From positions 10,850,001-10,914,000 of the forward strand of contig OZ176052.1 of NCBI GenBank assembly GCA_964247055.1: 64,000 nt of DNA, written 5' to 3'. The notes beneath the pieces are model-generated. The model worked only from the letters and a program-made list of their open reading frames with translations. It was not told the origin of the DNA and did not search any database. How positions within the stretch are numbered: position 1 is the stretch's first letter; every line of letters begins with the position of its first letter. Shown piece by piece: positions 1-64,000 of the stretch. Position numbers and translations under genes: made by a program. This stretch comes from Paragordius varius. Its lineage: Eukaryota > Animalia > Nematomorpha.

Positions 1-510
1 AGTCCTTCAATTCAAATTGGGGTAGTTGGATACCCCAGGCCTGTTTAAAATCAAATAGTTTAAAAAGTATGGAAGCAATCAAAACCATGGCAAAATTTTG
101 CACTTATATAACATTCATAAACCGAAATATATAAAAAATTTTATTCAAAAATACTTGATATTACTTATTTTGAGCTAAAACTAAAAGGTGAAAATTTAGT
201 CAACGTGACATGTGTCAATGCAAAATACACCGCTTTTTCTATTTCTATCAATGTTAGATGTGAATTATATAAAAAATAAGCTTTAGTTTTACCCTTAAAA
301 TTAAATGAAAACGATATTTTGCAAATTTTTTGTAAAATAAAAATGGCGTCGAAGTAGTTTGAGGTGGATTTTTTTTTCAAAACAAAATTTTATCAAGATA
401 TTTTGGCATATTTATATAATATTTATCAGGACCGTTCCTTCAGTAGTTTTTCAAAAATTTTTATTTAAATTTAGTCTGGGGTATTAGATACCCCAATTTG
501 AATCGAAGTG
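1..510 (+). mobile_element. piggyBac-like non-autonomous MITE (family A), left end cut by window edge
   Basis: Ends ...CCCCAATTTGAATCGAAGTG followed by TTAA (511-514). Begins with the inverted subterminal repeat CTTCAATTCAAATTGGGGTA. Colinear and highly similar to 15012-15569. Confidence 0.85.
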
Positions 511-578
511 TTAAAGCAAATGTTTATTAATTTCAATCGACCTCTGAATTTAAAGTTTATATAATATAAATACAATTC

Positions 579-729
579 TAAATTGCTATTTTTAGATAAA
601 CGGAAAAATACCGGAATTTTGTGAATTATTTTAATATACACTGTTTCTGATATAAATTGCTATTTTTAGATAAACGGAAAAATACCGGAATTTTGTGAAT
701 TAAATTTTTAATATACGCTGTTTCTGATA
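579..729. repeat. Near-perfect tandem duplication, two units of ~74-78 bp
   Basis: TAAATTGCTATTTTTAGATAAACGGAAAAATACCGGAATTTTGTGAATT... starts at 579 and again at 653. Confidence 0.9.
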
Positions 730-1384
730 ACAAAAAATATTTCATACATACGTTATAAGGTTAAATTTTTGACAAGTTTGGTAAAGCGTTTTTTATGGAG
801 ATTTGGACCTTGGGGTAAAACACTTTAAGATATTATACATCCATATAATACAATGATTCTATAGATTTTTATCATCTGAGAATTCGATTATCATATATTT
901 ATATTTTAGGGTAGTTTTCTACCCCAGAACGTTTAAATCAAATAATTTAAAAAATTAAGATATTTGACCAGATTTTCAAGTATGCAAAATTTAACATTTT
1001 TGGCAAATGCTGAATATCTTTTTTTTAAACAAGTGTAAAATCCACAAGATCTTTCATAACAAATTTGCCGCCAGTTTTTGGGTTCTTCAAATTACAAACA
1101 GAATAAGCAAAATTATCTAAAAATTAGATTTTTACAATATTATTTTGCTTTTTAAATGTATCATAAATTTTAAGGCATTTTTTGGAATAAAGCATTTAGC
1201 TTTTATTAAATTTTTAAAAACATAACACTGCGTCCAGAATCAGGGAGTAAAAATATATTTCGATGATATATATATTTTTTTTTTGGAAAATATAGCAGGA
1301 TATTATGGTGCTTTTTGTTTACACGTTTAGATTTAATGTATCAAAAGACTTCTGACTTTATTTAAATTGATATAGTAAACTTCA

Positions 1385-1740
1385 ATTCTCTGATTCAAAT
1401 TTGGAATATTATGGACCCTAGGCCTGTTAATCAAATATGTTTAAAAATATGAAACAAATCGATACCATTGCAAAAGCATGCCCTTATATAGCAATGATGC
1501 ACTGAGACACAAAAAAGGATTCAGTCAAAAAACAAGCTTAATTTATGGATGTACCTAAGGTAACATTTAGTCAAGTGGGCATGTTTACATTAGTTAAATA
1601 AAAAACCACCACTATTTCTGTTTAAAAAAATGTGAGATGTGATTTAAAAAAAACTTGCTTTAATTTTTGCATTAGAATTAAATGAACACGATACGAGTTA
1701 ATGTTATTAAAAAATAACTTCGTTGAAGTCGTATTTATAT
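1385..1740 (+). mobile_element. Degenerate copy of family A MITE
   Basis: TGATTCAAATTTGGAAT...CCCTAGGCCTGTT...CCATTGCAAAA...TTTAGTCAAGTG is colinear with the family A left arm but much diverged. Confidence 0.55.
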
Positions 1741-2123
1741 CATTTTTAATAGGATAAAAGCATAAATATAAATTAATAAAAAAATAAGCAATATTCGAAG
1801 ATATAACCCAGATAATTTTTAGTTTGGGACTTATTATAAAATTATATTATGCTTTATAAAATTTTTATCAACCTGTTTGGTAGAAGCTATTCAATAAACC
1901 AAATTACGTGAATTTATATCAGTTATTATAATTAAATAATAAACCATTTTCATAAAAAAGTTTAATTTTTTTATATATGAGCTTCAATTATATTTTTTAG
2001 ATCCAGTAAAATTGCCCAATGAGATAAAGCCAAAATGTCCAGGTTGGGCGACATAGAATTTTAATATATCCTTGCTAGTTATTGCATTACATTACTAAAT
2101 AGCATACTTTACTATAAAATAAA

Positions 2124-2904
2124 CAGGGCTTATAACCGTAACCGGAACCGCATGGAACCGGAACCCGGTTCCTGGGATTTTAGCAAGAACCGGTTCCATT
2201 GGGATGGAATTAACGCGGTTCCGGTTCCAACCGTCTAGGAACCAACCCGGTTCCAGTTCCACCCCCATACTAATTCCCATATGATTTTCATTATAAAATT
2301 TTATTTTATTATTTGAATTTGATTGTGCCACTACATATTTAATACTTCAAACCTAAAACTAAGCGCCTAATATTATATTAGCGATACTCTCTAAATTTTG
2401 GGTGATTCGGCTGTTTTTAATAAAACTAATAGTCATAACTCAAAGTTATTTATAGTACACATGTTAATATATATTGGTCTCCGTTGAAAGGAGTTTTCCC
2501 TTAATTTATTTTCAGACCTGAGAAGCAGTTTAAACAACAAAATGCTTGGTGAAAAAAATTTTAAAGTTAAATAAAGATTTTTTTAGATGCCATACTTCAT
2601 TTAACACTCATTATATACCTTTGTGCTTATACATTTTCCTATTATATTTTTAAAATTTGTTTCATTTATTATGCTAAACTATATTTCTTTCACTATACAT
2701 TTGGCAATTTATAATAAATTGTTTTTATAATTGTTAATATTTTGGTTGGAATATAGTAATAATAATTTTGTAAAATCATTTGATCAAAAGTCAGGAACCG
2801 AAAATGGAACCGGTTCTAAATATAAAGAACCGGTTCCGGTTCTATTTGTTCAGGAACTGCCCCAGTTCCGGTTCCACTTTTTTTTGCACCGGTTCCAAGC
2901 CCTG
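2124..2904. mobile_element. hAT-type MITE with GGAACCGG/CCGGTTCC subterminal repeats
   Basis: TIR CAGGGCTT...AAGCCCTG. 8-bp flanks AAAATAAA (2116-2123) and ATAATAAA (2905-2912), 1 mismatch. Dense AACCGG repeats in both arms. Confidence 0.8.
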
Positions 2905-4855
2905 ATAATAAATTTTAATTTGTGCAAACTTCGCATAGTTTGATGCCAAGAAATTGTAAAAAAAACACTTTGTTATAAAAACTTTTCTACCTAAATCGTC
3001 GCTTAACTTTAAAGCCTAATATAATCAAAATGTTAGCCGATAGAAACAGTTTAAAAACGCTTTTAGAAATTACAAAAACATTTTTTCTTTATAATTCGAT
3101 AATGCTGAACATTTCTATTGCTTCAGAATTTTAATTAAAGATTCGTTTGCCTCTAATTTTGGTGACTTCTGTAAAAAAACCCATTATATTTCAACGCACA
3201 TTTTAAGACGAACAGATATTTTAATCGAAATTCTGAGGTGAAATTCATCGAATTACCTAGAAGATAAATTTTGACAATATTTAAAAACGCGTTCCATTAT
3301 GCCTTAAAATAGTATGAAGTATACTTCAACAAAATCTTTGAAAAAGTATTTTTAGTTGATATCAAAATTAAGCTTTTTTAAACCTTTTTATCGCGATTAT
3401 CGGCATTTTTGCGTTTATTTAGAGAAAACTAGCCCATTTTCGAAGAAAAAATGTTTTTGGAGCTTACATCTAAAAATTAAAATATTTTAAAAACATATTT
3501 TTGTTTTATGTGTTTTCTGATATTAGTGATATTTTTTTGAATGCAGCATTTAGCTTTTACCAAAAAAGATTATTTCTAAAACTGTGAGCAAATTTTTCCA
3601 TTTTTGACATGGAGAACTTACTACAAGTATAAATAACCGTAGGAGCCAAAACTAGAACCACCAATTATAATCCTGATACATTATTCTATCAATATATATA
3701 TCTCATCAGGAATTTTCATGTACACTGTGATATTAAGCAACACAACCAAATTTATTAAATGGTCAATGAATTAACTATTGGTTGATTTGTTTTAGCTGAA
3801 ATACGAAATATGGCTAAAATATTTATCTTAAACCAATCACCAATTCTTCAACATTTGTGCAAATTTTATATGGTATTAAATGAGAAAAAAATGTAAACCA
3901 GAGTAATGAATCAGTTCTTTTAATAAATAATAATATATCATCATTTATTGTTTGATAAAAAATATATGTTTTATAATAATTGACTTGATGTGCATATACC
4001 GATAAAATAGGCTGACTATAACGCAATATAACAATAATAATTTTAATTTAATTGTATATAAAAATATTCCAGGTATGATGTAATCTGATGGTGTTAAAAA
4101 TTGCCTATTGCGATGTTGCCTCTTGAGATATAAAAAATTCTTCTCTAATCAACCCAAAATCGGTTTTGTTTATATATATTTATAACAGTATTTTGTGGAT
4201 TCTTTTTTTACAAAATATACATATTAATGGATAAAAGTATAAAATATCACATACTGAAGTAATTGATTGGTGCATGAATTATAATTATATTTCATATATA
4301 ACTGTAAATGAATTAAATCACAGAATCAAAATATAAAAAAATCACAGGTATTATACAGTTAGAGAATTTTAATCTTTATCTATATATGTAGATATTTAAA
4401 AATGGAGGTACAGGCATGTATGATGTCTAATTCTAATTGATTGGGTTTAAAAATATAGTTTTTATACTCTATTACTTATTTGACATAAATAAAAATAAAT
4501 TATCCATAAGTCTGATATAAATGTGCAATAATTATAATAAAATTTTTGCATGTAATACTCTAATTTGATATAATATTGTTTTTTTTCGTAATAAATGATT
4601 TTTTAAAATAGAGCTATGACTAAATGATGAATATTTAATTATTATTTCTAATTTATATTGGCTAAATTTAATTATAAATTATATTATTTTATCATATTTA
4701 TCATTAATGATAACAAAAATATAGTTTAAACAAATGAGATAATATCAGAATAAATTTTTAATAGTTTTTTTACAAAAAGAGTTTAAAAAATATACAGATA
4801 TCTTAAGGGATTGCGATTCGTTAAATACTGTAAATTGTGTTGAAAGAATTACTAT

Positions 4856-7800
4856 TTATACAATCATCTGCGATTGATATCTTTGTCTTTCTATTGAACT
4901 TGATTGGGATTTTGGTACAACGTATAACTGGCCTTCGTTAGAAATTTGCAATGTGTATTCCTATAATGATGTAAATATCAACATAAAATCATATTTTGGC
5001 ATAGATTCATTAAACAGCATCCTTTTTCTTTTATTTAATTTTATATAATAAAATTGAGTATTCTAAAAATATCAAGTTAATCTAACTTAGGAGGCATCTT
5101 GATAATTTTACAAAAAACGGTCAAACAACTCTAGTAAAACATATGATCCTCACAATTTTTTTAAAAAAATATACAGTTTAGAGTCTCTTTTTTCCTTCTT
5201 TTGAAGGTAAGGACTTGAATTTGTATCCGGACCTGTAAAGGCTTTAACCTTCGCCTGGCCAGGGCTGACAGTGATGATGGAAAAATTGCAGAGTTTCGGG
5301 GTTCGAACTCTAGCACGCAGTGTAAGAGTCCGATGCCCTACCTACTATACCATCATTTAAACTCAATACAATACGGGTAAGCATATCCACATGAAAATAA
5401 AAATATTTTGGTTAAAAACTCTATGCAATAAAGATAAAAAATTTGAATAGAACGGAGGTATTTTAGTCCGTTTATAACTATAATTTATAAAATTAACAAA
5501 TTAGGCGATAACTTAATATGCACCCTTTTCCATAATTGTCATTCACGATCAATACAAGTCAATAAATGCATGGATGTTGGACATTTGATAAATCTCCATT
5601 ATATATTATATTGTGCATTAAATCCACAAGGATTAATGTTTTATATCTATCTTTTGTCAATCAATTATCGTTTAGTTATTACAAATAATTTAGAATTGTT
5701 CATCATATTTTTGTTACCTATGGTGTCGGTTCGTAATTTTTTTAAATTATTTATCATTATTAAACGGTGGATAGCATAAATTACATTTTGTTTGATTATT
5801 TTTGCAAGTAGCCCATATATATATACTCGCATCAACAACATATTTTGTAATATAATTCTTACTTTTGAGTTGTAAGGCTGTCCATTGGGAGATTGCATGG
5901 AACTCAATATTTGAGTAGATAATTCCTCATATTTGCAATGATATTGGGCCAGTTCGTGTTCCAAATTCATATTTTCCCTTAAAAGCTCTATCTTCACACT
6001 TTGTAGTCTATCTACACCCCGTTCAAGATCCAATATACCTAACCAAAATTAAAAATTTTATATTTAATATTGTCAAAAACATATAGTCATACTCATAAAT
6101 TATACCAGGTTATTACAATGAGAAGGTTAATCAGATATAAATTTTCAAAAAAACTGAACCTGTGGCAAATTTCGTCCTGATTCCAAGACACAATTAATAA
6201 ATAAATTTATATTAATTAGAATAATCCAAAAGTATACCGTCAATTTTTCGTTTGCGACAATTTTGAGCGGCAACCTTATTTTTTCCACGCCGCCTTATGT
6301 CCCGGATCAAGCTGATTTGTGTCTCAGTCAAATTGTGTTTCCTTAACATGTCAGAGAACTCATCGATTGGACAATATATAATTTCGTCAATGCTAAACGG
6401 AATTTTATAGGATTCAGCCCGACGTTGATCTCTTGAACGGGCTGTAATACTGCCTCCCGTGCCCAATGTTATGATTTGAGAACCATACACTAAAGAAGAA
6501 TTTGCCAAGCTATTACTGAAGTAAGGGTTAGTTACAAAACTACCACTGTTGTTATTTAAGTTATTATAGGGGTTAGCGAAATTGTCGCAAGAATTATTTA
6601 GGCCAATCCCAGTTGATTGAAATTGTGGTCCATTACTTAAATACCTCGGTAGACACAGATTTTGTCCGTGGTTTTGGATTAAGTTTTGTTTGGTTGCAGA
6701 ATTAATATTTGTGGGAGTCATCAGACTAGATTCATTGTTACTATTTTCAAATTGAAGATTTGCAAAATTATTATCATTGATATTTATACTGTTGGGGTTG
6801 TTGTTATTGATTATAGAAAGGTTTTTAACATTTTTTACCAAACTACCATTATTTATTGGTAGAGGAGAAGGGTTGATTGCTAAATTTAATGGGTAGTAAC
6901 CATAACCACCTATGAAACCGTTATTTAAATTTTTGACATTGGTTGAAGCAAAAAAATCATGGTATTTATTTTTTAATGAATTCGCACCCAAATTGATTTG
7001 CGCCGGGTTATTAGATATGGAAACTTGATCAACAAGATTAGGAGATTGATTCGGTATATTTGAGTGCATTGCATTTAGAAGGAAAGGTGTGTTCATCTTT
7101 TGGTGATTTATGGGCATTTTATAAAATTTGTTTTTAGACAAATTATTTAAAACTGTAAAATTTTTGGGATTTAAAGTGCCATCAACTTTTTGATTTATAT
7201 GAGAGGTATCACCTAAAGATGTGTTGGACAAATTTTTATCAGCTGTTGTGTCATTTACGTTGGATGTTTCCGTAAAGTACTTGATTAAATTTGAAGTACG
7301 CTGTAATAATTTTGTCGATATATTGTTTTTATCATTTGCGTTAGAAGAAGTTTTGTTTTGGGGTTCAATATCCTTCAAAGTTTGGTATTCTGGGTTATTG
7401 TTTGCGGTTGAGTTAGCTGTAAAATGTTTTAACAACTGTTCTTGTTGCAATTCTTCGTCGCTAAATACCATTAAGGCCGAAGCATTATTACTACTACTAT
7501 TGATTACGCCATTTGAATTGGTCTGATTATGAATGTAATTGTTGGCTTTAACCGTATTATTTGTTGGGTCTTTGTAATTTTCCAGAACTTTATTGGTAAC
7601 AGCAAGGGACGATGATAGGGGAGATAAAGCTGTATCAGATATAATGTTATCTACAGAGAATGTGGAAATTGAAGTTGTAAGTAAGGTATTATTATGTGAT
7701 TCTAACGAAGAATTGATTGTGCATATACTATTATTATCATTTTTAATTTCTTCCCGCTTAATCTTGTCGTTGGGAAAACCTGAGTAATCATCAAAAGGGT

Positions 7801-9513
7801 GTAATTGGGAGGGGAGATTCACCATAAACCTTTGTATATTTTCGAAGGAATCCCGATATGTGCAATTCTATTATACAAACAACATATAATTTTATAAACC
7901 CGCATAAAAACTTGGTAATGAAAAATCATGCCAAAATATCGAAGTATAAGTAAAAAATATGACAATTCAATTGGCATTTTTAGTTTTGGGGCCTGATCAA
8001 TTATAAAGTCTTATAAGTTGTGCTTAAATTAAGTTTATACGTAATTGGTGGATTGATATTTATTGAACCGAAGCCGACGTTTTGGCTAGTATTCTGATGT
8101 TATTGATATCTTAAAAGAGTTTTGGTTTAATTAAGTATTTGTTAAAACTTAAATACACTAAAAAATACGCGTTGAAATATGGTACGACTTCGATTTTGGA
8201 GTGTAATTTTAACTGACTTATGGGGTAATTTTAAAAGCGGCGACTTTTAACCGCGGGCGAAGTTTTTAGGAGATTTTAAAAAATTCAGTAAAAATTTTAT
8301 CTCAATCTCATACATTTATAAATATTTTTGATATAATATTTGGTTGCTTATATACATTAATTTTGTATGAAATTACTTATAAAAAGCTATAGGCAGCAAA
8401 ATGGAAAATTCCCGATAAAATTATACTTACCGACATCATTGCATCTTCTTTCAAAAATTTATTCTCAGTCAAATTCAAATTTTGCAGAGTCGAATTCGAC
8501 AAATTTATATCTAATAGATGAAGATTATTAAAGCTTTCACAACAACCAAATTGTTCAGAGCTATGGTTTTTTTCATTGTTATCTTGGTTGGTAGGAGTAT
8601 TGAAATAGGATAGTATGTTGTTTGAATTGGCAAGATCCATCTTTGTTAATTCAAGAGACGATTTCTCATTAGGATTTGTTGCGACGTTTGTTTCACCAAT
8701 TTCATTGAGTTGGGAACAAGAAAGTCTTGTTGTATTATTGTGATTATTATTGTGTTTCCCTTCGCATCTGAAACCACTTTGGGTGTAGGACATGGAAGCA
8801 TGCCTGTCCTTACAGGGCGTTGGTGGAGGGGTTATTATATCATTCATATTGTCAATTATTTGTTGGTGTTTTGGAGTAGATGTGCCATTCAAAAAACCAT
8901 TTTCAGATTGTCCATTCCCACTGCAAGTTACTAGCGACGTTTCGCAACACTTGTTTAATATGTTGGAAACACTTGCGTTAACATCATCCATATCAAGGTA
9001 GGGTAATATCGTAGATTGTTCAATATCATCCAAACTTGAAGCTCCCATGGATGTCGATAATACATTTTCTCTCGTTATTGGTACCGTTGTTAGTACCTTC
9101 GTTAATGTTGAATCGTCTGTGTGTTTTATATCGGTTGTTTCTTGTATGGTTGTCGTTACATGTCCCATAGTAGTACATGTAGATTCGTTAATGCCTTCAT
9201 CAGATATCGAAACTTTGAGATGGCGGTATTCGTTGTGATTGATTAAACCCAATGAGTTTGGATAAAACGATTTCTTGATCGGACTACCCCCATTTAGGGT
9301 TGACGATGAAGCATACCCAGCATCAGACGAAGATGATCCATCTCGACGCCCTTGAGTTTTTGGCTGTTCTTGTGAGGGATCTGTCTCAATTTCTTCATTA
9401 AACAAAAGTGGGTAATCAATGTTATGACTGACCAGTAAATCATGTGAATCATCCTTACTGATATGAGTTGTGGGGGTAGGAGCGGTGTTAATGAGATCTT
9501 CTATGAATTCCAT
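4856..9513 (-). CDS. cnc: CNC-family bZIP transcription factor (NFE2L/Nrf/cnc homolog), ~997 aa
   Basis: Predicted exons 9513-8431, 7867-6238, 6038-5863, 4960-4856; all junctions GT-AG and phase-consistent. Contains [42 protein letters not shown] (CNC basic region), the zipper, and the Neh3-like tail [18 protein letters not shown]. Further 5' exons are possible. Confidence 0.9.
5290..5356 (-). mobile_element. tRNA-derived SINE head or tRNA pseudogene in the last cnc intron
   Basis: Minus strand has A-box-like TGGTATAGTAGGTAG and B-box-like GAGTTCGAACC at tRNA-like spacing, but no coherent anticodon stem. Confidence 0.45.
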
Positions 9514-9927
9514 GTTGCATATAGGTGAGTGTTTTGGGTGTATTAGTTACATGTTTGGACACATCACTAAAAGCATATAAATTATTTATGTGATTAAAAT
9601 ATTATAAAAATAATCATATCTCAGTCAATGGTTTTAATCTTTGAATTTAAAAACATAAAAACTATGAATTTCGAATACTAAAAAGGCACCTCCATAATAA
9701 ATTAAAAATTATTCAGGATGGCTGGGCTCATAATGCCAATTGATTCGTTAAGCACAAATACAACTGTTCGCGGGCCAGCTCGAGTTTACTTTAATTTTAT
9801 AAACAATATTTTTTGTGTAATTCTTATTTCGATTATTGTATTCAAATTCTTTCAAACTATGGGTTTGAAGAAAACTTATCCAAACAAAATAATCAGACAA
9901 AATACCCAACTCTATATTTTGAACATT

Positions 9928-10116
9928 AATCCTGAAATGTCTCTACTTGGCAGCATAATATGCCAAAATCTCTCCTGCTTCGGCCACATTATGAGATCCA
10001 CACTCGAAAAGTCACTGCTTGGTGCTCGTAAAAGAGGAAGAAGAACTCGCAGGATGGATAACATCCTTATAGAAACAAACCAAACATTAGCCGAACTAAA
10101 CGAGTATTCACAATAA
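9928..10116 (+). mobile_element. 3' fragment of an RTE-clade LINE ORF
   Basis: Translates PEMSLLGSIICQNLSCFGHIMRSTLEKSLLGARKRGRRTRRMDNI, resembling the RTE/BovB C-terminal pattern LxYFGHxMR...SLEKxxxLG...RxRGRxRxRWxD. Confidence 0.75.
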
Positions 10117-10279
10117 GTTAGTTAATCGGAATCGACCTTAGCAACAAACAAATGGGGAAGGTAATTTATTTTTAAACTCCTTTAATAGGATTAAAAACTT
10201 TGTTCAAAAATTTTAAGGTCATTTAACTGAAATTTGACCGGTTCACATAAAATTCTAGTAGCGCCACTAATGTTTAATG

Positions 10280-10821
10280 CAGAGATGTTCAACGAAATGG
10301 CTTGGCGGGCCGCATTTTTAACTCAAAAAACGGGGGACCGTATTGCAAAAATTACAACAGATGGACAATAATTATTTTATTATATTCAATTTTGAGGCTT
10401 TAAAGAAGTTTAAAACCAGGATATATCTGCTAATTATTATAAGTTAGTTCATTTTCATAATTAGGAAAATCAACACGTTAGTTTAACATCAATAAAAAAA
10501 TTAAATCTAACGGTTTAATATTTGAATAAATAATTTTTGGCCTAATATATTAGTACGTTTCAAAATTCATAAAAGTTAATATGTGGTATGTAAATAAATA
10601 TTTAACGGCTTTGAGATAACTTATAAGCGAATAATGGTCTTAATAAACAAAATAGATATAATCAATAAAAAAATATTTTAATGTAAATGATATAAATTTT
10701 GTACTTTTACTAAGATATTTGATAAAATAATGTTTTTATTTGGTTATTTTTTAAAAAAATTTCGCAAGCCGTATATTTTTTGGATCGCGTGTGGCCCGCT
10801 GGCCGCATGTTGGGCACTTTG
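10280..10821. mobile_element. hAT (Buster/Charlie-like) MITE
   Basis: Ends CAGAGATGTTCAAC and GTTGGGCACTTTG, with GCGGGCCGCA/TGGCCCGC subterminal motifs. Flanks GTTTAATG / GTTTAAGT (nnnTAnnn). Confidence 0.7.
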
Positions 10822-11847
10822 GTTTAAGTATAACGCAAGATTGTGTTATAAATAAACTCAATATTGCAAAAATATAATCATTAACATATAATTTTCATAA
10901 CTAATTTAACATTACTTTATTTATAACACCGAAAATCTAATATATATTAAATTAAAAATAATAAATTATATTAGTATATTTGCAGCCAATTTTTTTGAAA
11001 AAAAAACGTTTTTAATGATTAAGCGTTATAAATATAAAGAATGAATATGGTAAATTAGAGAATACCTATGTGTAATAGAATAAGCTTGGTGGTATAGGGT
11101 AGATCGCAATAAAATACTATATCACAATGAATGGGCAGTGTTGAATCACAGATAAGTATATAAACGACAATTTTTTGGTCACAAATTAATTTTTGCAAAT
11201 TATCACAGCGGATATTTAATTGATTTTATTTTAGCTTTATTTCATTAATTACCATCAATTATCAATTTTTTATTTAATATATTTCAAATAAAATGGCAAG
11301 AAAAAAGTAAAAACGAAGATGATAAAAGATAGTGTATGCACTACGCAAGAGAAACGAATCGAAATGTATTTTAGTAGGGCATGCGCGCGCGTACTTTTAC
11401 TTTTTTTACGATATTGTAATATTTTTGCCTCAATACTATAAATAAGAAGACCCATACATACATACATACTCTATTCTTTAAATTTTATCTTTACACATAC
11501 CTAACTTAACCCTTCTGGGTTTATAAACATACGCACACACCACAAAACCTGAATAATTGTCAACATTATTATTAAAAAGGGGGGTTTGTGGTTTATATCT
11601 ATACTATCTAAATATAGTTTTTATAAGGTTGTGTTTATTAATTGTTAACAAAGGTGTGCAACCTCAATAATTGTTTTATATTCGATGTTTGATCATTTCT
11701 TAGTCAAATTTATAACATTTTATTCTAATATTGTAAATAGACGATATCGTGGGTATAATACGCAAAACCACAAAATGTATACCGTTTTTATAAAAGCTAA
11801 CTTTGCCTTCGGGTTTAATGTGTATGAAAGGGAAATTGAGAAAAAAC

Positions 11848-11857
11848 GCTGAGTCAT
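11848..11857 (-). promoter_or_regulatory. ARE / CNC-sMaf binding element upstream of cnc
   Basis: GCTGAGTCAT = ATGACTCAGC on the minus strand, an exact RTGAYnnnGC match with an AP-1 core. Lies ~2.3 kb 5' of the first predicted coding exon. Confidence 0.4.
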
Positions 11858-12794
11858 ATATTATAATACTAAATATATATATTATGCGTTCGTACATTAT
11901 TGATTAATTTCATGCTTTATATATAAGCATGTATGTCAAAAAGCACTACACTTTGTGTGTATGATGTATCTTTTACCCTCTATTTTTGCAGCGATAAATA
12001 TAATATAAACCCTAAGGCATATTATATGTAATAATAAATTTCAAGGTCACACGCGCTTTATAAAAAAGTAAGTAGTATTGAGTATATATTGGAAAATTAT
12101 ATTAGATACACTAAGATATAAATAAGAGATAATTGTGTGGTTGTTGGCCCTTATTCAAATTGGCTCATATCCCGCCCCATTGCGTTATGTTTATTTGTTG
12201 ACAATATTGTAGCAAAAGAGAATAATGCAATGGTTACTATAAATATATATGACCTACTTTGATCTTGTTTAAACAAATGAAGGGCCAACTGATTGCGGTC
12301 AAATTCTAAATATATCACAAATATAGAGATATATATAGCGTTGAGTCTGACCGGTTTTCAATGCACTCATGACCGTGAAAAGCACACAATAGAGTTTAAA
12401 CGCCGTTTGTGAATATATAAATATGATATAATGGCATAAACTTTTATTAAATTTAAATTTTATTGAATCCATCAATTGTTTTTGTTATCATATAATTCAA
12501 ACTATATAAACCGATTTAAACGGTGGGCTTTATTTAATTTGGTTTACAGCAAGATATATATTTCTGTGGGAAAGATAACTAGCAACATCAATGCAGCCAG
12601 CCGGTAAGAAACCAAACCCTATGGGTAGTTTGTAGGTTCTAATTTTAAAAATTGGTGATGGAATAATGGATGCTTTCTTTATTTAAATTTGAATAGTTAA
12701 AATGGTTATTTCTTTTAATTTAGTTATGATATGGTATAGAAATAAAATAATACTGATACTGAACAATAACTCCGCAGTTTAATAAAATTTATTT

Positions 12795-13184
12795 AGGAAA
12801 AAAAGTTACACATCAAAATAACTGGACGCCATTTTTATTTTTCAACATTTTTGCAAATATCGTGTTTAATTGATTCTAATGCTAACATTCGAGTTAAATT
12901 TTTGGTTAAACTAAAGATTAAAATTCAAATAAACAGTTAAAGTGGTTAATATTGCATTTTTATTTTTGGATAATGTTCATATGTCGCGACTAAGTTTTAT
13001 CTTTAGGTTAATCAAAATAAGTAATTTAAAGTTTTGTTGAAGTTTTTTATACTTCGGTGCATCAATGTTATATAAACGCATTTGCAATAGTTCCATATTT
13101 TTTGGATATTTGAAAACAGGCCTGGGGTCCCCAATGACCCCAATTTAAATCGGAGGACTGAAATGTATGTGTTGTATCTAAGTG
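12795..13184 (-). mobile_element. Family A piggyBac-like MITE, partial, inverted
   Basis: Ends CCCAATTTAAATCGGAGGACTGAAATGTATGTGTTGTATCTAAGTG plus TTAA (13185-13188). Left boundary approximate. Confidence 0.75.
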
Positions 13185-15011
13185 TTAAAAGAGATTGGCG
13201 GCAAATTTTCGGTGGTGGATCAGCTGTTTACTACAATAGGGTTTTAGATATATCTAAATTTTAGAAAAACGTAGAATAGAGGTCCTACACAAATAGCTTT
13301 ATGAGCCGAATTTTCTACCAAACGGCAGTCTTCCATACTAAAATTTAAAAAAAAAAAATTTTTAAAATACAACATAACCACTTAAATTCATAAAATTTAT
13401 TGCAACTATTACAATCTTATTTGGAAAGTTGTATTTATAGGTTACTGTAAACACCTCTACAGCAAAAAATTGGATACTGGTAACGATGCTGCTCCCAAAA
13501 TAGTTTTTTATGCATGTGATTTCAAAACATTGAAATGTAATTTTTATTAGGTTAAAACCGAAAATATAAAAAGTAGAATACAGTCATTTATCCTTTATTT
13601 TATCTAAAAAAAATTTTTCGTTAAATGGGTAAAAATATTTGTAAAGAATGGAAAATTCCGAGCTCTATGGTAACATATCATAATTATCAAAAAAGTAAAA
13701 GAAGTGTGGGGGAAGGGCGTCGGAAATCTTTGGTAAAAAAATGAAAATCATAAATTATTTTTGTTAATTTTTACGCAAAATTTTATTACATTTTTTTCGA
13801 AATTTTTTTTATTTTAAACAAAACAAATACACATAAATATTAATTTTACATATTGGTCAAAAAATATTTATTATAATTTATTTAATAGATATCAAAATGA
13901 ATAAAACTAAAATTATAACCGACAAAATATAAGGATGTAATCAATTGTATATATATATATATATATATAAGGGAAAACATAGGAAATGAATACTTATATA
14001 CGTTCATAAAAAAATATTATCGAACTGAATGCGTTTCATCCCTAATGCTCTATTTTGGGAAATTTATTAAACAATCATTAATATACCTATTTACCGCTAT
14101 TTAACCCTATTGAATGTTTTTTCTATAAATATTGTTAAAAAAGGTGAAATATATCTGGAAATTAATTTCATATCGTACTTTGCGATCAAAGAAAAACGGG
14201 ATCGTCTCTGATACTTACAATAAATGATGGTTATAATTGTTTTCATTCTCCAACCTTGGCTTTTAGCAACATCAATTAAAACTTTTTTTAAAAAATCATA
14301 ATTTTTGAAGAGAATTTGTTTTTTTTGTCGCACAATCTTTTGATTCTGCAATATTGTTCCCACAATGTAGTACATCTTGGTTTTTTTTTATTAAAATTTT
14401 ATTCCGTGAAAAAAACATTCAAGATTGAGCTGGGGGCGAATAAGGTGGTAAATATATAAGCTTGTTTCTTAAATACTTAAAATAGAACATTTAATGGGTG
14501 CGTTGTCGCAAATGACAAACGCATCTTGTGGTAACATGGCCAAAGACTCCTCCAAATTAACCTAAAAGTCTCGCCATTGAACGCGCCCTGTTTGATGATA
14601 TAATTAACAACAACCTGTATGCCAATCATACACAACAAGATATTTTTACTTATAATAAAATGAAGATATACCTTTATTAAAGTCTTTTACGATAGGTGCC
14701 TATCATCGTTGGCAGACCCAATACAACTATGTGTGTGTCTTAAATCTTGGTCAACATAATCTGAATCTAACATTATATGGGAAAAAACCATCAGGGACAC
14801 CGAGACAAGTCTCTACTATCAATTCATTCCCGTCGATTTCATTAACGCCTATTCTAATTGAAAAAAAACCATCGTTGCCAGGCACAATACAATTTTGTGT
14901 ATGGGTCTCATACCAGCCTCAACTTATTCTGAATCTAACATTATAAAGGAAAAATTTTTTTATAATGCCAGTGTTACATCCTAACGAAATCGGATTAAAA
15001 TGATTATTTAA

Positions 15012-15569
15012 CACTTGGAAACACACTTATTTTAGTCCTTCGATTCAAATTGGGGTACTTGGATACCCCAGGCCTGTTTAAAATTAAATTCTGTAAAAAA
15101 TATAGAAGGAATGAAAACTATGGCAAAATTTTGCACTTATCTAACATTGATAAACCGAAATATATAAAAAATTTTATTCAAAAATACTTCATATTACTTA
15201 TTTTAAGCTAAAACCGAAAGGTAAAAATTTCGTCAACGTGACATGTGTCAAATTGTAAAATTCAAAAATTATACAAACTAAACCGCTTTTTTTATTTCTA
15301 TCAATGTTAGATGTAATTTATATAAAAAATTAGCTTTAGTTTTACCCTAAAAATTAAATAAAGACGATATTTTGCAAAATTTTTGTAAAATAAATGGCGT
15401 CGAAGTAGTTTGAGATAGAGATTTTTTTTCAAAACAAATTTTTATCAAGGTATTTTGGCATATTTATATAATATTTATCAGGATAGAAGCATAAATTCAA
15501 ATTGGTACCGTTTCCTTCAGTATTAAAAATAAATTTAGTCTGGTAGATACCCCAATTCGAATCGAAGTG
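15012..15569 (+). mobile_element. Family A piggyBac-like MITE, full length (558 bp)
   Basis: TTAA at 15008-15011 and 15570-15573. Termini CACTT...AAGTG. Subterminal inverted repeat CTTCGATTCAAATTGGGGTA is offset asymmetrically. Confidence 0.88.
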
Positions 15570-16302
15570 TTAATATGGCATCTATAGTGAATATCCCTTT
15601 TAAAATCGCATATAAAAAAATATAATGATAAAAATTACGATTTTCCCAACCCTTTTATACAATAATTTTAAGTGTTAGTTGTTAGTGCCTCCGACGCCCT
15701 TTCATCACACTTCTTTTACTTTTTTGATAAATATGATATGGTTAATACCATTGTTTTTTCATTCTTTACCAAATATTTTGACCCATTTAACGAAAAAAAG
15801 TAAATTTTTGATAAAATAAATGATACATGACTGTAAGTAATGTATATTCCTATTTTTTGGAGGCATTTGAAAATAATTTTAGCACCCAGTAAAGAACGAT
15901 TGATGGTGTTTATAAAATAAGTATATTTCTTCAATTAAAAATTATTTATCAAAAAATAATTCTAATAGGAGAAAAATGAAAAATATAAAAACTATCATTG
16001 TAAAATAAACTTGTTGAAAAATATATATTTGCTATTATATGTGATTTAAAAATTTAGCGGGCCGTACAAAAAATTGTGAAGGATGGCTGCCCGCCTGAAC
16101 ATTCTGCTGGAGAAGTTATGAAATTGTAATATAAATTTTTTTGTAATAGATAATAGTTTTTAAATTTTAGTTGAACTATACTTAATTTTTTATTAAAATA
16201 ACCTCTGGATCAAAAAAAACTCCAATAGTGTTTATTATGATGTATTAGTCATAATTAAGCTTAAAAAAAGTTTAAAAGTCAGACAGGCTTTCTACCGATT
16301 AA

Positions 16303-16741
16303 CACTTCGATTCAAATTGGGGTATCTAAATACCCCAGACTAAATTTTAGTTAGAATTTTTAGAAAACTACTGAAGGAATTGGTCCCAATTTAAATTTTA
16401 TGTTTTCCTATCCTAAAAAAATTATATGAATATACCAAAGTATCTAAATAATTTTTGTTTTAAAAAATAAGTTTCATGTCAAACTACATCGACGCCATTT
16501 TTATTTTACAAAATTTTTGGAAAATATCGTTTTTATGTAATTTTAAGGGTAAAATTGAAGGTTTTTTTTAAATTACATAACATTGATAGAATAGAAAAAG
16601 CGGTTTATTTTGTATTAATATTTAATTTAGATTTTGTACATATGTTACGTTGACTAAATTTTTACCTTTCGGTTTTAGCCTAAAATAATCAATATTAAGT
16701 ATTTTGAATAAATTTTTTTTAAATATTTTTGTATTCAAGTG
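16303..16741 (-). mobile_element. Family A piggyBac-like MITE, internally deleted, immediately upstream of ACTMAP
   Basis: TTAA at 16299-16302 and 16742-16745. Both termini present; ~120 bp of one arm missing. Confidence 0.82.
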
Positions 16742-16820
16742 TTAAGATATTTAGGTTGTTTACCACATGTTTTTAAAGTTTACCATATGACATTAATCGG
16801 AGTGATTTCCAAGTTTTGCG

Positions 16821-17572
16821 ATGATGGGTATGTTTTTTATTATTTTTTAGATATTTCGAAAATATTTTTATACAATGATTTAACCGCATATGTTGATAAG
16901 GCCGAATATAAAATTTTTGTTAATAATAACTATATTAATCCAATAATTCAACAAGGTCCTACATGTGGCTTAGTTTTATTATCTATGATAAGCGGGATGA
17001 GTGTGGACAAAATATATAATATTGCTAAATCATATAAATTTACAAACTGCGGAGAAATATTCTCTATTGTTCATTTCAACAAATTAGCTATTATGTGTGG
17101 ACTTGATTCAACCCTCAATTCTTTAGACGATTCAATAACATATAATTTTTTCGAATATATTGCGAATGGAAAATTGATTATTTTAGCATATGATTCTGAT
17201 AAGGATTTTAGGCCTTGTTGTGTCAATGGTACTAAAGCTCATTGGGCTGTTTTAACAGGGTTTGTATTTGTCCTAAAATCGGAATCATGCCACATTTCCA
17301 CCTCACCTCTTTTAAACTATAAAAATGTGTATAAACATGAAGCAAGTAGAAAAATTTTAGAACCTCTTGACCTATTTCTCATAGCACAACATGGTAAATC
17401 GAAAAACAGTGCTGTCTGGGCCTATAATGATCTTGTTAAGAGTAACAAAAATTTAATGGATATGGGAGACCATAATCGTCAAAGATTAGGCTATCATAAT
17501 GGACATATTGATTTAAATTTAACCCTTGCCAATCAATATTTAGTTATAACGCCTCCTCCATATCTTTTTTAG
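16821..17572 (+). CDS. ACTMAP: Actin maturation protease (C19orf54/UPF0692 family)
   Basis: Motifs PIIQQGPTCGLV (catalytic Cys), AYDSDKDFRPC...GTKAHWAVLTG and QHGKSK...W...V.SN. Start is either ATG 16821/16824 plus a 23-nt intron (16828-16850), or unspliced ATG 16787. Confidence 0.88.
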
Positions 17573-17583
17573 GTCCTTAAAGT

Positions 17584-20500
17584 ATGTGTGCTAATCGTTT
17601 GCTTCAACTTAGTTTGGTATATCAAAGGCAAATCCTAGCTCAGCATTTAAAGTTCATACATTTTTTACCAAATGTTGGTAATCGCTCTATATTGAAACAA
17701 TGTCAGACGCATCATCATCAATTATTTCACACCTCGCAAAAAAGGCCATCTCCAATTTTATGGGTCTTGCTTAAACCACTCCTCAAAATTGGAGCTATTT
17801 TATCGGGCCGGCGAATTCGATATTGGTTAAAAAGTGATCCTAAAAACAAGATTTTGGCTATCAAAGAAATCCGAAAAAATAAACATTGGATAGCGAAAAT
17901 TGGGATTGGTATCACTTTGTATGGTTTTTACTATTACTATACACATTTGGAGGAAACACCCATAACGCATAGGAAACGGTTTATCGCATTTTCCCAAACC
18001 CAATTTGAAAAGATTGCCGACTTTGAATCCAAAATAGTATGATTGATTTTTTATATCCATTTATGTCTCAATCTATTTTTACTAACTTTGATTATACAAT
18101 AGACTAACATTGCTCCAATTATCTAATGTATATATTAGTTTATTTAAATTGGATTTTAATAGCATGTTATTATATTAATTTATGGAAACATCTGTGTAAA
18201 ATATATCTTCATTTATTTTAAATTGTCCCTTTTGGAAATATAGCAAACCTCAGCACTTCAAGGCAAAATTATAACTAGGAATCATCCATATTACTCAATA
18301 GTCATAAGTGTTTTACGCCGATTATTTGATGCAAACAAGGATATACCTCAATTGGATAAAATGCGTCATTGGAATGTTTCAATTATAGATGACCCGGGTG
18401 TTAATGCCTTTGTTTTGCCTGTAACATTTTATTTAACAATTTGAAAATTATCAATATTTTTGGCATTTTATATGGATTATTTAGATGATAATGAGCAATT
18501 TTACTTTATATAAGGGAAAAATTATTGGTCTTCGGTTTGTGTTACACATAATTTCTTGAAATAAGGCGGTTCAAATACTGTTTTGGTTTAGTGGTTATCA
18601 GTTTTAAATTTTCTGAGAGCTATTTAAATTATGGCACAAAAATTACTTACGTAAATATTAATACACTTTTATGATTTAAATAAGGAAACAATTTATTGAA
18701 AATAAGGTTAACATCAATAAATTTAAAGAAAATATAATATTTTGAACCGCGGTCCCTGTTTTTAAACGGCTTCGTAACCATTTTCGAATTTAACGGTCCT
18801 AAAAAAGCAAATAATTTTATTCCGATCCCAATTAATATTTACTTATGTTATTACACAGGTAAATTAAATTAACCTAATATATAAATTTTTTAGAATGGTC
18901 AAATATACGTTTTTGCTGGGATGCTTAAACTCGTCCAAAATGTTGATCAATTAGGGATTGTTTTAGGACATGAAATGTCACATGCTCTTTTGGGTCATGC
19001 GGTAATATTATATCATGATTTTCAATTAAATTTTGACTCTTAATGTCAAATTGTTATGTTAGTCTTAAATAGTTTGACCAGTATCCGATTCATTGTTTTG
19101 ATCATACCCTTTTACAATAAAAATATTTTGAAGTTTTTGTTTTATAATTATTTAAGAGATATGTAGAAAAAAATAAATTAAGAATTTCAACTCTCTATGA
19201 TCGCCTAAAATACCTACTAACGACTCATTTTTTGTAAAGTACGCAACCTATAACGGTCGTATACAGAAATACATGATTTTTTTATGATTCGCATGAAGGT
19301 GTAAATTGTTAACTTGCGAAAATTTTCAATAAAGAGGGATATATTAAAGGTAAATAAGACCTCTTATTATATTTTTTAAACATATATATGTCCACATATA
19401 GATTGAATTAGTCAGTTATGCACATTTACTCGATTTTCTCATCATAATCGTGCTGGCTGCTTTATGGGCTTTTGTTCCAACTGATGGTATTGCTGTCATC
19501 ACTCAATGGTTTTACCAAAAAGTTATTGATGTAAGAATTTTTTAGTTTATCTATCGGTTATTTTCTCTTTTAGAACAAAAAACTTATTTTTTGGTCTTTT
19601 TAATTAAATATATGTGGACTCTTTCTAAATATTTATGCAACTAGGTGGCTTATTTTTCAACAAATGCTTATTATATGATATAAATAGTATAAATAAAATT
19701 TATTTAACCTATTTATTGTGTTAATATAAATTGATAATACTATATATTTTTAATTGAATTCTTTTGTATTAAATAAATTTATAGTATTAATAGTGTTTAA
19801 TACCCTCAACGACTGCATTTATAAGCCATGCATACCATTTTTTGTTTTTGGCTAAAAATCTAACCTTATATGCAGCATTTGATAAACTTAACATGTTCAA
19901 TAATTAAATTTATACTGTCTGATAGATCATATTACAAATGCCATACAGTCGTAAACTTGAAAGTGAGGCGGATTTCGTTGGTTTGGAACTTGCATCAAAA
20001 GTAAATTAATTGCTTTTTGTTATAAAATGTCTCAATGGTATATTAAATATCTTTTCCACAATCGTTTAGAGTTTTTATTAAATTTGTTATTTATTATATC
20101 TCTTAACATTGGACTGTTTGTTAGGCATGTTTTGACGTACGGGAAGCAGTTAAATTTTGGAAAATTATGGAATGGTACCAAAAACATGGCAAAAAAGTAC
20201 AAGGAGGCGAAGGTCTAGTCATAACACCACCTGAATGGTTAAGTACACATCCTGCCAATGAGAAAAGAGCTGAATATCTTGAAAACCTATTACCAAAAGT
20301 TTAAAATTTGTTTGTACCCATATATTTGAAAATTAAATCGCTCAAAAAATTAGGGATTTGTAATTTTTGTTCGTTATTTATTATTTATAAGTTCATTAAT
20401 ATTTTATTCCAATGTTTTAATTTCATCTTAAAAATTTATTCATATATACTGGTAATCATAAATAATCAATAATTTTATATTGTTAACCTTTTTATAATTC

Positions 20501-20794
20501 CGAATTACATTAACAGGTTTTTAGAAAAATCATAACTATTTGTTATTAATATTTGATATATTTTTACAAAAATTTGTCTGGAGCCTACAATAAAGGCCGG
20601 TTTTCTAAAAAAATTATAATCGAGGGTAAAATGGATATCATAAAAAACTGCCATTTTTTTATTTATGACTTTGGACTAAAATTAATTTCTACATATGGAA
20701 ATTTTTAATTTATTCTTGAATATATTCATAAATTTTATGTTTTTAGGCATTAGAGTTACGTCGAGCCTGTCATTGCCCAGATTTACCAAACTAA
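17584..20794 (+). CDS. OMA1: Mitochondrial metalloendopeptidase OMA1 (peptidase M48), ~387 aa
   Basis: Exons 17584-18036, 18244-18420, 18894-19001, 19402-19530, 19926-20000, 20125-20298, 20747-20794, all phase 0. Motifs NAFVLPNGQIYV, HEMSH (HExxH), YSRKLESEAD, WLSTHP; basic N-terminal presequence. Confidence 0.93.
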
Positions 20795-21398
20795 GAATCC
20801 GTTTTCAAACATATAAAACTTATATATATTCTTATTTGCTATAAAACAATATTATACAAATTGAGACAAATCAACATTATTTGGAATAAATTATTATTAT
20901 ATTCAAATCATTTTATTTTTTGTCATTTATGTAAGTCATCTTTATACCGTGAAATATCATACTTTATATTTAAGCTATTCGGTTTATCATCAAAATTATG
21001 ATTGGATGGAAATATCAAAAAAATTGAAGCGAAATAAACTTTTCTATCTGGGATACCCTGCTAGCTATTAATATAGAAATCTCCACTCTAGATATGTAGG
21101 TAATCTGATTCTAAATGCATTACACTCTTTATTTGTCATAGATAAGAAAGGGTAAATCATATATAATTTGCATAGTTTATAAAATATATGTGTAAATTTT
21201 TGATAGCATTATGAATTTAGGCTAAAAAATGTCATAATATTTCGTAAAATTGCACATGTGTAAAAACATTTTACAAATAATAAATATGGATGGAACCGAG
21301 TTTAAATAACCATTAAATATGTGACCATGTCCAAATTATCATACATTTTATGATCCCTCTTATCAACATATTTATATATGTGAATAGGTATGTTTTTT

Positions 21399-24300
21399 TT
21401 ACAAAGGATCACTAATAATCATTTTGTCCAGGCGACTTTTATTATATCGTCTATGTAATTCTCGCGCCGTGTAAAATGCTAACAGCGGGATAGGTGTAAA
21501 AATGGTACAGGCCACGGGTACAGTAATAGCTAAATCCGATTCCGGTTGTGGATAAATGCTCCATAGCAAAAGGATGGCTAGACCGGCATTTTGTAGGCCA
21601 GTTTCAATCGCTATAGCGATACGTTGTTCCCAAGGTATTAATGTTCCTTTTTGGTCCTTAATAGGTAAAGTAATCTCCCTTTCCTCGACTCCATCTAATG
21701 CCTCTTGCTGTAATAGGGAATCATCGGGATTAATTTCATCAGTAGGGTTTGGGATGATTTTATCATCATTAATATTATTATTAACGAGGAAGCGATTTTC
21801 CATAAAATTGTTTATATTATGGTTGTGGTTGTTTGATGTTCCAATATTTGGTTTAATTTCTATTGAATTTGACCCTTAAAAATAAATTTTGAGATATTGA
21901 CAATAGTGGAATTTAATGTTTTCATGCATTTAATCTTATAGATTTGTTAACAAAATTACTAAAACAATAAAAAGTTTTTTTATACTTTAGCAATGGTACA
22001 TGACTACTTTTATAAAGCAAAAATTTGAAATCAAAATGTTCACCCGAATAATAATGAAAGTTACGAGTGAATGTATTTTTTTTCCATACCTGAGTTAAGT
22101 GGTACCACAGTTTCAGCATATGGTGTTTGATAATCACTATTCACACCTCTGGAATGATATTGATTTAATATTATATTAGCTTTAGGATTTCCAACATTCA
22201 TTTTGTCTACATTGTCACGGTTGTTGCCTATTGTTTTTTGTGACTCTATTTTACGTTCATGACAATGAAGATTATTATTATTATTATTATTATTACTAAC
22301 AAGAATAGGTGGTGCACTTATTTTAAACTTTTTAGTTGGTCTCATCAACGGATATTCCTTTCGTGTACTTTTGCTAATTTTACCGGCAATCGCGTAAATA
22401 AAATTAACCAAAAGACATGCCGTATATCCCATGAGGTAACCACCCCAAGGGAGACCTAAAGCAGCTCCCAACAGTTTCCAACTACCCCCCATTTCAGGAT
22501 CCCGTAGTACCCGAAAAATGTATGTGTTGGACCAAATACCCATAATTACAATTAATATGAGCATGGAAACAGTAAAGGGTTTTGCCCAACGCGCTAACCA
22601 AGCGGCCCACAAAGGTTTAAGCTTTTGCAGACTTATCCCCACCAACGGTGGAATGGAAACACTCAAGAGTGATACGAAAATTTTATCGTAAGGGATACGG
22701 ATAGATGTGTCAAGATATGATACAATTTTGGATGATTGTGGAGTTAGCGATGGAGTTGATTGTGTTGACGAGTAGTTGAAATAGCTGTTGTTGTTTTTAT
22801 TAAATAAAATGAATTATTTATTAAAGTTACAAAGTAGTATAAATATTAAAATATGTAGAGTTATGTTTGAAATGGTAAAAAGCGCTTATCTATATGCCAT
22901 TGCAGAAATAAAATATAATTTGGTTTTTCAAAAAACAAAAGAGTTGGAACATTCTCGTTTTATAAATTATTAACATAAGACTAAACATTTTTCCCTACAT
23001 ATGATGTAAATTAACTGCAAATGCCTTATTTTAAAATGAAGTAAATTACGTTTTTTTTTTATTTAAAAGTTGATAAAAAAATTGATGCATAAAAACGCAA
23101 TATCCCCAATTACCACTGATAATTATTTAAAATGTTTTGATAGGAATGAAAGTTTTTTGGAAAATAATTATTAAAAATACGCTTTTGAGGTCATTGGCTC
23201 GTTAACTAGATATGATTTAAAATTTGGTGGAGATCTTCCAAACTTTGTTTCTTCAGAACTATAAAAATTTGAGGGAGAAACGCTTTTCGTAAAATCTGGA
23301 AAGATATATGGACCAAGAAGTGTGAACCACATAGGCATTGAACCTATATAAATGGTATACAGTAAAAGATAAATCTAGTTAAAATTGATTAAAGTTGTTA
23401 AAGTCTCAAAATAATCATATAGCACGTTTGTAAAGTAATAAAAAATTTTTACGTAATTTCCAAGATATAATTCAGGGAAGTTGGTGTTTTAATGATTGAT
23501 TATATATAAGAAGTCAAAAAATGAAAAATTTTAGTATTCTCTAGAATTTCTTTTTAACCAAATGTTCCTTTAAACTGCTTAATATTTTTTTAGAAAAAAT
23601 TTACAGTATGCACATTTTTTTGGCCAAATAATAGAGTAGAGTGTAAAGAAAAAACAACACGGTTAATATTGAACAATTTTTTCCTATCTTAAAACATTAA
23701 ATTTGTTTATTTAACTATGTCATATGCTACTGTATCACCAATCGGCCAACATTAATGTGAAATAGCCAACATTAATGTTCATACTGTAATTGTCATAGAA
23801 ATTTTTTACGAACCATGGTAAACAAATGTATAAAGGAACATAGTATAAAGTTTTAGCTACCAATATAAAAAAAGAGTTATAAAATATGGTGTTATAAAGT
23901 AAACTTTAATTAGATGAATTAAAAGGAAAAGGAGAGAGAATATATTTATCTAAACCTATGTATAATGGCACACAAATATGCAAACGAACGATAATTACAT
24001 ATTTTCCATATCAATTAATTTTGTGGAACAAACGATTAAACATCTTGAGAGTTTTATTTATAAAATAATGACTTAATTTAAAAACTGTTTTTTTTTCAAA
24101 TTATATATGTTTGCAATCACGACCAATTTAAAAAATGGTTAGTTTCTTAAAGTAAATTTGATATATCAAAAGTTACCGAATGCGGCCAATGTGTTTATGA
24201 AAGTTAGGAGAATGCTTAAAAGCAAATCGCCCCCCAAAATAAAGGTCCACATATTGCTAGAACCTCCTCCGGGTGAACATCCCACCAAAAAAAGACCCAT

Positions 24301-25551
24301 TCGATCAGCCAGATTAAGGGCAAATAATTTCGTTAAACCGTAAGCTAACTAAACAAAATAAATATTTTTGTATTTTAATATTTTTTGTTAGGAGTTGCCG
24401 AAATTAAACATACGAAATAGGGACAAATCGAATTCGATCTACACTATACAAGCATCAACAAAAGATATTATAGGAGAGAAAAATAAAAAATAAAATTTCT
24501 TAATAAGGAGATACGTATTTTTGATATTTGACTTTTCTAGAACCTATATTAGGATTTCAAACTAAGCGGAGTATGTCACCAATTTACCTCTACACCGTAT
24601 TAGCATCCCAAAATTATGAAAATCACGGATTTAATTTTAACTATGATATTAACTATAAAAAATTGTCTGTTTTTACCATTTACATTTTTTTGTCCTAATA
24701 TATGAAAATCATAATAATAATGTTATTTAAACAATTTAATTAATATTGACAACATCTAAGACTAACTAATGTTAATATAAGTCTAAGTGTAAATTTGGAT
24801 CATAACTTTGCTTTAAAGGTTATGAATGGAAGGAAATTATAAATAAACAAAAAAACATGATTGTACCTGTGATAACCTTGAAAAAAAGTCATAATTTAAA
24901 ATTTATTTTTAAATTAGTTAAAGAAATATACGTGGACCAATTAGTTGTTGGAAAAAAAGTTTGGCACGTTTCGCAATAAAACATAAAAAACGTACATAAA
25001 AAACTCCTTACTAAAGGCATCCCAAATATTTGACAAGCCATAGAAACAATAACGGAATACGGTTTCCAAATAAATTGTTTAAAGGCCATGGCATCCAACT
25101 TGCACCCAAACAGAAATGTGTTTGCGATCACAAATGAGATGACAAGAGTGCGAAAGACTTTGGTGATTAAATTAGGTTTCCGTTTAACAACCATTTGCAA
25201 AGGCGCAGAACTACACCCGGTTTCGGTGTTGTTATTGTCGTTAGAATTAGTCAAAAGGGGTAACAAAAAGGCTCTACCCAAAAATTGGCCTTTAATGTAT
25301 GCAGAAACATTTGGAGATAAACGGCTATAATTTATAACATTTGCAATTTTCCAATTCGTATTAGAAAATTTAAAATTATTCATTGAATAATTATAACTTT
25401 GTGGGAATATGAGGTGAACTTGTTTAACTTGCCCTTCGTAGAGTTGTATAATACCAGGTTCAAAGTGACAATTCAGGCAAAAAACCGAATTTTGTACAAT
25501 CAAGTATAAGACTAAAATAAAATACATATTACTAATTAAAATGTACTCCAT
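21399..25551 (-). CDS. SLC10-family sodium/bile-acid symporter-like (SLC10A3/A5-type N-terminal extension), ~662 aa
   Basis: Exons 25551-25012, 24348-24177, 23343-23181, 22784-22147, 21874-21399, phase-consistent. Signal peptide; motifs ACQIFGMPL, GCSPGGGSSN, IRIPY, IETGLQNAGLA. Confidence 0.88.
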
Positions 25552-26746
25552 AAAATAAATTTATTGAACATGAGATCCTTTGGTAGGTTTTTGGATTTAA
25601 ATTTCAGCTGAAAACCATAAACCACATATCCGCATGTCCCAGGTAATAAAGTAAATTGTGTGAAACATATAATAAATGTTTGCATCATAATTAATTTTAA
25701 AGAGCAGCATATTAGAGAAATTTGATACAATGCAAACTAGTTGCGACGAAAAAGTTTAAAATGAGGATTTTTTTACAATTTTACATATTTTTTAAAAATT
25801 GTATGATGCGTCTAAAAGGTAGCAAAAAGAGAATTCAATCAAATGCTAAAAATATTATATATGATACTAAAATTTTAAATAGCCATGGGGTATAAATGCC
25901 CCAAAAGGTCATGAAGTGTTCCTAGTGAAACATGTAGGTGTATATTATTGTTAAATATTATAAATAAATTACATGGATTTCAAAAGCTTAAGTTATCAAA
26001 TTTTCACATTACTATCCATGAAATTTAAATGTATTAAATTTCTAGATATATTAAGGAACATCTTAAAAAATATTTAAGATATTAATCCGTATTTAAAATA
26101 TGCTTGGCTTTTACGCGCAATCTCAAATATTTTTGACCGCCATTTATTTTCCAAATAATTGTTTATTATGTGGAAATGTAAATAATTAACTTAAAAGGCT
26201 TTCAGGCTACATTTTACTAATAAAAACTTGTTATATATTTAAATATATATCATTCATAAATAATTTAGCAGATTTCGAATATAAGACTGCAAAATAAAAA
26301 TGGAAATTATTAATTTTACTAAGATTTTATAAGCATGTATATGTAAATTATGGATTTCAAATGTTACGCGGGCCCGACACAAAGTGCCGAAGGGCCGAAT
26401 GCCCGTGTACGTGACCATCCCTCTGGAACCTAAAAAGCTGTAAAATTTTATTTTCGAGAGAGGGTTAGATAAATAAATCCAAAATAATGAAACAATAGTT
26501 TGTTTACACCTTATGGCCTACTCACTTTTTAGTCCATGATGACATATTTTAGTTTTAAACCCAGAGCTCAATCTTGCGTATAAAGTCTTGTTTTAAAAGT
26601 TATTTGAGTTAAAATTTAATTAAATATTTTTCTCCTCTATTAGATAAAAAAGCCTTATATTTTTTACAGTTCTGTGATTTCTAGAGTTAAATATTTGGAT
26701 AGTTCCAAAACACGATTTAAATAAACAGTTTGAATAATATCAAATT

Positions 26747-28697
26747 CAGTGGCGAAACGGGGAGCTAGGGGAAGCAGTGCGGGGGGTGGCCCAAGGTAAA
26801 AAGGCCCTTTTTTATTATTTATATTTAATTTGGGCCCCCTTTCTATTTGCGAATGCAAAATTTATTACCTTTTTTTATTTACATATATGTTAGTAATGAT
26901 TGTCTGATTGTAAGTATAGTAGAATAAAAAGTATTAATATTTGAAAAGAAGAAAAGGCGAAAAAATGCATTTTTTTCACTGTCTCGATAAGCGGTTTTAT
27001 TATAAGTTGATAATCAACAAATACCTTTAAATTCTCTCCAGTTAACACCTTAAAAAGGGGAAATAGTTAAAAAATAAATAAATGAGTAACAAATATATTG
27101 ACAGTTGTAATTTTTTTGCCTCTTAAATAATTACAAATGAAATCTTATTTGCAATATATATAGTATAATGAAAAAATCTTTAAAAACTACAGTGTTATGA
27201 GAGGAACTTACAATGGAGTACAACTTTTGAGAAAGGATCAGCCCCAGGCAGTTTATGTTCCTTGTGCCGCTCATAAACTAAATTTAGTTATAAATGATTT
27301 TATTAAATCTTAAGGAGAATCCGATTTTGCAACTCTGGCAATATATACATTTTTGGTTACACTATAAAAAAAATGGGACCTTTTGAGAAGTTCCCCTCAG
27401 GTATCTGAAATAATGAAAAATTAAATCCCACTCGTTGGGCTGGAAGCTATACTATTTTATCAATGAAATCTCGTTATTTTAATATTATTAAGGTCTTAAC
27501 CAATATGTTAACGAGCACTAAGAAAAATGAGGGGGATGAAGCTTCTATGTTAATTAAAAAAATAATTTATCTATATTTTTTTGCATATTTTAATATCATA
27601 TATTAGATAAAGTAAAGTCTCTACAACATTACAATCAAATAAAAACCTTTTAAAAGCAAAAAGAGAGCTCGAAAATATAAATATCAACTTATTAAATTAT
27701 AGAAGTGACTATATAACAGCAAAAAAAGATGCCATGGAAATGGCAATAAAATGGGGAATTAAACCTGTTTTTAGTGATAAGAGACATAAAATTATTAAAA
27801 CACTTATTGATGAACTTGCCGATGACCATAGATTATCTGATTTAGATGATAAGTTTTGAGTGAATGTTTTTAATAAAATTTTAGTGTATTTTTTAGTTAA
27901 AAATATAGATTCAGCAGTGTTTATAGCGTAGCGGATATGATTTCATTTCTGCTTCCATCAAAGTTAACTAAAATGAGTAAAGTAAAAATTATAAATTCAG
28001 GTAAAAAATTTAATAATCCTAAAGATTTTGCATAATTTCCGATACAAATAGTGTCAGTTTCTAATTCGCTTAATGATGATCGCACAAATTAACAATGTGA
28101 GGCAATTTGCAGAGCTATTAATTATTAAGTATCCAACAGTTCAGTTATGATGAAGTTATAACAGCATTATTATTGTTTTTGACTTTACCAGTTACCGTTA
28201 CAGCGGAACGTTTTCTCAAAGTTAAAACTAATTAAAAATTATATTAGAAGCACGATGGCTGAAAAAAGGTTAAGCAATTTATAGTTAATAGCAATTAAAG
28301 CGGAGATGGCGGATTAGATGGATAAAAAAGATATAATTAGAAAATTTACTCACGCAAAATCGAGAAAACAAAATTTTCGAACATGATTTTCTGATTAATA
28401 TATGCTCTGAATAATTTATTTATTTTAAACTTTAAAAATTAACCTTAAGATTATAGGATTGGTAGTGGTGGTTAGGGTGGTGGGGTGGGTACCAATTATC
28501 ATATATAAATATACCAGGCTCGCAAAACTTTTTGATTCTGGATGCCAAGTCATGTAAATATTATGATTTTTAATGTAACATTTCTTTACGAATCTAAGTG
28601 ATGCGCCAGGTGAAAAGATAACTGCAAACGATTTTTTGGGGCGAAGGGGGGCCAGTATATAAATATGGGGGGCCCATAATTTATAATTCCGCCACTG
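26747..28697 (+). mobile_element. Decayed hAT DNA transposon (1951 bp), ZMYM1-like transposase remnants
   Basis: TIR CAGTGGCG...CGCCACTG with perfect TSD ATCAAATT (26739-26746, 28698-28705). Frame-disrupted motifs MRGTYNGVQ, YVPCAAHKLNL (~27250), PTRW, LTLPVTV..ER..KLKLIKNYIRSTMAEKRLSNL (~28180-28285). Confidence 0.92.
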
Positions 28698-28989
28698 ATC
28701 AAATTTCTAGCAACCTGAAACCTTACTAAAGTCATATTGCAATAAAGATTTAAAAAAATAAACAAAAATGGCGGCGAAAAAGTTGGAGATAAGGATTACA
28801 ATTTTGCATTTTTGAATCAAGTTTTTATGGATTGCACATAAAAGAAAAAGCATTATAATTATCTCAAACTAATACGTTAAATGCTTTTAAAAAATTTAAA
28901 TTTGAAAACACTCTGGGATACATCTACCCCAAAAGGCATGATGTTTTACCAAAGTTAATTACAATGGTTTTAATGTGTTCTTGTATTAA

Positions 28990-29270
28990 CACTTGTGTAT
29001 AACACATTTATTTCAGTTCTTCGATTTAAATTAGAGTCTTTGGAAACCCCAAGGTCGTTTAAAAATACAGCAAAAATATGGTACAAAAATCCATTGCAAA
29101 GGTTTGAACTTATATAACATTAATGCACTGAAATATAATAAATTCATTAAAAAAATTGATATTGCTCATTTTATGGATAATAATTAAGGTAAAAATTTAG
29201 TCAACACAAGTGTACATTTACAAAATAATGCAATATAAACCACTTGTTATGTTTATAACATTGTTAAATA
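28990..29270 (+). mobile_element. Family A MITE left arm, diverged and truncated
   Basis: TTAA (28986-28989) plus CACTTGTGTATAACACATTTATTTCAGTTCTTCGATTTAAATT; homology is lost near 29270. Confidence 0.65.
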
Positions 29271-29325
29271 TTTAAATTAAAAAATAGCTTTAATGTAAGC
29301 TTTAGAATCAAATATATCTGATCTG

Positions 29326-31080
29326 TTTCCGGAAAACCGGTAGACCCATTCAAATCCAAATGTCGAAAAAATATAATCATTAATGAATGCCCCGACAATA
29401 GCTTCGTCCTTCTTTTGAATTAGGCCCTTAGTTAGAACCCATTCCATGTAAAAAACGGGTTTTTTTTGAAAACACAAGTCCACAAAAATCGTGTCTTTGA
29501 GACAATTTTCCCGAAAACGTGTTGGACCATTCCATTTCAAATATGATTTTTTTATTTTTCGATTGTGCCGAACATGGTCGGCTCGCTTTTCAATTTAGGC
29601 CCGCTTTTTACCCGCTCCCTCCGTAAATACCACTTTTTTCAAAAAACAAAGTTCATAAAAATAATTTTTTGAATCTATTTTTCGCCCAAAGTATGAGACC
29701 GTAAAATTTCAATAAGGATTCCAGGTATTCCCTGTTAAAAGGCAAACGTTTTAGTTAAGCGTTTCTTTAATGATAGCTACAAGGTAAGAAGATACCCGCT
29801 AAAAACTGACCAGTCATATCGAAATGGTGTGCATTTGTGGCTAGCCATATCAATAAGTGCTTAAAATTTTACCCTTAACAAGGCAAAAACTTGGGTGGTA
29901 CGGTTTTTTAAAATAGCCTTCAATTAGGCCCTTCACGCCCTGAAAAATGCGCCACCATAGAATGATTTTTTAGTTTTGAGGCTATTTTTCCAAAAACTAA
30001 TGAGATCATATGGAATCAATCATGATTCCAGGTATTCTCCGTAAAAAGACAAAAATTTTAATCAAGCGCTTTTTTTGTGTCAGCCTCTGGGTGGAGAGCT
30101 ACCCGCCTACAACTGCGCCACCATATCAAAATTGCGTTGTTTAGGAGCTAATTTTCAGAAAACTTATCACGCCATATGAGTGTTATAAGGGCCTGAAATA
30201 TACTCGAAAAAAGGCAAAAATTAAATCGAGCGGATTTTTAGATTAGCGGTTAAATAGCTCTGGGTAGGGGTTACCCGCGTAAAAATGCGTCCCTATATCG
30301 ATATAGCATACCTTTGGAGCTAAATTTCAGAAAACATATTAGTCTATGTAAGTTCAATAAGGGCCTAAAATATTTAATATCCCTTAAAAAACAAATATTT
30401 TAGTATAGGGGGTTATTTCAATGAGTCCATAGGAAAGGTTTTACACCCTGAAAAATTCGCCGCTACAGAACAATTTTTTGGTTTTGAAGCAATAATTCCA
30501 AGAACTTATAGGAACATATGGACATTATAATTCCAGATATTTTCCATATAAAGACAAAAATTTTGCCCGACGCTTTTTTATACCTGTCTCTGGGTAAGAA
30601 GGTACCCGCCAAAAACTGTGCCACTTTATAGAAATTGCGTCTTTTTGGAACTAATTTAAAAATGCCATATGAGCTCATAAAGTTCGAAATAATACCCATA
30701 ACTAGCTAAAAATTAAGGTCAGGCTTTTTAAATTAGCTGTTTATTTGGGGCCTTTATGCCCTGAAAAGCCATCATACAACGATTATTTATTGTTGATTTA
30801 TTTTTTCGAATAACCCATGACGATGGTCTCAAAGATGATTCCAAATATTTTCCCTATAAAGGCAAAAAATTTAACTTAGGGCTTTTTCTATATAGGCCTA
30901 TGGGTAGGGTCTACCGGTTTAACTGAGACGCCATACAAAAATGGCGTGGCTTTGGAGTTAATTTTTAAAAAAATAAGTAGCCATACGAGTTCATTAAGAG
31001 CCTTAAATATTACCCATAAAACGCTATATAGTATAGCGGTTTTTTCCGTTAGCCGTCACTTTGGGGCCTTTACACCAGTA
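29326..31080. repeat. Interspersed element with internal ~308-bp tandem units (family B, copy 1)
   Basis: ATTCC-A(G/A)-(G/A)TATT-initiated units at 29718, 30025, 30530 and 30838, plus a truncated unit near 30230. The left ~350 bp are shared with 38853 onward. Confidence 0.8.
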
Positions 31081-31844
31081 AACAATATATTAGTATGAAT
31101 GCACCGTTTTAAAAATCCTATTAGATCATAGCTATTAAATAATGTTTTGACTAATCCACATATATGGATCATTTTATTATTTATTTATATTTTGTAGTAC
31201 TGATAATAATGCAATGTGTCAATAGTATATATATAATAAAAAATATAATTTTTTAACTTAAGCTATTTTTTTAAATTCTCCATAATTTTTGGTTTATGCC
31301 CAATTTAGATTTCATTTTATTTTCCATAAAGAACCAACGTATAAATTTACGACACTTGATTTTCATAGTCATAAGCTTTTTCGTAAAAAAATCCGGAAAT
31401 ATTTATTGAATAATATTATTGCTTTTATTGTTTTTTAAAAATAGATGTTCAAAGGTTATTATTATATCGATATTAAATAATATATATTTATATTACATTG
31501 TTTAAAAAATGCCATAAAATAATTGTAAAAGCGAATATCAATTATATCGGCAAATTTTTAACACTACCCATTTACTTTTCGAATCTTCGATTATTAATTT
31601 AATCGCAAAAATACATTAAACGTTGTCGGCTCAGACACAAAGTAATTTTTGTATTAAAAAACTATATATAACACTAAAATTATTAACGTAAGAAATTTCA
31701 GTAGATTGATTACCCATAAAAAATTGTTTGATTAAATCGATTTCTTGTTAAAAATAGTTACATACCTATACCTATAATATATATATATATATATATAGCG
31801 ATTAAACGAATAATTTTAAAGATAATTTTTTTTACAATTCTGTA

Positions 31845-33621
31845 ATGTTCAAACTTTATACAATTATTATAATATTTTTTGCTGTCCAAACAACAACTTC
31901 TAAAAATCGGACATCAAGTAATAACTTTCTGCACATTTAATAGATTACTATATAATAAATATTTTATGAAGATATGTTAATCTTTTTTTTTACAATTTTA
32001 TTTTGTTAGATATTGTAAAGCGCCCTTCCAAATTAAGTGTTAAAATCCATAATAATACCATTTGTTGGAGTCGATTCAAAAAAAATTCTACTAAAGAAAT
32101 TAATATTCGTCGCTACTATCATCAAGACAGTATTTTGGAAAAATGTGTAAAAGTTTTAATGGAAAAATTATCTAATTTAATTTAAATCATATATATATAT
32201 ATTATATTCTTTCTTTTTGGGTAAATTTAGAAATCTAATGAAATCGATAATTTGACAGTCAATGGGCGTTATGAATGTTTTTCCCCCAACCTGATACCAA
32301 ATTTCAAATATGTCATATCAGTGGTGTTTATTACAACAATTAAGCCATATATAGATCCCTTTTCTGCTCAAGTTGCCACTAGTATATAGATTAAAATTTA
32401 TTATGATAATAATATTCTTAGGATTTAAATTCCTTGAAAAATATGTAATAAGCAAATGTCATTTTTCGATTCTGGATTACACCTTTTTTGATAGGCCAAA
32501 AATTATAACCGGTACTGTTTAATGTAGTGATTCGTGGCTATAACTAGTGTATATATATATATATATATATGACAAAAAATAAATCAATATAATTGTTTTT
32601 AGTATTTATAATATTTTTAAACATATAAATTTTAAACATATATTATACTTCGAAAATTGTCGATGATTACTTTAACGGTATGAATTATAATGTCATAAAG
32701 ACATTTACAACGATCAAACACAACTCTAAATTTGCTCGATAATTATTTTTAAAAAATAAGAATGGTAGTTTGTTTTAATTAAACATTAGTCTACATTTAC
32801 ATTAATTAATTTATATATTTTTCTAGCTTATTCATGGTTCCCCTTAAATTTCAACGAAACTTACAAAGAATATTGCCAAAACTTGAATCGTCCCCATTTA
32901 CTGGACCATATACGCCTAGAGTAAATTTTAAAAAGTTTTTTTTTGGAAAACAAACCAATTCAGTTTTAAAGAACATCTTTTCCATAATAAATTTTTGGGT
33001 TTCGTTATATTTAAGCTGATATAATAATTGATGAGTTATGAAAGAATGGATGGCTATTTTAGTAATATTATCAAAATCTTATGATAAATTTTCGCTTAAA
33101 TCACTAATCACAATAGTTAAATTGATTTATATTAATTTTAAATTTAATATTTGTAGCGACATTTTAAAACATCGATTTTCACGAACGCCCGATTTGAATA
33201 GAGTTGTAATAAAACAGTGCCAAAAACATATATTTTAAATTTTATAGGTCTAAAAAATCCGGTTTACATAAATATAAAATTATTAAATTTTCAAGCTATA
33301 TTGAATATAATTTGTCCATCCGGCTGACCGTATAGCGGTGATTATATAATCTTATTTTCCTATAGAAATGGTGATATTCTTTCAAATGTGTCCGTTTCTC
33401 TGCACAATAATGATCAAATTATAGCAGAATATCCGTTGGTCCTAAAAAATTTGACCACTAATAGACAATTCATATTGGGATATACTAACGATGCAATGTC
33501 AGAAATAAAAAATATTATCAATAACCACACATTTGATCAAAACTTAAACGTAAATTATTCCAATTATTATCATTTGAAATGTTTATATGGAGAATATTGG
33601 GCCTGTTTTTACTCCAAATGA
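31845..33621 (+). CDS. Uncharacterised secreted FN3-like glycoprotein (multi-exon; possibly pseudogenising)
   Basis: Exons 31845-31917, 32010-32146, 32231-32381, 32422-32511, 32827-32920, 33248-~33337, then 33366 onward. The first five junctions are GT-AG and phase-consistent. Signal peptide MFKLYTIIIIFFAVQTTTS; many N-x-S/T sequons; FN3-like ICW...LIPNFKYVISV. The sixth junction is unresolved (in-frame TAG at 33333-33335). Confidence 0.65.
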
Positions 33622-34099
33622 TTAGATTTTTAATTGAAAATCTTAAAGGGCATTTTGACTAATATATATTTTTTCTAACATTATATTTATATAATGAAAT
33701 GAACATCATAACTTTTAACAGTTTTCGAACCTCCACACATTTAAAAATTTGATTCCGTCACACATCAAAACAAATTCCAAAAAATGCTAATACTAAATTG
33801 CTGTCAAAATATTAAAACTAACTTGCATATAAAATTAATTAATTATTAATTATTATAAGATTTTATTTACAAATAAGATTTACATATAATATTTTTATGA
33901 ATGCGCCTAAAAGGTTATAGAATACATATTTTTGAATTTGGCCCAATATCATAGATTTTTAAGACAATTATTTGGATATTGCGCTGGGACAGAAAACCAA
34001 AGCGTATTAAAGTGTTATAAAATGTAAATTTATTTTAATCATTACTATAAATTATATATTAAATGATAAAATTTGAGAAAAACAGGTTATACTCTATAC

Positions 34100-36081
34100 C
34101 AGTGGTACTCACCAAAAAATTTGACAGGCCAAATATATATTTTTTTCGAATGAACATTATAATGGCAATTCCATAGCTATTTGACACATATGTTTATATT
34201 TATACTATAAATCAGCACAATAAATTTTTTGCCGATCGCATGTAAATCCAGCTAAAAACTCGTTTTGCACCATTTATTTTAAAAATTAAAATATTTTGAT
34301 AACATTTATTTTGATATTAACCCATAATTTTTGACAAATTTGGTTTCGCCTCATGACAGGCCAATCGTAATACATCGTCCATATAATCATCGGTTAAGCG
34401 ATTTTTATATGTATTAATGACATACTATTTTTGAATACGTGTAAGTTAAGGAAACAGTTAGGATAACTTGTCCACATTTTTTTATATTTTCATATTTATT
34501 TGGCACATTTTGCCAAAACTCTACATATCTTTCTTCTCTACGATTCTCCTTAAATATAGCCTATCTACGAATTCTTCAATGATATGCGCCTGATCAAAAC
34601 CGAAATGCTCGAGTTGCTTAATAAGTGTTAGAAAATATAGGAGTGTTTTATTTATAAAATCATCTTATATATTATTAAATTTTTCTTCAAAAGCAAATAT
34701 TTGATTAACGAATTAGTTTATTATTTTGCTCCCTTGAAGACTTGTATTAAAAAGCTTATAAGTAATGTACCAAAGGTAGGCTAATAAAACCCACCATATG
34801 TCGCTATTAATTTCCTCGTCAAACTTTGTGTTATCTTTTATAAATAATAGGATTTCATGTCTTAAAAGAAAAAATCTATTTAATACTTTTCTAACGTTTA
34901 GCCATCTCACAGCGGTGTACAAAAAATATCATCGAACTCACTGTGTATATCTTTCAAAGTTTTTGAATTTAGGGCGGTTGAATTCTCTGCCACGGATGTG
35001 GTTTATATCCACAACCGTTTTAATTACTGAATTGAGTACACGCGAAACTAAGTTTTGCTGATGAATAAATAAGCAGTGAAAGGATAAAATATTTTAATAA
35101 TTATATTTGTTTCAAAAGAGGAATCCTTTGTTTATTCCAATCATAGAGGGACAGCCATCTGTGCAGATCGAAACCAATTTTTTCTTAGCTAAACCATTAT
35201 TATCGAAAAAAGTGCTAAGTTTTTTAATTTGCCTCATGATTTCATCTTTATTATGGAATTTATAAATAAATTAGACATCCATTTATTAGTTGGGAATCAG
35301 TATACTATTTTATCCCAAATTATATCAAATTTCAGAAGCTAATGTTACAACTTCTTCTGGGAGAAAGCTACGGACATTATAAATTTTTCTTTTTGGTATA
35401 ATACCTACATCTTTTTTTATTTTTCGTTTCTTTCCTCATGATTTTCTGGTCATTTATGAGGGATTCTAAAATATCTTTCAATATTGTATTTTATAATTAT
35501 GTTGTCCTCACATATAAGGCGGGTAACAGCATTTTTATTTAAAACGACAAAGAATTTTTCTTCCCATTTTTTTAAAGATGGATAATTTACGTTTTTAGCA
35601 TCATTTGTATTAATGTTTAAATATTATGTAAATTTTTTCAATCAAATAGGAATATATTTTGAATTATGCTAAAAATAAACAGGTGGAAATTTAATGATGT
35701 TAATTTGAAAAATATTTTATTGAGTTATAAAAAATGATGCAGGATAGCAATGAAAAGAATATGTTATGATAGTTTGAGTGAAAGACTTGCTTAAATTCAA
35801 AAAAGGAATGCAATAAATATTTCCAAATGAAAAAGAAAGAATACAGAAACAGAAACAACGTGTGCCAAAATTTTGAAATAGGGAAATTTTTATACATTTC
35901 AAATTGGATAAAAAATAAAAATTACCAAAATTAAATCTAAAGAAAATAAATTAATATTAAAATAAGCGAAAATACGTAAATGTGTATTAATTCATCAATG
36001 AAATAATATAAATATCAATATGGCCATAGGGAAAATTTAAAGCACTCTTAGGTCCGCATGCGGCCCGCGGTTTGAGTATTG
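34100..36081 (-). mobile_element. Decayed hAT Buster/Charlie (GTF2IRD2/SPIN-like) transposon, 1982 bp
   Basis: Perfect TSD CTCTATAC (34092-34099, 36082-36089; nnnTAnnn type). Ends CAGTGGTACTC and GAGTATTG. Minus-strand remnants ICTDGCPSMIG, HQQNL, YTAVRWL..KVLNRFFLLRHEI, LAYL...SLQG. Confidence 0.9.
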
Positions 36082-36859
36082 CTCTATACTCTAATATTTA
36101 AAATCGAGCTTTTTAATGGTACTTATATAACTCTACTATTATTACCATAAAAAGTTATTTTGCTTCAAAATTAATTAATTTTTCTCTTTTTAGATTACTA
36201 TTGCAATATATGTCCCTCCGGGAAATCACACCATCAGAATTTGTAAAAGCTCATCAAATGAATTCCACATTGATTGTAAAAATATTCACCTTTTCAAAGT
36301 AAATGATATTTTAAATAACATAAAAATGTACGAAAAAACAATTTATATTTTCTAGATGAATTAAGCTTGTGATAAAAAAAATTTATTTTTGAAGCAGCAA
36401 AAGTGCCACCAGTATTCAAAAAATTTCACAGATGTTTGTAAAATGAAATTTTAAATAAAATATACTCATAATTTGCAAAAAATGGAGACTTATAAAGATA
36501 TAAACTATATGAAAATACTATAAATATCTTTGGTATAATAATATAAGTTTCCCACATATAAGCATATGGAAATTAAAGTTTAAATATTTTTAAATATGCA
36601 GAAATTTACTGTTTTTTTGGTTATAATTATAATCCTACTATTTATTAACACTTTGATTTAAATTGGGGTATTAATAGAAGTAGAGTTATATTACAAAGAT
36701 AACATTTATTAAATGCCAAAATCAAACATGTGTGTGTAATATTATAATATAAGGATTATATACTAACTATTCTGCTTGAAGCTACATTTAACATTAACTG
36801 GGTGTATCACAAAGAGTAAATGTTTTCAAATATATAGGTGTGTTTGTGTCTACTACAGT

Positions 36860-37410
36860 AGGGTCTAACTTAACAGGTATCTAGAGACTCGAAACTATAT
36901 TTAAGTTGACATTTTTAAAAAATAACTCATAGAAACGGTTAATTTAAATTATTGCTTCTCCTAATAAAACTTATATTAATAAGCCAAAATATGTAATTAC
37001 AATTTAGTTTTGCTCCATATTAAACTACTTCGACGCCATTTTTATTATACAATATTATTCCAAAATATCGTGTTTATTTGTATCTAAAGCTAAAATCAGA
37101 TAATTTTTTATTTTTTTAACTAAAATTGATAAAAACAGTGAATTCTTTTGCATTATTTTTATATTTATTATATACACATGCCATTTTGACTAAAATTTTA
37201 TTTGCGGTTTCTCTATAAAATGATTAATATCAAGTTTTTTTTAATATTTTTTTTTATATTTCGGTGCATTAATGTTATATAAGTGCAAATTTGTGCAATG
37301 ATTTTAATCAGTTCCATATTTTTAGAAATATTTGATTTTAAACAGACCTGGGGTCCCCAAAACCCCAATTTGAATCGGAGGACTGAAATGAATGTGTTGT
37401 ATCCAAGATT
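36860..37410 (-). mobile_element. Family A MITE, diverged, inverted
   Basis: CTACTTCGACGCCATTTT and CCCCAATTTGAATCGGAGGACTGAAATGAATGTGTTGTATCCAAG are colinear with the other copies. Left boundary approximate. Confidence 0.7.
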
Positions 37411-38659
37411 TAAAACAAAGAAAAACGACAGGCTATGCTAATGCCGTTTAAAAATTTTAACCTTTTATCTATTTTAAATCTCTTAAAATCTGAACTTATA
37501 TTTTGCAAAATTTGTTCAATTTGAAAAAATTTAAAAATAATTGCTTCTTATAACGGTGAGATCCTTCTGGTATCAAAACAACAGGTTAAAATGGTGGTAT
37601 GTAAAATAATTCATATAAATTTAAACAACCGTTTTTTTTTGTCAGAGCCGTTTTTAGTAATTAATTAATAAAACGGGAAATTGGCTTTCAAATTTGTTAA
37701 TAAGTGCTATATTTATTTGTTAAATTAAAAAATAAGGCACTTGTATATTGATTGGTTACGAATGTAATTTCATTCATAAGCGGTCACATCGCTAATAAAC
37801 TTTCATTAGTTTTTATGAGCTTATATCTATTCTCTTTACTTGGTTTGGTTAATTTTATTTTCAGGGATTAATTCAACTATAAATATATAATATATTACTA
37901 ATCGTAAAAAGATTCAAAGCTCGCCTGTCCTTGATTAACTGCGTTATGTAATTTTTTTCGATAGTTTCGGAATCTTTACTTTTACATCAATATTTTTATA
38001 CAGACTCAATGTCTTTACCATTCTACCAATCTTTAGTATTTTTTCAGAGCCAAAAATTGCATAAATCATTAGAACCCATTTTAAATTTAGTATTATCATA
38101 TAATCAATTCGATGCTAAGCACGCGGGGTGTCCTTTTTTGTGAAAATGTTTGAAATTTCGTTTCAATATAAGTATCCTAACATTTTGTTGCAACAAACAC
38201 CCTTATGATATTTATCACAGGATTTGCCAGGCGTTAAAAGGTAGTTAAACATTTTCATATACCCTATCATATAATAAAATTAATTAATCCAAATTTTATT
38301 ATTATGTTAAAATGTATATTTAGAAAACCAAAGAACCATCCTATCAAGTCAAAATTCTGGACCATATCATTTATTTTGAATCAACGCAGATATTTAATGA
38401 AAGTCAATTCATTAATGTCTCCTTCCCGTTTGATAATCCCTCAAGCATTCAATTTAGTATAAATGAAACTCGAAGTTTATATAGAATACCACTATATAAC
38501 TGTAAAAACTATGGAAAAAAATAAATACAAAATTGATTTTTAAATATAGTATGCAAGTTGTTAATCATATTATTAAATTTTTTTTAGTTTAACCAAAGAG
38601 CGATTTGTAATAATAATAATAATAATAATACAAGCCATAGTGTTTTAAATGGCTTAAAT

Positions 38660-40299
38660 CAGGGCCTCTTAAACTATGGGTCGCGACCCCATTTGGGGTC
38701 GCGAGTGATAATACAATTTAACAAAAAATGTTTATTAGTAAAATTATTGTTATAAAGAAAAATAACAATCATCGTAGATAAATATATCATGAAATCTTCT
38801 GGTTCGTAGAGACTGTTTATACCAGCATTTCTATTCATATCATTTATTATTTGATCTGTTTACGGAAAACCGGTGGACCCATTCATATCCAAATGTTGAA
38901 AAAATATAATCATTAAATGCCCCGACAATAGCTTCGCCTTTTTTTGAATTAGGCTCCCAGTTCGGGCCCACCCCATTGTAAAAACGAGTTTTTTTTGAAA
39001 ACAGAAGTCCGGAAAAATCGTGTCTTTGAGACAATATTCCGGAAAACTTGTTGGACCGTTTGATTTCAAAGATTATTTTTACTTTTTTTTGATTGCGCCG
39101 AACCTAGTCGGCTTACTTTTTTAATTTAGGCTTTCTTTTTACCCGTTCCCCCCGTAAAATGCATTTTTTTCAAAACAACTAAATAATTTTTTGATCAGGG
39201 TATGAGACCGTTAAAATTCACTGAGGAATCGAGTTATTCTCTGTTAAAAAAAAAAATTTTAGTCATTTGTTTTTTAAATAATGGCTGCTGGGTAAACAGA
39301 TAGCCACTAAAACTGCGCCAGTATATAGAAATTGCGTTGTTTTGGAGCTAATTTACAGATAATTTATGAAGCCATATGAGCTCATTAAAAGCTTGAATAT
39401 TACCAGGAACTAGGTAAAAATTAAGGTGGGTTTTTTTTATTAGCCGTTAATTTGGGGCCTTTATGCCCTAAAAAACGATTATTTAGTGTTAAGGTATTTT
39501 TTCGAATTACCCATGAGACGATGGTATCAAAGATGATTCCAAATATTTGCCCTATAATAGCAAAGAATTTAACTCAGAGCTTTTTCCATATAGGTCTATG
39601 GGAGGGGTCTACCGGTTAAAAACTGAGACGCCATACAAAATAGGCGTAGTTTTGGAGCTAATTTTCAAAAAACTTAAGAAGCCATACGAGTTCAGTCAAA
39701 CACATTTCTGGGGAATTTGTATAATATTTTCTTTGCTTTAAAAAGGGACCATAAATGATTTACTTTTTATATCCCTTGATCCCAACTGTATGAACACAAT
39801 TTCAAATTAGAACTTTTAATCAAGATTTCGTAAAACGAAAAACTTAAAATAAATCCAATCATAGATTGATAATAATGGACAAATCAAATATGGTCAATAT
39901 CGAGCACAGAATATTTCAGCCTATGCACAAACACGTAAAGGAATAATTAAAGACATTCTTTTTATTAAATACGTTTATTATTATTTTTTCTCCATTAACT
40001 CTATTTATTGCAAATTATTAATATAATTATCGGTGAGACTACGCCACACCGAAACGTGACAAGGCCAGCTAGTATTTTGTATAAATTTACTATGAATCAG
40101 AAAATGTTATATAAATTTATAAAAAATGTAGATTTCTTTTTGTCAATCTCTCAAAACCGAAATCCTGATCAATATTATAAACAAAATTTCTAATTATTAT
40201 TTCTAAGAAACTATTATTTTTCTTTTATATTTGTTGGGGTCGTTAAGAAACTCGCAATCATAAATGGGGTCGGGAACTACCAAAGTTTAAGAAGCCCTG
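38660..40299. mobile_element. hAT Buster-like MITE carrying a nested family B insertion
   Basis: TIR CAGGGCCTCTTAAACT...AGTTTAAGAAGCCCTG; GGGTCGCGACCCC subterminal motifs; flanks GCTTAAAT / ACTTAAAG. Confidence 0.78.
38853..39700. repeat. Family B copy 2 (nested in hAT MITE)
   Basis: Colinear with 29326 onward from TGATCTGTTT; units start near 39228 and 39536. Confidence 0.78.
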
Positions 40300-42064
40300 A
40301 CTTAAAGGATTTGTATTTGAGTTATTACACAGTAGCCATGTATGAGATTTTTCAATTCACTAGTTATATTTAATTGAACAACTGGACTTTTTCTCCACCA
40401 TTTTCAGACATGTGATTAATACAAATCAATTACATTTATGTAATTGACATTTAAATTAAATACCATTTTAGCCATTTAAAATACAGTTATGGTTCTCATG
40501 ACTCTATAAAACACTGAGAATTTAGCCGTTTATAAAGTCTATTCTAATAATTTAAAAAACAATTAGGCCATCAAGAAAATTTAAGCTTTTTTAATCGTTC
40601 ATTTTTAAAAAGGTATATAAAATTTATTTAAAAGAGCTATAATTTATAATATGCATATCAACTCTTTTGGATATAAGAAATAAAAATTATGGGTACCGTA
40701 TAATATTTTAAATAAGATATAAAAAAAATTAACTTAAATTAATCATAAAGTATATTTTTAGGGACAGACAGTTAAATATTTTAAAAAATATTCATACAGT
40801 ATACCGGTAAGATATATAAGGCTGATTGTTATTTTAAATAATTATAATTTTTACCTTAAAATGGTAAAATAGCTCTGTCCAAAATATGTTTTATTTATTT
40901 TATATAATAATAATATATGATAGTTATTGCTAAAAGTGGTAATTTAAAGATTATAATAATGTTTAAAAACGATTTGAGAAATAAAATATAAAAAGTATAC
41001 ATATGAAAGTTCTTTAAACCATTCCACGAGACAAGCAAAACACGAATAAAAACGTATATACCTATATTGAATCTTAAAATACTTATGTGACTAAAGTGAA
41101 TGAGAAATATTATTTTTATCAATTATTATCTGAATGTCATTTTTATAGGGCAACACGTGAGAAAATTCATTTACATTTAATTACAATCAGTTGTCCTACT
41201 AAAACATTAAATTAAATGGTTTTCTCTCTTGATCCTTAGTGCTATTTTAAAAAAACAACATTAAAAACTGTGAAACTATTAAAGGAAATCTACATTTTTT
41301 GTGTATGGTTTTAAATTTGCGAGTTATTTCAGAGGGCATCAGTATCTATAAATGTATAAAAAATAAGTTGCTTATAACTATTTAAAAAAAGACCTTTAGA
41401 AAATTAAACGCGCATGATTTTATCGCTAATTTTTTTATTAAATAATGTTTATATTCTAAAGGGCTTAAATTAACGCATTGTATTCCAAGTTTTTCATGTG
41501 TTTTATAAGGATGCCATTTTCATTTTAGGGATTAAAATGGTAAAGCGATTATTTAGGCAGGGTACATAAAATTGAGCCAACTCATTGCTTATCGGTGATT
41601 TCTGGTAATGTCTTTGTCAAAGTTATATGATAATAAATTTTTAAATCTTCATTGTACAATGGATATGTGTGCGGAAGTTTTTATACAGCTTTTCATAAAT
41701 ATTTTTCTGGCTTTTGACTTTATTTTTGCCAAAAACGCCTAATGTAAAAAATCATAATGATTATAGGGGTCTTTATATTGCTATTGAGACTCATAAATTC
41801 AATAATATGACGAATTATTATTTATAAAAAATATTTTATATTTATATGTCAATTTTTAAAACAGTTTATTACAAAAACAATTAGCAGCACATACATGAAC
41901 TGTGAAATATAAATAAATATTTATCAAATACAAATAGTAATTAAGTACATATACATGCGTAAAATTGTTTTACCCTATACAAAGTTCTATTTACATCTAT
42001 TTGCTTATTTATACCACTCTTTTACAAGAAATAAACTCATATAAAATACTGTATTTACCTAAAA

Positions 42065-45000
42065 ATGGATTTCCTACCGTTGATTCTATCAATTTATTAT
42101 TACCTAAAATGGATTTTTAATGGACGAAGCCAGGAGCAATCCGATTTGTGTGCTTTTTACGATCTAGGAAATGTAATTGTGAATAAATATGAAACAGATT
42201 CAAAATATTTAGGGTTTACGCTTGATGCAGAACTTTTAGCCATGAAGGATCATTGGTATATATTTGATTCCAAAAAGTTTCAAATCTTGACAGCAAACTT
42301 GGGTCATTCCTATTTGAGGATGGGTGGTACTGCTGCTGATATGGTTATTTTTGAACCCAGTCATCTTATTGTTAATGAGTCATTTTGCCAATCACTTAAA
42401 TATAACCGAGAAACGAAAAATTTTACAATGCTAAACAAAAGTTTGCGTACTAATTGTATTGTTAGTCCAACCTCAATTAAATTATCCACCACATTGTGGG
42501 ATAAAATTAATTATTTCATATTAACCCTAAAACCTGGTTGGGAATTTATATATGGACTTAATGCTATGTTACGAAATTCTAAAAACGGATCTTGGGATCC
42601 TTCCAATGCCATTAAGCTCCTTGAGCATTCCTATTTGCAACATTTTCGCTTTCATCTTGAATTAGGCAATGAACCTGGTGAATATCCTGGTGTTTTTAAA
42701 ACTTGGATATCCCCACAACAATTAGCAAATGATTTTACATCGTTAAAATTGCTACTTGAAACAAGTTTAATTAATTAATAGTACGCAGAAAATATTAGCC
42801 GAAGTCTACCAGTTGTCATTGGACCCGATCTAGTAAATTAGAAATATATAATTTTATTTATGAGTTCTTTTTAATATTTGTTACCCCATTTATTATAATT
42901 AACATTTTCCATTCTTAAAAAATAATTAAATTAATGTTCTTTAGCTTTTATAAAAACGGTTCCAAAATGGTTGCTTTTTTATGTGAAAATAAAACCTACA
43001 TTAATATCGATTCTGCAATAAAGCGATTAAATTTTATATGAAAAACTTACAATTACATAAAGATATATTTTATAATTGGCTTTTAAAAATGTGCTTCTAA
43101 AGAAAATCATTTTTATTAGGTATGGCGAAAACAATGTCTTATTAGGCCAATATTTTATATATTTTTCTAAAACTCTTTAAAATCGAAACGTGTTTTCACA
43201 TTACGCAAATATAAAGCAAATTTTATAAATCAATATAATTGGTGGAAAAAATATTTTTGCACAGTTTTTGATCATAACTCTGAAAAAAATAAATTTATAA
43301 CATATTAATTTAAATTAAAAAATTTAATTTTACTTTTTCACAACCCATAAAAATTGTATTATTTTAAAAATATTTTTTTTATTCCTAGTTAGTTTTTTTT
43401 ATTTTTTTCGCGCACCGTGTAACAACAAACTTCTGATATTATTTTTTATGTTTTATTATTAATTTGGCGATATCCTAGAATTTTTTGCAGTTATTAATTT
43501 TTCATTATTAATCCTACCTCTTTTATAATTTGTAGTGGCCTTTTATTAAATAAATGCGTAATTCTTAAACCCTTAAAACTTCAAAAACTTGCCTGTTCAG
43601 GATTGGCAGTGATGATAAATAATGCAGGTAAATTGTCATATGTTACACATAATGCACAAATCTGATGCACTATTCACTAAATAATGTGACTGCCACCGAG
43701 TTTATTCTGGTAAAAATTTACTTGATTTTAATAAGTGTGTGAAATTAATCGTCTGCTGACGGTTAATAATTATATTTAGTGGTGTACTCTTAATAACCAT
43801 TAATTACCGATGATTTTTACTACTTCCATCATTAAACAAACATAAAGTAAATTCACCAAAATCTATACGGTATATTAAAAACAACTTTGTTTGCCAGGAT
43901 GGTATCAATGACACAATGGCCGATCAAACTTATCTCTCGCAATTCCTTGAACAATTACAAACAAATAGTCAAGGGATGAATAGATCTACACCTATTTTAG
44001 ATCGTATATCATGGCATCATTATTACATAAGTGGCCCCAAAGCTACGATGGAAAAGTTTATAAATGCCGATATCTTGGACTCTCTAATACCGAAAATAGA
44101 TTCTGTTAATCAGGTCGTGCAAAACCTGACGACGACACTTAGGCACACTCCAGTATGGTTGGGGGAGGGTAGTAATGCTTGGAGCAGTGGGGCCCCAAAC
44201 ATATCTGACAGGTTGATTTTCTTTTAGAAAAAATTAGATTTTACAAGATTTATTGGAGAAGAGAGATGGATTCCATATAATTTATTAAAACATGGAAATG
44301 AATATAATTAGTTATATAACCTCAGTAGTTATTAATGACTAATTAAATATTCTTTTGTTTAAAATAAAAAAATTTAGCTGTTGTTGAGCTAAAAAATCGT
44401 TTTTTTATAAAATATCTTGCCTTTCGCTAAAATATTAGATATATTGCTGGTTTTATGTTTTTGGACAAACTTGGACAATGTGCCATGCGTGGTCTCAAAG
44501 TTTTCATTCGACAATCTCTTTACATGGGCCATTATGCTTTGATTGGGTTGGATCTTAACCCAAATCCCGATTATTATATAGCCGTTTTGTTTAAACGGCT
44601 TGTTGGTCATCGTGTTATTGTTATACCCAATCAACCCATATTATGCAGTAAATTCTTTAGTATTATATGTAATGAACAAAATAAAACATACTCAATAGAA
44701 TTTTACAAAAAGGGCATATTTAAAAATTAAAGTTTTTTCTCAAAAGAATTTCAAGTCTGTAAATATTTCAAATTACTTTTATAAAATTATTAAAACTATT
44801 TATGATTGGCTAGATTCATTTTTACTTTTTTTAAATTAAAAAATGGTGTTTACTCTATTTATATGTAATGATATTTATTTGCTTAACCAAAAATTATAAA
44901 TTTTATATTTTCGGCGCTAATTGATTAATACTTTTTAAAAATTAGTGATTTCTTGGATTTTTCGTCGATCAATAATAGTTGGTAATGATTCCGAATTTAA

Positions 45001-45900
45001 AAATATAAATTTTTCATTGTAATTTCGTATTCACAAAAAAGTGTTTGACTGCATAGTAATTATGTCATAATTGGATTATTAACTATTGTAGACAAGGCCA
45101 AAATTTTGAGCAAAACAAATACCGTTAGGATGTATGCTCATTGCGCCAAAAATATCGGTGGTGGAATAATTTTCTATGTGATGAATTTAAACAATCAGCA
45201 AATACGTATAACATTTAATAATGCGATGAATTCAAGTAACATCACTATCTATATATTAAATTTTTTTTCCACTAAATACAATTAAAAACGTAAAACTAAA
45301 TGATAAATTTTTAATATATAAACCTTGATTTTTTTATAAAAAAATTTACGATTGTGCAATATAGTTGAATGTGTTACCAATTTACATCATTATACCTTAT
45401 TTTGCAACCCAAAACTCTATATTATATAAAAATGGGCTGTTTTTTTAAAAAAATATTTGTCTTTTAGTTTTTCCTTCTTTGTTATAGTTTCAATTTTTAC
45501 TGCAGAGTTTATACTGTTTTTGTCTTTCTTTTTTTCATAAACTTTAACTGAACGTAAATTATCATTTTATCAATTTTTTTTTGTTACATTCGAATTTAAA
45601 AGCGCGTATTGTGTGATTATAGAAATGAACAAAAACCCGTATTTTGGTCACGTGCAACACAAATATCTGCTGACACCTGTCCCATATAAAAATGGCTCTC
45701 ATAAAGATAAATATTTTTTGTTATCACGGCAAGTAAAATTAAATGGGAAGCCATTTCAGGTTAGTAGGGATGGTAAATTACCGACCATATCACCCAAAAT
45801 TGTAACAGAAACTTCCAATCAAAATATTGATATTTTATTACCACCATACTCCTTTGGCTTTTACATATATCCCAAAGCAAATTTATCGTATTGTTATTAA
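42065..45900 (+). CDS. HPSE: Heparanase (GH79)
   Basis: Exons 42065-42764, 42789-42832 (assuming a 24-nt intron), 43898-44211, 44439-44647, 45092-45235, 45623-45900. Motifs YLRMGGTAAD, ELGNEP (acid/base), GPD, SWHHYY, WLGEGS (nucleophile), GFMFLDKLG, PNPDYY, LPPYSFGF. Confidence 0.9.
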
Positions 45901-46989
45901 TGTTTAGCTTTAGCTAATAATGATTTAATAAATTTTTAGATTATGGTTTTCAAACGTACTACTCATTCCAATTTTAATAGATTTTACAAACGATAGCTGA
46001 ATAATTTTTAAGTCTCTGATCGTCAATTACCAATTTTCCAAAAAAACTTCAATTTTAATAAAATAAAGAATAAATATACATAACGGTGTTCTCCCAATGA
46101 GGGCCTAGTTCGATCACTTTTATTCAAAATGGGTGTATAATCTCATTGAAACCTAATGTTTTAAAACTGAAGGATCTATAATTGTTTCTATATGTCATTA
46201 ATATTTATATTATATACCATCCAGAATAACTGAATTTTAAACAAGGGATAAATATGTGTGCGGAGAATTTTGACAGTATCTAACGGTCGCAGTCACACAA
46301 TGCATAATAGGACGACCTAACCCTATGTTTTACATTTTTCCCTGTTAATTTTTCCTCTTGTATTTGCATATTTTTGTTATAAAGTCAGTGTTACAAAGGC
46401 GTAGCTTGAATTTCTGGCGCTCGGTGCATGAATCCATGATGGCGCCCCCCTCCATGCAACCCCTTGCATTTTGATATAATAATCAAAATGAAACCGTGGT
46501 CATGACCACTCATAAATGGGTGATTACTTGTATATTTTCAAAGAAAAACATTTTTTAGTAAAATTTTGATAAAGAGGGCGCATAATCAAAAAATCAAATT
46601 ATACAAAATTCTTCCAACGAGTTATAATTTTTATTTCAAATTTACTGTCAAAATGATATTAAATATCAAAAAATGCAAAAAACTCGAGTGGCAGAAAAAT
46701 TTGTTGTCTAGTGTTATGATTATATTTTTGGTTTTTATAAAATGGTTTTTAAGCCCTATTCATTTATATCAAACTGAAGGAAAATAATTTTATGCTAATT
46801 TTCTTCTGCCGCTTATCCTCCCATCCATACTTTTCAGCCCAAATTAATGAAAATAATAATCCCTTACTTTAAAAATTAAATAAAACTATTATTATATATC
46901 ATAAATTGATCCAATATTTATTTTTTATTCTAAAAAAAATTATATGAGTATATTTTATATAATTTGCCATGGTTTGATTCCACTATCCA

Positions 46990-48557
46990 TCAAAATCCAT
47001 ATTCATCAATGTGTGGTTCGTCCAGCGGTTCATCCTCATCAATATCGTCGTCAACTTCAAAGTGTTCCTCATGTTGTAATTGCGTGTATAAATGAGCGTT
47101 TTCATACGCATTATCATTGGGTTGTTCTAACCTAACGATGTGATGGGGTAGTCCCTTTTTATGAACCGTTTCTCTGGCCATTCTCTCCTCCCGGGATTCA
47201 GGGAAAAGTTTAAAAGGTAAGGTAGCTTGTAACATTTGCAAACGTCTTATGTCATTTCCGTCTCCGGAGCTGTCTAGAGATTTTGTCATTAATTCTTTGG
47301 TTTGTTGTTGAGGGGTAGTAATTGTTTTATCATGCATTTTTTTGGTTACTTTACCTTTTTGCTTGTTGGTGGTGGATTGTATTTGTAAATTATCTTTCCT
47401 TTCCTCCTTAAACCATATTTGAAATGGGGATGATGTTTGATCCTTCGAGGAATTTCCAACTTTATAATCAACTATAACAAGTTCAGTCGTCTGTGTTTTC
47501 AAAAAAAAAGTTTCAAAGATTTGATTAAAAAAACTTAGAAAGTTATTTAAAGAGTTTTATTATTACTAGTTGTGGTTTTTTGTTTGGTCGGTTGGAGAAA
47601 CTACAGAGCGTGTAGTTATATGAGCTCAATTCGTAGCTTAAACTCTGTATTGTGATATTTAAAGCAAAATATTGCAATAAATCAGTATAAACTTTTGGAT
47701 TCACCATACATTTGTCCACCATCAAATAAAGGCTAATGGGCTAAAATGATGGTTAACTTTATATAAATAACATGGTATACGTATATGCTATACATTACGT
47801 TTAAAATCTAAATGAATATTATTAATTATATTATCATTAGCTTTTCGAAATATTTTTGATATCTAAAATCTCAAGGTGCTAAAAACAATTTATTAACAGG
47901 GAGATAATAATAATAAAACAATTATTAAAACGTTGTTCGAAAACCAGCAATCCATATTTAACCTAAAATAAACTTATATACACTGACGAAAAATCATATA
48001 ATTACCTTATCAATAAAAAAATCAATTAGTTGCTGTAAGAAATCCATGGATAAATTTGCATCTTGGATCATGGGTAATTCAAAAGAGTTTATAAATATAT
48101 CTGTGATCTGGCTTGATTTGTCATTTAATAAGTTTGAAGTAGGAAAGATGTCATTTACTGTTTTGAAAAATATTTCAACCTTTTCACTTGTTATGAATTC
48201 TTTTGAGAATTCTATTTGGGGGGATTCTACTGATTTCAAACCATCAAACATAATTAAATGGCCATTTTCTTTTGCCATTTTAACAATATGAGGTATGGGA
48301 GCCGATGTAAAAGAGCCGCTTTGAAAATCTAGAAAAAGAACAATTTTTTGTGGCAAATCACCACAGTTTTGTACATCGCTTTTGTTTCGAAATATTTTAT
48401 GTTCCAAATATTTGCAAAATAGAGCCAATATCAAAGGTTTTCCATAATTCCCTTGGCTAGAATCTTCAACAATTAGGGTAGTTTGATATGGATTAACATT
48501 GGTTGTTTTAACAGATTCTTGCTTAAACAAGTACGTACTTAAAAGTTCAAACGCCAT
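46990..48557 (-). CDS. ELP5: Elongator complex protein 5, ~408 aa
   Basis: Exons 48557-48006, 47740-47567, 47490-46990, all phase 0. N-terminal LIVEDS..GKPLILAL and C-terminal TLPFKL...EERMARE..LP plus an acidic tail match ELP5 as recalled; ELP6 is the alternative for the RecA-like part. Confidence 0.72.
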
Positions 48558-51500
48558 TCAATATTGCGCTATTACAACCCTAAACAATTCTATTTAAATT
48601 ATTTTAAGTATATAGGTAAAAATATTCCATTTTTATGGATTTTTTGGATAGAGCTCTAAACATATCTTCTTGTCGCACGGTTGCTACCCCTCAGTGTATA
48701 TCAATAGTAGGTTTGAATAAATCAACCTTTCTTGATTTTAGGAGTTTCAATCTTACTTTCTTCTTAACCAAAGTTATCAAATAAAATATTATTGCAACAT
48801 TCGTATGCGGCATTAATCATTTTCTTAACAATTTTTGAAAAGATTCCGATTGTTAAGTAAAATGAAATTAACGTGAACATACCAATAAAAATTGATCACG
48901 CACAGAAAGAATTAGTGTGGACCAAATTAGTTGCTTTTTGATGATATCTCTACCAATAATTAAATAATCTATTCTACATTTTTTTGCAAAGCACAATGGG
49001 ATATTTTGCTTTTTTGTCAATTTTAACCTTAAAATTAAATTTCAACACGCAATCATTTTAAATAAATAATATGTGCGCGCATTCGATATATCTATATATA
49101 TAATCTAAAATTAAAATCCTCTTTTCAAACAAAAAACAAAGATAAAATGATAAACGAAATTTATTTTGACCTTAACACAACACATCGACTCTCAAATCCA
49201 ATTTTTTGTTAAATTAAATCCTATCCTTTCATCAATCATACTTTTATTGAACAATGATGCAAATTCAGTATATGAATTTTAAAAAATTAATCTTTTTATA
49301 TTTTTGCAAAGGTTATTTTCAAAATTTTTCATTTTAAAACGAATATAGTATCTATCATACGATAAAAAAGATGCATCTAGGTCAAAGGCTTTCTCGTTTA
49401 ATTATATCTCAAATTATGAAATATACATTTATAAACCGCGCTTCTGTTTAATTTTTTTGGAATTCTCTTTTTTATTTTCATACATTTGGTGTAGTATAAT
49501 TGTAATTAATATATTTTTTTATCATAAAACTTTTTTTTCATAAAATTGTGAAGATAATTTTATTATGTAGAATTTCACATTCAACTGATTACAATAAGCT
49601 TGATAAAAATTTAAGATTCTTGATTTAAAATGCGATTGTTTTAAGCTTTTTGTTTGATTTGTGTTCAAACGGTTATTGTTTGAATTAATCTCTCAAAAGA
49701 GAAAATTTACGATCATTGAAAGAATAAAAAACATGGGATTAATATAACTTTTGGGCTAAATTCCTCCTCTTATATCAATACAAAAACTATTTATACATAT
49801 ATATTTTTTTCAAAATTTTAAAATACCAACATCACAGTTTATTATTGTCAATTGCATTACTAATTAATATTTGATTTATAAAAACTAAAACCCATTTTTG
49901 GGGTGGTTTTATGTAATGCATAGATAACCGATAATTCAAAAATAGCGCATATTGCAAAAACTGATTAATTTTATATTTTATAATTTAATCTTTCATATTG
50001 ATAGAGCATATATAAATTTTATCATCCCCACATCCTTCCTATGGATTGATAAATAATTATTATTACAGTAGCCTATGGTAACAAACAACATATGATTGAA
50101 ATTAAACAATCTTTCCGTCTGTTTTAACATTAATTTTATACATTAATTATAGACAAACTTTGTTCTATACCATACGTTACTGTATTTATGTTGTAAGGCT
50201 AAACACAAAAGGATTAATAGAAAGCCATTTTTTTCAATTTTTTAATTGTTCTAGCTGCTGATGTGAATTATACTGCCTCCTATTAAAATGTAAGGAAATA
50301 CAATAAATCGAGCGATTAGACCTAGTAACCCAAAACACATCCGGAAGAATGTAATATGAAATACAACGAGTAATTTCATAAAATAAACGATTAAATATCA
50401 ACAATAAAATGTATAAAAAAATTGCATATATAGAGTTTTTTGTAAAATTGATCTTAAATTTAACCATACCTTTACTAAAATGGTGTTTTATTATATAGTT
50501 TTTGGTTATTTTTTATATCTTTTGTTAATTTTAACTGGATCAAACTGGTTAAATTAAAATTCTACTATGCGTCAATTTTCCACAACCATATACTGATGAC
50601 GTAAGATATCGGCAAATTTTAGACATAAAGCATTGATTAATTCATCATAAAGATTTATTGTATTATAACAATAGTTAAAAAAGTTTTATGCAATTGATTA
50701 TAGATGTATATAAAATATATATTATAAAAAAATGAATTGGCATAAATATATTCAATAATTACACATGTATGAAAAATTATTCCAATAAAAATTTGCAAAT
50801 AATACTAATATAAAGTATTATTTGAAAAATACAAAAAAATATCCGAATGTGTTGTACTTACTTCATTTTGAAGTAAAAAAAGATGACAAGATGTAATATG
50901 TCGCAAATTTAACCTAATGTATATCTAAATATTATGCTCTCTAAACTTTTTTGCATGATTTTTTATTGTATTGTTGATGTAAACCCTAAGATCAAATTTA
51001 AGTTATTTCGTGACTTCGTAAATATAATGATTAAAAAGTTTGTTAAAAAACTTCCTTATAACCAACCAACCACCTGTAAAAATCGATTCTGATAACTGTT
51101 TTTTATTATGTAAGAAAAGGTTATTTGCATAATTATTAAAAAATCTCTACTGTAACTATAAAAACATCTATTGTAATTTTTTTATTAAATAAGGAAGATG
51201 GATAATTTTATGTTAAAAACAAAACTCGTGTTTTCATGATATTAGAAACATTATCCTTATTCATAGTTTTAAGTTTTATTTAAAAATTAATTCATCATAA
51301 TTTGTAAAATGTGTGATTGTTTTTTTTCTTCATGATTAACACAGGTAAAAAAAATTTTAAACCATGTTTTTTATGTTAAACTCTTATTTATTTCCATGAA
51401 TGCTGTGTTGCACGCGGTTCTTACATATTATTGCGCGTAATGTAAAAAATAAAATATTTCCTTTTTTAAATAAAAAAATGCGTTAAAAAACAGAAAATTA

Positions 51501-52338
51501 AAAATTATAGCGTAAAAAGGAAGTAATTTTTTATTTAACATGATTACTTATTACAGCAGCAAAGTTTGCTGAAGACAGACAACAAACTAACTCAAATAAA
51601 TTGTATATTATATAATTTATTTTTTATGTAACAACCTTTGATATATATGCAAAAAAATATTTTTATCATTCTTAGATGCCTTTTCCTTGATAATAAATGA
51701 AAAAAAATGAAATCGCGAAAAAAGGTGTAAAATAAAAAGTTTAGAGAGATTGTAAGAAACCACAAAAGTTAAAACTAATGTAGCATCAAAAAAGTTAAAA
51801 GAAAGTTTTCACCGAAAATTATTATTATCATCGGACATGATTTTTTATTTGCTTATATCGCGTGTTATAATTCAGCAGCGCACAGGAATAAAGTAATCTA
51901 CTACAATTTTGTGTTTTGATGATGACTTTTAACCTTGCGGCATTATTTGTTTATGTTGTAGTCATAAAATTAATTTTAAAATTTACCTTTTTATTTCCAT
52001 TTTCTAGTTTATTTCCATTTTATATAATTTGACTTTGTGTTGTAACAACTTTATGAATGTTTTATTGCGTGGGAAGAATCGACAATTAATATTATTATTA
52101 TTAAAAATTACATCTGTGTGACTTAAATTATTGATAGAATTAAAGGATGAAAAATTTTGTAGGCCATTAGACAGCTTAATTAAACTTTGTAATCGTTTTT
52201 TTGTGTAAAACAATTAAAATGTTTGGTTGTAATATTTGTTAAGTAATTACCACAGAGTTCACAGAAAAGCGTAACAGTTATTACTCTTTGCTATTGTTTA
52301 AGGGTTAAAATTTCGGTATATTCAATCTCAGAATTTTA

Positions 52339-55300
52339 TTAATTTTTGATTGTCAAAGTTTGTTGCTCTAGTGTTGGGGCGAAATTATTTTTTGGTTTAG
52401 TGATAATTAAAGTTTGTTGTTTTGGTAGTATTACAAAAGATTTAGAACCTTGATCATTTTCATTATTCATATTATTACTATTTTTATACTGACTAAAGAT
52501 GCCTGTAGCCAAAATAACAGGCGAAGAGTGTCTGGAAAGATTGGAAGTTCTATGTGGGGACGATACTTTTCCAGCTTTAGTGACAACTATTTCAGGGTTA
52601 CTTTTGCGGTTAAACCGAGCAATTTTATCGCGCACGTTAGAACCGGAAATACCAACTGCTTTATTCAAACTCCTGATTTCATCATAGGTTTTAATTGTGC
52701 TAAACTTGCTTTTTGATAAATCATGGTTACCCCTCTCTGCCCTCAGCAAGATTGGATTGTTTAAAACAAGATTATTGCTTTTATCTTTATATTCTAAGTA
52801 TCTATCATCATCGGTATTTGTTTCGTTAGTGTCATTGCAATTAATATTGCCACGATTTTTTCCATGACTGACATGGACCGGCTGATGCTTATGTTTATAA
52901 CGCTTGAAATGGGCCAAGGAACAATTGTGCCCAGGCTTTGGGTCAATGGTAACATGGCCCCATTTCGGATCAATTTTTGTCACCATATCTTCTTCATTAT
53001 CGAGTCCGATGATGCCATTCCCAGCAAATGAGTCATCATTTGTTTTAAAGTCTGCGATATTGGCATGCTCATAAATGACATCATTTTCATAATTGTCAGA
53101 ATTTATGTTTTCGTTGCTATGGAAATGTTGTAATTCATCATTTGAAAAAGAATTGGTATTATGGTGTGTTCCATTGAGGTAACCCCCACGTTCCCATACA
53201 TACTTTTGATACTGATTGTCTATATTAATATTATTAAAAACTGCATGATTGTTTGTTTCGTTTTGAAACCGATTAGATAAAATTTCTTTCTTCGTATTTT
53301 TGTAAGCGGGCAAGTCAATATTCACTGTTTTTTGGCGAGTAGTACAAGTGTGTACAACATTGTTATCATTATTAATATTATGGTAAGGTGAATATATATT
53401 ATAGGCAGACGATACGTCTTTTTCATTTTCAAACGATAATTGCGTACTCGGTGACGATAAAAGACTGGACGAATAATTGTTGCGAAGATGGCGTGCTGAA
53501 TTGGAATCTCTTATTTCCGTTTCCGTTAACCTGCGCTGATAAGGTTCGTCCGTGACACTTAATTGATTATTATCATTTGATCGGATGTTTGACATGGAAT
53601 CCCTACCATCTCCATTTTCTCCATTATTATTGTTCTTATTAAACCGTGATTGTTTTAGCCGGCGTCTGTGCTGCTTATGCAAATAACGGGCTTTATTATC
53701 AACGTCCAAAGCCAAGCAATGAGAATCCATGTTTGTGGGCAATTCACCGACGGGTTTAGCGGATAAAATGACTGAGCTATCGCCTCGACCTGAATCGTAC
53801 CCACCGCTAATTGATTTTGCGTCAGGGCGAATTGGGAAATCTTTGCAAGTATCATTATCACTTTTATTAGGCTTGGTACCATTCATATTGAGGTAAAAAA
53901 CGCGATGTAATGATTTGGGTGGTTTGGGCCGTAGCAAACATGTGTTTTGACAATCCGTATTCTCTTTTTGACTTTTATCGTAGGTATATTTATTAGATTG
54001 CACATTGGATGGAAGTATAGAAATTTCTTGTGGTTGAAAATGACAACGATAAAAATCATCTCCATTAGGACATGAGTGTGTCATGATATCTAGCGGTAAC
54101 TGATTATGGGTATCATGGCCTAAACTTTTATTTCTGGCTTTGGGTGATGGCGGTAGCTTTGTGTTCATGTTTGTGTATACCCAATCATTGTTGATGACAT
54201 AGATGTTTTGGGAGACAGATGGATTGGAGGTAGGGCTACTTGATATATTTTTGGGTTTATCCATGAAATTTGCCATATTTTCATGGCTTGCATCAAATGT
54301 ACTGTTGGCGCAAATGGGTTGTTGAAGATAATGTATTTGTTGAGCTATATTATCACAGTTATCGGTTTGATGGGTGTTTTGAATATTAGCGCAAGGAATG
54401 GATTCATGATTATCATTCTTAATATCCTGATCCCCAAGTTCGCAATGTTTTAAGATTTTTGATATATGGTTTACATTATTATCTTGAAAATTGAAATCGA
54501 TCATATTTTTATTGTTGAAATTATTATAAACTGGTAATGAATTGGACTTCCCAACTTTGTGTTCGGTGGTCGTAGAGCCAGGTAAATATATTAACCTTTC
54601 ATGTTTTGTAGTTTTAGGCGTTATATTTTTTGATTTGTTTAGAATACTATTGCTGTCATTTGTTAAATTAATATAATGTGTTTGAAGTAAAACCGCGGCA
54701 TTTTTAATTTTTGGTTGCTCCATCGCTCTTTGTTGCTGTTTTATGGTAACGTATGCTTTAGGTTGCGTGTTTGTATTGTAGGTGGTAGTTTTTGTTATTT
54801 GTGGAGAAGAATTAAATGAGTCAAATTTTTTTAAAGCTTTAAATCGATCAGAGTGACTACTTTTACCATTCATTTCCTCGTCCGCTTCGCCATTATCGGA
54901 AATTATTAGGGCTTTGGTGCTTGTTGTGAGGCCTTTTTTATCGCCTATTGATTTCATTGCTAAACTGTTAACATTGAAAGGGCCAAGACCATTTTTCAGT
55001 CTGTTGGTATCGATAGGTGACGTGGCATTTTGATTACCATTACGGATCCAAATTTTAGCTATTTCATTTGTGGTACAGTTAGCGCCAATATTTGCATCAA
55101 CCGAGTGTTGCCGATTTGAAAGATCAGGACTTACAGGGCCATTTTCCTCCCAATCATAAAGATGGTCATCTGTTATACCAAGTCGCATCATCCAATCATT
55201 GAAAAGATTGGAAATAACTTTGTAATCAGGTACGTCATAGTAATCAGTGAGTTCTGTCAAGTATTGGTATAAAAAGAAAAGTTCGATAAAAGTGTTTGAT

Positions 55301-56259
55301 GACGTGTTGTTGCAGTGTAAATCGGTGTTTGACCTGTATCGCCTTTTAGTATCCGAGTTTGGGGGATTGACAAGCAATTCATAAAAGTTACAATGTTCTT
55401 TCAATCTAGCCACCTGATCTTTATCCTTTATTTTGCGCCAAGGGAGATAACCCAAACTTAACTCCACCAACACATAGAAAAATGACCACATGTCATCGAC
55501 CCGACACAAATCTTTGTTTTTGTGAGCATTCAAAGAGGCATATCTAACCGTGCCTCGGAAGCCTGCCGCAGACCTTGGAGCTCGTGGTTTCCCAGTAACA
55601 TCGGTGTATTGGCGTGACAGACCGAAATCTAACGCATATATAGTTTTATCTCTGGCATATGTTTTATCGCTTTTCCTAGGCCAAGATGATAAAGAATCAA
55701 AAAGAGTGGAATCCGATGAAATGGCGAAATTAGATGGTTTTATATCACGATGTAGAAATCCGGCTTCGTGGATACTTTCGATAGCCTTAAGAATTTGTTT
55801 AGCAACCAGAACCACTGTTTCTGGACTGAAGCAACATCCAGGTCTTAGACGTCGTAATTGTGCCAAGTTTTTCCCTTTAAGTGACATCACCATATAACTG
55901 TATCGTTCATTACGACCGCATCCATAAAGCTTACAAAAATTTGGTTTATTTTGAAGTCTTTTAAGCACATAAACCTCCATTTTGAGAACCTGCTTTGAGG
56001 GAGCAAGGGGCATTAAAAAATCATTGGGAATATTTTTGGGATGACTAGATAAGCACACCAATGGTTCAATTTTAATAGCAACCCGTTGATTTGACTGATC
56101 GCTAAGATCAATAGCTTCGTATATGTCACCAAATCCTCCTCCGCCAATTTTACGAATAATTTTCCACCGATCTTTAACGATTTCCCCGCTGTTAACTTCC
56201 ATTAAACTGTTGATTTTTAATTTTCTTTTACCATCGCTTATATAATCATGCGTTTCCAT
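52339..56259 (-). CDS. TTBK: Tau-tubulin kinase (CK1 group), apparently intronless, ~1306 aa from ATG 56259 (1343 aa from 56370)
   Basis: Motifs VKDRWKIIRKIGGGGFGDIYEA, KQVLKMEV, HRDIKPSNFA, DFGLSRQY, AGFRGTVRYAS, DDMWS; long low-complexity tail. Confidence 0.92.
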   Translation of the reverse strand: METHDYISDGKRKLKINSLMEVNSGEIVKDRWKIIRKIGGGGFGDIYEAIDLSDQSNQRVAIKIEPLVCLSSHPKNIPNDFLMPLAPSKQVLKMEVYVLKRLQNKPNFCKLYGCGRNERYSYMVMSLKGKNLAQLRRLRPGCCFSPETVVLVAKQILKAIESIHEAGFLHRDIKPSNFAISSDSTLFDSLSSWPRKSDKTYARDKTIYALDFGLSRQYTDVTGKPRAPRSAAGFRGTVRYASLNAHKNKDLCRVDDMWSFFYVLVELSLGYLPWRKIKDKDQVARLKEHCNFYELLVNPPNSDTKRRYRSNTDLHCNNTSSNTFIELFFLYQYLTELTDYYDVPDYKVISNLFNDWMMRLGITDDHLYDWEENGPVSPDLSNRQHSVDANIGANCTTNEIAKIWIRNGNQNATSPIDTNRLKNGLGPFNVNSLAMKSIGDKKGLTTSTKALIISDNGEADEEMNGKSSHSDRFKALKKFDSFNSSPQITKTTTYNTNTQPKAYVTIKQQQRAMEQPKIKNAAVLLQTHYINLTNDSNSILNKSKNITPKTTKHERLIYLPGSTTTEHKVGKSNSLPVYNNFNNKNMIDFNFQDNNVNHISKILKHCELGDQDIKNDNHESIPCANIQNTHQTDNCDNIAQQIHYLQQPICANSTFDASHENMANFMDKPKNISSSPTSNPSVSQNIYVINNDWVYTNMNTKLPPSPKARNKSLGHDTHNQLPLDIMTHSCPNGDDFYRCHFQPQEISILPSNVQSNKYTYDKSQKENTDCQNTCLLRPKPPKSLHRVFYLNMNGTKPNKSDNDTCKDFPIRPDAKSISGGYDSGRGDSSVILSAKPVGELPTNMDSHCLALDVDNKARYLHKQHRRRLKQSRFNKNNNNGENGDGRDSMSNIRSNDNNQLSVTDEPYQRRLTETEIRDSNSARHLRNNYSSSLLSSPSTQLSFENEKDVSSAYNIYSPYHNINNDNNVVHTCTTRQKTVNIDLPAYKNTKKEILSNRFQNETNNHAVFNNINIDNQYQKYVWERGGYLNGTHHNTNSFSNDELQHFHSNENINSDNYENDVIYEHANIADFKTNDDSFAGNGIIGLDNEEDMVTKIDPKWGHVTIDPKPGHNCSLAHFKRYKHKHQPVHVSHGKNRGNINCNDTNETNTDDDRYLEYKDKSNNLVLNNPILLRAERGNHDLSKSKFSTIKTYDEIRSLNKAVGISGSNVRDKIARFNRKSNPEIVVTKAGKVSSPHRTSNLSRHSSPVILATGIFSQYKNSNNMNNENDQGSKSFVILPKQQTLIITKPKNNFAPTLEQQTLTIKN

Positions 56260-56462
56260 TTTTAAAGCTTCATAGTTATTGGAATATAAAGGTGGTACAC
56301 AAGAATACTTTTCCAAAAAGAAAAAATTGTTATTTTGCACATTATAACAGGGATTCGTATCAATTATCATTTATTTTAAATAAATAAAAAAAAATAATTT
56401 TCAAAGTCAAATCTTAACACACCTGCTTTTTAGGATGCGTGAATCACATATGTATATATAAT

Positions 56463-57912
56463 TTATGAATTTATTGCTGTATTTAATGCAATAAAAGAAT
56501 ATATTATACCAATTGTACCGAATAACATTCCAAATATAATGATTGACAATTCAAAATAAAAAAATTTCGTGGACAATGTTTTTCCCTTTAATTTTATGTG
56601 AAAGTAGCATGGCCAAACAAAAGATAAAAGCGTGCCGGTAAAGCAGCCAATAAGTCCCATTAAATTGTTAAAATATGGTATCATAACTGCCATAATTAAT
56701 GTTATAGCAATGAGAAATAATCTCAAAAGTATTGCCCAATTTTTAAATTTAAGTCCATTTAAATCCATGCATGAAGGAAATCTTTCATTATTAAAAAATG
56801 ACGTTTCAATTAATTCGGCCGCTGCAAAATAGGGCAGTGGGTATGAAAACAACGCCTTGCATACCAAAATAAAATTTACTAACATTTTAATCTTCAAATT
56901 TTCTAAATTGTTGGTGATGACTTCTTGAGTGTATAGTCCATATGTCACATAGCCAATATACCTAATATTACTATATATTTTACCCAAATAAGGCTTTGAA
57001 TAAAGCAGCAGCAATGTGGCTCCATTTTAACATAGGTTTGAAGTCTTCATTATGACTCAAGTTCCCTTCTAACGCTGGTAGGAACATATGAGATGTATAA
57101 CTAAAAACGATAACGCCCATAGAAACAGGAAAGTTCCATATATCAATTTTAAATTTTACATCCCGCCAATGCCAGTATTGTATTTTTAACACGCAATAAA
57201 CAATAACGATTATATTGATGAGTAAATGAACAATAGTACATGCAAAACTGAATCTCGATATCCCTGTCAGAGTTTTGATAAAGGCACATGGAATGAGGCA
57301 CAAACAACATAATGACATCCATGATACAGAGGACAATTTAACATATGGCAGAGCACCTTTCATAAGATCCCCGCACAAAACTACATATAGGATACATGTC
57401 ATAAGTAGTTCAATTAGTTGCGCCCCATTAACCACTATACTACCCCAAGTTTTTCCCCATACGGCTTGAGATATTGCCACATAACTGTTTCGTATCCTGT
57501 AATTAACGGCTACCTGAGATCTTTGTTCACAAGCTACATTGTTGTAATTAATTACTGGTCGCATTACTGTTTCTTCACGGGTTTCATATAAGCATTCAAT
57601 CAATATACAGCCCGTATAGTAACATATATAGGCTGCAAAGACCATAGCTAGTATTGCCCAATAACCGCCATTTAATACAGCATACGGCAGGCTAACGATG
57701 AACATTCCCTATGAAAAATATAAAAACGGAATGATTTTGATCATTATGAGTGGTTTAGAAAGCAGTATTACCTGAATAGCGTTCGTTACATTCCATCCTG
57801 CTTGCCAGGGTGTTATTTGGTTGCCCGGAATATCTCTATTTGTCCAAGTTGTATCCCTCCTTTCCAATTTTCCTTTTGCTCTTGTTGGCGGAAACGGTAA
57901 ATCTTCTACCAT
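56463..57912 (-). CDS. SLC32A1: Vesicular inhibitory amino acid (GABA/glycine) transporter
   Basis: Exons 57912-57772, 57708-56984, 56961-56463 (introns 63 and 22 nt). Motifs WQAGWNVTNAIQGMF, ELLMTCILYVVLCG, FSYTSHMFLPALEGN, KALFSYPLPYFAA. Confidence 0.92.
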
Positions 57913-59619
57913 TGGCTTTAGTTAGTGCTAAAGGTACAAATAAAATTATGTTTTACTCTTTTTTGTTTTTCATATTATTAAAACAGAGAATGAGATTCAC
58001 TAACTCCAATTTACTTAATGGATTCCTTCATATTTTAATAATATCCTTAAAAGTAATGATTTTTGGATATATGGCAAAACAGTTAAGAATACACTGTTGT
58101 AAAATAAATTTAATAAAGTGTCGTGACATTTTAATTAAAATAAAATATTAATGTTTATATTTGTTTCCATAAAAGTTATAGTGCGCCTCATATATTGTGT
58201 GCGAAAAACTTTATTGATTGCTTTAATGGATGTTAACGCTTCTCTAAATAGTTAATGGCGTAGAAAATAAAAATATTAATTTTATTTAATTCATATTTAT
58301 TTGGAAATTTGGCACTTCAAAAACTATTGTTGATATAAAAAAGTAATTAAAACTATTTACTAGAAGTGGTGTATTAATAAATTTATTTCATCGTCATCTT
58401 GATTTTAAAGTTTTATAAAATATATAATTAACCGCTTGCCGAATATATTATTTATATTTTTGGTTTCTAAAGACCAATATTTATCCATACTCACAATAAA
58501 TATTTTAACAATTATCTTGTTATATAATAGTTATTAAGGGGGAAATTATAGGGTTAGAGACCAGCCATGTTTATTTTTTGTATATTTTGATTGTTAGGTC
58601 CCGTCATTTGTTAAAAATCGTCATTCGATTTTAAGATACCATTATTTTCATGTCTTACATATTTTATAAAAAATTAATATATTCTTTTTTAGATGTCTTA
58701 ATGTTTTGGGCGAAAATATATTGAACATTTAATATAATATTGTAAAAGAGATCGAAACAATTTTAAAAGTGGTAAAAAACACCAAACTATTTTATGATTA
58801 ATATCGATAAATGAATGATATGTATAACACCGTCTATTTGTTTGTTAGGTATGAGTTAAAATATTTTGAAATAAAATTGGCATTTCAAATATAAACGTTT
58901 TTGTATTATTATAGCTCATAATATTTTTGCTATTTTAAAAAAGACCCACCCTATTTAAATCTTTCATCTTATCCTCATTTTGTTAATGGCTTCTAATAAC
59001 TAAACTAAATAAATCACATGTAAAAAGGGGTTAATTTGTCATTAAAAATATTCAAAATTAGGGCTATTGAAATTTTTAATATATTTATATAAATATATAT
59101 AATGCCTATTTGCCTATATATAATTTCTTCGTACTGATCAATGCTTAATCAGATACGATTTAAAATATTTGATCAAGATTGCCTATAGAAATATTATAGA
59201 TCATAAGATAAAAAATATCTGATAAAACTGGTACATCGGAAGTACTGCTTTAAAAAATTGATAAACACTTTCCGATATGATTCGATTCCGCTAAAATTAT
59301 ATCACTTTCCCTAAGAATTTTGATTCAAAAAATTTTTAAGAAGCCACAATTGCGTCTTTTTCGTCCCTAGGACTGGATCTATTAAAACTTTTCTAGGCTA
59401 AAAATATTTATTGAATTAAATGTAAATTACTTGTTTATAGTTTTTTAATAAAGCGGTTACTTTTGATATATTTTTCCTTAAATTTGAATTACAATTTAGC
59501 TTAACTTTCTTTTTAAAAGAAAACAAATATACAAAAATATATATTAAATATATAGAATTTTGCGACGATTTTTATGAAATGTAGGCTCATTCGGATTAAA
59601 TAGAAAAATTTATTCATGT

Positions 59620-60290
59620 TTTATAGAAATGCGCCGAACATGATCAGCTCAATATAAATTAGCCCCTGTATATTCCGTTAAATGGCACCTTTTGCAAAAA
59701 CACTATCCAAAAAATAAAGTTTAAACTATTTTTTTCCCTAATTTATGAGATTATCAAACAATACCCAATATATCAAACAAACTTAGCCCATCGCTTTTTG
59801 GAAAACGCCGCTGTATAGGACTTTACCATCTATAAAATACGACATCAGGCCAACATATGGTGGCTTTGAAGCAATTTTCTTTTAAGTCATTAGACTAGAT
59901 AAAGTCAATTATGAATTTAGGTATTTCCCTAAGGACAAAATAAAATAATAGGCCCTATTATGTTAAATATGCCATCATTTAAAATTAACTTGGTTTTGAC
60001 GCAATTTGAAACTTATGAGCCTGCATTTCATGCATAAAGACATAACTTTATCGCTTTTTATATTAACGAACAAGGACCCTATGTTAAATATGCCACCATA
60101 AAAAAATAGCGTGGATTTGGAGCAACTTTTGGAGAATCTATGAGACTATATGGAATCAATTATTGTTTTTTGGTTTTTCCCATATGGCGAAAATTTTAAT
60201 GAACTGCCAATTAGCCCATACGATCCTATCCTATGTTAAACAGGCCACCATATTAAGTTGATGTGGCTTGGAAACTTCGGTAAAATACCA
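59620..60290. repeat. Diverged family B-related element with short internal repeats
   Basis: GCGCCGAACATGATCAGCT and ATGAGACTATATGGAATCAAT match family B. CCTATGTTAAA(T/C)A(T/G)GCCA(C/T)CAT recurs near 59955, 60078 and 60230. Confidence 0.55.
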
Positions 60291-60322
60291 TATATTATCA
60301 ATAATCTTTTTTTTATATAAAG

Positions 60323-60557
60323 CAAGGGTCCAACACGCGGCCCTCCGAGACTTTATGTGGAGCCAGAAAAGTTTTTGAACTCCATACTGTGCAAAAATAT
60401 GCTCACAAATTTTACTAAAAATGATATTTATTAGACAATTTTTTGTAAGTCTGTATAATTGTTATATTGTGTTTCCTTTTTACAGTCTTATAATTAAAAT
60501 CCAAAATATTATTAATAAATGCCCATGCCCGCGAAGCAATTAGTATTGGACACCCTG
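60323..60557. mobile_element. Small hAT Buster-like MITE (235 bp)
   Basis: Ends CAAGGGTCCAACAC and GTATTGGACACCCTG; CGGCCC/GCCCGCG motifs; flanks ATATAAAG / GTATAACA. Confidence 0.6.
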
Positions 60558-61691
60558 GTATAACAAAAAATTCTAGCTGGATGCTTTCTTAACTAGTCTA
60601 TGGCTAGAGCGACCCCGGATGTTAGCTCCAACTATATTATTTTCGGAAATTGTTTCCATAAGTTTTTAATAATATTTTTTTGTATCATTCTAAAGGCAAA
60701 TTTTTTAGCAAGAGCTGTTTTAAAAATGTATAGCAAAAGCCCCACCCGAAGAAATAAAGCACTAAAATATATAAGGAATTTTGGTTCATAATCATTTAAA
60801 ATGAGCTATATATATTTAAAAATATTGTAAGCATATTACGAGCTTGACCATTATCCAACAAAATTTGTGTAATCGGAACCATACGCAAAAAATTATTGGT
60901 TAGAACAGCAACTGAAAACGAAATTCGATATCCTTATATATAGCCATTCAAAATACAAATCTTTTATGGACTTTAAGTAGCGGTATTTCCAAATCGTCAA
61001 AACAGTTAACGTTTTTACGGTTTTAATATCCAGTTTTGCTGTAAGAAATTATGATAAAAAATTATTACCATTTTCGGAGAATTATGTTTAACGGTATATT
61101 TTTTGAAATTATAGAATAAATAAAATGTAACAAACATAATGTGTCGGTCGCATTATTATCATGTAAAAATTAAAAATTATTATTGCCAGAATTTATTTTA
61201 GGTATATTCATAAAATACGTTTATATTGAATACTATTCGTAATAACAATTAACCGGTTTTTTGGAAAAGACCTTCGACGCCAAAACTTAATTATAATTAT
61301 ATGTTTACTTATTTCAATAATCTAATTAAATACTGATAATAATTAATAGAGTGCAAAAATGGTTTATGAAAAAATATAATTATTTTTATTTACTTAAAGT
61401 ATTTTTTTGGTAATTAAAACCTGCAATCGTTACCTTTAATATCATTACACAAATAGTAAGTCATATTTTTATATTAGCTTATACCTTAAAATATAAAAAC
61501 AATAAAATATTATAATTAGTGATATATGTCACATTTTACGTGTAAAAAATGTTTTTATCCGTTGCTTGTATCCTATCTAATTATAATCATAATATTTGCC
61601 ATAAACTATAAGGTAAATAATTAAATACCAAATTTCGGATCCAATAATATCTATGTATATTATTGAATATTTGTTTATGCATATTTTGTAG

Positions 61692-62744
61692 GGAAAATTC
61701 AAAAAGTTCCATTACTTATTAGGATGGTTTAACACATCTACTCAAACTCTGTTTGATGTGGAAAGAAATCGATGGAAGACGCAATGTTTAATGAAAACCT
61801 TTACTCTACAAATTAAATCAGATCATCCACTTAACAACATTCAAGAACAATGGTATCTGAAAAAGACATGCCAAGGTATTCGTAATTTAAGCTTAACAAC
61901 GCTCGAACATTTAATAGTGAATCATGAAAGCAAATCCGTCATATGTTTTGTGCCAAAAGTGGGAACTACTCGATGGAAACAATTGTTTTGGGCACTAAAA
62001 CTTTGGTATGCTGACCTCAAAAACATAAAAAATGGCATGAATCATTTACCATTCTCACATTATTTGGATCGGATAAATGTTAGTATGGTTCATGAACGTC
62101 AACATTTCACATTTTTGTCGGATTACGTGAATAATAATGTAACGCACGCAAACGATATTTTAAACAATTATTTCAAATTTATGTTTGTACGTGAACCGTT
62201 TGAAAGACTGTTGTCAGCGTATCTCGATAAATTTGGCCAAGGTACAAATGAATATTTTTCCCGTGCTTTTGGAAAGTATATAGCCACGGCAAATCATAAA
62301 ACATTACATAGTAGTAATCTAGTGAATAGTAGTCTGGCCCATAAGGATACAATTATCACATTTTCGGATTTCATCAATTTTGTTTTAGATGATAAAACAT
62401 TGCATTCTACCTATCTCATGAATGAGCATTGGAATCCGGCGTGGTCATTATGTCAGCCGTGTGTCATAGATTATGATTATGTTGGTTTTAGCGATAACAT
62501 AGAAAAGGATTCAAGCAATGTCTTACCGTATTTACTTAAAAATGGTGGACAAAAATTACCCATGAATATGGATACTAGTTTCCCCAAAGATTATTTTGTT
62601 ATCCGCAATCAAACGCGCCTAGCTATGCCAAAATTTTATAAAACTCTGTCCTACACACAAATTATAAAGTTATATCAATTGTATAGAATGGATTACGAAT
62701 ACTTTGGCTTTGATATGAATAAAATACTCAGATACATTATTTAA
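61692..62744 (+). CDS. Carbohydrate sulfotransferase (CHST11/13/14-like, Sulfotransfer_2), 3' coding exon
   Basis: Acceptor TTGTAG at 61691 opens the frame. PAPS-binding motifs CFVPKVGTTRWK and FVREPFERLLSAY; NEHW..AWSLCQPC.IDYDYVG. The upstream transmembrane exon was not located. Confidence 0.87.
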   Translation, partial: GKFKKFHYLLGWFNTSTQTLFDVERNRWKTQCLMKTFTLQIKSDHPLNNIQEQWYLKKTCQGIRNLSLTTLEHLIVNHESKSVICFVPKVGTTRWKQLFWALKLWYADLKNIKNGMNHLPFSHYLDRINVSMVHERQHFTFLSDYVNNNVTHANDILNNYFKFMFVREPFERLLSAYLDKFGQGTNEYFSRAFGKYIATANHKTLHSSNLVNSSLAHKDTIITFSDFINFVLDDKTLHSTYLMNEHWNPAWSLCQPCVIDYDYVGFSDNIEKDSSNVLPYLLKNGGQKLPMNMDTSFPKDYFVIRNQTRLAMPKFYKTLSYTQIIKLYQLYRMDYEYFGFDMNKILRYII

Positions 62745-63278
62745 ATGGTGATTATCCATACTATATTTAAACATTTGATAGTTAAATAAATACAATCTGA
62801 ATAAAATACATGTTAGTTTTTTTGTTAAATATTGCCAGTAAAGAGATTGGCTATGCAAGAAAAAGCGAAAAACACATTTTTCTATATATGAATACAAATA
62901 AAAACATTTTTAGTTAATAATATCGCTCTTTTTGCAATGCTATCAAATTTGAAAAAACTAGCAATGCATTTTCATTTATATTATTTAGTAGAACATCTAT
63001 GAAACTTGAAATTATCATTAAATTTTGACAACACTTGGTGTTCTAACAAAATTATTAGTTTAGAAAAAACCGAGATTTTCAATTACACTGGAAAATAAAC
63101 CCCCCAAAACATTTTATATTTATTAGATTGCCTAAACGTTTTGCCCAAGGCTTTACTTAATCCGTAATTTGACAATCATTTTACAAATATATATATATAT
63201 ATATATTCATATACAAGGAATGCATTTATTTCAAAAGACTGTGTTTAATAATTTTATTAAAAAAATATGATCTAATTT

Positions 63279-64000
63279 TTAATCCCCTTCTTCCATATTG
63301 TCAGCGTTTATGGAGACATTGGATAAATCTTCGTAATTAGCTTCTTTAGGTTCGAGTTCGTCTTCGTATTGAAGGATGGTGTTAATTTGATATAAAATTG
63401 CCTCTATAGATTTCGGTGTTTTCAGGTTGAGTGGGAAAAATTTAATAAGGTCATAATTATCAACAATGGATGTTAAATTTTGAGTTAAAGTTTGTAACTT
63501 AACATTTTGTGTTTCATTCTCTCTCGCATAATGATGATATAATTCAAGTGATGGATGAGCAATCTCAGATAAAGAATCGTCTGATTCAATGTTTTCGGAA
63601 TCAGAATCGGATTGATTGTCGGATGATGTATGATCTAAATCATTAGATTCATGTTCACGCGTGGCTTGAAGATAAAAAGTCGCAAAACTCCGAATTAAAG
63701 TTTTATTTTTGGCTAGTAAGTCCATTTTAGAGAATACATTGACAAACGGTAGAAATTCGAAATTTACCATAACTGATAGGGAAACGAGTGTTACCGACAT
63801 ATATTTGTCTATGTCCACAAGAAAATTTGGGGCGTCAACCAAAAATATTCCGCATAAACAAAAATCGAAACGGTTGATGAGGTGTTTGATGAAATCTCTA
63901 AATACTTGTACATGTGAATATAATTCGATTTGCCCGGGACAATCAAAAAGTATGTAATCATCATCGACCAACTTTTCGCTTATTTGATCAGCAAACCAGG
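63279..64000 (-). CDS. GPN3: GPN-loop GTPase 3, 5'-partial
   Basis: DDYILFDCPGQIELYSH, CGIFLVD, VNVFSKMDLL, LTSIVDNYDLIKFFPL. The frame is open to the window edge. Confidence 0.88.
   Translation of the reverse strand, partial: WFADQISEKLVDDDYILFDCPGQIELYSHVQVFRDFIKHLINRFDFCLCGIFLVDAPNFLVDIDKYMSVTLVSLSVMVNFEFLPFVNVFSKMDLLAKNKTLIRSFATFYLQATREHESNDLDHTSSDNQSDSDSENIESDDSLSEIAHPSLELYHHYARENETQNVKLQTLTQNLTSIVDNYDLIKFFPLNLKTPKSIEAILYQINTILQYEDELEPKEANYEDLSNVSINADNMEEGD

Follow-up and report, generated by a model that had tools for sequence, protein, structure and literature searches.

The ACTMAP-OMA1 gene pair of the hairworm Paragordius varius: a probable shared transcript across an 11-nucleotide spacer

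One mRNA per gene is the eukaryotic norm. In the window analyzed here, a 64,000-nucleotide stretch of the P. varius genome, the TAG stop codon of an ACTMAP gene (17570-17572) is followed on the same strand, after 11 nt, by the ATG of an OMA1 gene (17584-17586), which raises the question of how the second gene is expressed. This spacing had been pointed out in the initial annotation, and both the sequence and the list of open reading frames confirm it.

Two complete genes and the junction between them

The upstream reading frame (16739-17572, + strand) is intact and ACTMAP-like. It matches PF21646 (ACTMAP-like_C) over profile positions 2-121 of 121 (Pfam, E 1.5e-25), and this full-length family match, together with the QGPTCG and HW motifs, identifies the product as an actin maturation protease (ACTMAP). 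Relatives at E ≤ 0.001 number 522, the source name of both relatives that were looked up is “actin maturation protease”, and the closest one is the ACTMAP of Gordionus, a distant hairworm (E 7e-32, 42% identity). Homologues end 1-9 residues past a common hydrophobic motif, and the tail past ...YLVI is not conserved among them. A strong donor, GTATGT at 16828, lies directly 3' of the probable first coding exon (Table 1); Gordionus ACTMAP has a tiny first coding exon, too, followed by a 44-nt intron. An alternative start is provided by an in-frame ATG at 16787, if the frame is read unspliced. Exact look-up of a 250-aa isoform of Gordionus ACTMAP gave no record, and word searches with the ACTMAP reading frame, OMA1 exon 1 and Gordionus ACTMAP returned no transcript-derived relatives.

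The downstream gene encodes a mitochondrial protease and belongs to the OMA1/M48 peptidases. In profile searches run with each exon separately, PF01435 was matched by exon 3, which carries the zinc motif HExxH as HEMSH, and by exon 6, while exon 1 resembles exon 1 of the Gordionus Peptidase_M48 gene (55% identity, E 1e-26). Six exons with GT-AG borders join to a frame of 373 codons with zero internal stops (the joined frame was checked for length and stops only), so that zinc motif and M48 profile stand in an intact multi-exon gene. Since ATG 17584 is the sole ATG of exon 1 and is preceded by an in-frame TAA (17578-17580), no other start is possible, and translation of OMA1 must begin there.

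The spacer offers space for neither a poly(A) signal nor a promoter, as had been claimed, and the first AATAAA downstream of the ACTMAP stop does lie within OMA1 exon 1. It is the only one between 17400 and 18300 and is located 306 nt past the stop; it is probably a chance occurrence in an AT-rich genome, and it could act as a signal for ACTMAP 3'-end formation. As judged from the sequence, the 3' UTR of the ACTMAP mRNA must fall in OMA1 exon 1 or beyond. The spacer is too short to accommodate a 3' UTR, poly(A) signal or promoter, which supports the conclusion that ACTMAP and OMA1 are not independent genes in the ordinary sense. An in-frame fusion of the two proteins via any splice into 17573 is ruled out by stops in all three frames, in agreement with the earlier remark that the GT at 17543 yields no such fusion. 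Likewise, leaky scanning to the OMA1 start is excluded by 20 ATGs between the ACTMAP start and the OMA1 start, which makes an OMA1-specific mRNA mechanistically attractive. Folding revealed no unusual RNA structure at the junction (z = +0.42).

Table 1. Features of the ACTMAP-OMA1 locus (positions are those of the window).
Feature	Position	Strand	Basis
ACTMAP, probable first coding exon (ATGATGG)	16821..16827	+	sequence; parallel in Gordionus ACTMAP
ACTMAP, predicted micro-intron, 23 nt, GT-AG (GTATGT...TTTTTTAG)	16828..16850	+	predicted from sequence
ACTMAP, main coding exon including TAG 17570-17572, ends ...LANQYLVITPPPYLF*	16851..17572	+	PF21646; homologues
Splice-acceptor-like element overlapping the ACTMAP C-terminus	17543..17572	+	branch-like TTATAAC 17544-17550; pyrimidines 17551-17570; AG 17571-17572
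Spacer, 11 nt, GTCCTTAAAGT; TAA 17578-17580 in OMA1 frame	17573..17583	+	sequence
OMA1 exon 1, 151 codons; presequence-like N-terminus and TM region	17584..18036	+	match to Gordionus OMA1 exon 1
AATAAA, OMA1 codons K-N-K	17878..17883	+	homologous Gordionus codons are AAAAACAAA
OMA1 exon 2	18244..18420	+	frame and GT-AG borders
OMA1 exon 3, HEMSH zinc motif	18894..19001	+	PF01435, E 6.3e-8
OMA1 exon 4	19402..19530	+	match to Gordionus ORF 16169-16333
OMA1 exon 5	19926..20000	+	match to Gordionus ORF 16688-16831
OMA1 exon 6, including TAA stop 20302-20304	20125..20304	+	PF01435, E 2e-4; frame check

Conservation of the pair and the acceptor-like site

In the Gordionus montsenyensis assembly (GCA_954871325.2), a 433-aa Peptidase_M48 coding sequence starts at 10981, downstream of the ACTMAP coding sequence (10001-10845) and on its strand, i.e., order and strand are as in P. 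varius, with a spacer of 135 nt that contains three short upstream ATG-ORFs. The locus is found around 30.648-30.657 Mb of OX940786.2. The upstream neighbor of the Gordionus pair, a PF10237 gene, is in P. varius either 7.7 Mb distant or located on a different contig, and the pair is thus kept beyond background synteny, as judged from a single comparison genome and a single flanking gene. The shared order and strand, together with the displaced flanking gene, imply that the pair is old on this comparison and that it is probably co-transcribed. The operon-like linkage originally proposed for the two genes is therefore supported, by the conservation in Gordionus as well as by the missing room between them. 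The one rotifer ACTMAP locus inspected has no OMA1 neighbor.

The genome is not generally compact: gene-sized reading frames elsewhere in the window are mostly about a kilobase or more apart, and the only tight tandem pairs in 264 kb are ACTMAP-OMA1 and VGAT-TTBK (92 nt), although this census and the accompanying comparison of orientations are too small or noisy to yield rates. The stop-to-start distances of tight pairs of this genome cluster near zero (TAATG overlap, 1, 2, 3, 5, 10, and 11 nt). In five of seven other tight pairs examined, the junction carries no acceptor; a sixth has a weak one, and in the seventh the acceptor is a cis acceptor belonging to a micro-intron in the upstream gene. 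As a general rule, splicing is therefore not how pairs of this class are resolved. The genome commonly has micro-introns 20-39 nt long, with donors of the GTT type, and the upstream gene of the NDUFAF8-UTP6 pair has a micro-intron of 26 nt whose 3' end is 19 nt 5' of the downstream ATG.

At the ACTMAP-OMA1 junction, the initial annotation had described the TAG as the end of a pyrimidine tract resembling a 3' splice site. This description holds: the site is a T6-AG with 17 pyrimidines among the 20 bases before the AG (17571-17572), and a branch-like TTATAAC is found 24 nt upstream. T6AG occurs 0.19 times per kb and strand in the window, AGs preceded by at least 17/20 pyrimidines occur 0.106 times per kb and strand in 264 kb, and 9 of the 2,460 AGs on this strand of the window carry such a tract. 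The chance of an acceptor-like site of this kind ending no more than 30 nt from a given ATG is roughly 0.3-1%, a figure subject to a look-elsewhere effect, as other tight gene pairs exist in the genome. OMA1's own five acceptors have just 11-12/20 pyrimidines, which shows that a long pyrimidine tract is atypical of splice sites in P. varius, and the tract at the junction may be a by-product of the Pro-Pro-Pro-Tyr-Leu-Phe codons. Of 14 start codons surveyed (for two genes, two alternative starts each were counted), 2 have a strong acceptor in the 25 nt before them. In Gordionus, no comparable strong acceptor is present at the ACTMAP stop; its spacer holds just ordinary AGs.

How might OMA1 be expressed?

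We consider it likely that ACTMAP and OMA1 share a primary transcript, and that this transcript is not resolved by a spliced leader (SL). The exact mechanism can be proposed only tentatively: the locus might be a two-gene locus of the type known from flies, with the AG at 17572 as a cis 3' splice site. The two genes would then form one conserved head-to-tail transcription unit, dicistronic but with alternative monocistronic products, and one promoter upstream of ACTMAP would drive both. Splicing from the donor at 16828 to the acceptor at 16850, 23 nt away, would yield the ACTMAP mRNA, which would necessarily continue into OMA1, whereas splicing from the same donor to the T-rich AG at 17572 would skip the body of ACTMAP and produce an OMA1-only mRNA. 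The leader of the latter would carry a 4-codon mini-ORF (ATG ATG GGT CCT TAA) and 3 further nt, followed by the OMA1 ATG; a 5' UTR donor upstream of 16828 would be equally workable. The non-conserved tail of ACTMAP, TPPPYLF, would represent the translated 3' splice site of OMA1. The earlier suggestion that ACTMAP resides within a 5'-UTR intron of OMA1 survives, and this model is a modified form of it. Points for the alternative-splicing model are the conservation of the pair, a genome that is not compact, the outlier character of the junction site, the exclusion of leaky scanning, the precedent of fly loci, and the non-conserved tail. Points against it are the mini-ORF, which is made from the two ACTMAP ATGs, ends 3 nt before the OMA1 ATG and amounts to an inefficient design, and the junction acceptor, which is missing in five of the seven other tight pairs and has no comparable counterpart in Gordionus, in a genome whose acceptors lack long pyrimidine tracts.

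Nematomorpha and Nematoda are usually regarded as sister phyla, and this relationship speaks for an SL trans-spliced operon, i.e., a polycistronic precursor cut by leader addition at 17572/17573. Moreover, as at trans-splice sites of nematodes, a strong acceptor that lacks an obligatory cis donor precedes the ATG by 11 nt, and Ciona operons and the rare SL1-type operons of C. elegans have essentially no intercistronic region (PMC7986045). However, SL trans-splicing, which the initial annotation had offered as the resolution of the dicistronic unit, finds no support in our data, and we regard it as quite improbable. The genome search for SL RNA genes proposed at the time returned nothing: the nematode SL1 22-mer plus GT has no match with up to 3 mismatches in the 110.5-Mb genome, a search that a lineage-specific leader would escape, and the Rfam SL1 and SL2 searches, which are weak as scoring covered 50 of roughly 37,000 candidates per search, gave no match either. 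A known spliced leader of the ctenophore Hormiphora californensis (PMC8527503) was included, and its 29-nt core is missing from the genome at up to 3 mismatches. The absence of junction acceptors from most other tight pairs, and their scarcity near start codons, are at odds with recurrence and with a pervasive pattern as in nematodes. The AG lies within the stop codon, such that one precursor cannot give both an ACTMAP mRNA with stop and 3' UTR and a trans-spliced OMA1 mRNA; an SL operon would have stop, 3' UTR and poly(A) signal ahead of the trans-splice site, an arrangement not found here. In the literature searched, no paper linking Nematomorpha with trans-splicing or a spliced leader was found, Nematomorpha were not mentioned in work on operons and polycistronic transcription, and hairworm genome papers did not mention operons or trans-splicing. 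The 5S genes of P. varius are dispersed, with no tandem arrays. A special form of the trans-splicing reading, which we hold to be very improbable, assumes a hairworm-own SL that resolves the pair at 17573, and perhaps other zero-spacer pairs as well, with ACTMAP mRNAs derived from precursors that escape. If true, SL trans-splicing and operons would exist in a phylum usually placed sister to the nematodes, which would bear directly on whether the SL system of nematodes is older than the split or had two origins. Little probability is also attached to a reading in which the TAG is not a stop and 17543-17572 (GTTATA...TTTTTTAG, 30 nt) is a micro-intron, so that ACTMAP would read ...LANQYL joined to VLKVCV..., end at TAG 17636-17638 and overlap the first 55 nt of OMA1. 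Such introns, including their GTT-type donors, are common in the genome, NDUFAF8-UTP6 provides a parallel, and the nine bases that follow the AG, GTCCTTAAA (V-L-K), agree at 7/9 positions with the final three Gordionus codons, TTACTTAAA (L-L-K), as compared to 3/9 without splicing. However, this match of two to three residues is weak evidence, the segment has 37% G+C and coding-typical Pro codons unlike other micro-introns, the spliced tail would extend 19 residues past the hydrophobic motif instead of the 1-9 seen in homologues, and a GT 20-38 nt before any AG is expected by chance in about 60% of cases, as estimated from base composition.

Two further explanations dispense with the acceptor altogether, and we consider either of them unlikely. 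If the mature mRNA were bicistronic, the AG would remain unused and OMA1 would be translated via termination-reinitiation or internal entry. A very short spacer favors coupling, the pair distances in this genome cluster near zero and mostly come without an acceptor, and the longer Gordionus spacer is consistent with a contraction that was harmless or useful for coupling; some fly loci make both proteins from dicistronic mRNAs only (PMC4528330). However, ribosomes would have to cope with an upstream reading frame of about 250 codons and with 20 ATGs ahead of the OMA1 start, and in Gordionus with the three short ATG-ORFs of the spacer. Reinitiation after long reading frames normally requires special elements; the RNA structure at the junction is ordinary, and the nearest UGGGA resembling a TURBS motif is 121 nt upstream and has no equivalent in Gordionus. 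The motif is found upstream in three of six pairs of the genome, but at -94 to -148, and as a reinitiation element it is unconvincing. Alternatively, the two might be independent, overlapping genes, with the OMA1 promoter embedded in the ACTMAP coding exon and ACTMAP polyadenylated within OMA1. This explanation demands no unusual RNA processing or translation, an embedded promoter would by itself preserve the linkage, the Gordionus spacer together with the 3' end of ACTMAP could house a compact promoter, and the AATAAA at 17878 could terminate ACTMAP transcripts. On the other hand, a working poly(A) site in OMA1 exon 1 would truncate OMA1 mRNAs, kilobase spacers elsewhere in the genome indicate that overlap is not forced, and recurrent co-oriented pairs at distances of 0-11 nt point to co-transcription.

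Related systems and implications

A close parallel to the alternative-splicing model is provided by Drosophila, in which 159 dicistronic pairs with stop-to-start distances from -34 to 319 nt are known, many of them with monocistronic variants that arise via alternative promoters or via splices disrupting one coding region (PMC4528330). As in the fly loci, which involve no SL trans-splicing, two unrelated, complete reading frames (PF21646 and PF01435) lie on one strand at a short distance that is within the fly range. The hairworm host, the upstream reading frame of about 250 codons, the 11-nt spacer and the overlap of the stop with an acceptor-like site set the P. varius locus apart, and no report of dicistronic loci in hairworms was found in the literature. 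Operons of Ciona and of the SL1 type share the common orientation and the virtual lack of a spacer, and in them, too, an acceptor immediately precedes the downstream ATG, but there it comes only after the 3' UTR and poly(A) signal of the upstream gene (PMC7986045).

A nested arrangement with a logic close to the one proposed here is also known. In the cholinergic locus (unc-17/cha-1, VAChT/ChAT), one gene is nested in the first intron of the other with a common 5' exon, and alternative splicing of transcripts from one promoter keeps or skips the nested gene, an organization conserved over long evolutionary distances. The preferred model for ACTMAP-OMA1 would equally comprise one promoter, one 5' exon and a predicted keep-or-skip splice; donor (GTATGT 16828) and acceptor (AG 17572) are both present, and their joint use is predicted. 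Unlike in the cholinergic locus, the common exon would hold the ACTMAP ATG and hence leave a 4-codon upstream ORF, and the two products have no known functional link.

Other systems reach a second reading frame on the same mature mRNA. In green algae and at the fly sloth1/sloth2 locus, this is accomplished by leaky scanning past a short or weak upstream start, a route closed for ACTMAP-OMA1 by the intervening ATGs. The calicivirus TURBS and the TAATG of influenza B M1/BM2 mediate termination-reinitiation, with a restart few bases from the stop of a long reading frame. The OMA1 start has a similar position, but the roughly 70 nt upstream contain no UGGGA, whose nearest copy is at -121, and no stable structure is present. 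In the algal polycistronic mRNAs (PMC7896298) and in sloth1/sloth2 (PMC9681215), the two reading frames are just a few bases apart as well.

ACTMAP-OMA1 is one more case in a recurrent class of stop-to-start pairs in this hairworm genome, with an unusually long upstream gene, and a distantly related hairworm retains several pairs of this class. Such pairs will be fused, truncated or missed by standard gene finders, and annotations of hairworm genomes should therefore allow for them. If shared transcripts are confirmed, Nematomorpha would become one of the few lineages, among them flies and green algae, with sizeable sets of polycistronic loci, and the ACTMAP-OMA1 locus would provide a compact natural system for how ribosome or spliceosome gain access to a gene that starts 11 bases behind a gene of 250 codons.

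The ACTMAP-OMA1 pair and its conservation in Gordionus

The initial annotation placed the ACTMAP stop (TAG, 17570-17572) and the OMA1 start (ATG, 17584) on the + strand with 11 nt between them, which the sequence and the ORF list bear out; the spacer reads GTCCTTAAAGT. The upstream ORF matches the Pfam profile ACTMAP-like_C along its whole length (E 1.5e-25). An exhaustive protein search gave 522 relatives with E <= 0.001, headed by a wide margin by a protein of Gordionus sp. (Nematomorpha; 42% identity, E 7e-32 vs 2.5e-24 for the second-ranked relative). OMA1 was modelled as six GT-AG exons (see table) with 373 codons and no internal stop; exons were searched individually, and the joined frame was checked for length and stops only. 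Since 17584 is the sole ATG of exon 1, an in-frame TAA (17578-17580) just precedes it, and a stop is met in all three frames entered at 17573, OMA1 starts at 17584 and an ACTMAP-OMA1 fusion is impossible, in agreement with the earlier claim that the GT at 17543 yields no in-frame fusion. The next AATAAA lies at 17878 in this AT-rich window (G+C about 27%), as a motif scan confirmed. The ACTMAP mRNA must run into OMA1, a point read directly from the sequence and common to all models.

Features of OMA1 and of the tight gene pairs compared
Feature	Position	Strand	Observation
OMA1 exon 1	17584-18036	+	GT-AG model
OMA1 exon 2	18244-18420	+	GT-AG model
OMA1 exon 3	18894-19001	+	HEMSH; Peptidase_M48 match E 6e-8
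OMA1 exon 4	19402-19530	+	GT-AG model
OMA1 exon 5	19926-20000	+	GT-AG model
OMA1 exon 6	20125-20304	+	Peptidase_M48 match E 2e-4
orphan ORF-CTU1			spacer 29 nt; no junction acceptor
MSS4-MPDU1			spacer 2 nt; no junction acceptor
PFDN1-TMEM199			TAATG overlap; no junction acceptor
STMP1-PET100			spacer 5 nt; no junction acceptor
COX17-DPH3			spacer 1 nt; no junction acceptor
PTRHD1-TMX2			spacer 10 nt; weak junction acceptor
NDUFAF8-UTP6			spacer 3 nt; nearby acceptor is that of NDUFAF8's 26-nt cis micro-intron

At the Gordionus locus L030 (GCA_954871325.2), an ACTMAP CDS (10001-10845) precedes a co-oriented Peptidase_M48 CDS of 433 aa that starts at 10981; the 135-nt spacer has a single ATTAAA but no AATAAA, and it holds three short upstream ATG-ORFs. 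The poorly conserved N-terminal exon of OMA1 is 55% identical to its Gordionus counterpart. A PF10237 gene, 8 kb upstream in Gordionus, is 7.7 Mb off or on another contig in Paragordius varius, and the ACTMAP of one rotifer does not adjoin OMA1. Together, these arrangements indicate, for one comparison genome and one flank, that the pair is of long standing among hairworms and has been kept where a flanking gene has not. The Gordionus OMA1 N-terminus is about 39 residues longer, and an intron (L030 11419-13054, after ...KNKHWLMS) interrupts the part that forms one undivided first exon in Paragordius varius.

The acceptor-like site at the ACTMAP stop

The final 30 bases of ACTMAP (GTTATAACGCCTCCTCCATATCTTTTTTAG) hold, in this order, a branch-like TTATAAC, 17 pyrimidines in 20 positions and AG; the TAG thus closes a tract resembling a 3' splice site (T6AG), as initially noted. 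Per kb and strand, T6AG occurs 0.19 times and AG after at least 17/20 pyrimidines 0.106 times, the latter rate counted over 264 kb; on the + strand of the window, 9 of 2,460 AGs follow such a tract. For any one ATG, the chance of such a site ending no more than 30 nt away is about 0.3-1%, and among about 18 similar or related layouts of this genome a single chance match would not be very surprising. The five acceptors within OMA1 have just 11-12 pyrimidines in 20, so that a hallmark of splicing in this genome is a short T-run before AG rather than a long tract. The junction tract translates to an ACTMAP tail, TPPPYLF, absent from Gordionus and other homologues, which would be compatible with a splice site turned coding or with a chance tail. 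That AG 17571-17572 is a splice site in actual use we regard as about even.

Other tight pairs and start codons

The seven other tight pairs of the same genome inspected at the junction are listed in the table. A strong acceptor lies at most 25 nt upstream of 2 of the 14 start codons surveyed (two alternatives each being included for two genes), namely those of OMA1 and of the orphan ORF, and for the orphan's acceptor a cis donor lies 22 nt further 5'. This 268-aa ORF upstream of CTU1 carries in its 5' UTR a candidate 22-nt GT-AG micro-intron (L009 2154-2175; G000:C3:3531153-3531174 of the Paragordius varius assembly) ending 2 nt before the ATG, the predicted 23-nt intron of ACTMAP begins 7 nt after its ATG, and 19 nt separate the end of the 26-nt NDUFAF8 intron from the ATG of UTP6; micro-introns near start codons may be the rule in this genome. 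About 33 nt inside the MPDU1 ORF (L032, G000:C6:4624939-4628112, - strand, ATG at L032 1438) stands a very strong acceptor, TTTCTTCTTAATTTTTTACAG, preceded by 65 nt free of GT. Both this acceptor and the donor of a 22-nt micro-intron that follows codon 38 of MSS4 are in phase 0, so that splicing MSS4 to MPDU1 would keep the reading frame.

The only tight tandem pairs in 264 kb are ACTMAP-OMA1 and VGAT-TTBK. On the - strand, 92 nt separate the VGAT stop (56463-56465) from the first ATG, at 56370, in an ORF of 1,343 codons for a TTBK-like kinase; an AATAAA overlaps the VGAT end, and no acceptor precedes this ATG. With its putative TTBK start, the pair is a candidate second tandem unit of the window.

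A probable shared transcript and its alternatives

Conservation of the pair, the roomy genome elsewhere and the recurrence of co-oriented pairs make one primary transcript shared by ACTMAP and OMA1 the best reading, and a probable one. The first of two readings in the initial annotation was an operon-like unit resolved by spliced-leader (SL) trans-splicing, for which nothing speaks except the junction acceptor itself. The nematode SL1 22-mer plus GT has no match at <= 3 mismatches in the 110.5-Mb genome, nor has a 29-nt core of the 718-copy leader of the ctenophore Hormiphora (PMC8527503); Rfam SL1 and SL2 match none of the candidates scored, weak negatives because these numbered only 50, and no Rfam family matches in the window. 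5S genes are mostly dispersed; 6 of the 20 5S rRNA matches listed lie within 26 kb on both strands (G000:C4:290000-316000), one of them below the family cut-off, and the others listed are single and dispersed. More telling against SL than these searches are the other tight pairs, 5/7 of which lack a junction acceptor. Moreover, with the AG inside the ACTMAP stop, a single precursor could be processed to a complete ACTMAP mRNA or to a trans-spliced OMA1 mRNA, but not to the two together; the zero spacer of Ciona and C. elegans SL1-type operons separates poly(A) site and acceptor (PMC7986045), not stop and acceptor. Our searches found no publications pairing Nematomorpha with trans-splicing or a spliced leader, no mention of the phylum in the literature listed for operon or polycistronic terms, and neither operons nor trans-splicing in the hairworm genome papers searched. 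Trans-splicing is improbable here.

We consider equally improbable a 30-nt micro-intron (17543-17572) that would remove the TAG and let ACTMAP continue to TAG 17636-17638: read as V-L-K, the nine bases that follow the AG agree with the three final codons of the Gordionus CDS (L-L-K) at 7/9 positions, against 3/9 in the unspliced reading, and NDUFAF8-UTP6 offers a precedent, but the composition of 17543-17572 is coding-like and the resulting tail would be atypically long. Less remote, though unlikely, is a mature bicistronic mRNA with OMA1 translated by reinitiation or internal entry. Leaky scanning is excluded because 20 ATGs intervene between the two starts, and against reinitiation stands the lack of any TURBS-like motif or RNA structure in range of the OMA1 start. 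Similarly unlikely are overlapping transcripts in which OMA1 is driven by an internal promoter. Since many dicistronic loci of Drosophila have monocistronic variants made by alternative splices or promoters (PMC4528330), and given these points against scanning and reinitiation, we prefer, tentatively, alternative cis splicing. The donor GTATGT at 16828, immediately 3' of ACTMAP's probable 7-nt first coding exon, would serve both products, joined to AG 16850 for the ACTMAP mRNA and to AG 17572 for the OMA1 mRNA. The weak point of alternative cis splicing is that a 4-codon mini-ORF would open the OMA1 mRNA and end 3 nt before the real ATG. The closest known system is the fly-type dicistronic locus. 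The mechanism is inferred; at the level of sequence, the tight ACTMAP-OMA1 pair is a real and conserved feature.

Follow-up and report, generated by a model that had tools for sequence, protein, structure and literature searches.

A highly probable 22-nt spliceosomal intron in the VGAT gene of a hairworm

Can a conserved neuronal gene of an animal contain a spliceosomal intron of only 22 nt? The question is raised by the gene for the vesicular inhibitory amino acid transporter (VGAT, SLC32) in the window, the whole 64-kb stretch of hairworm DNA analysed here. An upstream VGAT open reading frame (ORF; 56980..57705, 241 aa) terminates with KALFG followed by TAA, and the downstream frame reads YIGYVTYG... 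through to a stop codon at 56465-56463, within an ORF at 56463..57014. The two frames are offset by 22 nt (3n+1), as the earlier note had stated, and the coordinates that it gave for a 22-nt GT-AG stretch on the minus strand, 56962-56983, proved exact. The minus strand reads AAA GCC TTA TTT GG/GTAAAATATATAGTAATATTAG/G TAT ATT GGC, where slashes bound the 22 nt, which have GT..AG ends (GTAAAA...ATTAG) and a G+C content of 14%. We consider it highly likely that 56983..56962 is a genuine U2-type GT-AG spliceosomal intron of VGAT. A single VGAT gene was seen within the 64-kb window, with the 22-nt intron as its second and last. The features of the gene, the last two identified by inspection, are:

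57772..57912, minus strand: VGAT exon 1, with the ATG at 57912; 47 codons, MVEDLP...NAIQ
57709..57771, minus strand: VGAT intron 1, 63 nt, GTAATA...CATAG, phase 0, between Q and G (NAIQ/GMFIV)
56984..57708, minus strand: VGAT exon 2, 725 nt; Aa_trans profile positions 19-247
56962..56983, minus strand: VGAT intron 2 (highly probable), 22 nt, phase 2 inside a Gly codon (GG/G)
56463..56961, minus strand: VGAT exon 3, 165 codons plus the TAA stop; Aa_trans profile positions 249-408; four hydrophobic segments
56967..56973, minus strand: candidate branch-point region TAGTAAT, intron 2 positions 11-17
56470..56475, minus strand: AATAAA hexamer, possible poly(A) signal, 5 nt before the VGAT stop codon

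Joining exons 1, 2 and 3 gives 1,365 nt that encode 454 aa with no internal stop; an in-frame stop lies 4 codons 5' of the ATG. The Pfam domain Aa_trans (PF01490) matched the upstream piece over profile positions 19-247 (E 1.7e-40) and the downstream piece over positions 249-408 of 410 (E 3.1e-29), so the two pieces are consecutive halves of one domain. Together they supply the full-length Aa_trans domain by which an SLC32 / VGAT protein is recognized, and the protein is predicted to carry out vesicular GABA/glycine transport. With intron 2 retained, TAA follows immediately after the Gly codon and the product ends at residue 289 of 454, without the four hydrophobic segments; the earlier note had likewise placed the stop of the unspliced form before the C-terminal membrane helices. 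The 165 codons 3' of intron 2 are stop-free at 27% G+C, for which the chance in random sequence is about 5e-7. The 22 nt are no copy of adjoining sequence. On its 3' side, the VGAT stop codon lies only 92 nt 5' of the ATG (56370) of a TTBK-like kinase of 1,343 aa on the same strand. Either the VGAT 3' UTR is very short, or VGAT and the TTBK-like kinase are on one shared transcript.

We compared the gene with that of another hairworm. Among 1.84 billion representatives, the best match of exon 2 was the VGAT of Gordionus sp. m RMFG-2023, the Montseny horsehair worm Gordionus montsenyensis (347 bits; next 264), whose cluster includes the RefSeq model XP_065321311.1 of 539 aa. The best matches among named vesicular inhibitory amino acid transporters came from molluscs, arthropods, a brachiopod and a nemertean, at 44-56% identity. 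In a maximum-likelihood (ML) tree, the window VGAT was sister to the Gordionus VGAT with support 100/100 (68% identity), inside the protostome VGATs, with branch lengths of 0.44 for the window and 0.19 for Gordionus. Base composition was similar, with G+C at 27% in the window, 26.6% at the Gordionus locus and 26.93% in the published Gordionus assembly (Gordionus genome preprint). The window thus belongs to a hairworm other than Gordionus montsenyensis. When the Gordionus VGAT was searched against the window by tblastn, residues 88-366 matched 57882..56983 at 62% identity and residues 367-534 matched 56960..56469 at 64% identity. The query is contiguous across the site, and the gap of 22 nt lies in the window only.

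The Gordionus gene itself is interrupted at this place. In its locus L006 (OX940786.2), a 32-codon block containing stops lies exactly between FKSVFG and YVGF. The sequence at L006:12277-12372 reads TTT GG/GTATGA...CCTTAG/A TAC, a 96-nt GT..AG intron of phase 2 in the same Gly codon. The 96-nt block is left out of both annotated Gordionus VGAT proteins, the BRAKER model built with RNA-seq and the RefSeq model. Because codon and phase are the same, the 22 nt are the ortholog of an ordinary intron. The two introns share the gene, the Gly of FG/Y, phase 2, GT..AG ends, AT-richness and an in-frame stop; they differ in length, and no sequence similarity is recognizable inside them. MAFFT, applied to the DNA of both species over intron 2, aligned only the upstream exon, and protein-guided alignments were used instead. 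Intron 1, phase 0 after NAIQ, is also at a position common to both and measures 8,131 nt in Gordionus (L006:3421-11551) versus 63 nt here. Judged from the two sequences, the position of intron 2 is orthologous and its length differs greatly between the two hairworm lineages. The N-terminus of VGAT is 76 aa shorter here than in Gordionus, and tblastn on the window revealed no upstream exon for the first 87 residues of the Gordionus protein. Nothing on intron sizes could be learned from the genes next to VGAT in the Gordionus locus. In the deposited BRAKER models CAK9302745/6, Gordionus VGAT is fused with a downstream single-exon carbohydrate sulfotransferase 11-like gene (L006:3001-16159). RefSeq keeps the two genes apart, and the fused models are an annotation error in the public record.

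How well does removal of exactly these 22 nt account for the protein? We enumerated every 3n+1 excision of 1-79 nt starting no more than 36 nt from the site (n=1,971), which yielded 618 stop-free distinct products, and scored the products against an HMM built from 45 VGAT homologues. Only 8 of the 1,971 excisions had GT..AG ends. The 22-nt GT..AG excision scored 559.7 bits, the top of all 618 products, followed by a runner-up at 557.5 bits; exon 2 alone scored 351.3 bits. The best product is reached by five equivalent placements; GT..AG ends would be expected by chance in at least one of these with a probability of roughly 2%. The spliced protein is gapless at the join against 45 invertebrate and tunicate VGATs (FKALFG/YIGF or YVGF) and against the Gordionus VGAT. 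The earlier note had described the join as gapless against vertebrate VGAT.

Two other routes to a full-length protein were weighed against these scores. In one, the 22 nt remain in the mRNA, and a +1 ribosomal frameshift at GGG-UAA, of the kind known from antizyme or Euplotes genes, adds the seven residues KIYSNIR. The downstream frame is indeed open through the 22 nt (ORF 56463..57014), and a stop codon stands at the shift point. However, the frameshift product scored 546.9 bits, 12.8 bits below the spliced product, and would place a charged seven-residue insert in a conserved hydrophobic stretch, where none of the 45 homologues, nor Gordionus, has one. Neither the GT..AG ends nor the orthologous Gordionus intron would be explained by a frameshift, which we regard as very improbable. 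In the other, the first AG is used and only 13 nt (GTAAAATATATAG) are removed, leaving three extra residues, NIR, or both spliced forms are made. This excision has GT..AG ends and restores the frame too, but its product scored 551.6 bits, 8 bits lower than that of the 22-nt excision, and its insert is seen in no homologue. A 13-nt intron would moreover be shorter than the 15-16-nt introns of Stentor, the shortest cited in PMC13644364. Its use, alone or beside the longer form, is equally improbable.

An error in the assembly could also produce a broken frame, since AT-rich sequence is error-prone in long-read assemblies. The earlier note had named an assembly indel as a finding that would overturn the intron, and we looked for one in Logan contigs of four public runs (X1, X3, X5 and X12) placed on 54500-60400. 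The kind of these runs is given as '?'; coding and intergenic DNA are covered to an even depth, and the contig sets span 166-519 Mb, so the runs are DNA. Contigs from three of them crossed the 22-nt site with 0 gaps: X1 record 6 (56890-57715) with 2 letters different from the window, X3 record 20 (56450-57280) with 7, and X5 record 27 (56669-57057), which carries a different organism label, with 3. Differing by 2-7 SNPs, the contigs represent other haplotypes, all with the 22 nt. The 22 nt in VGAT are not an assembly error, and the chance that they or the frame break arose as an assembly or sequencing artefact is negligible.

Only two polymorphisms in these samples could be placed in the VGAT coding sequence, at 57085 and 57639. 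Both are non-synonymous (M to I in SHMFLP and F to I in AMVFAAY). At both, Gordionus and most homologues have the residue of the alternative allele, which makes the reference allele the derived one. The intergenic DNA 5' of VGAT varies in structure between samples at 58053, 58136-58168 and 59365-59634. X3 carries a 16-nt insertion and skips 268 nt, and three runs have loose ends at 58136/58168, a pattern that suggests a repeat with insertion/deletion polymorphism.

If the 22 nt are real, they could still be the scar of a recently dead gene, in which a 22-nt insertion broke the frame of a VGAT pseudogene and the GT..AG ends are coincidental. The frame is broken in the genomic DNA of every sample examined, the window branch in the tree is long, and rescue in RNA was not seen. 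RNA-labelled runs of this species contained a fraction of 0.00 of the sampled words of the VGAT locus. The protein databases contained no VGAT protein or transcript of the same species, the best match in the length range being 56% identical. Against a pseudogene, the insertion would have to hit the exact codon and phase of the Gordionus intron, bring GT..AG ends (the roughly 2% chance given above) and leave both flanks untouched, and it would not be a copy of flanking sequence. Both halves of the gene are stop-free and equally conserved (62% and 64% identity). VGAT is, in addition, normally single-copy and required for GABA/glycine transmission. A pseudogene is thus quite improbable, and a 22-nt intron remains our preferred reading.

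We then considered the age of the two intron positions. The intron 2 position is absent from the VGAT of Lingula, where that part of the gene is a single exon, and from that of Culex, where one exon runs from GMFIVS to the end. Intron 2 is therefore not an ancient, widely shared intron. The Culex exon begins at GMFIVS, as does the exon after intron 1 here. In a contig of a very AT-rich, compact eukaryote (L001:2939-4714, Logan SRR24390608), a VGAT intron of about 67 nt follows NAIQ, the hairworm position. A second intron of this contig, 59 nt long, was rejected as the same site as intron 2; it lies 8 nt downstream of the hairworm FG/Y, in phase 1 in the Gly of LIG. L005, where a local duplication is present, was uninformative on intron age. 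Some observations count against the 22 nt being an intron: a length at the bottom of the known animal range, a tree branch longer than that of Gordionus, the missing position in Lingula and Culex, and the non-synonymous nature of both placeable coding polymorphisms.

Canonical U2-type splicing by intron definition would account for the locus. A VGAT pre-mRNA would carry the 22 nt, and the spliceosome would join GG to G, restoring the Gly codon and giving an mRNA that encodes the complete 454-aa transporter. The donor G/GTAAAA fits the animal consensus at positions -1 to +4, and the acceptor would be TTAG/G. TAGTAAT resembles the TACTAAC-type consensus and could supply a branch A 6 nt before the end of the 3' AG, which would explain why the earlier AG at intron positions 12-13 is skipped. 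Transcripts that retain intron 2 would encode a 289-aa stump without four membrane segments and would probably be removed by nonsense-mediated decay. That the 22 nt are excised from the RNA, where the branch lies and what becomes of unspliced transcripts are inferred from the arrangement of the locus.

Further candidates for very short introns were found in the window. In a heparanase gene (Glyco_hydro_79n), a 24-nt GT..AG stretch at 42765-42788 (plus strand) contains in-frame TAA and TAG. The Pfam match covers profile positions 66-199 before the 24 nt and continues with positions 233-309 in an ORF that lies about 1.1 kb further downstream. One gene with a putative 24-nt intron, an exon of 14 codons and then an intron of roughly 1 kb (42832-43915) would fit this arrangement. 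An ACTMAP-like gene (Pfam ACTMAP-like_C, E 1e-25) has 23 nt, GTATGTTTTTTATTATTTTTTAG, at 16830-16852 (plus strand), directly after ATG ATG G; only 2-3 codons precede it, which puts this candidate beyond a homology test. We also scanned the window for GT..AG segments of 18-40 nt that link two ORFs, each at least 50 codons long. The VGAT site (241 + 165 codons) was the strongest by far in the 64-kb window, and the other matches look spurious. The exons of the heparanase and ACTMAP candidates are too short for its 50-codon test, and the scan gives no usable census. An Rfam search of the 64-kb window gave no match. The earlier note had expected ultra-short introns to be processed alongside introns of up to about 1 kb. 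The heparanase gene in the window makes this plausible, while the other VGAT intron measures 63 nt.

How unusual would such an intron be? The earlier note had put it below the usual animal size range. It does lie at the bottom of the known range, but animal introns below 30 nt are already published: in a survey of 51 metazoan genomes, myxobolid myxozoans and Dicyema japonicum had them and no others did (Hadjez et al., Mol Biol Evol 2026, PMC13644364). The same study ties tiny animal introns to parasitism, tiny bodies and compact genomes, and Nematomorpha go unmentioned in its main text (PMC13644364). The word intron does not occur in the Gordionus genome preprint, and our search of the literature on hairworm introns returned nothing relevant. 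Ultra-short animal introns are thus already known; as far as shown by the literature searched, their presence in the hairworm lineage is new.

Like the VGAT intron, the introns of Dicyema and myxobolids are GT-AG and shorter than 30 nt, with medians of 22-27 nt in myxobolids (PMC13644364). They also share a 5' motif reduced to GTa, A residues a short way ahead of the AG, and positions at which the introns of relatives are longer (PMC13644364). In those animals, however, nearly all introns are tiny and genomes are compact, whereas here 22 nt stand beside 63 nt in one gene. A gene 14 kb from VGAT seems to contain an intron of roughly 1 kb, and the sister genus has introns of 96 nt and 8.1 kb, which is again unlike Dicyema and the myxobolids. 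With one window analysed and the other VGAT intron at 63 nt, a mixed intron-length spectrum is more likely genome-wide than a median below 30 nt. Ciliates (Paramecium, Stentor), the Bigelowiella nucleomorph and microsporidia also have GT..AG introns of 15-30 nt, in which stop codons or non-3n lengths reveal retention (general knowledge and PMC13644364). All of these are protists or fungi whose introns are uniformly tiny, whereas the present gene belongs to a macroscopic animal with mixed intron lengths. A short intron class also stands beside long introns in tapeworms (about 36 nt) and in Oikopleura (about 47 nt), which resemble the hairworm in combining both in one genome. The short class would be markedly shorter here, at 22-24 nt in the window.

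We lean towards the view, with some reserve, that hairworms of this lineage are the third animal group, independent of the other two, to have introns of about 22 nt, and that they have them in a genome which is large, AT-rich and rich in repeats and which retains long introns. If this is true, intron miniaturization would be decoupled from genome compaction and recent enough to be studied between relatives. Gene finders and RNA mappers with a minimum intron of 20-40 nt would break such genes, and gene models in these genomes would be truncated or split unless the software permits introns of about 20 nt. An annotation artefact could then account for part of the reported low BUSCO completeness (71.6% in Gordionus) and gene loss in Nematomorpha. 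A 22-nt intron in a conserved neuronal gene of a macroscopic hairworm would extend the phenomenon to Ecdysozoa. It would also provide a matched species pair, in which the same intron is normal-sized in Gordionus and minimal here. Such a pair would make it possible to test how short an intron the animal spliceosome can handle and which spliceosome components have changed.
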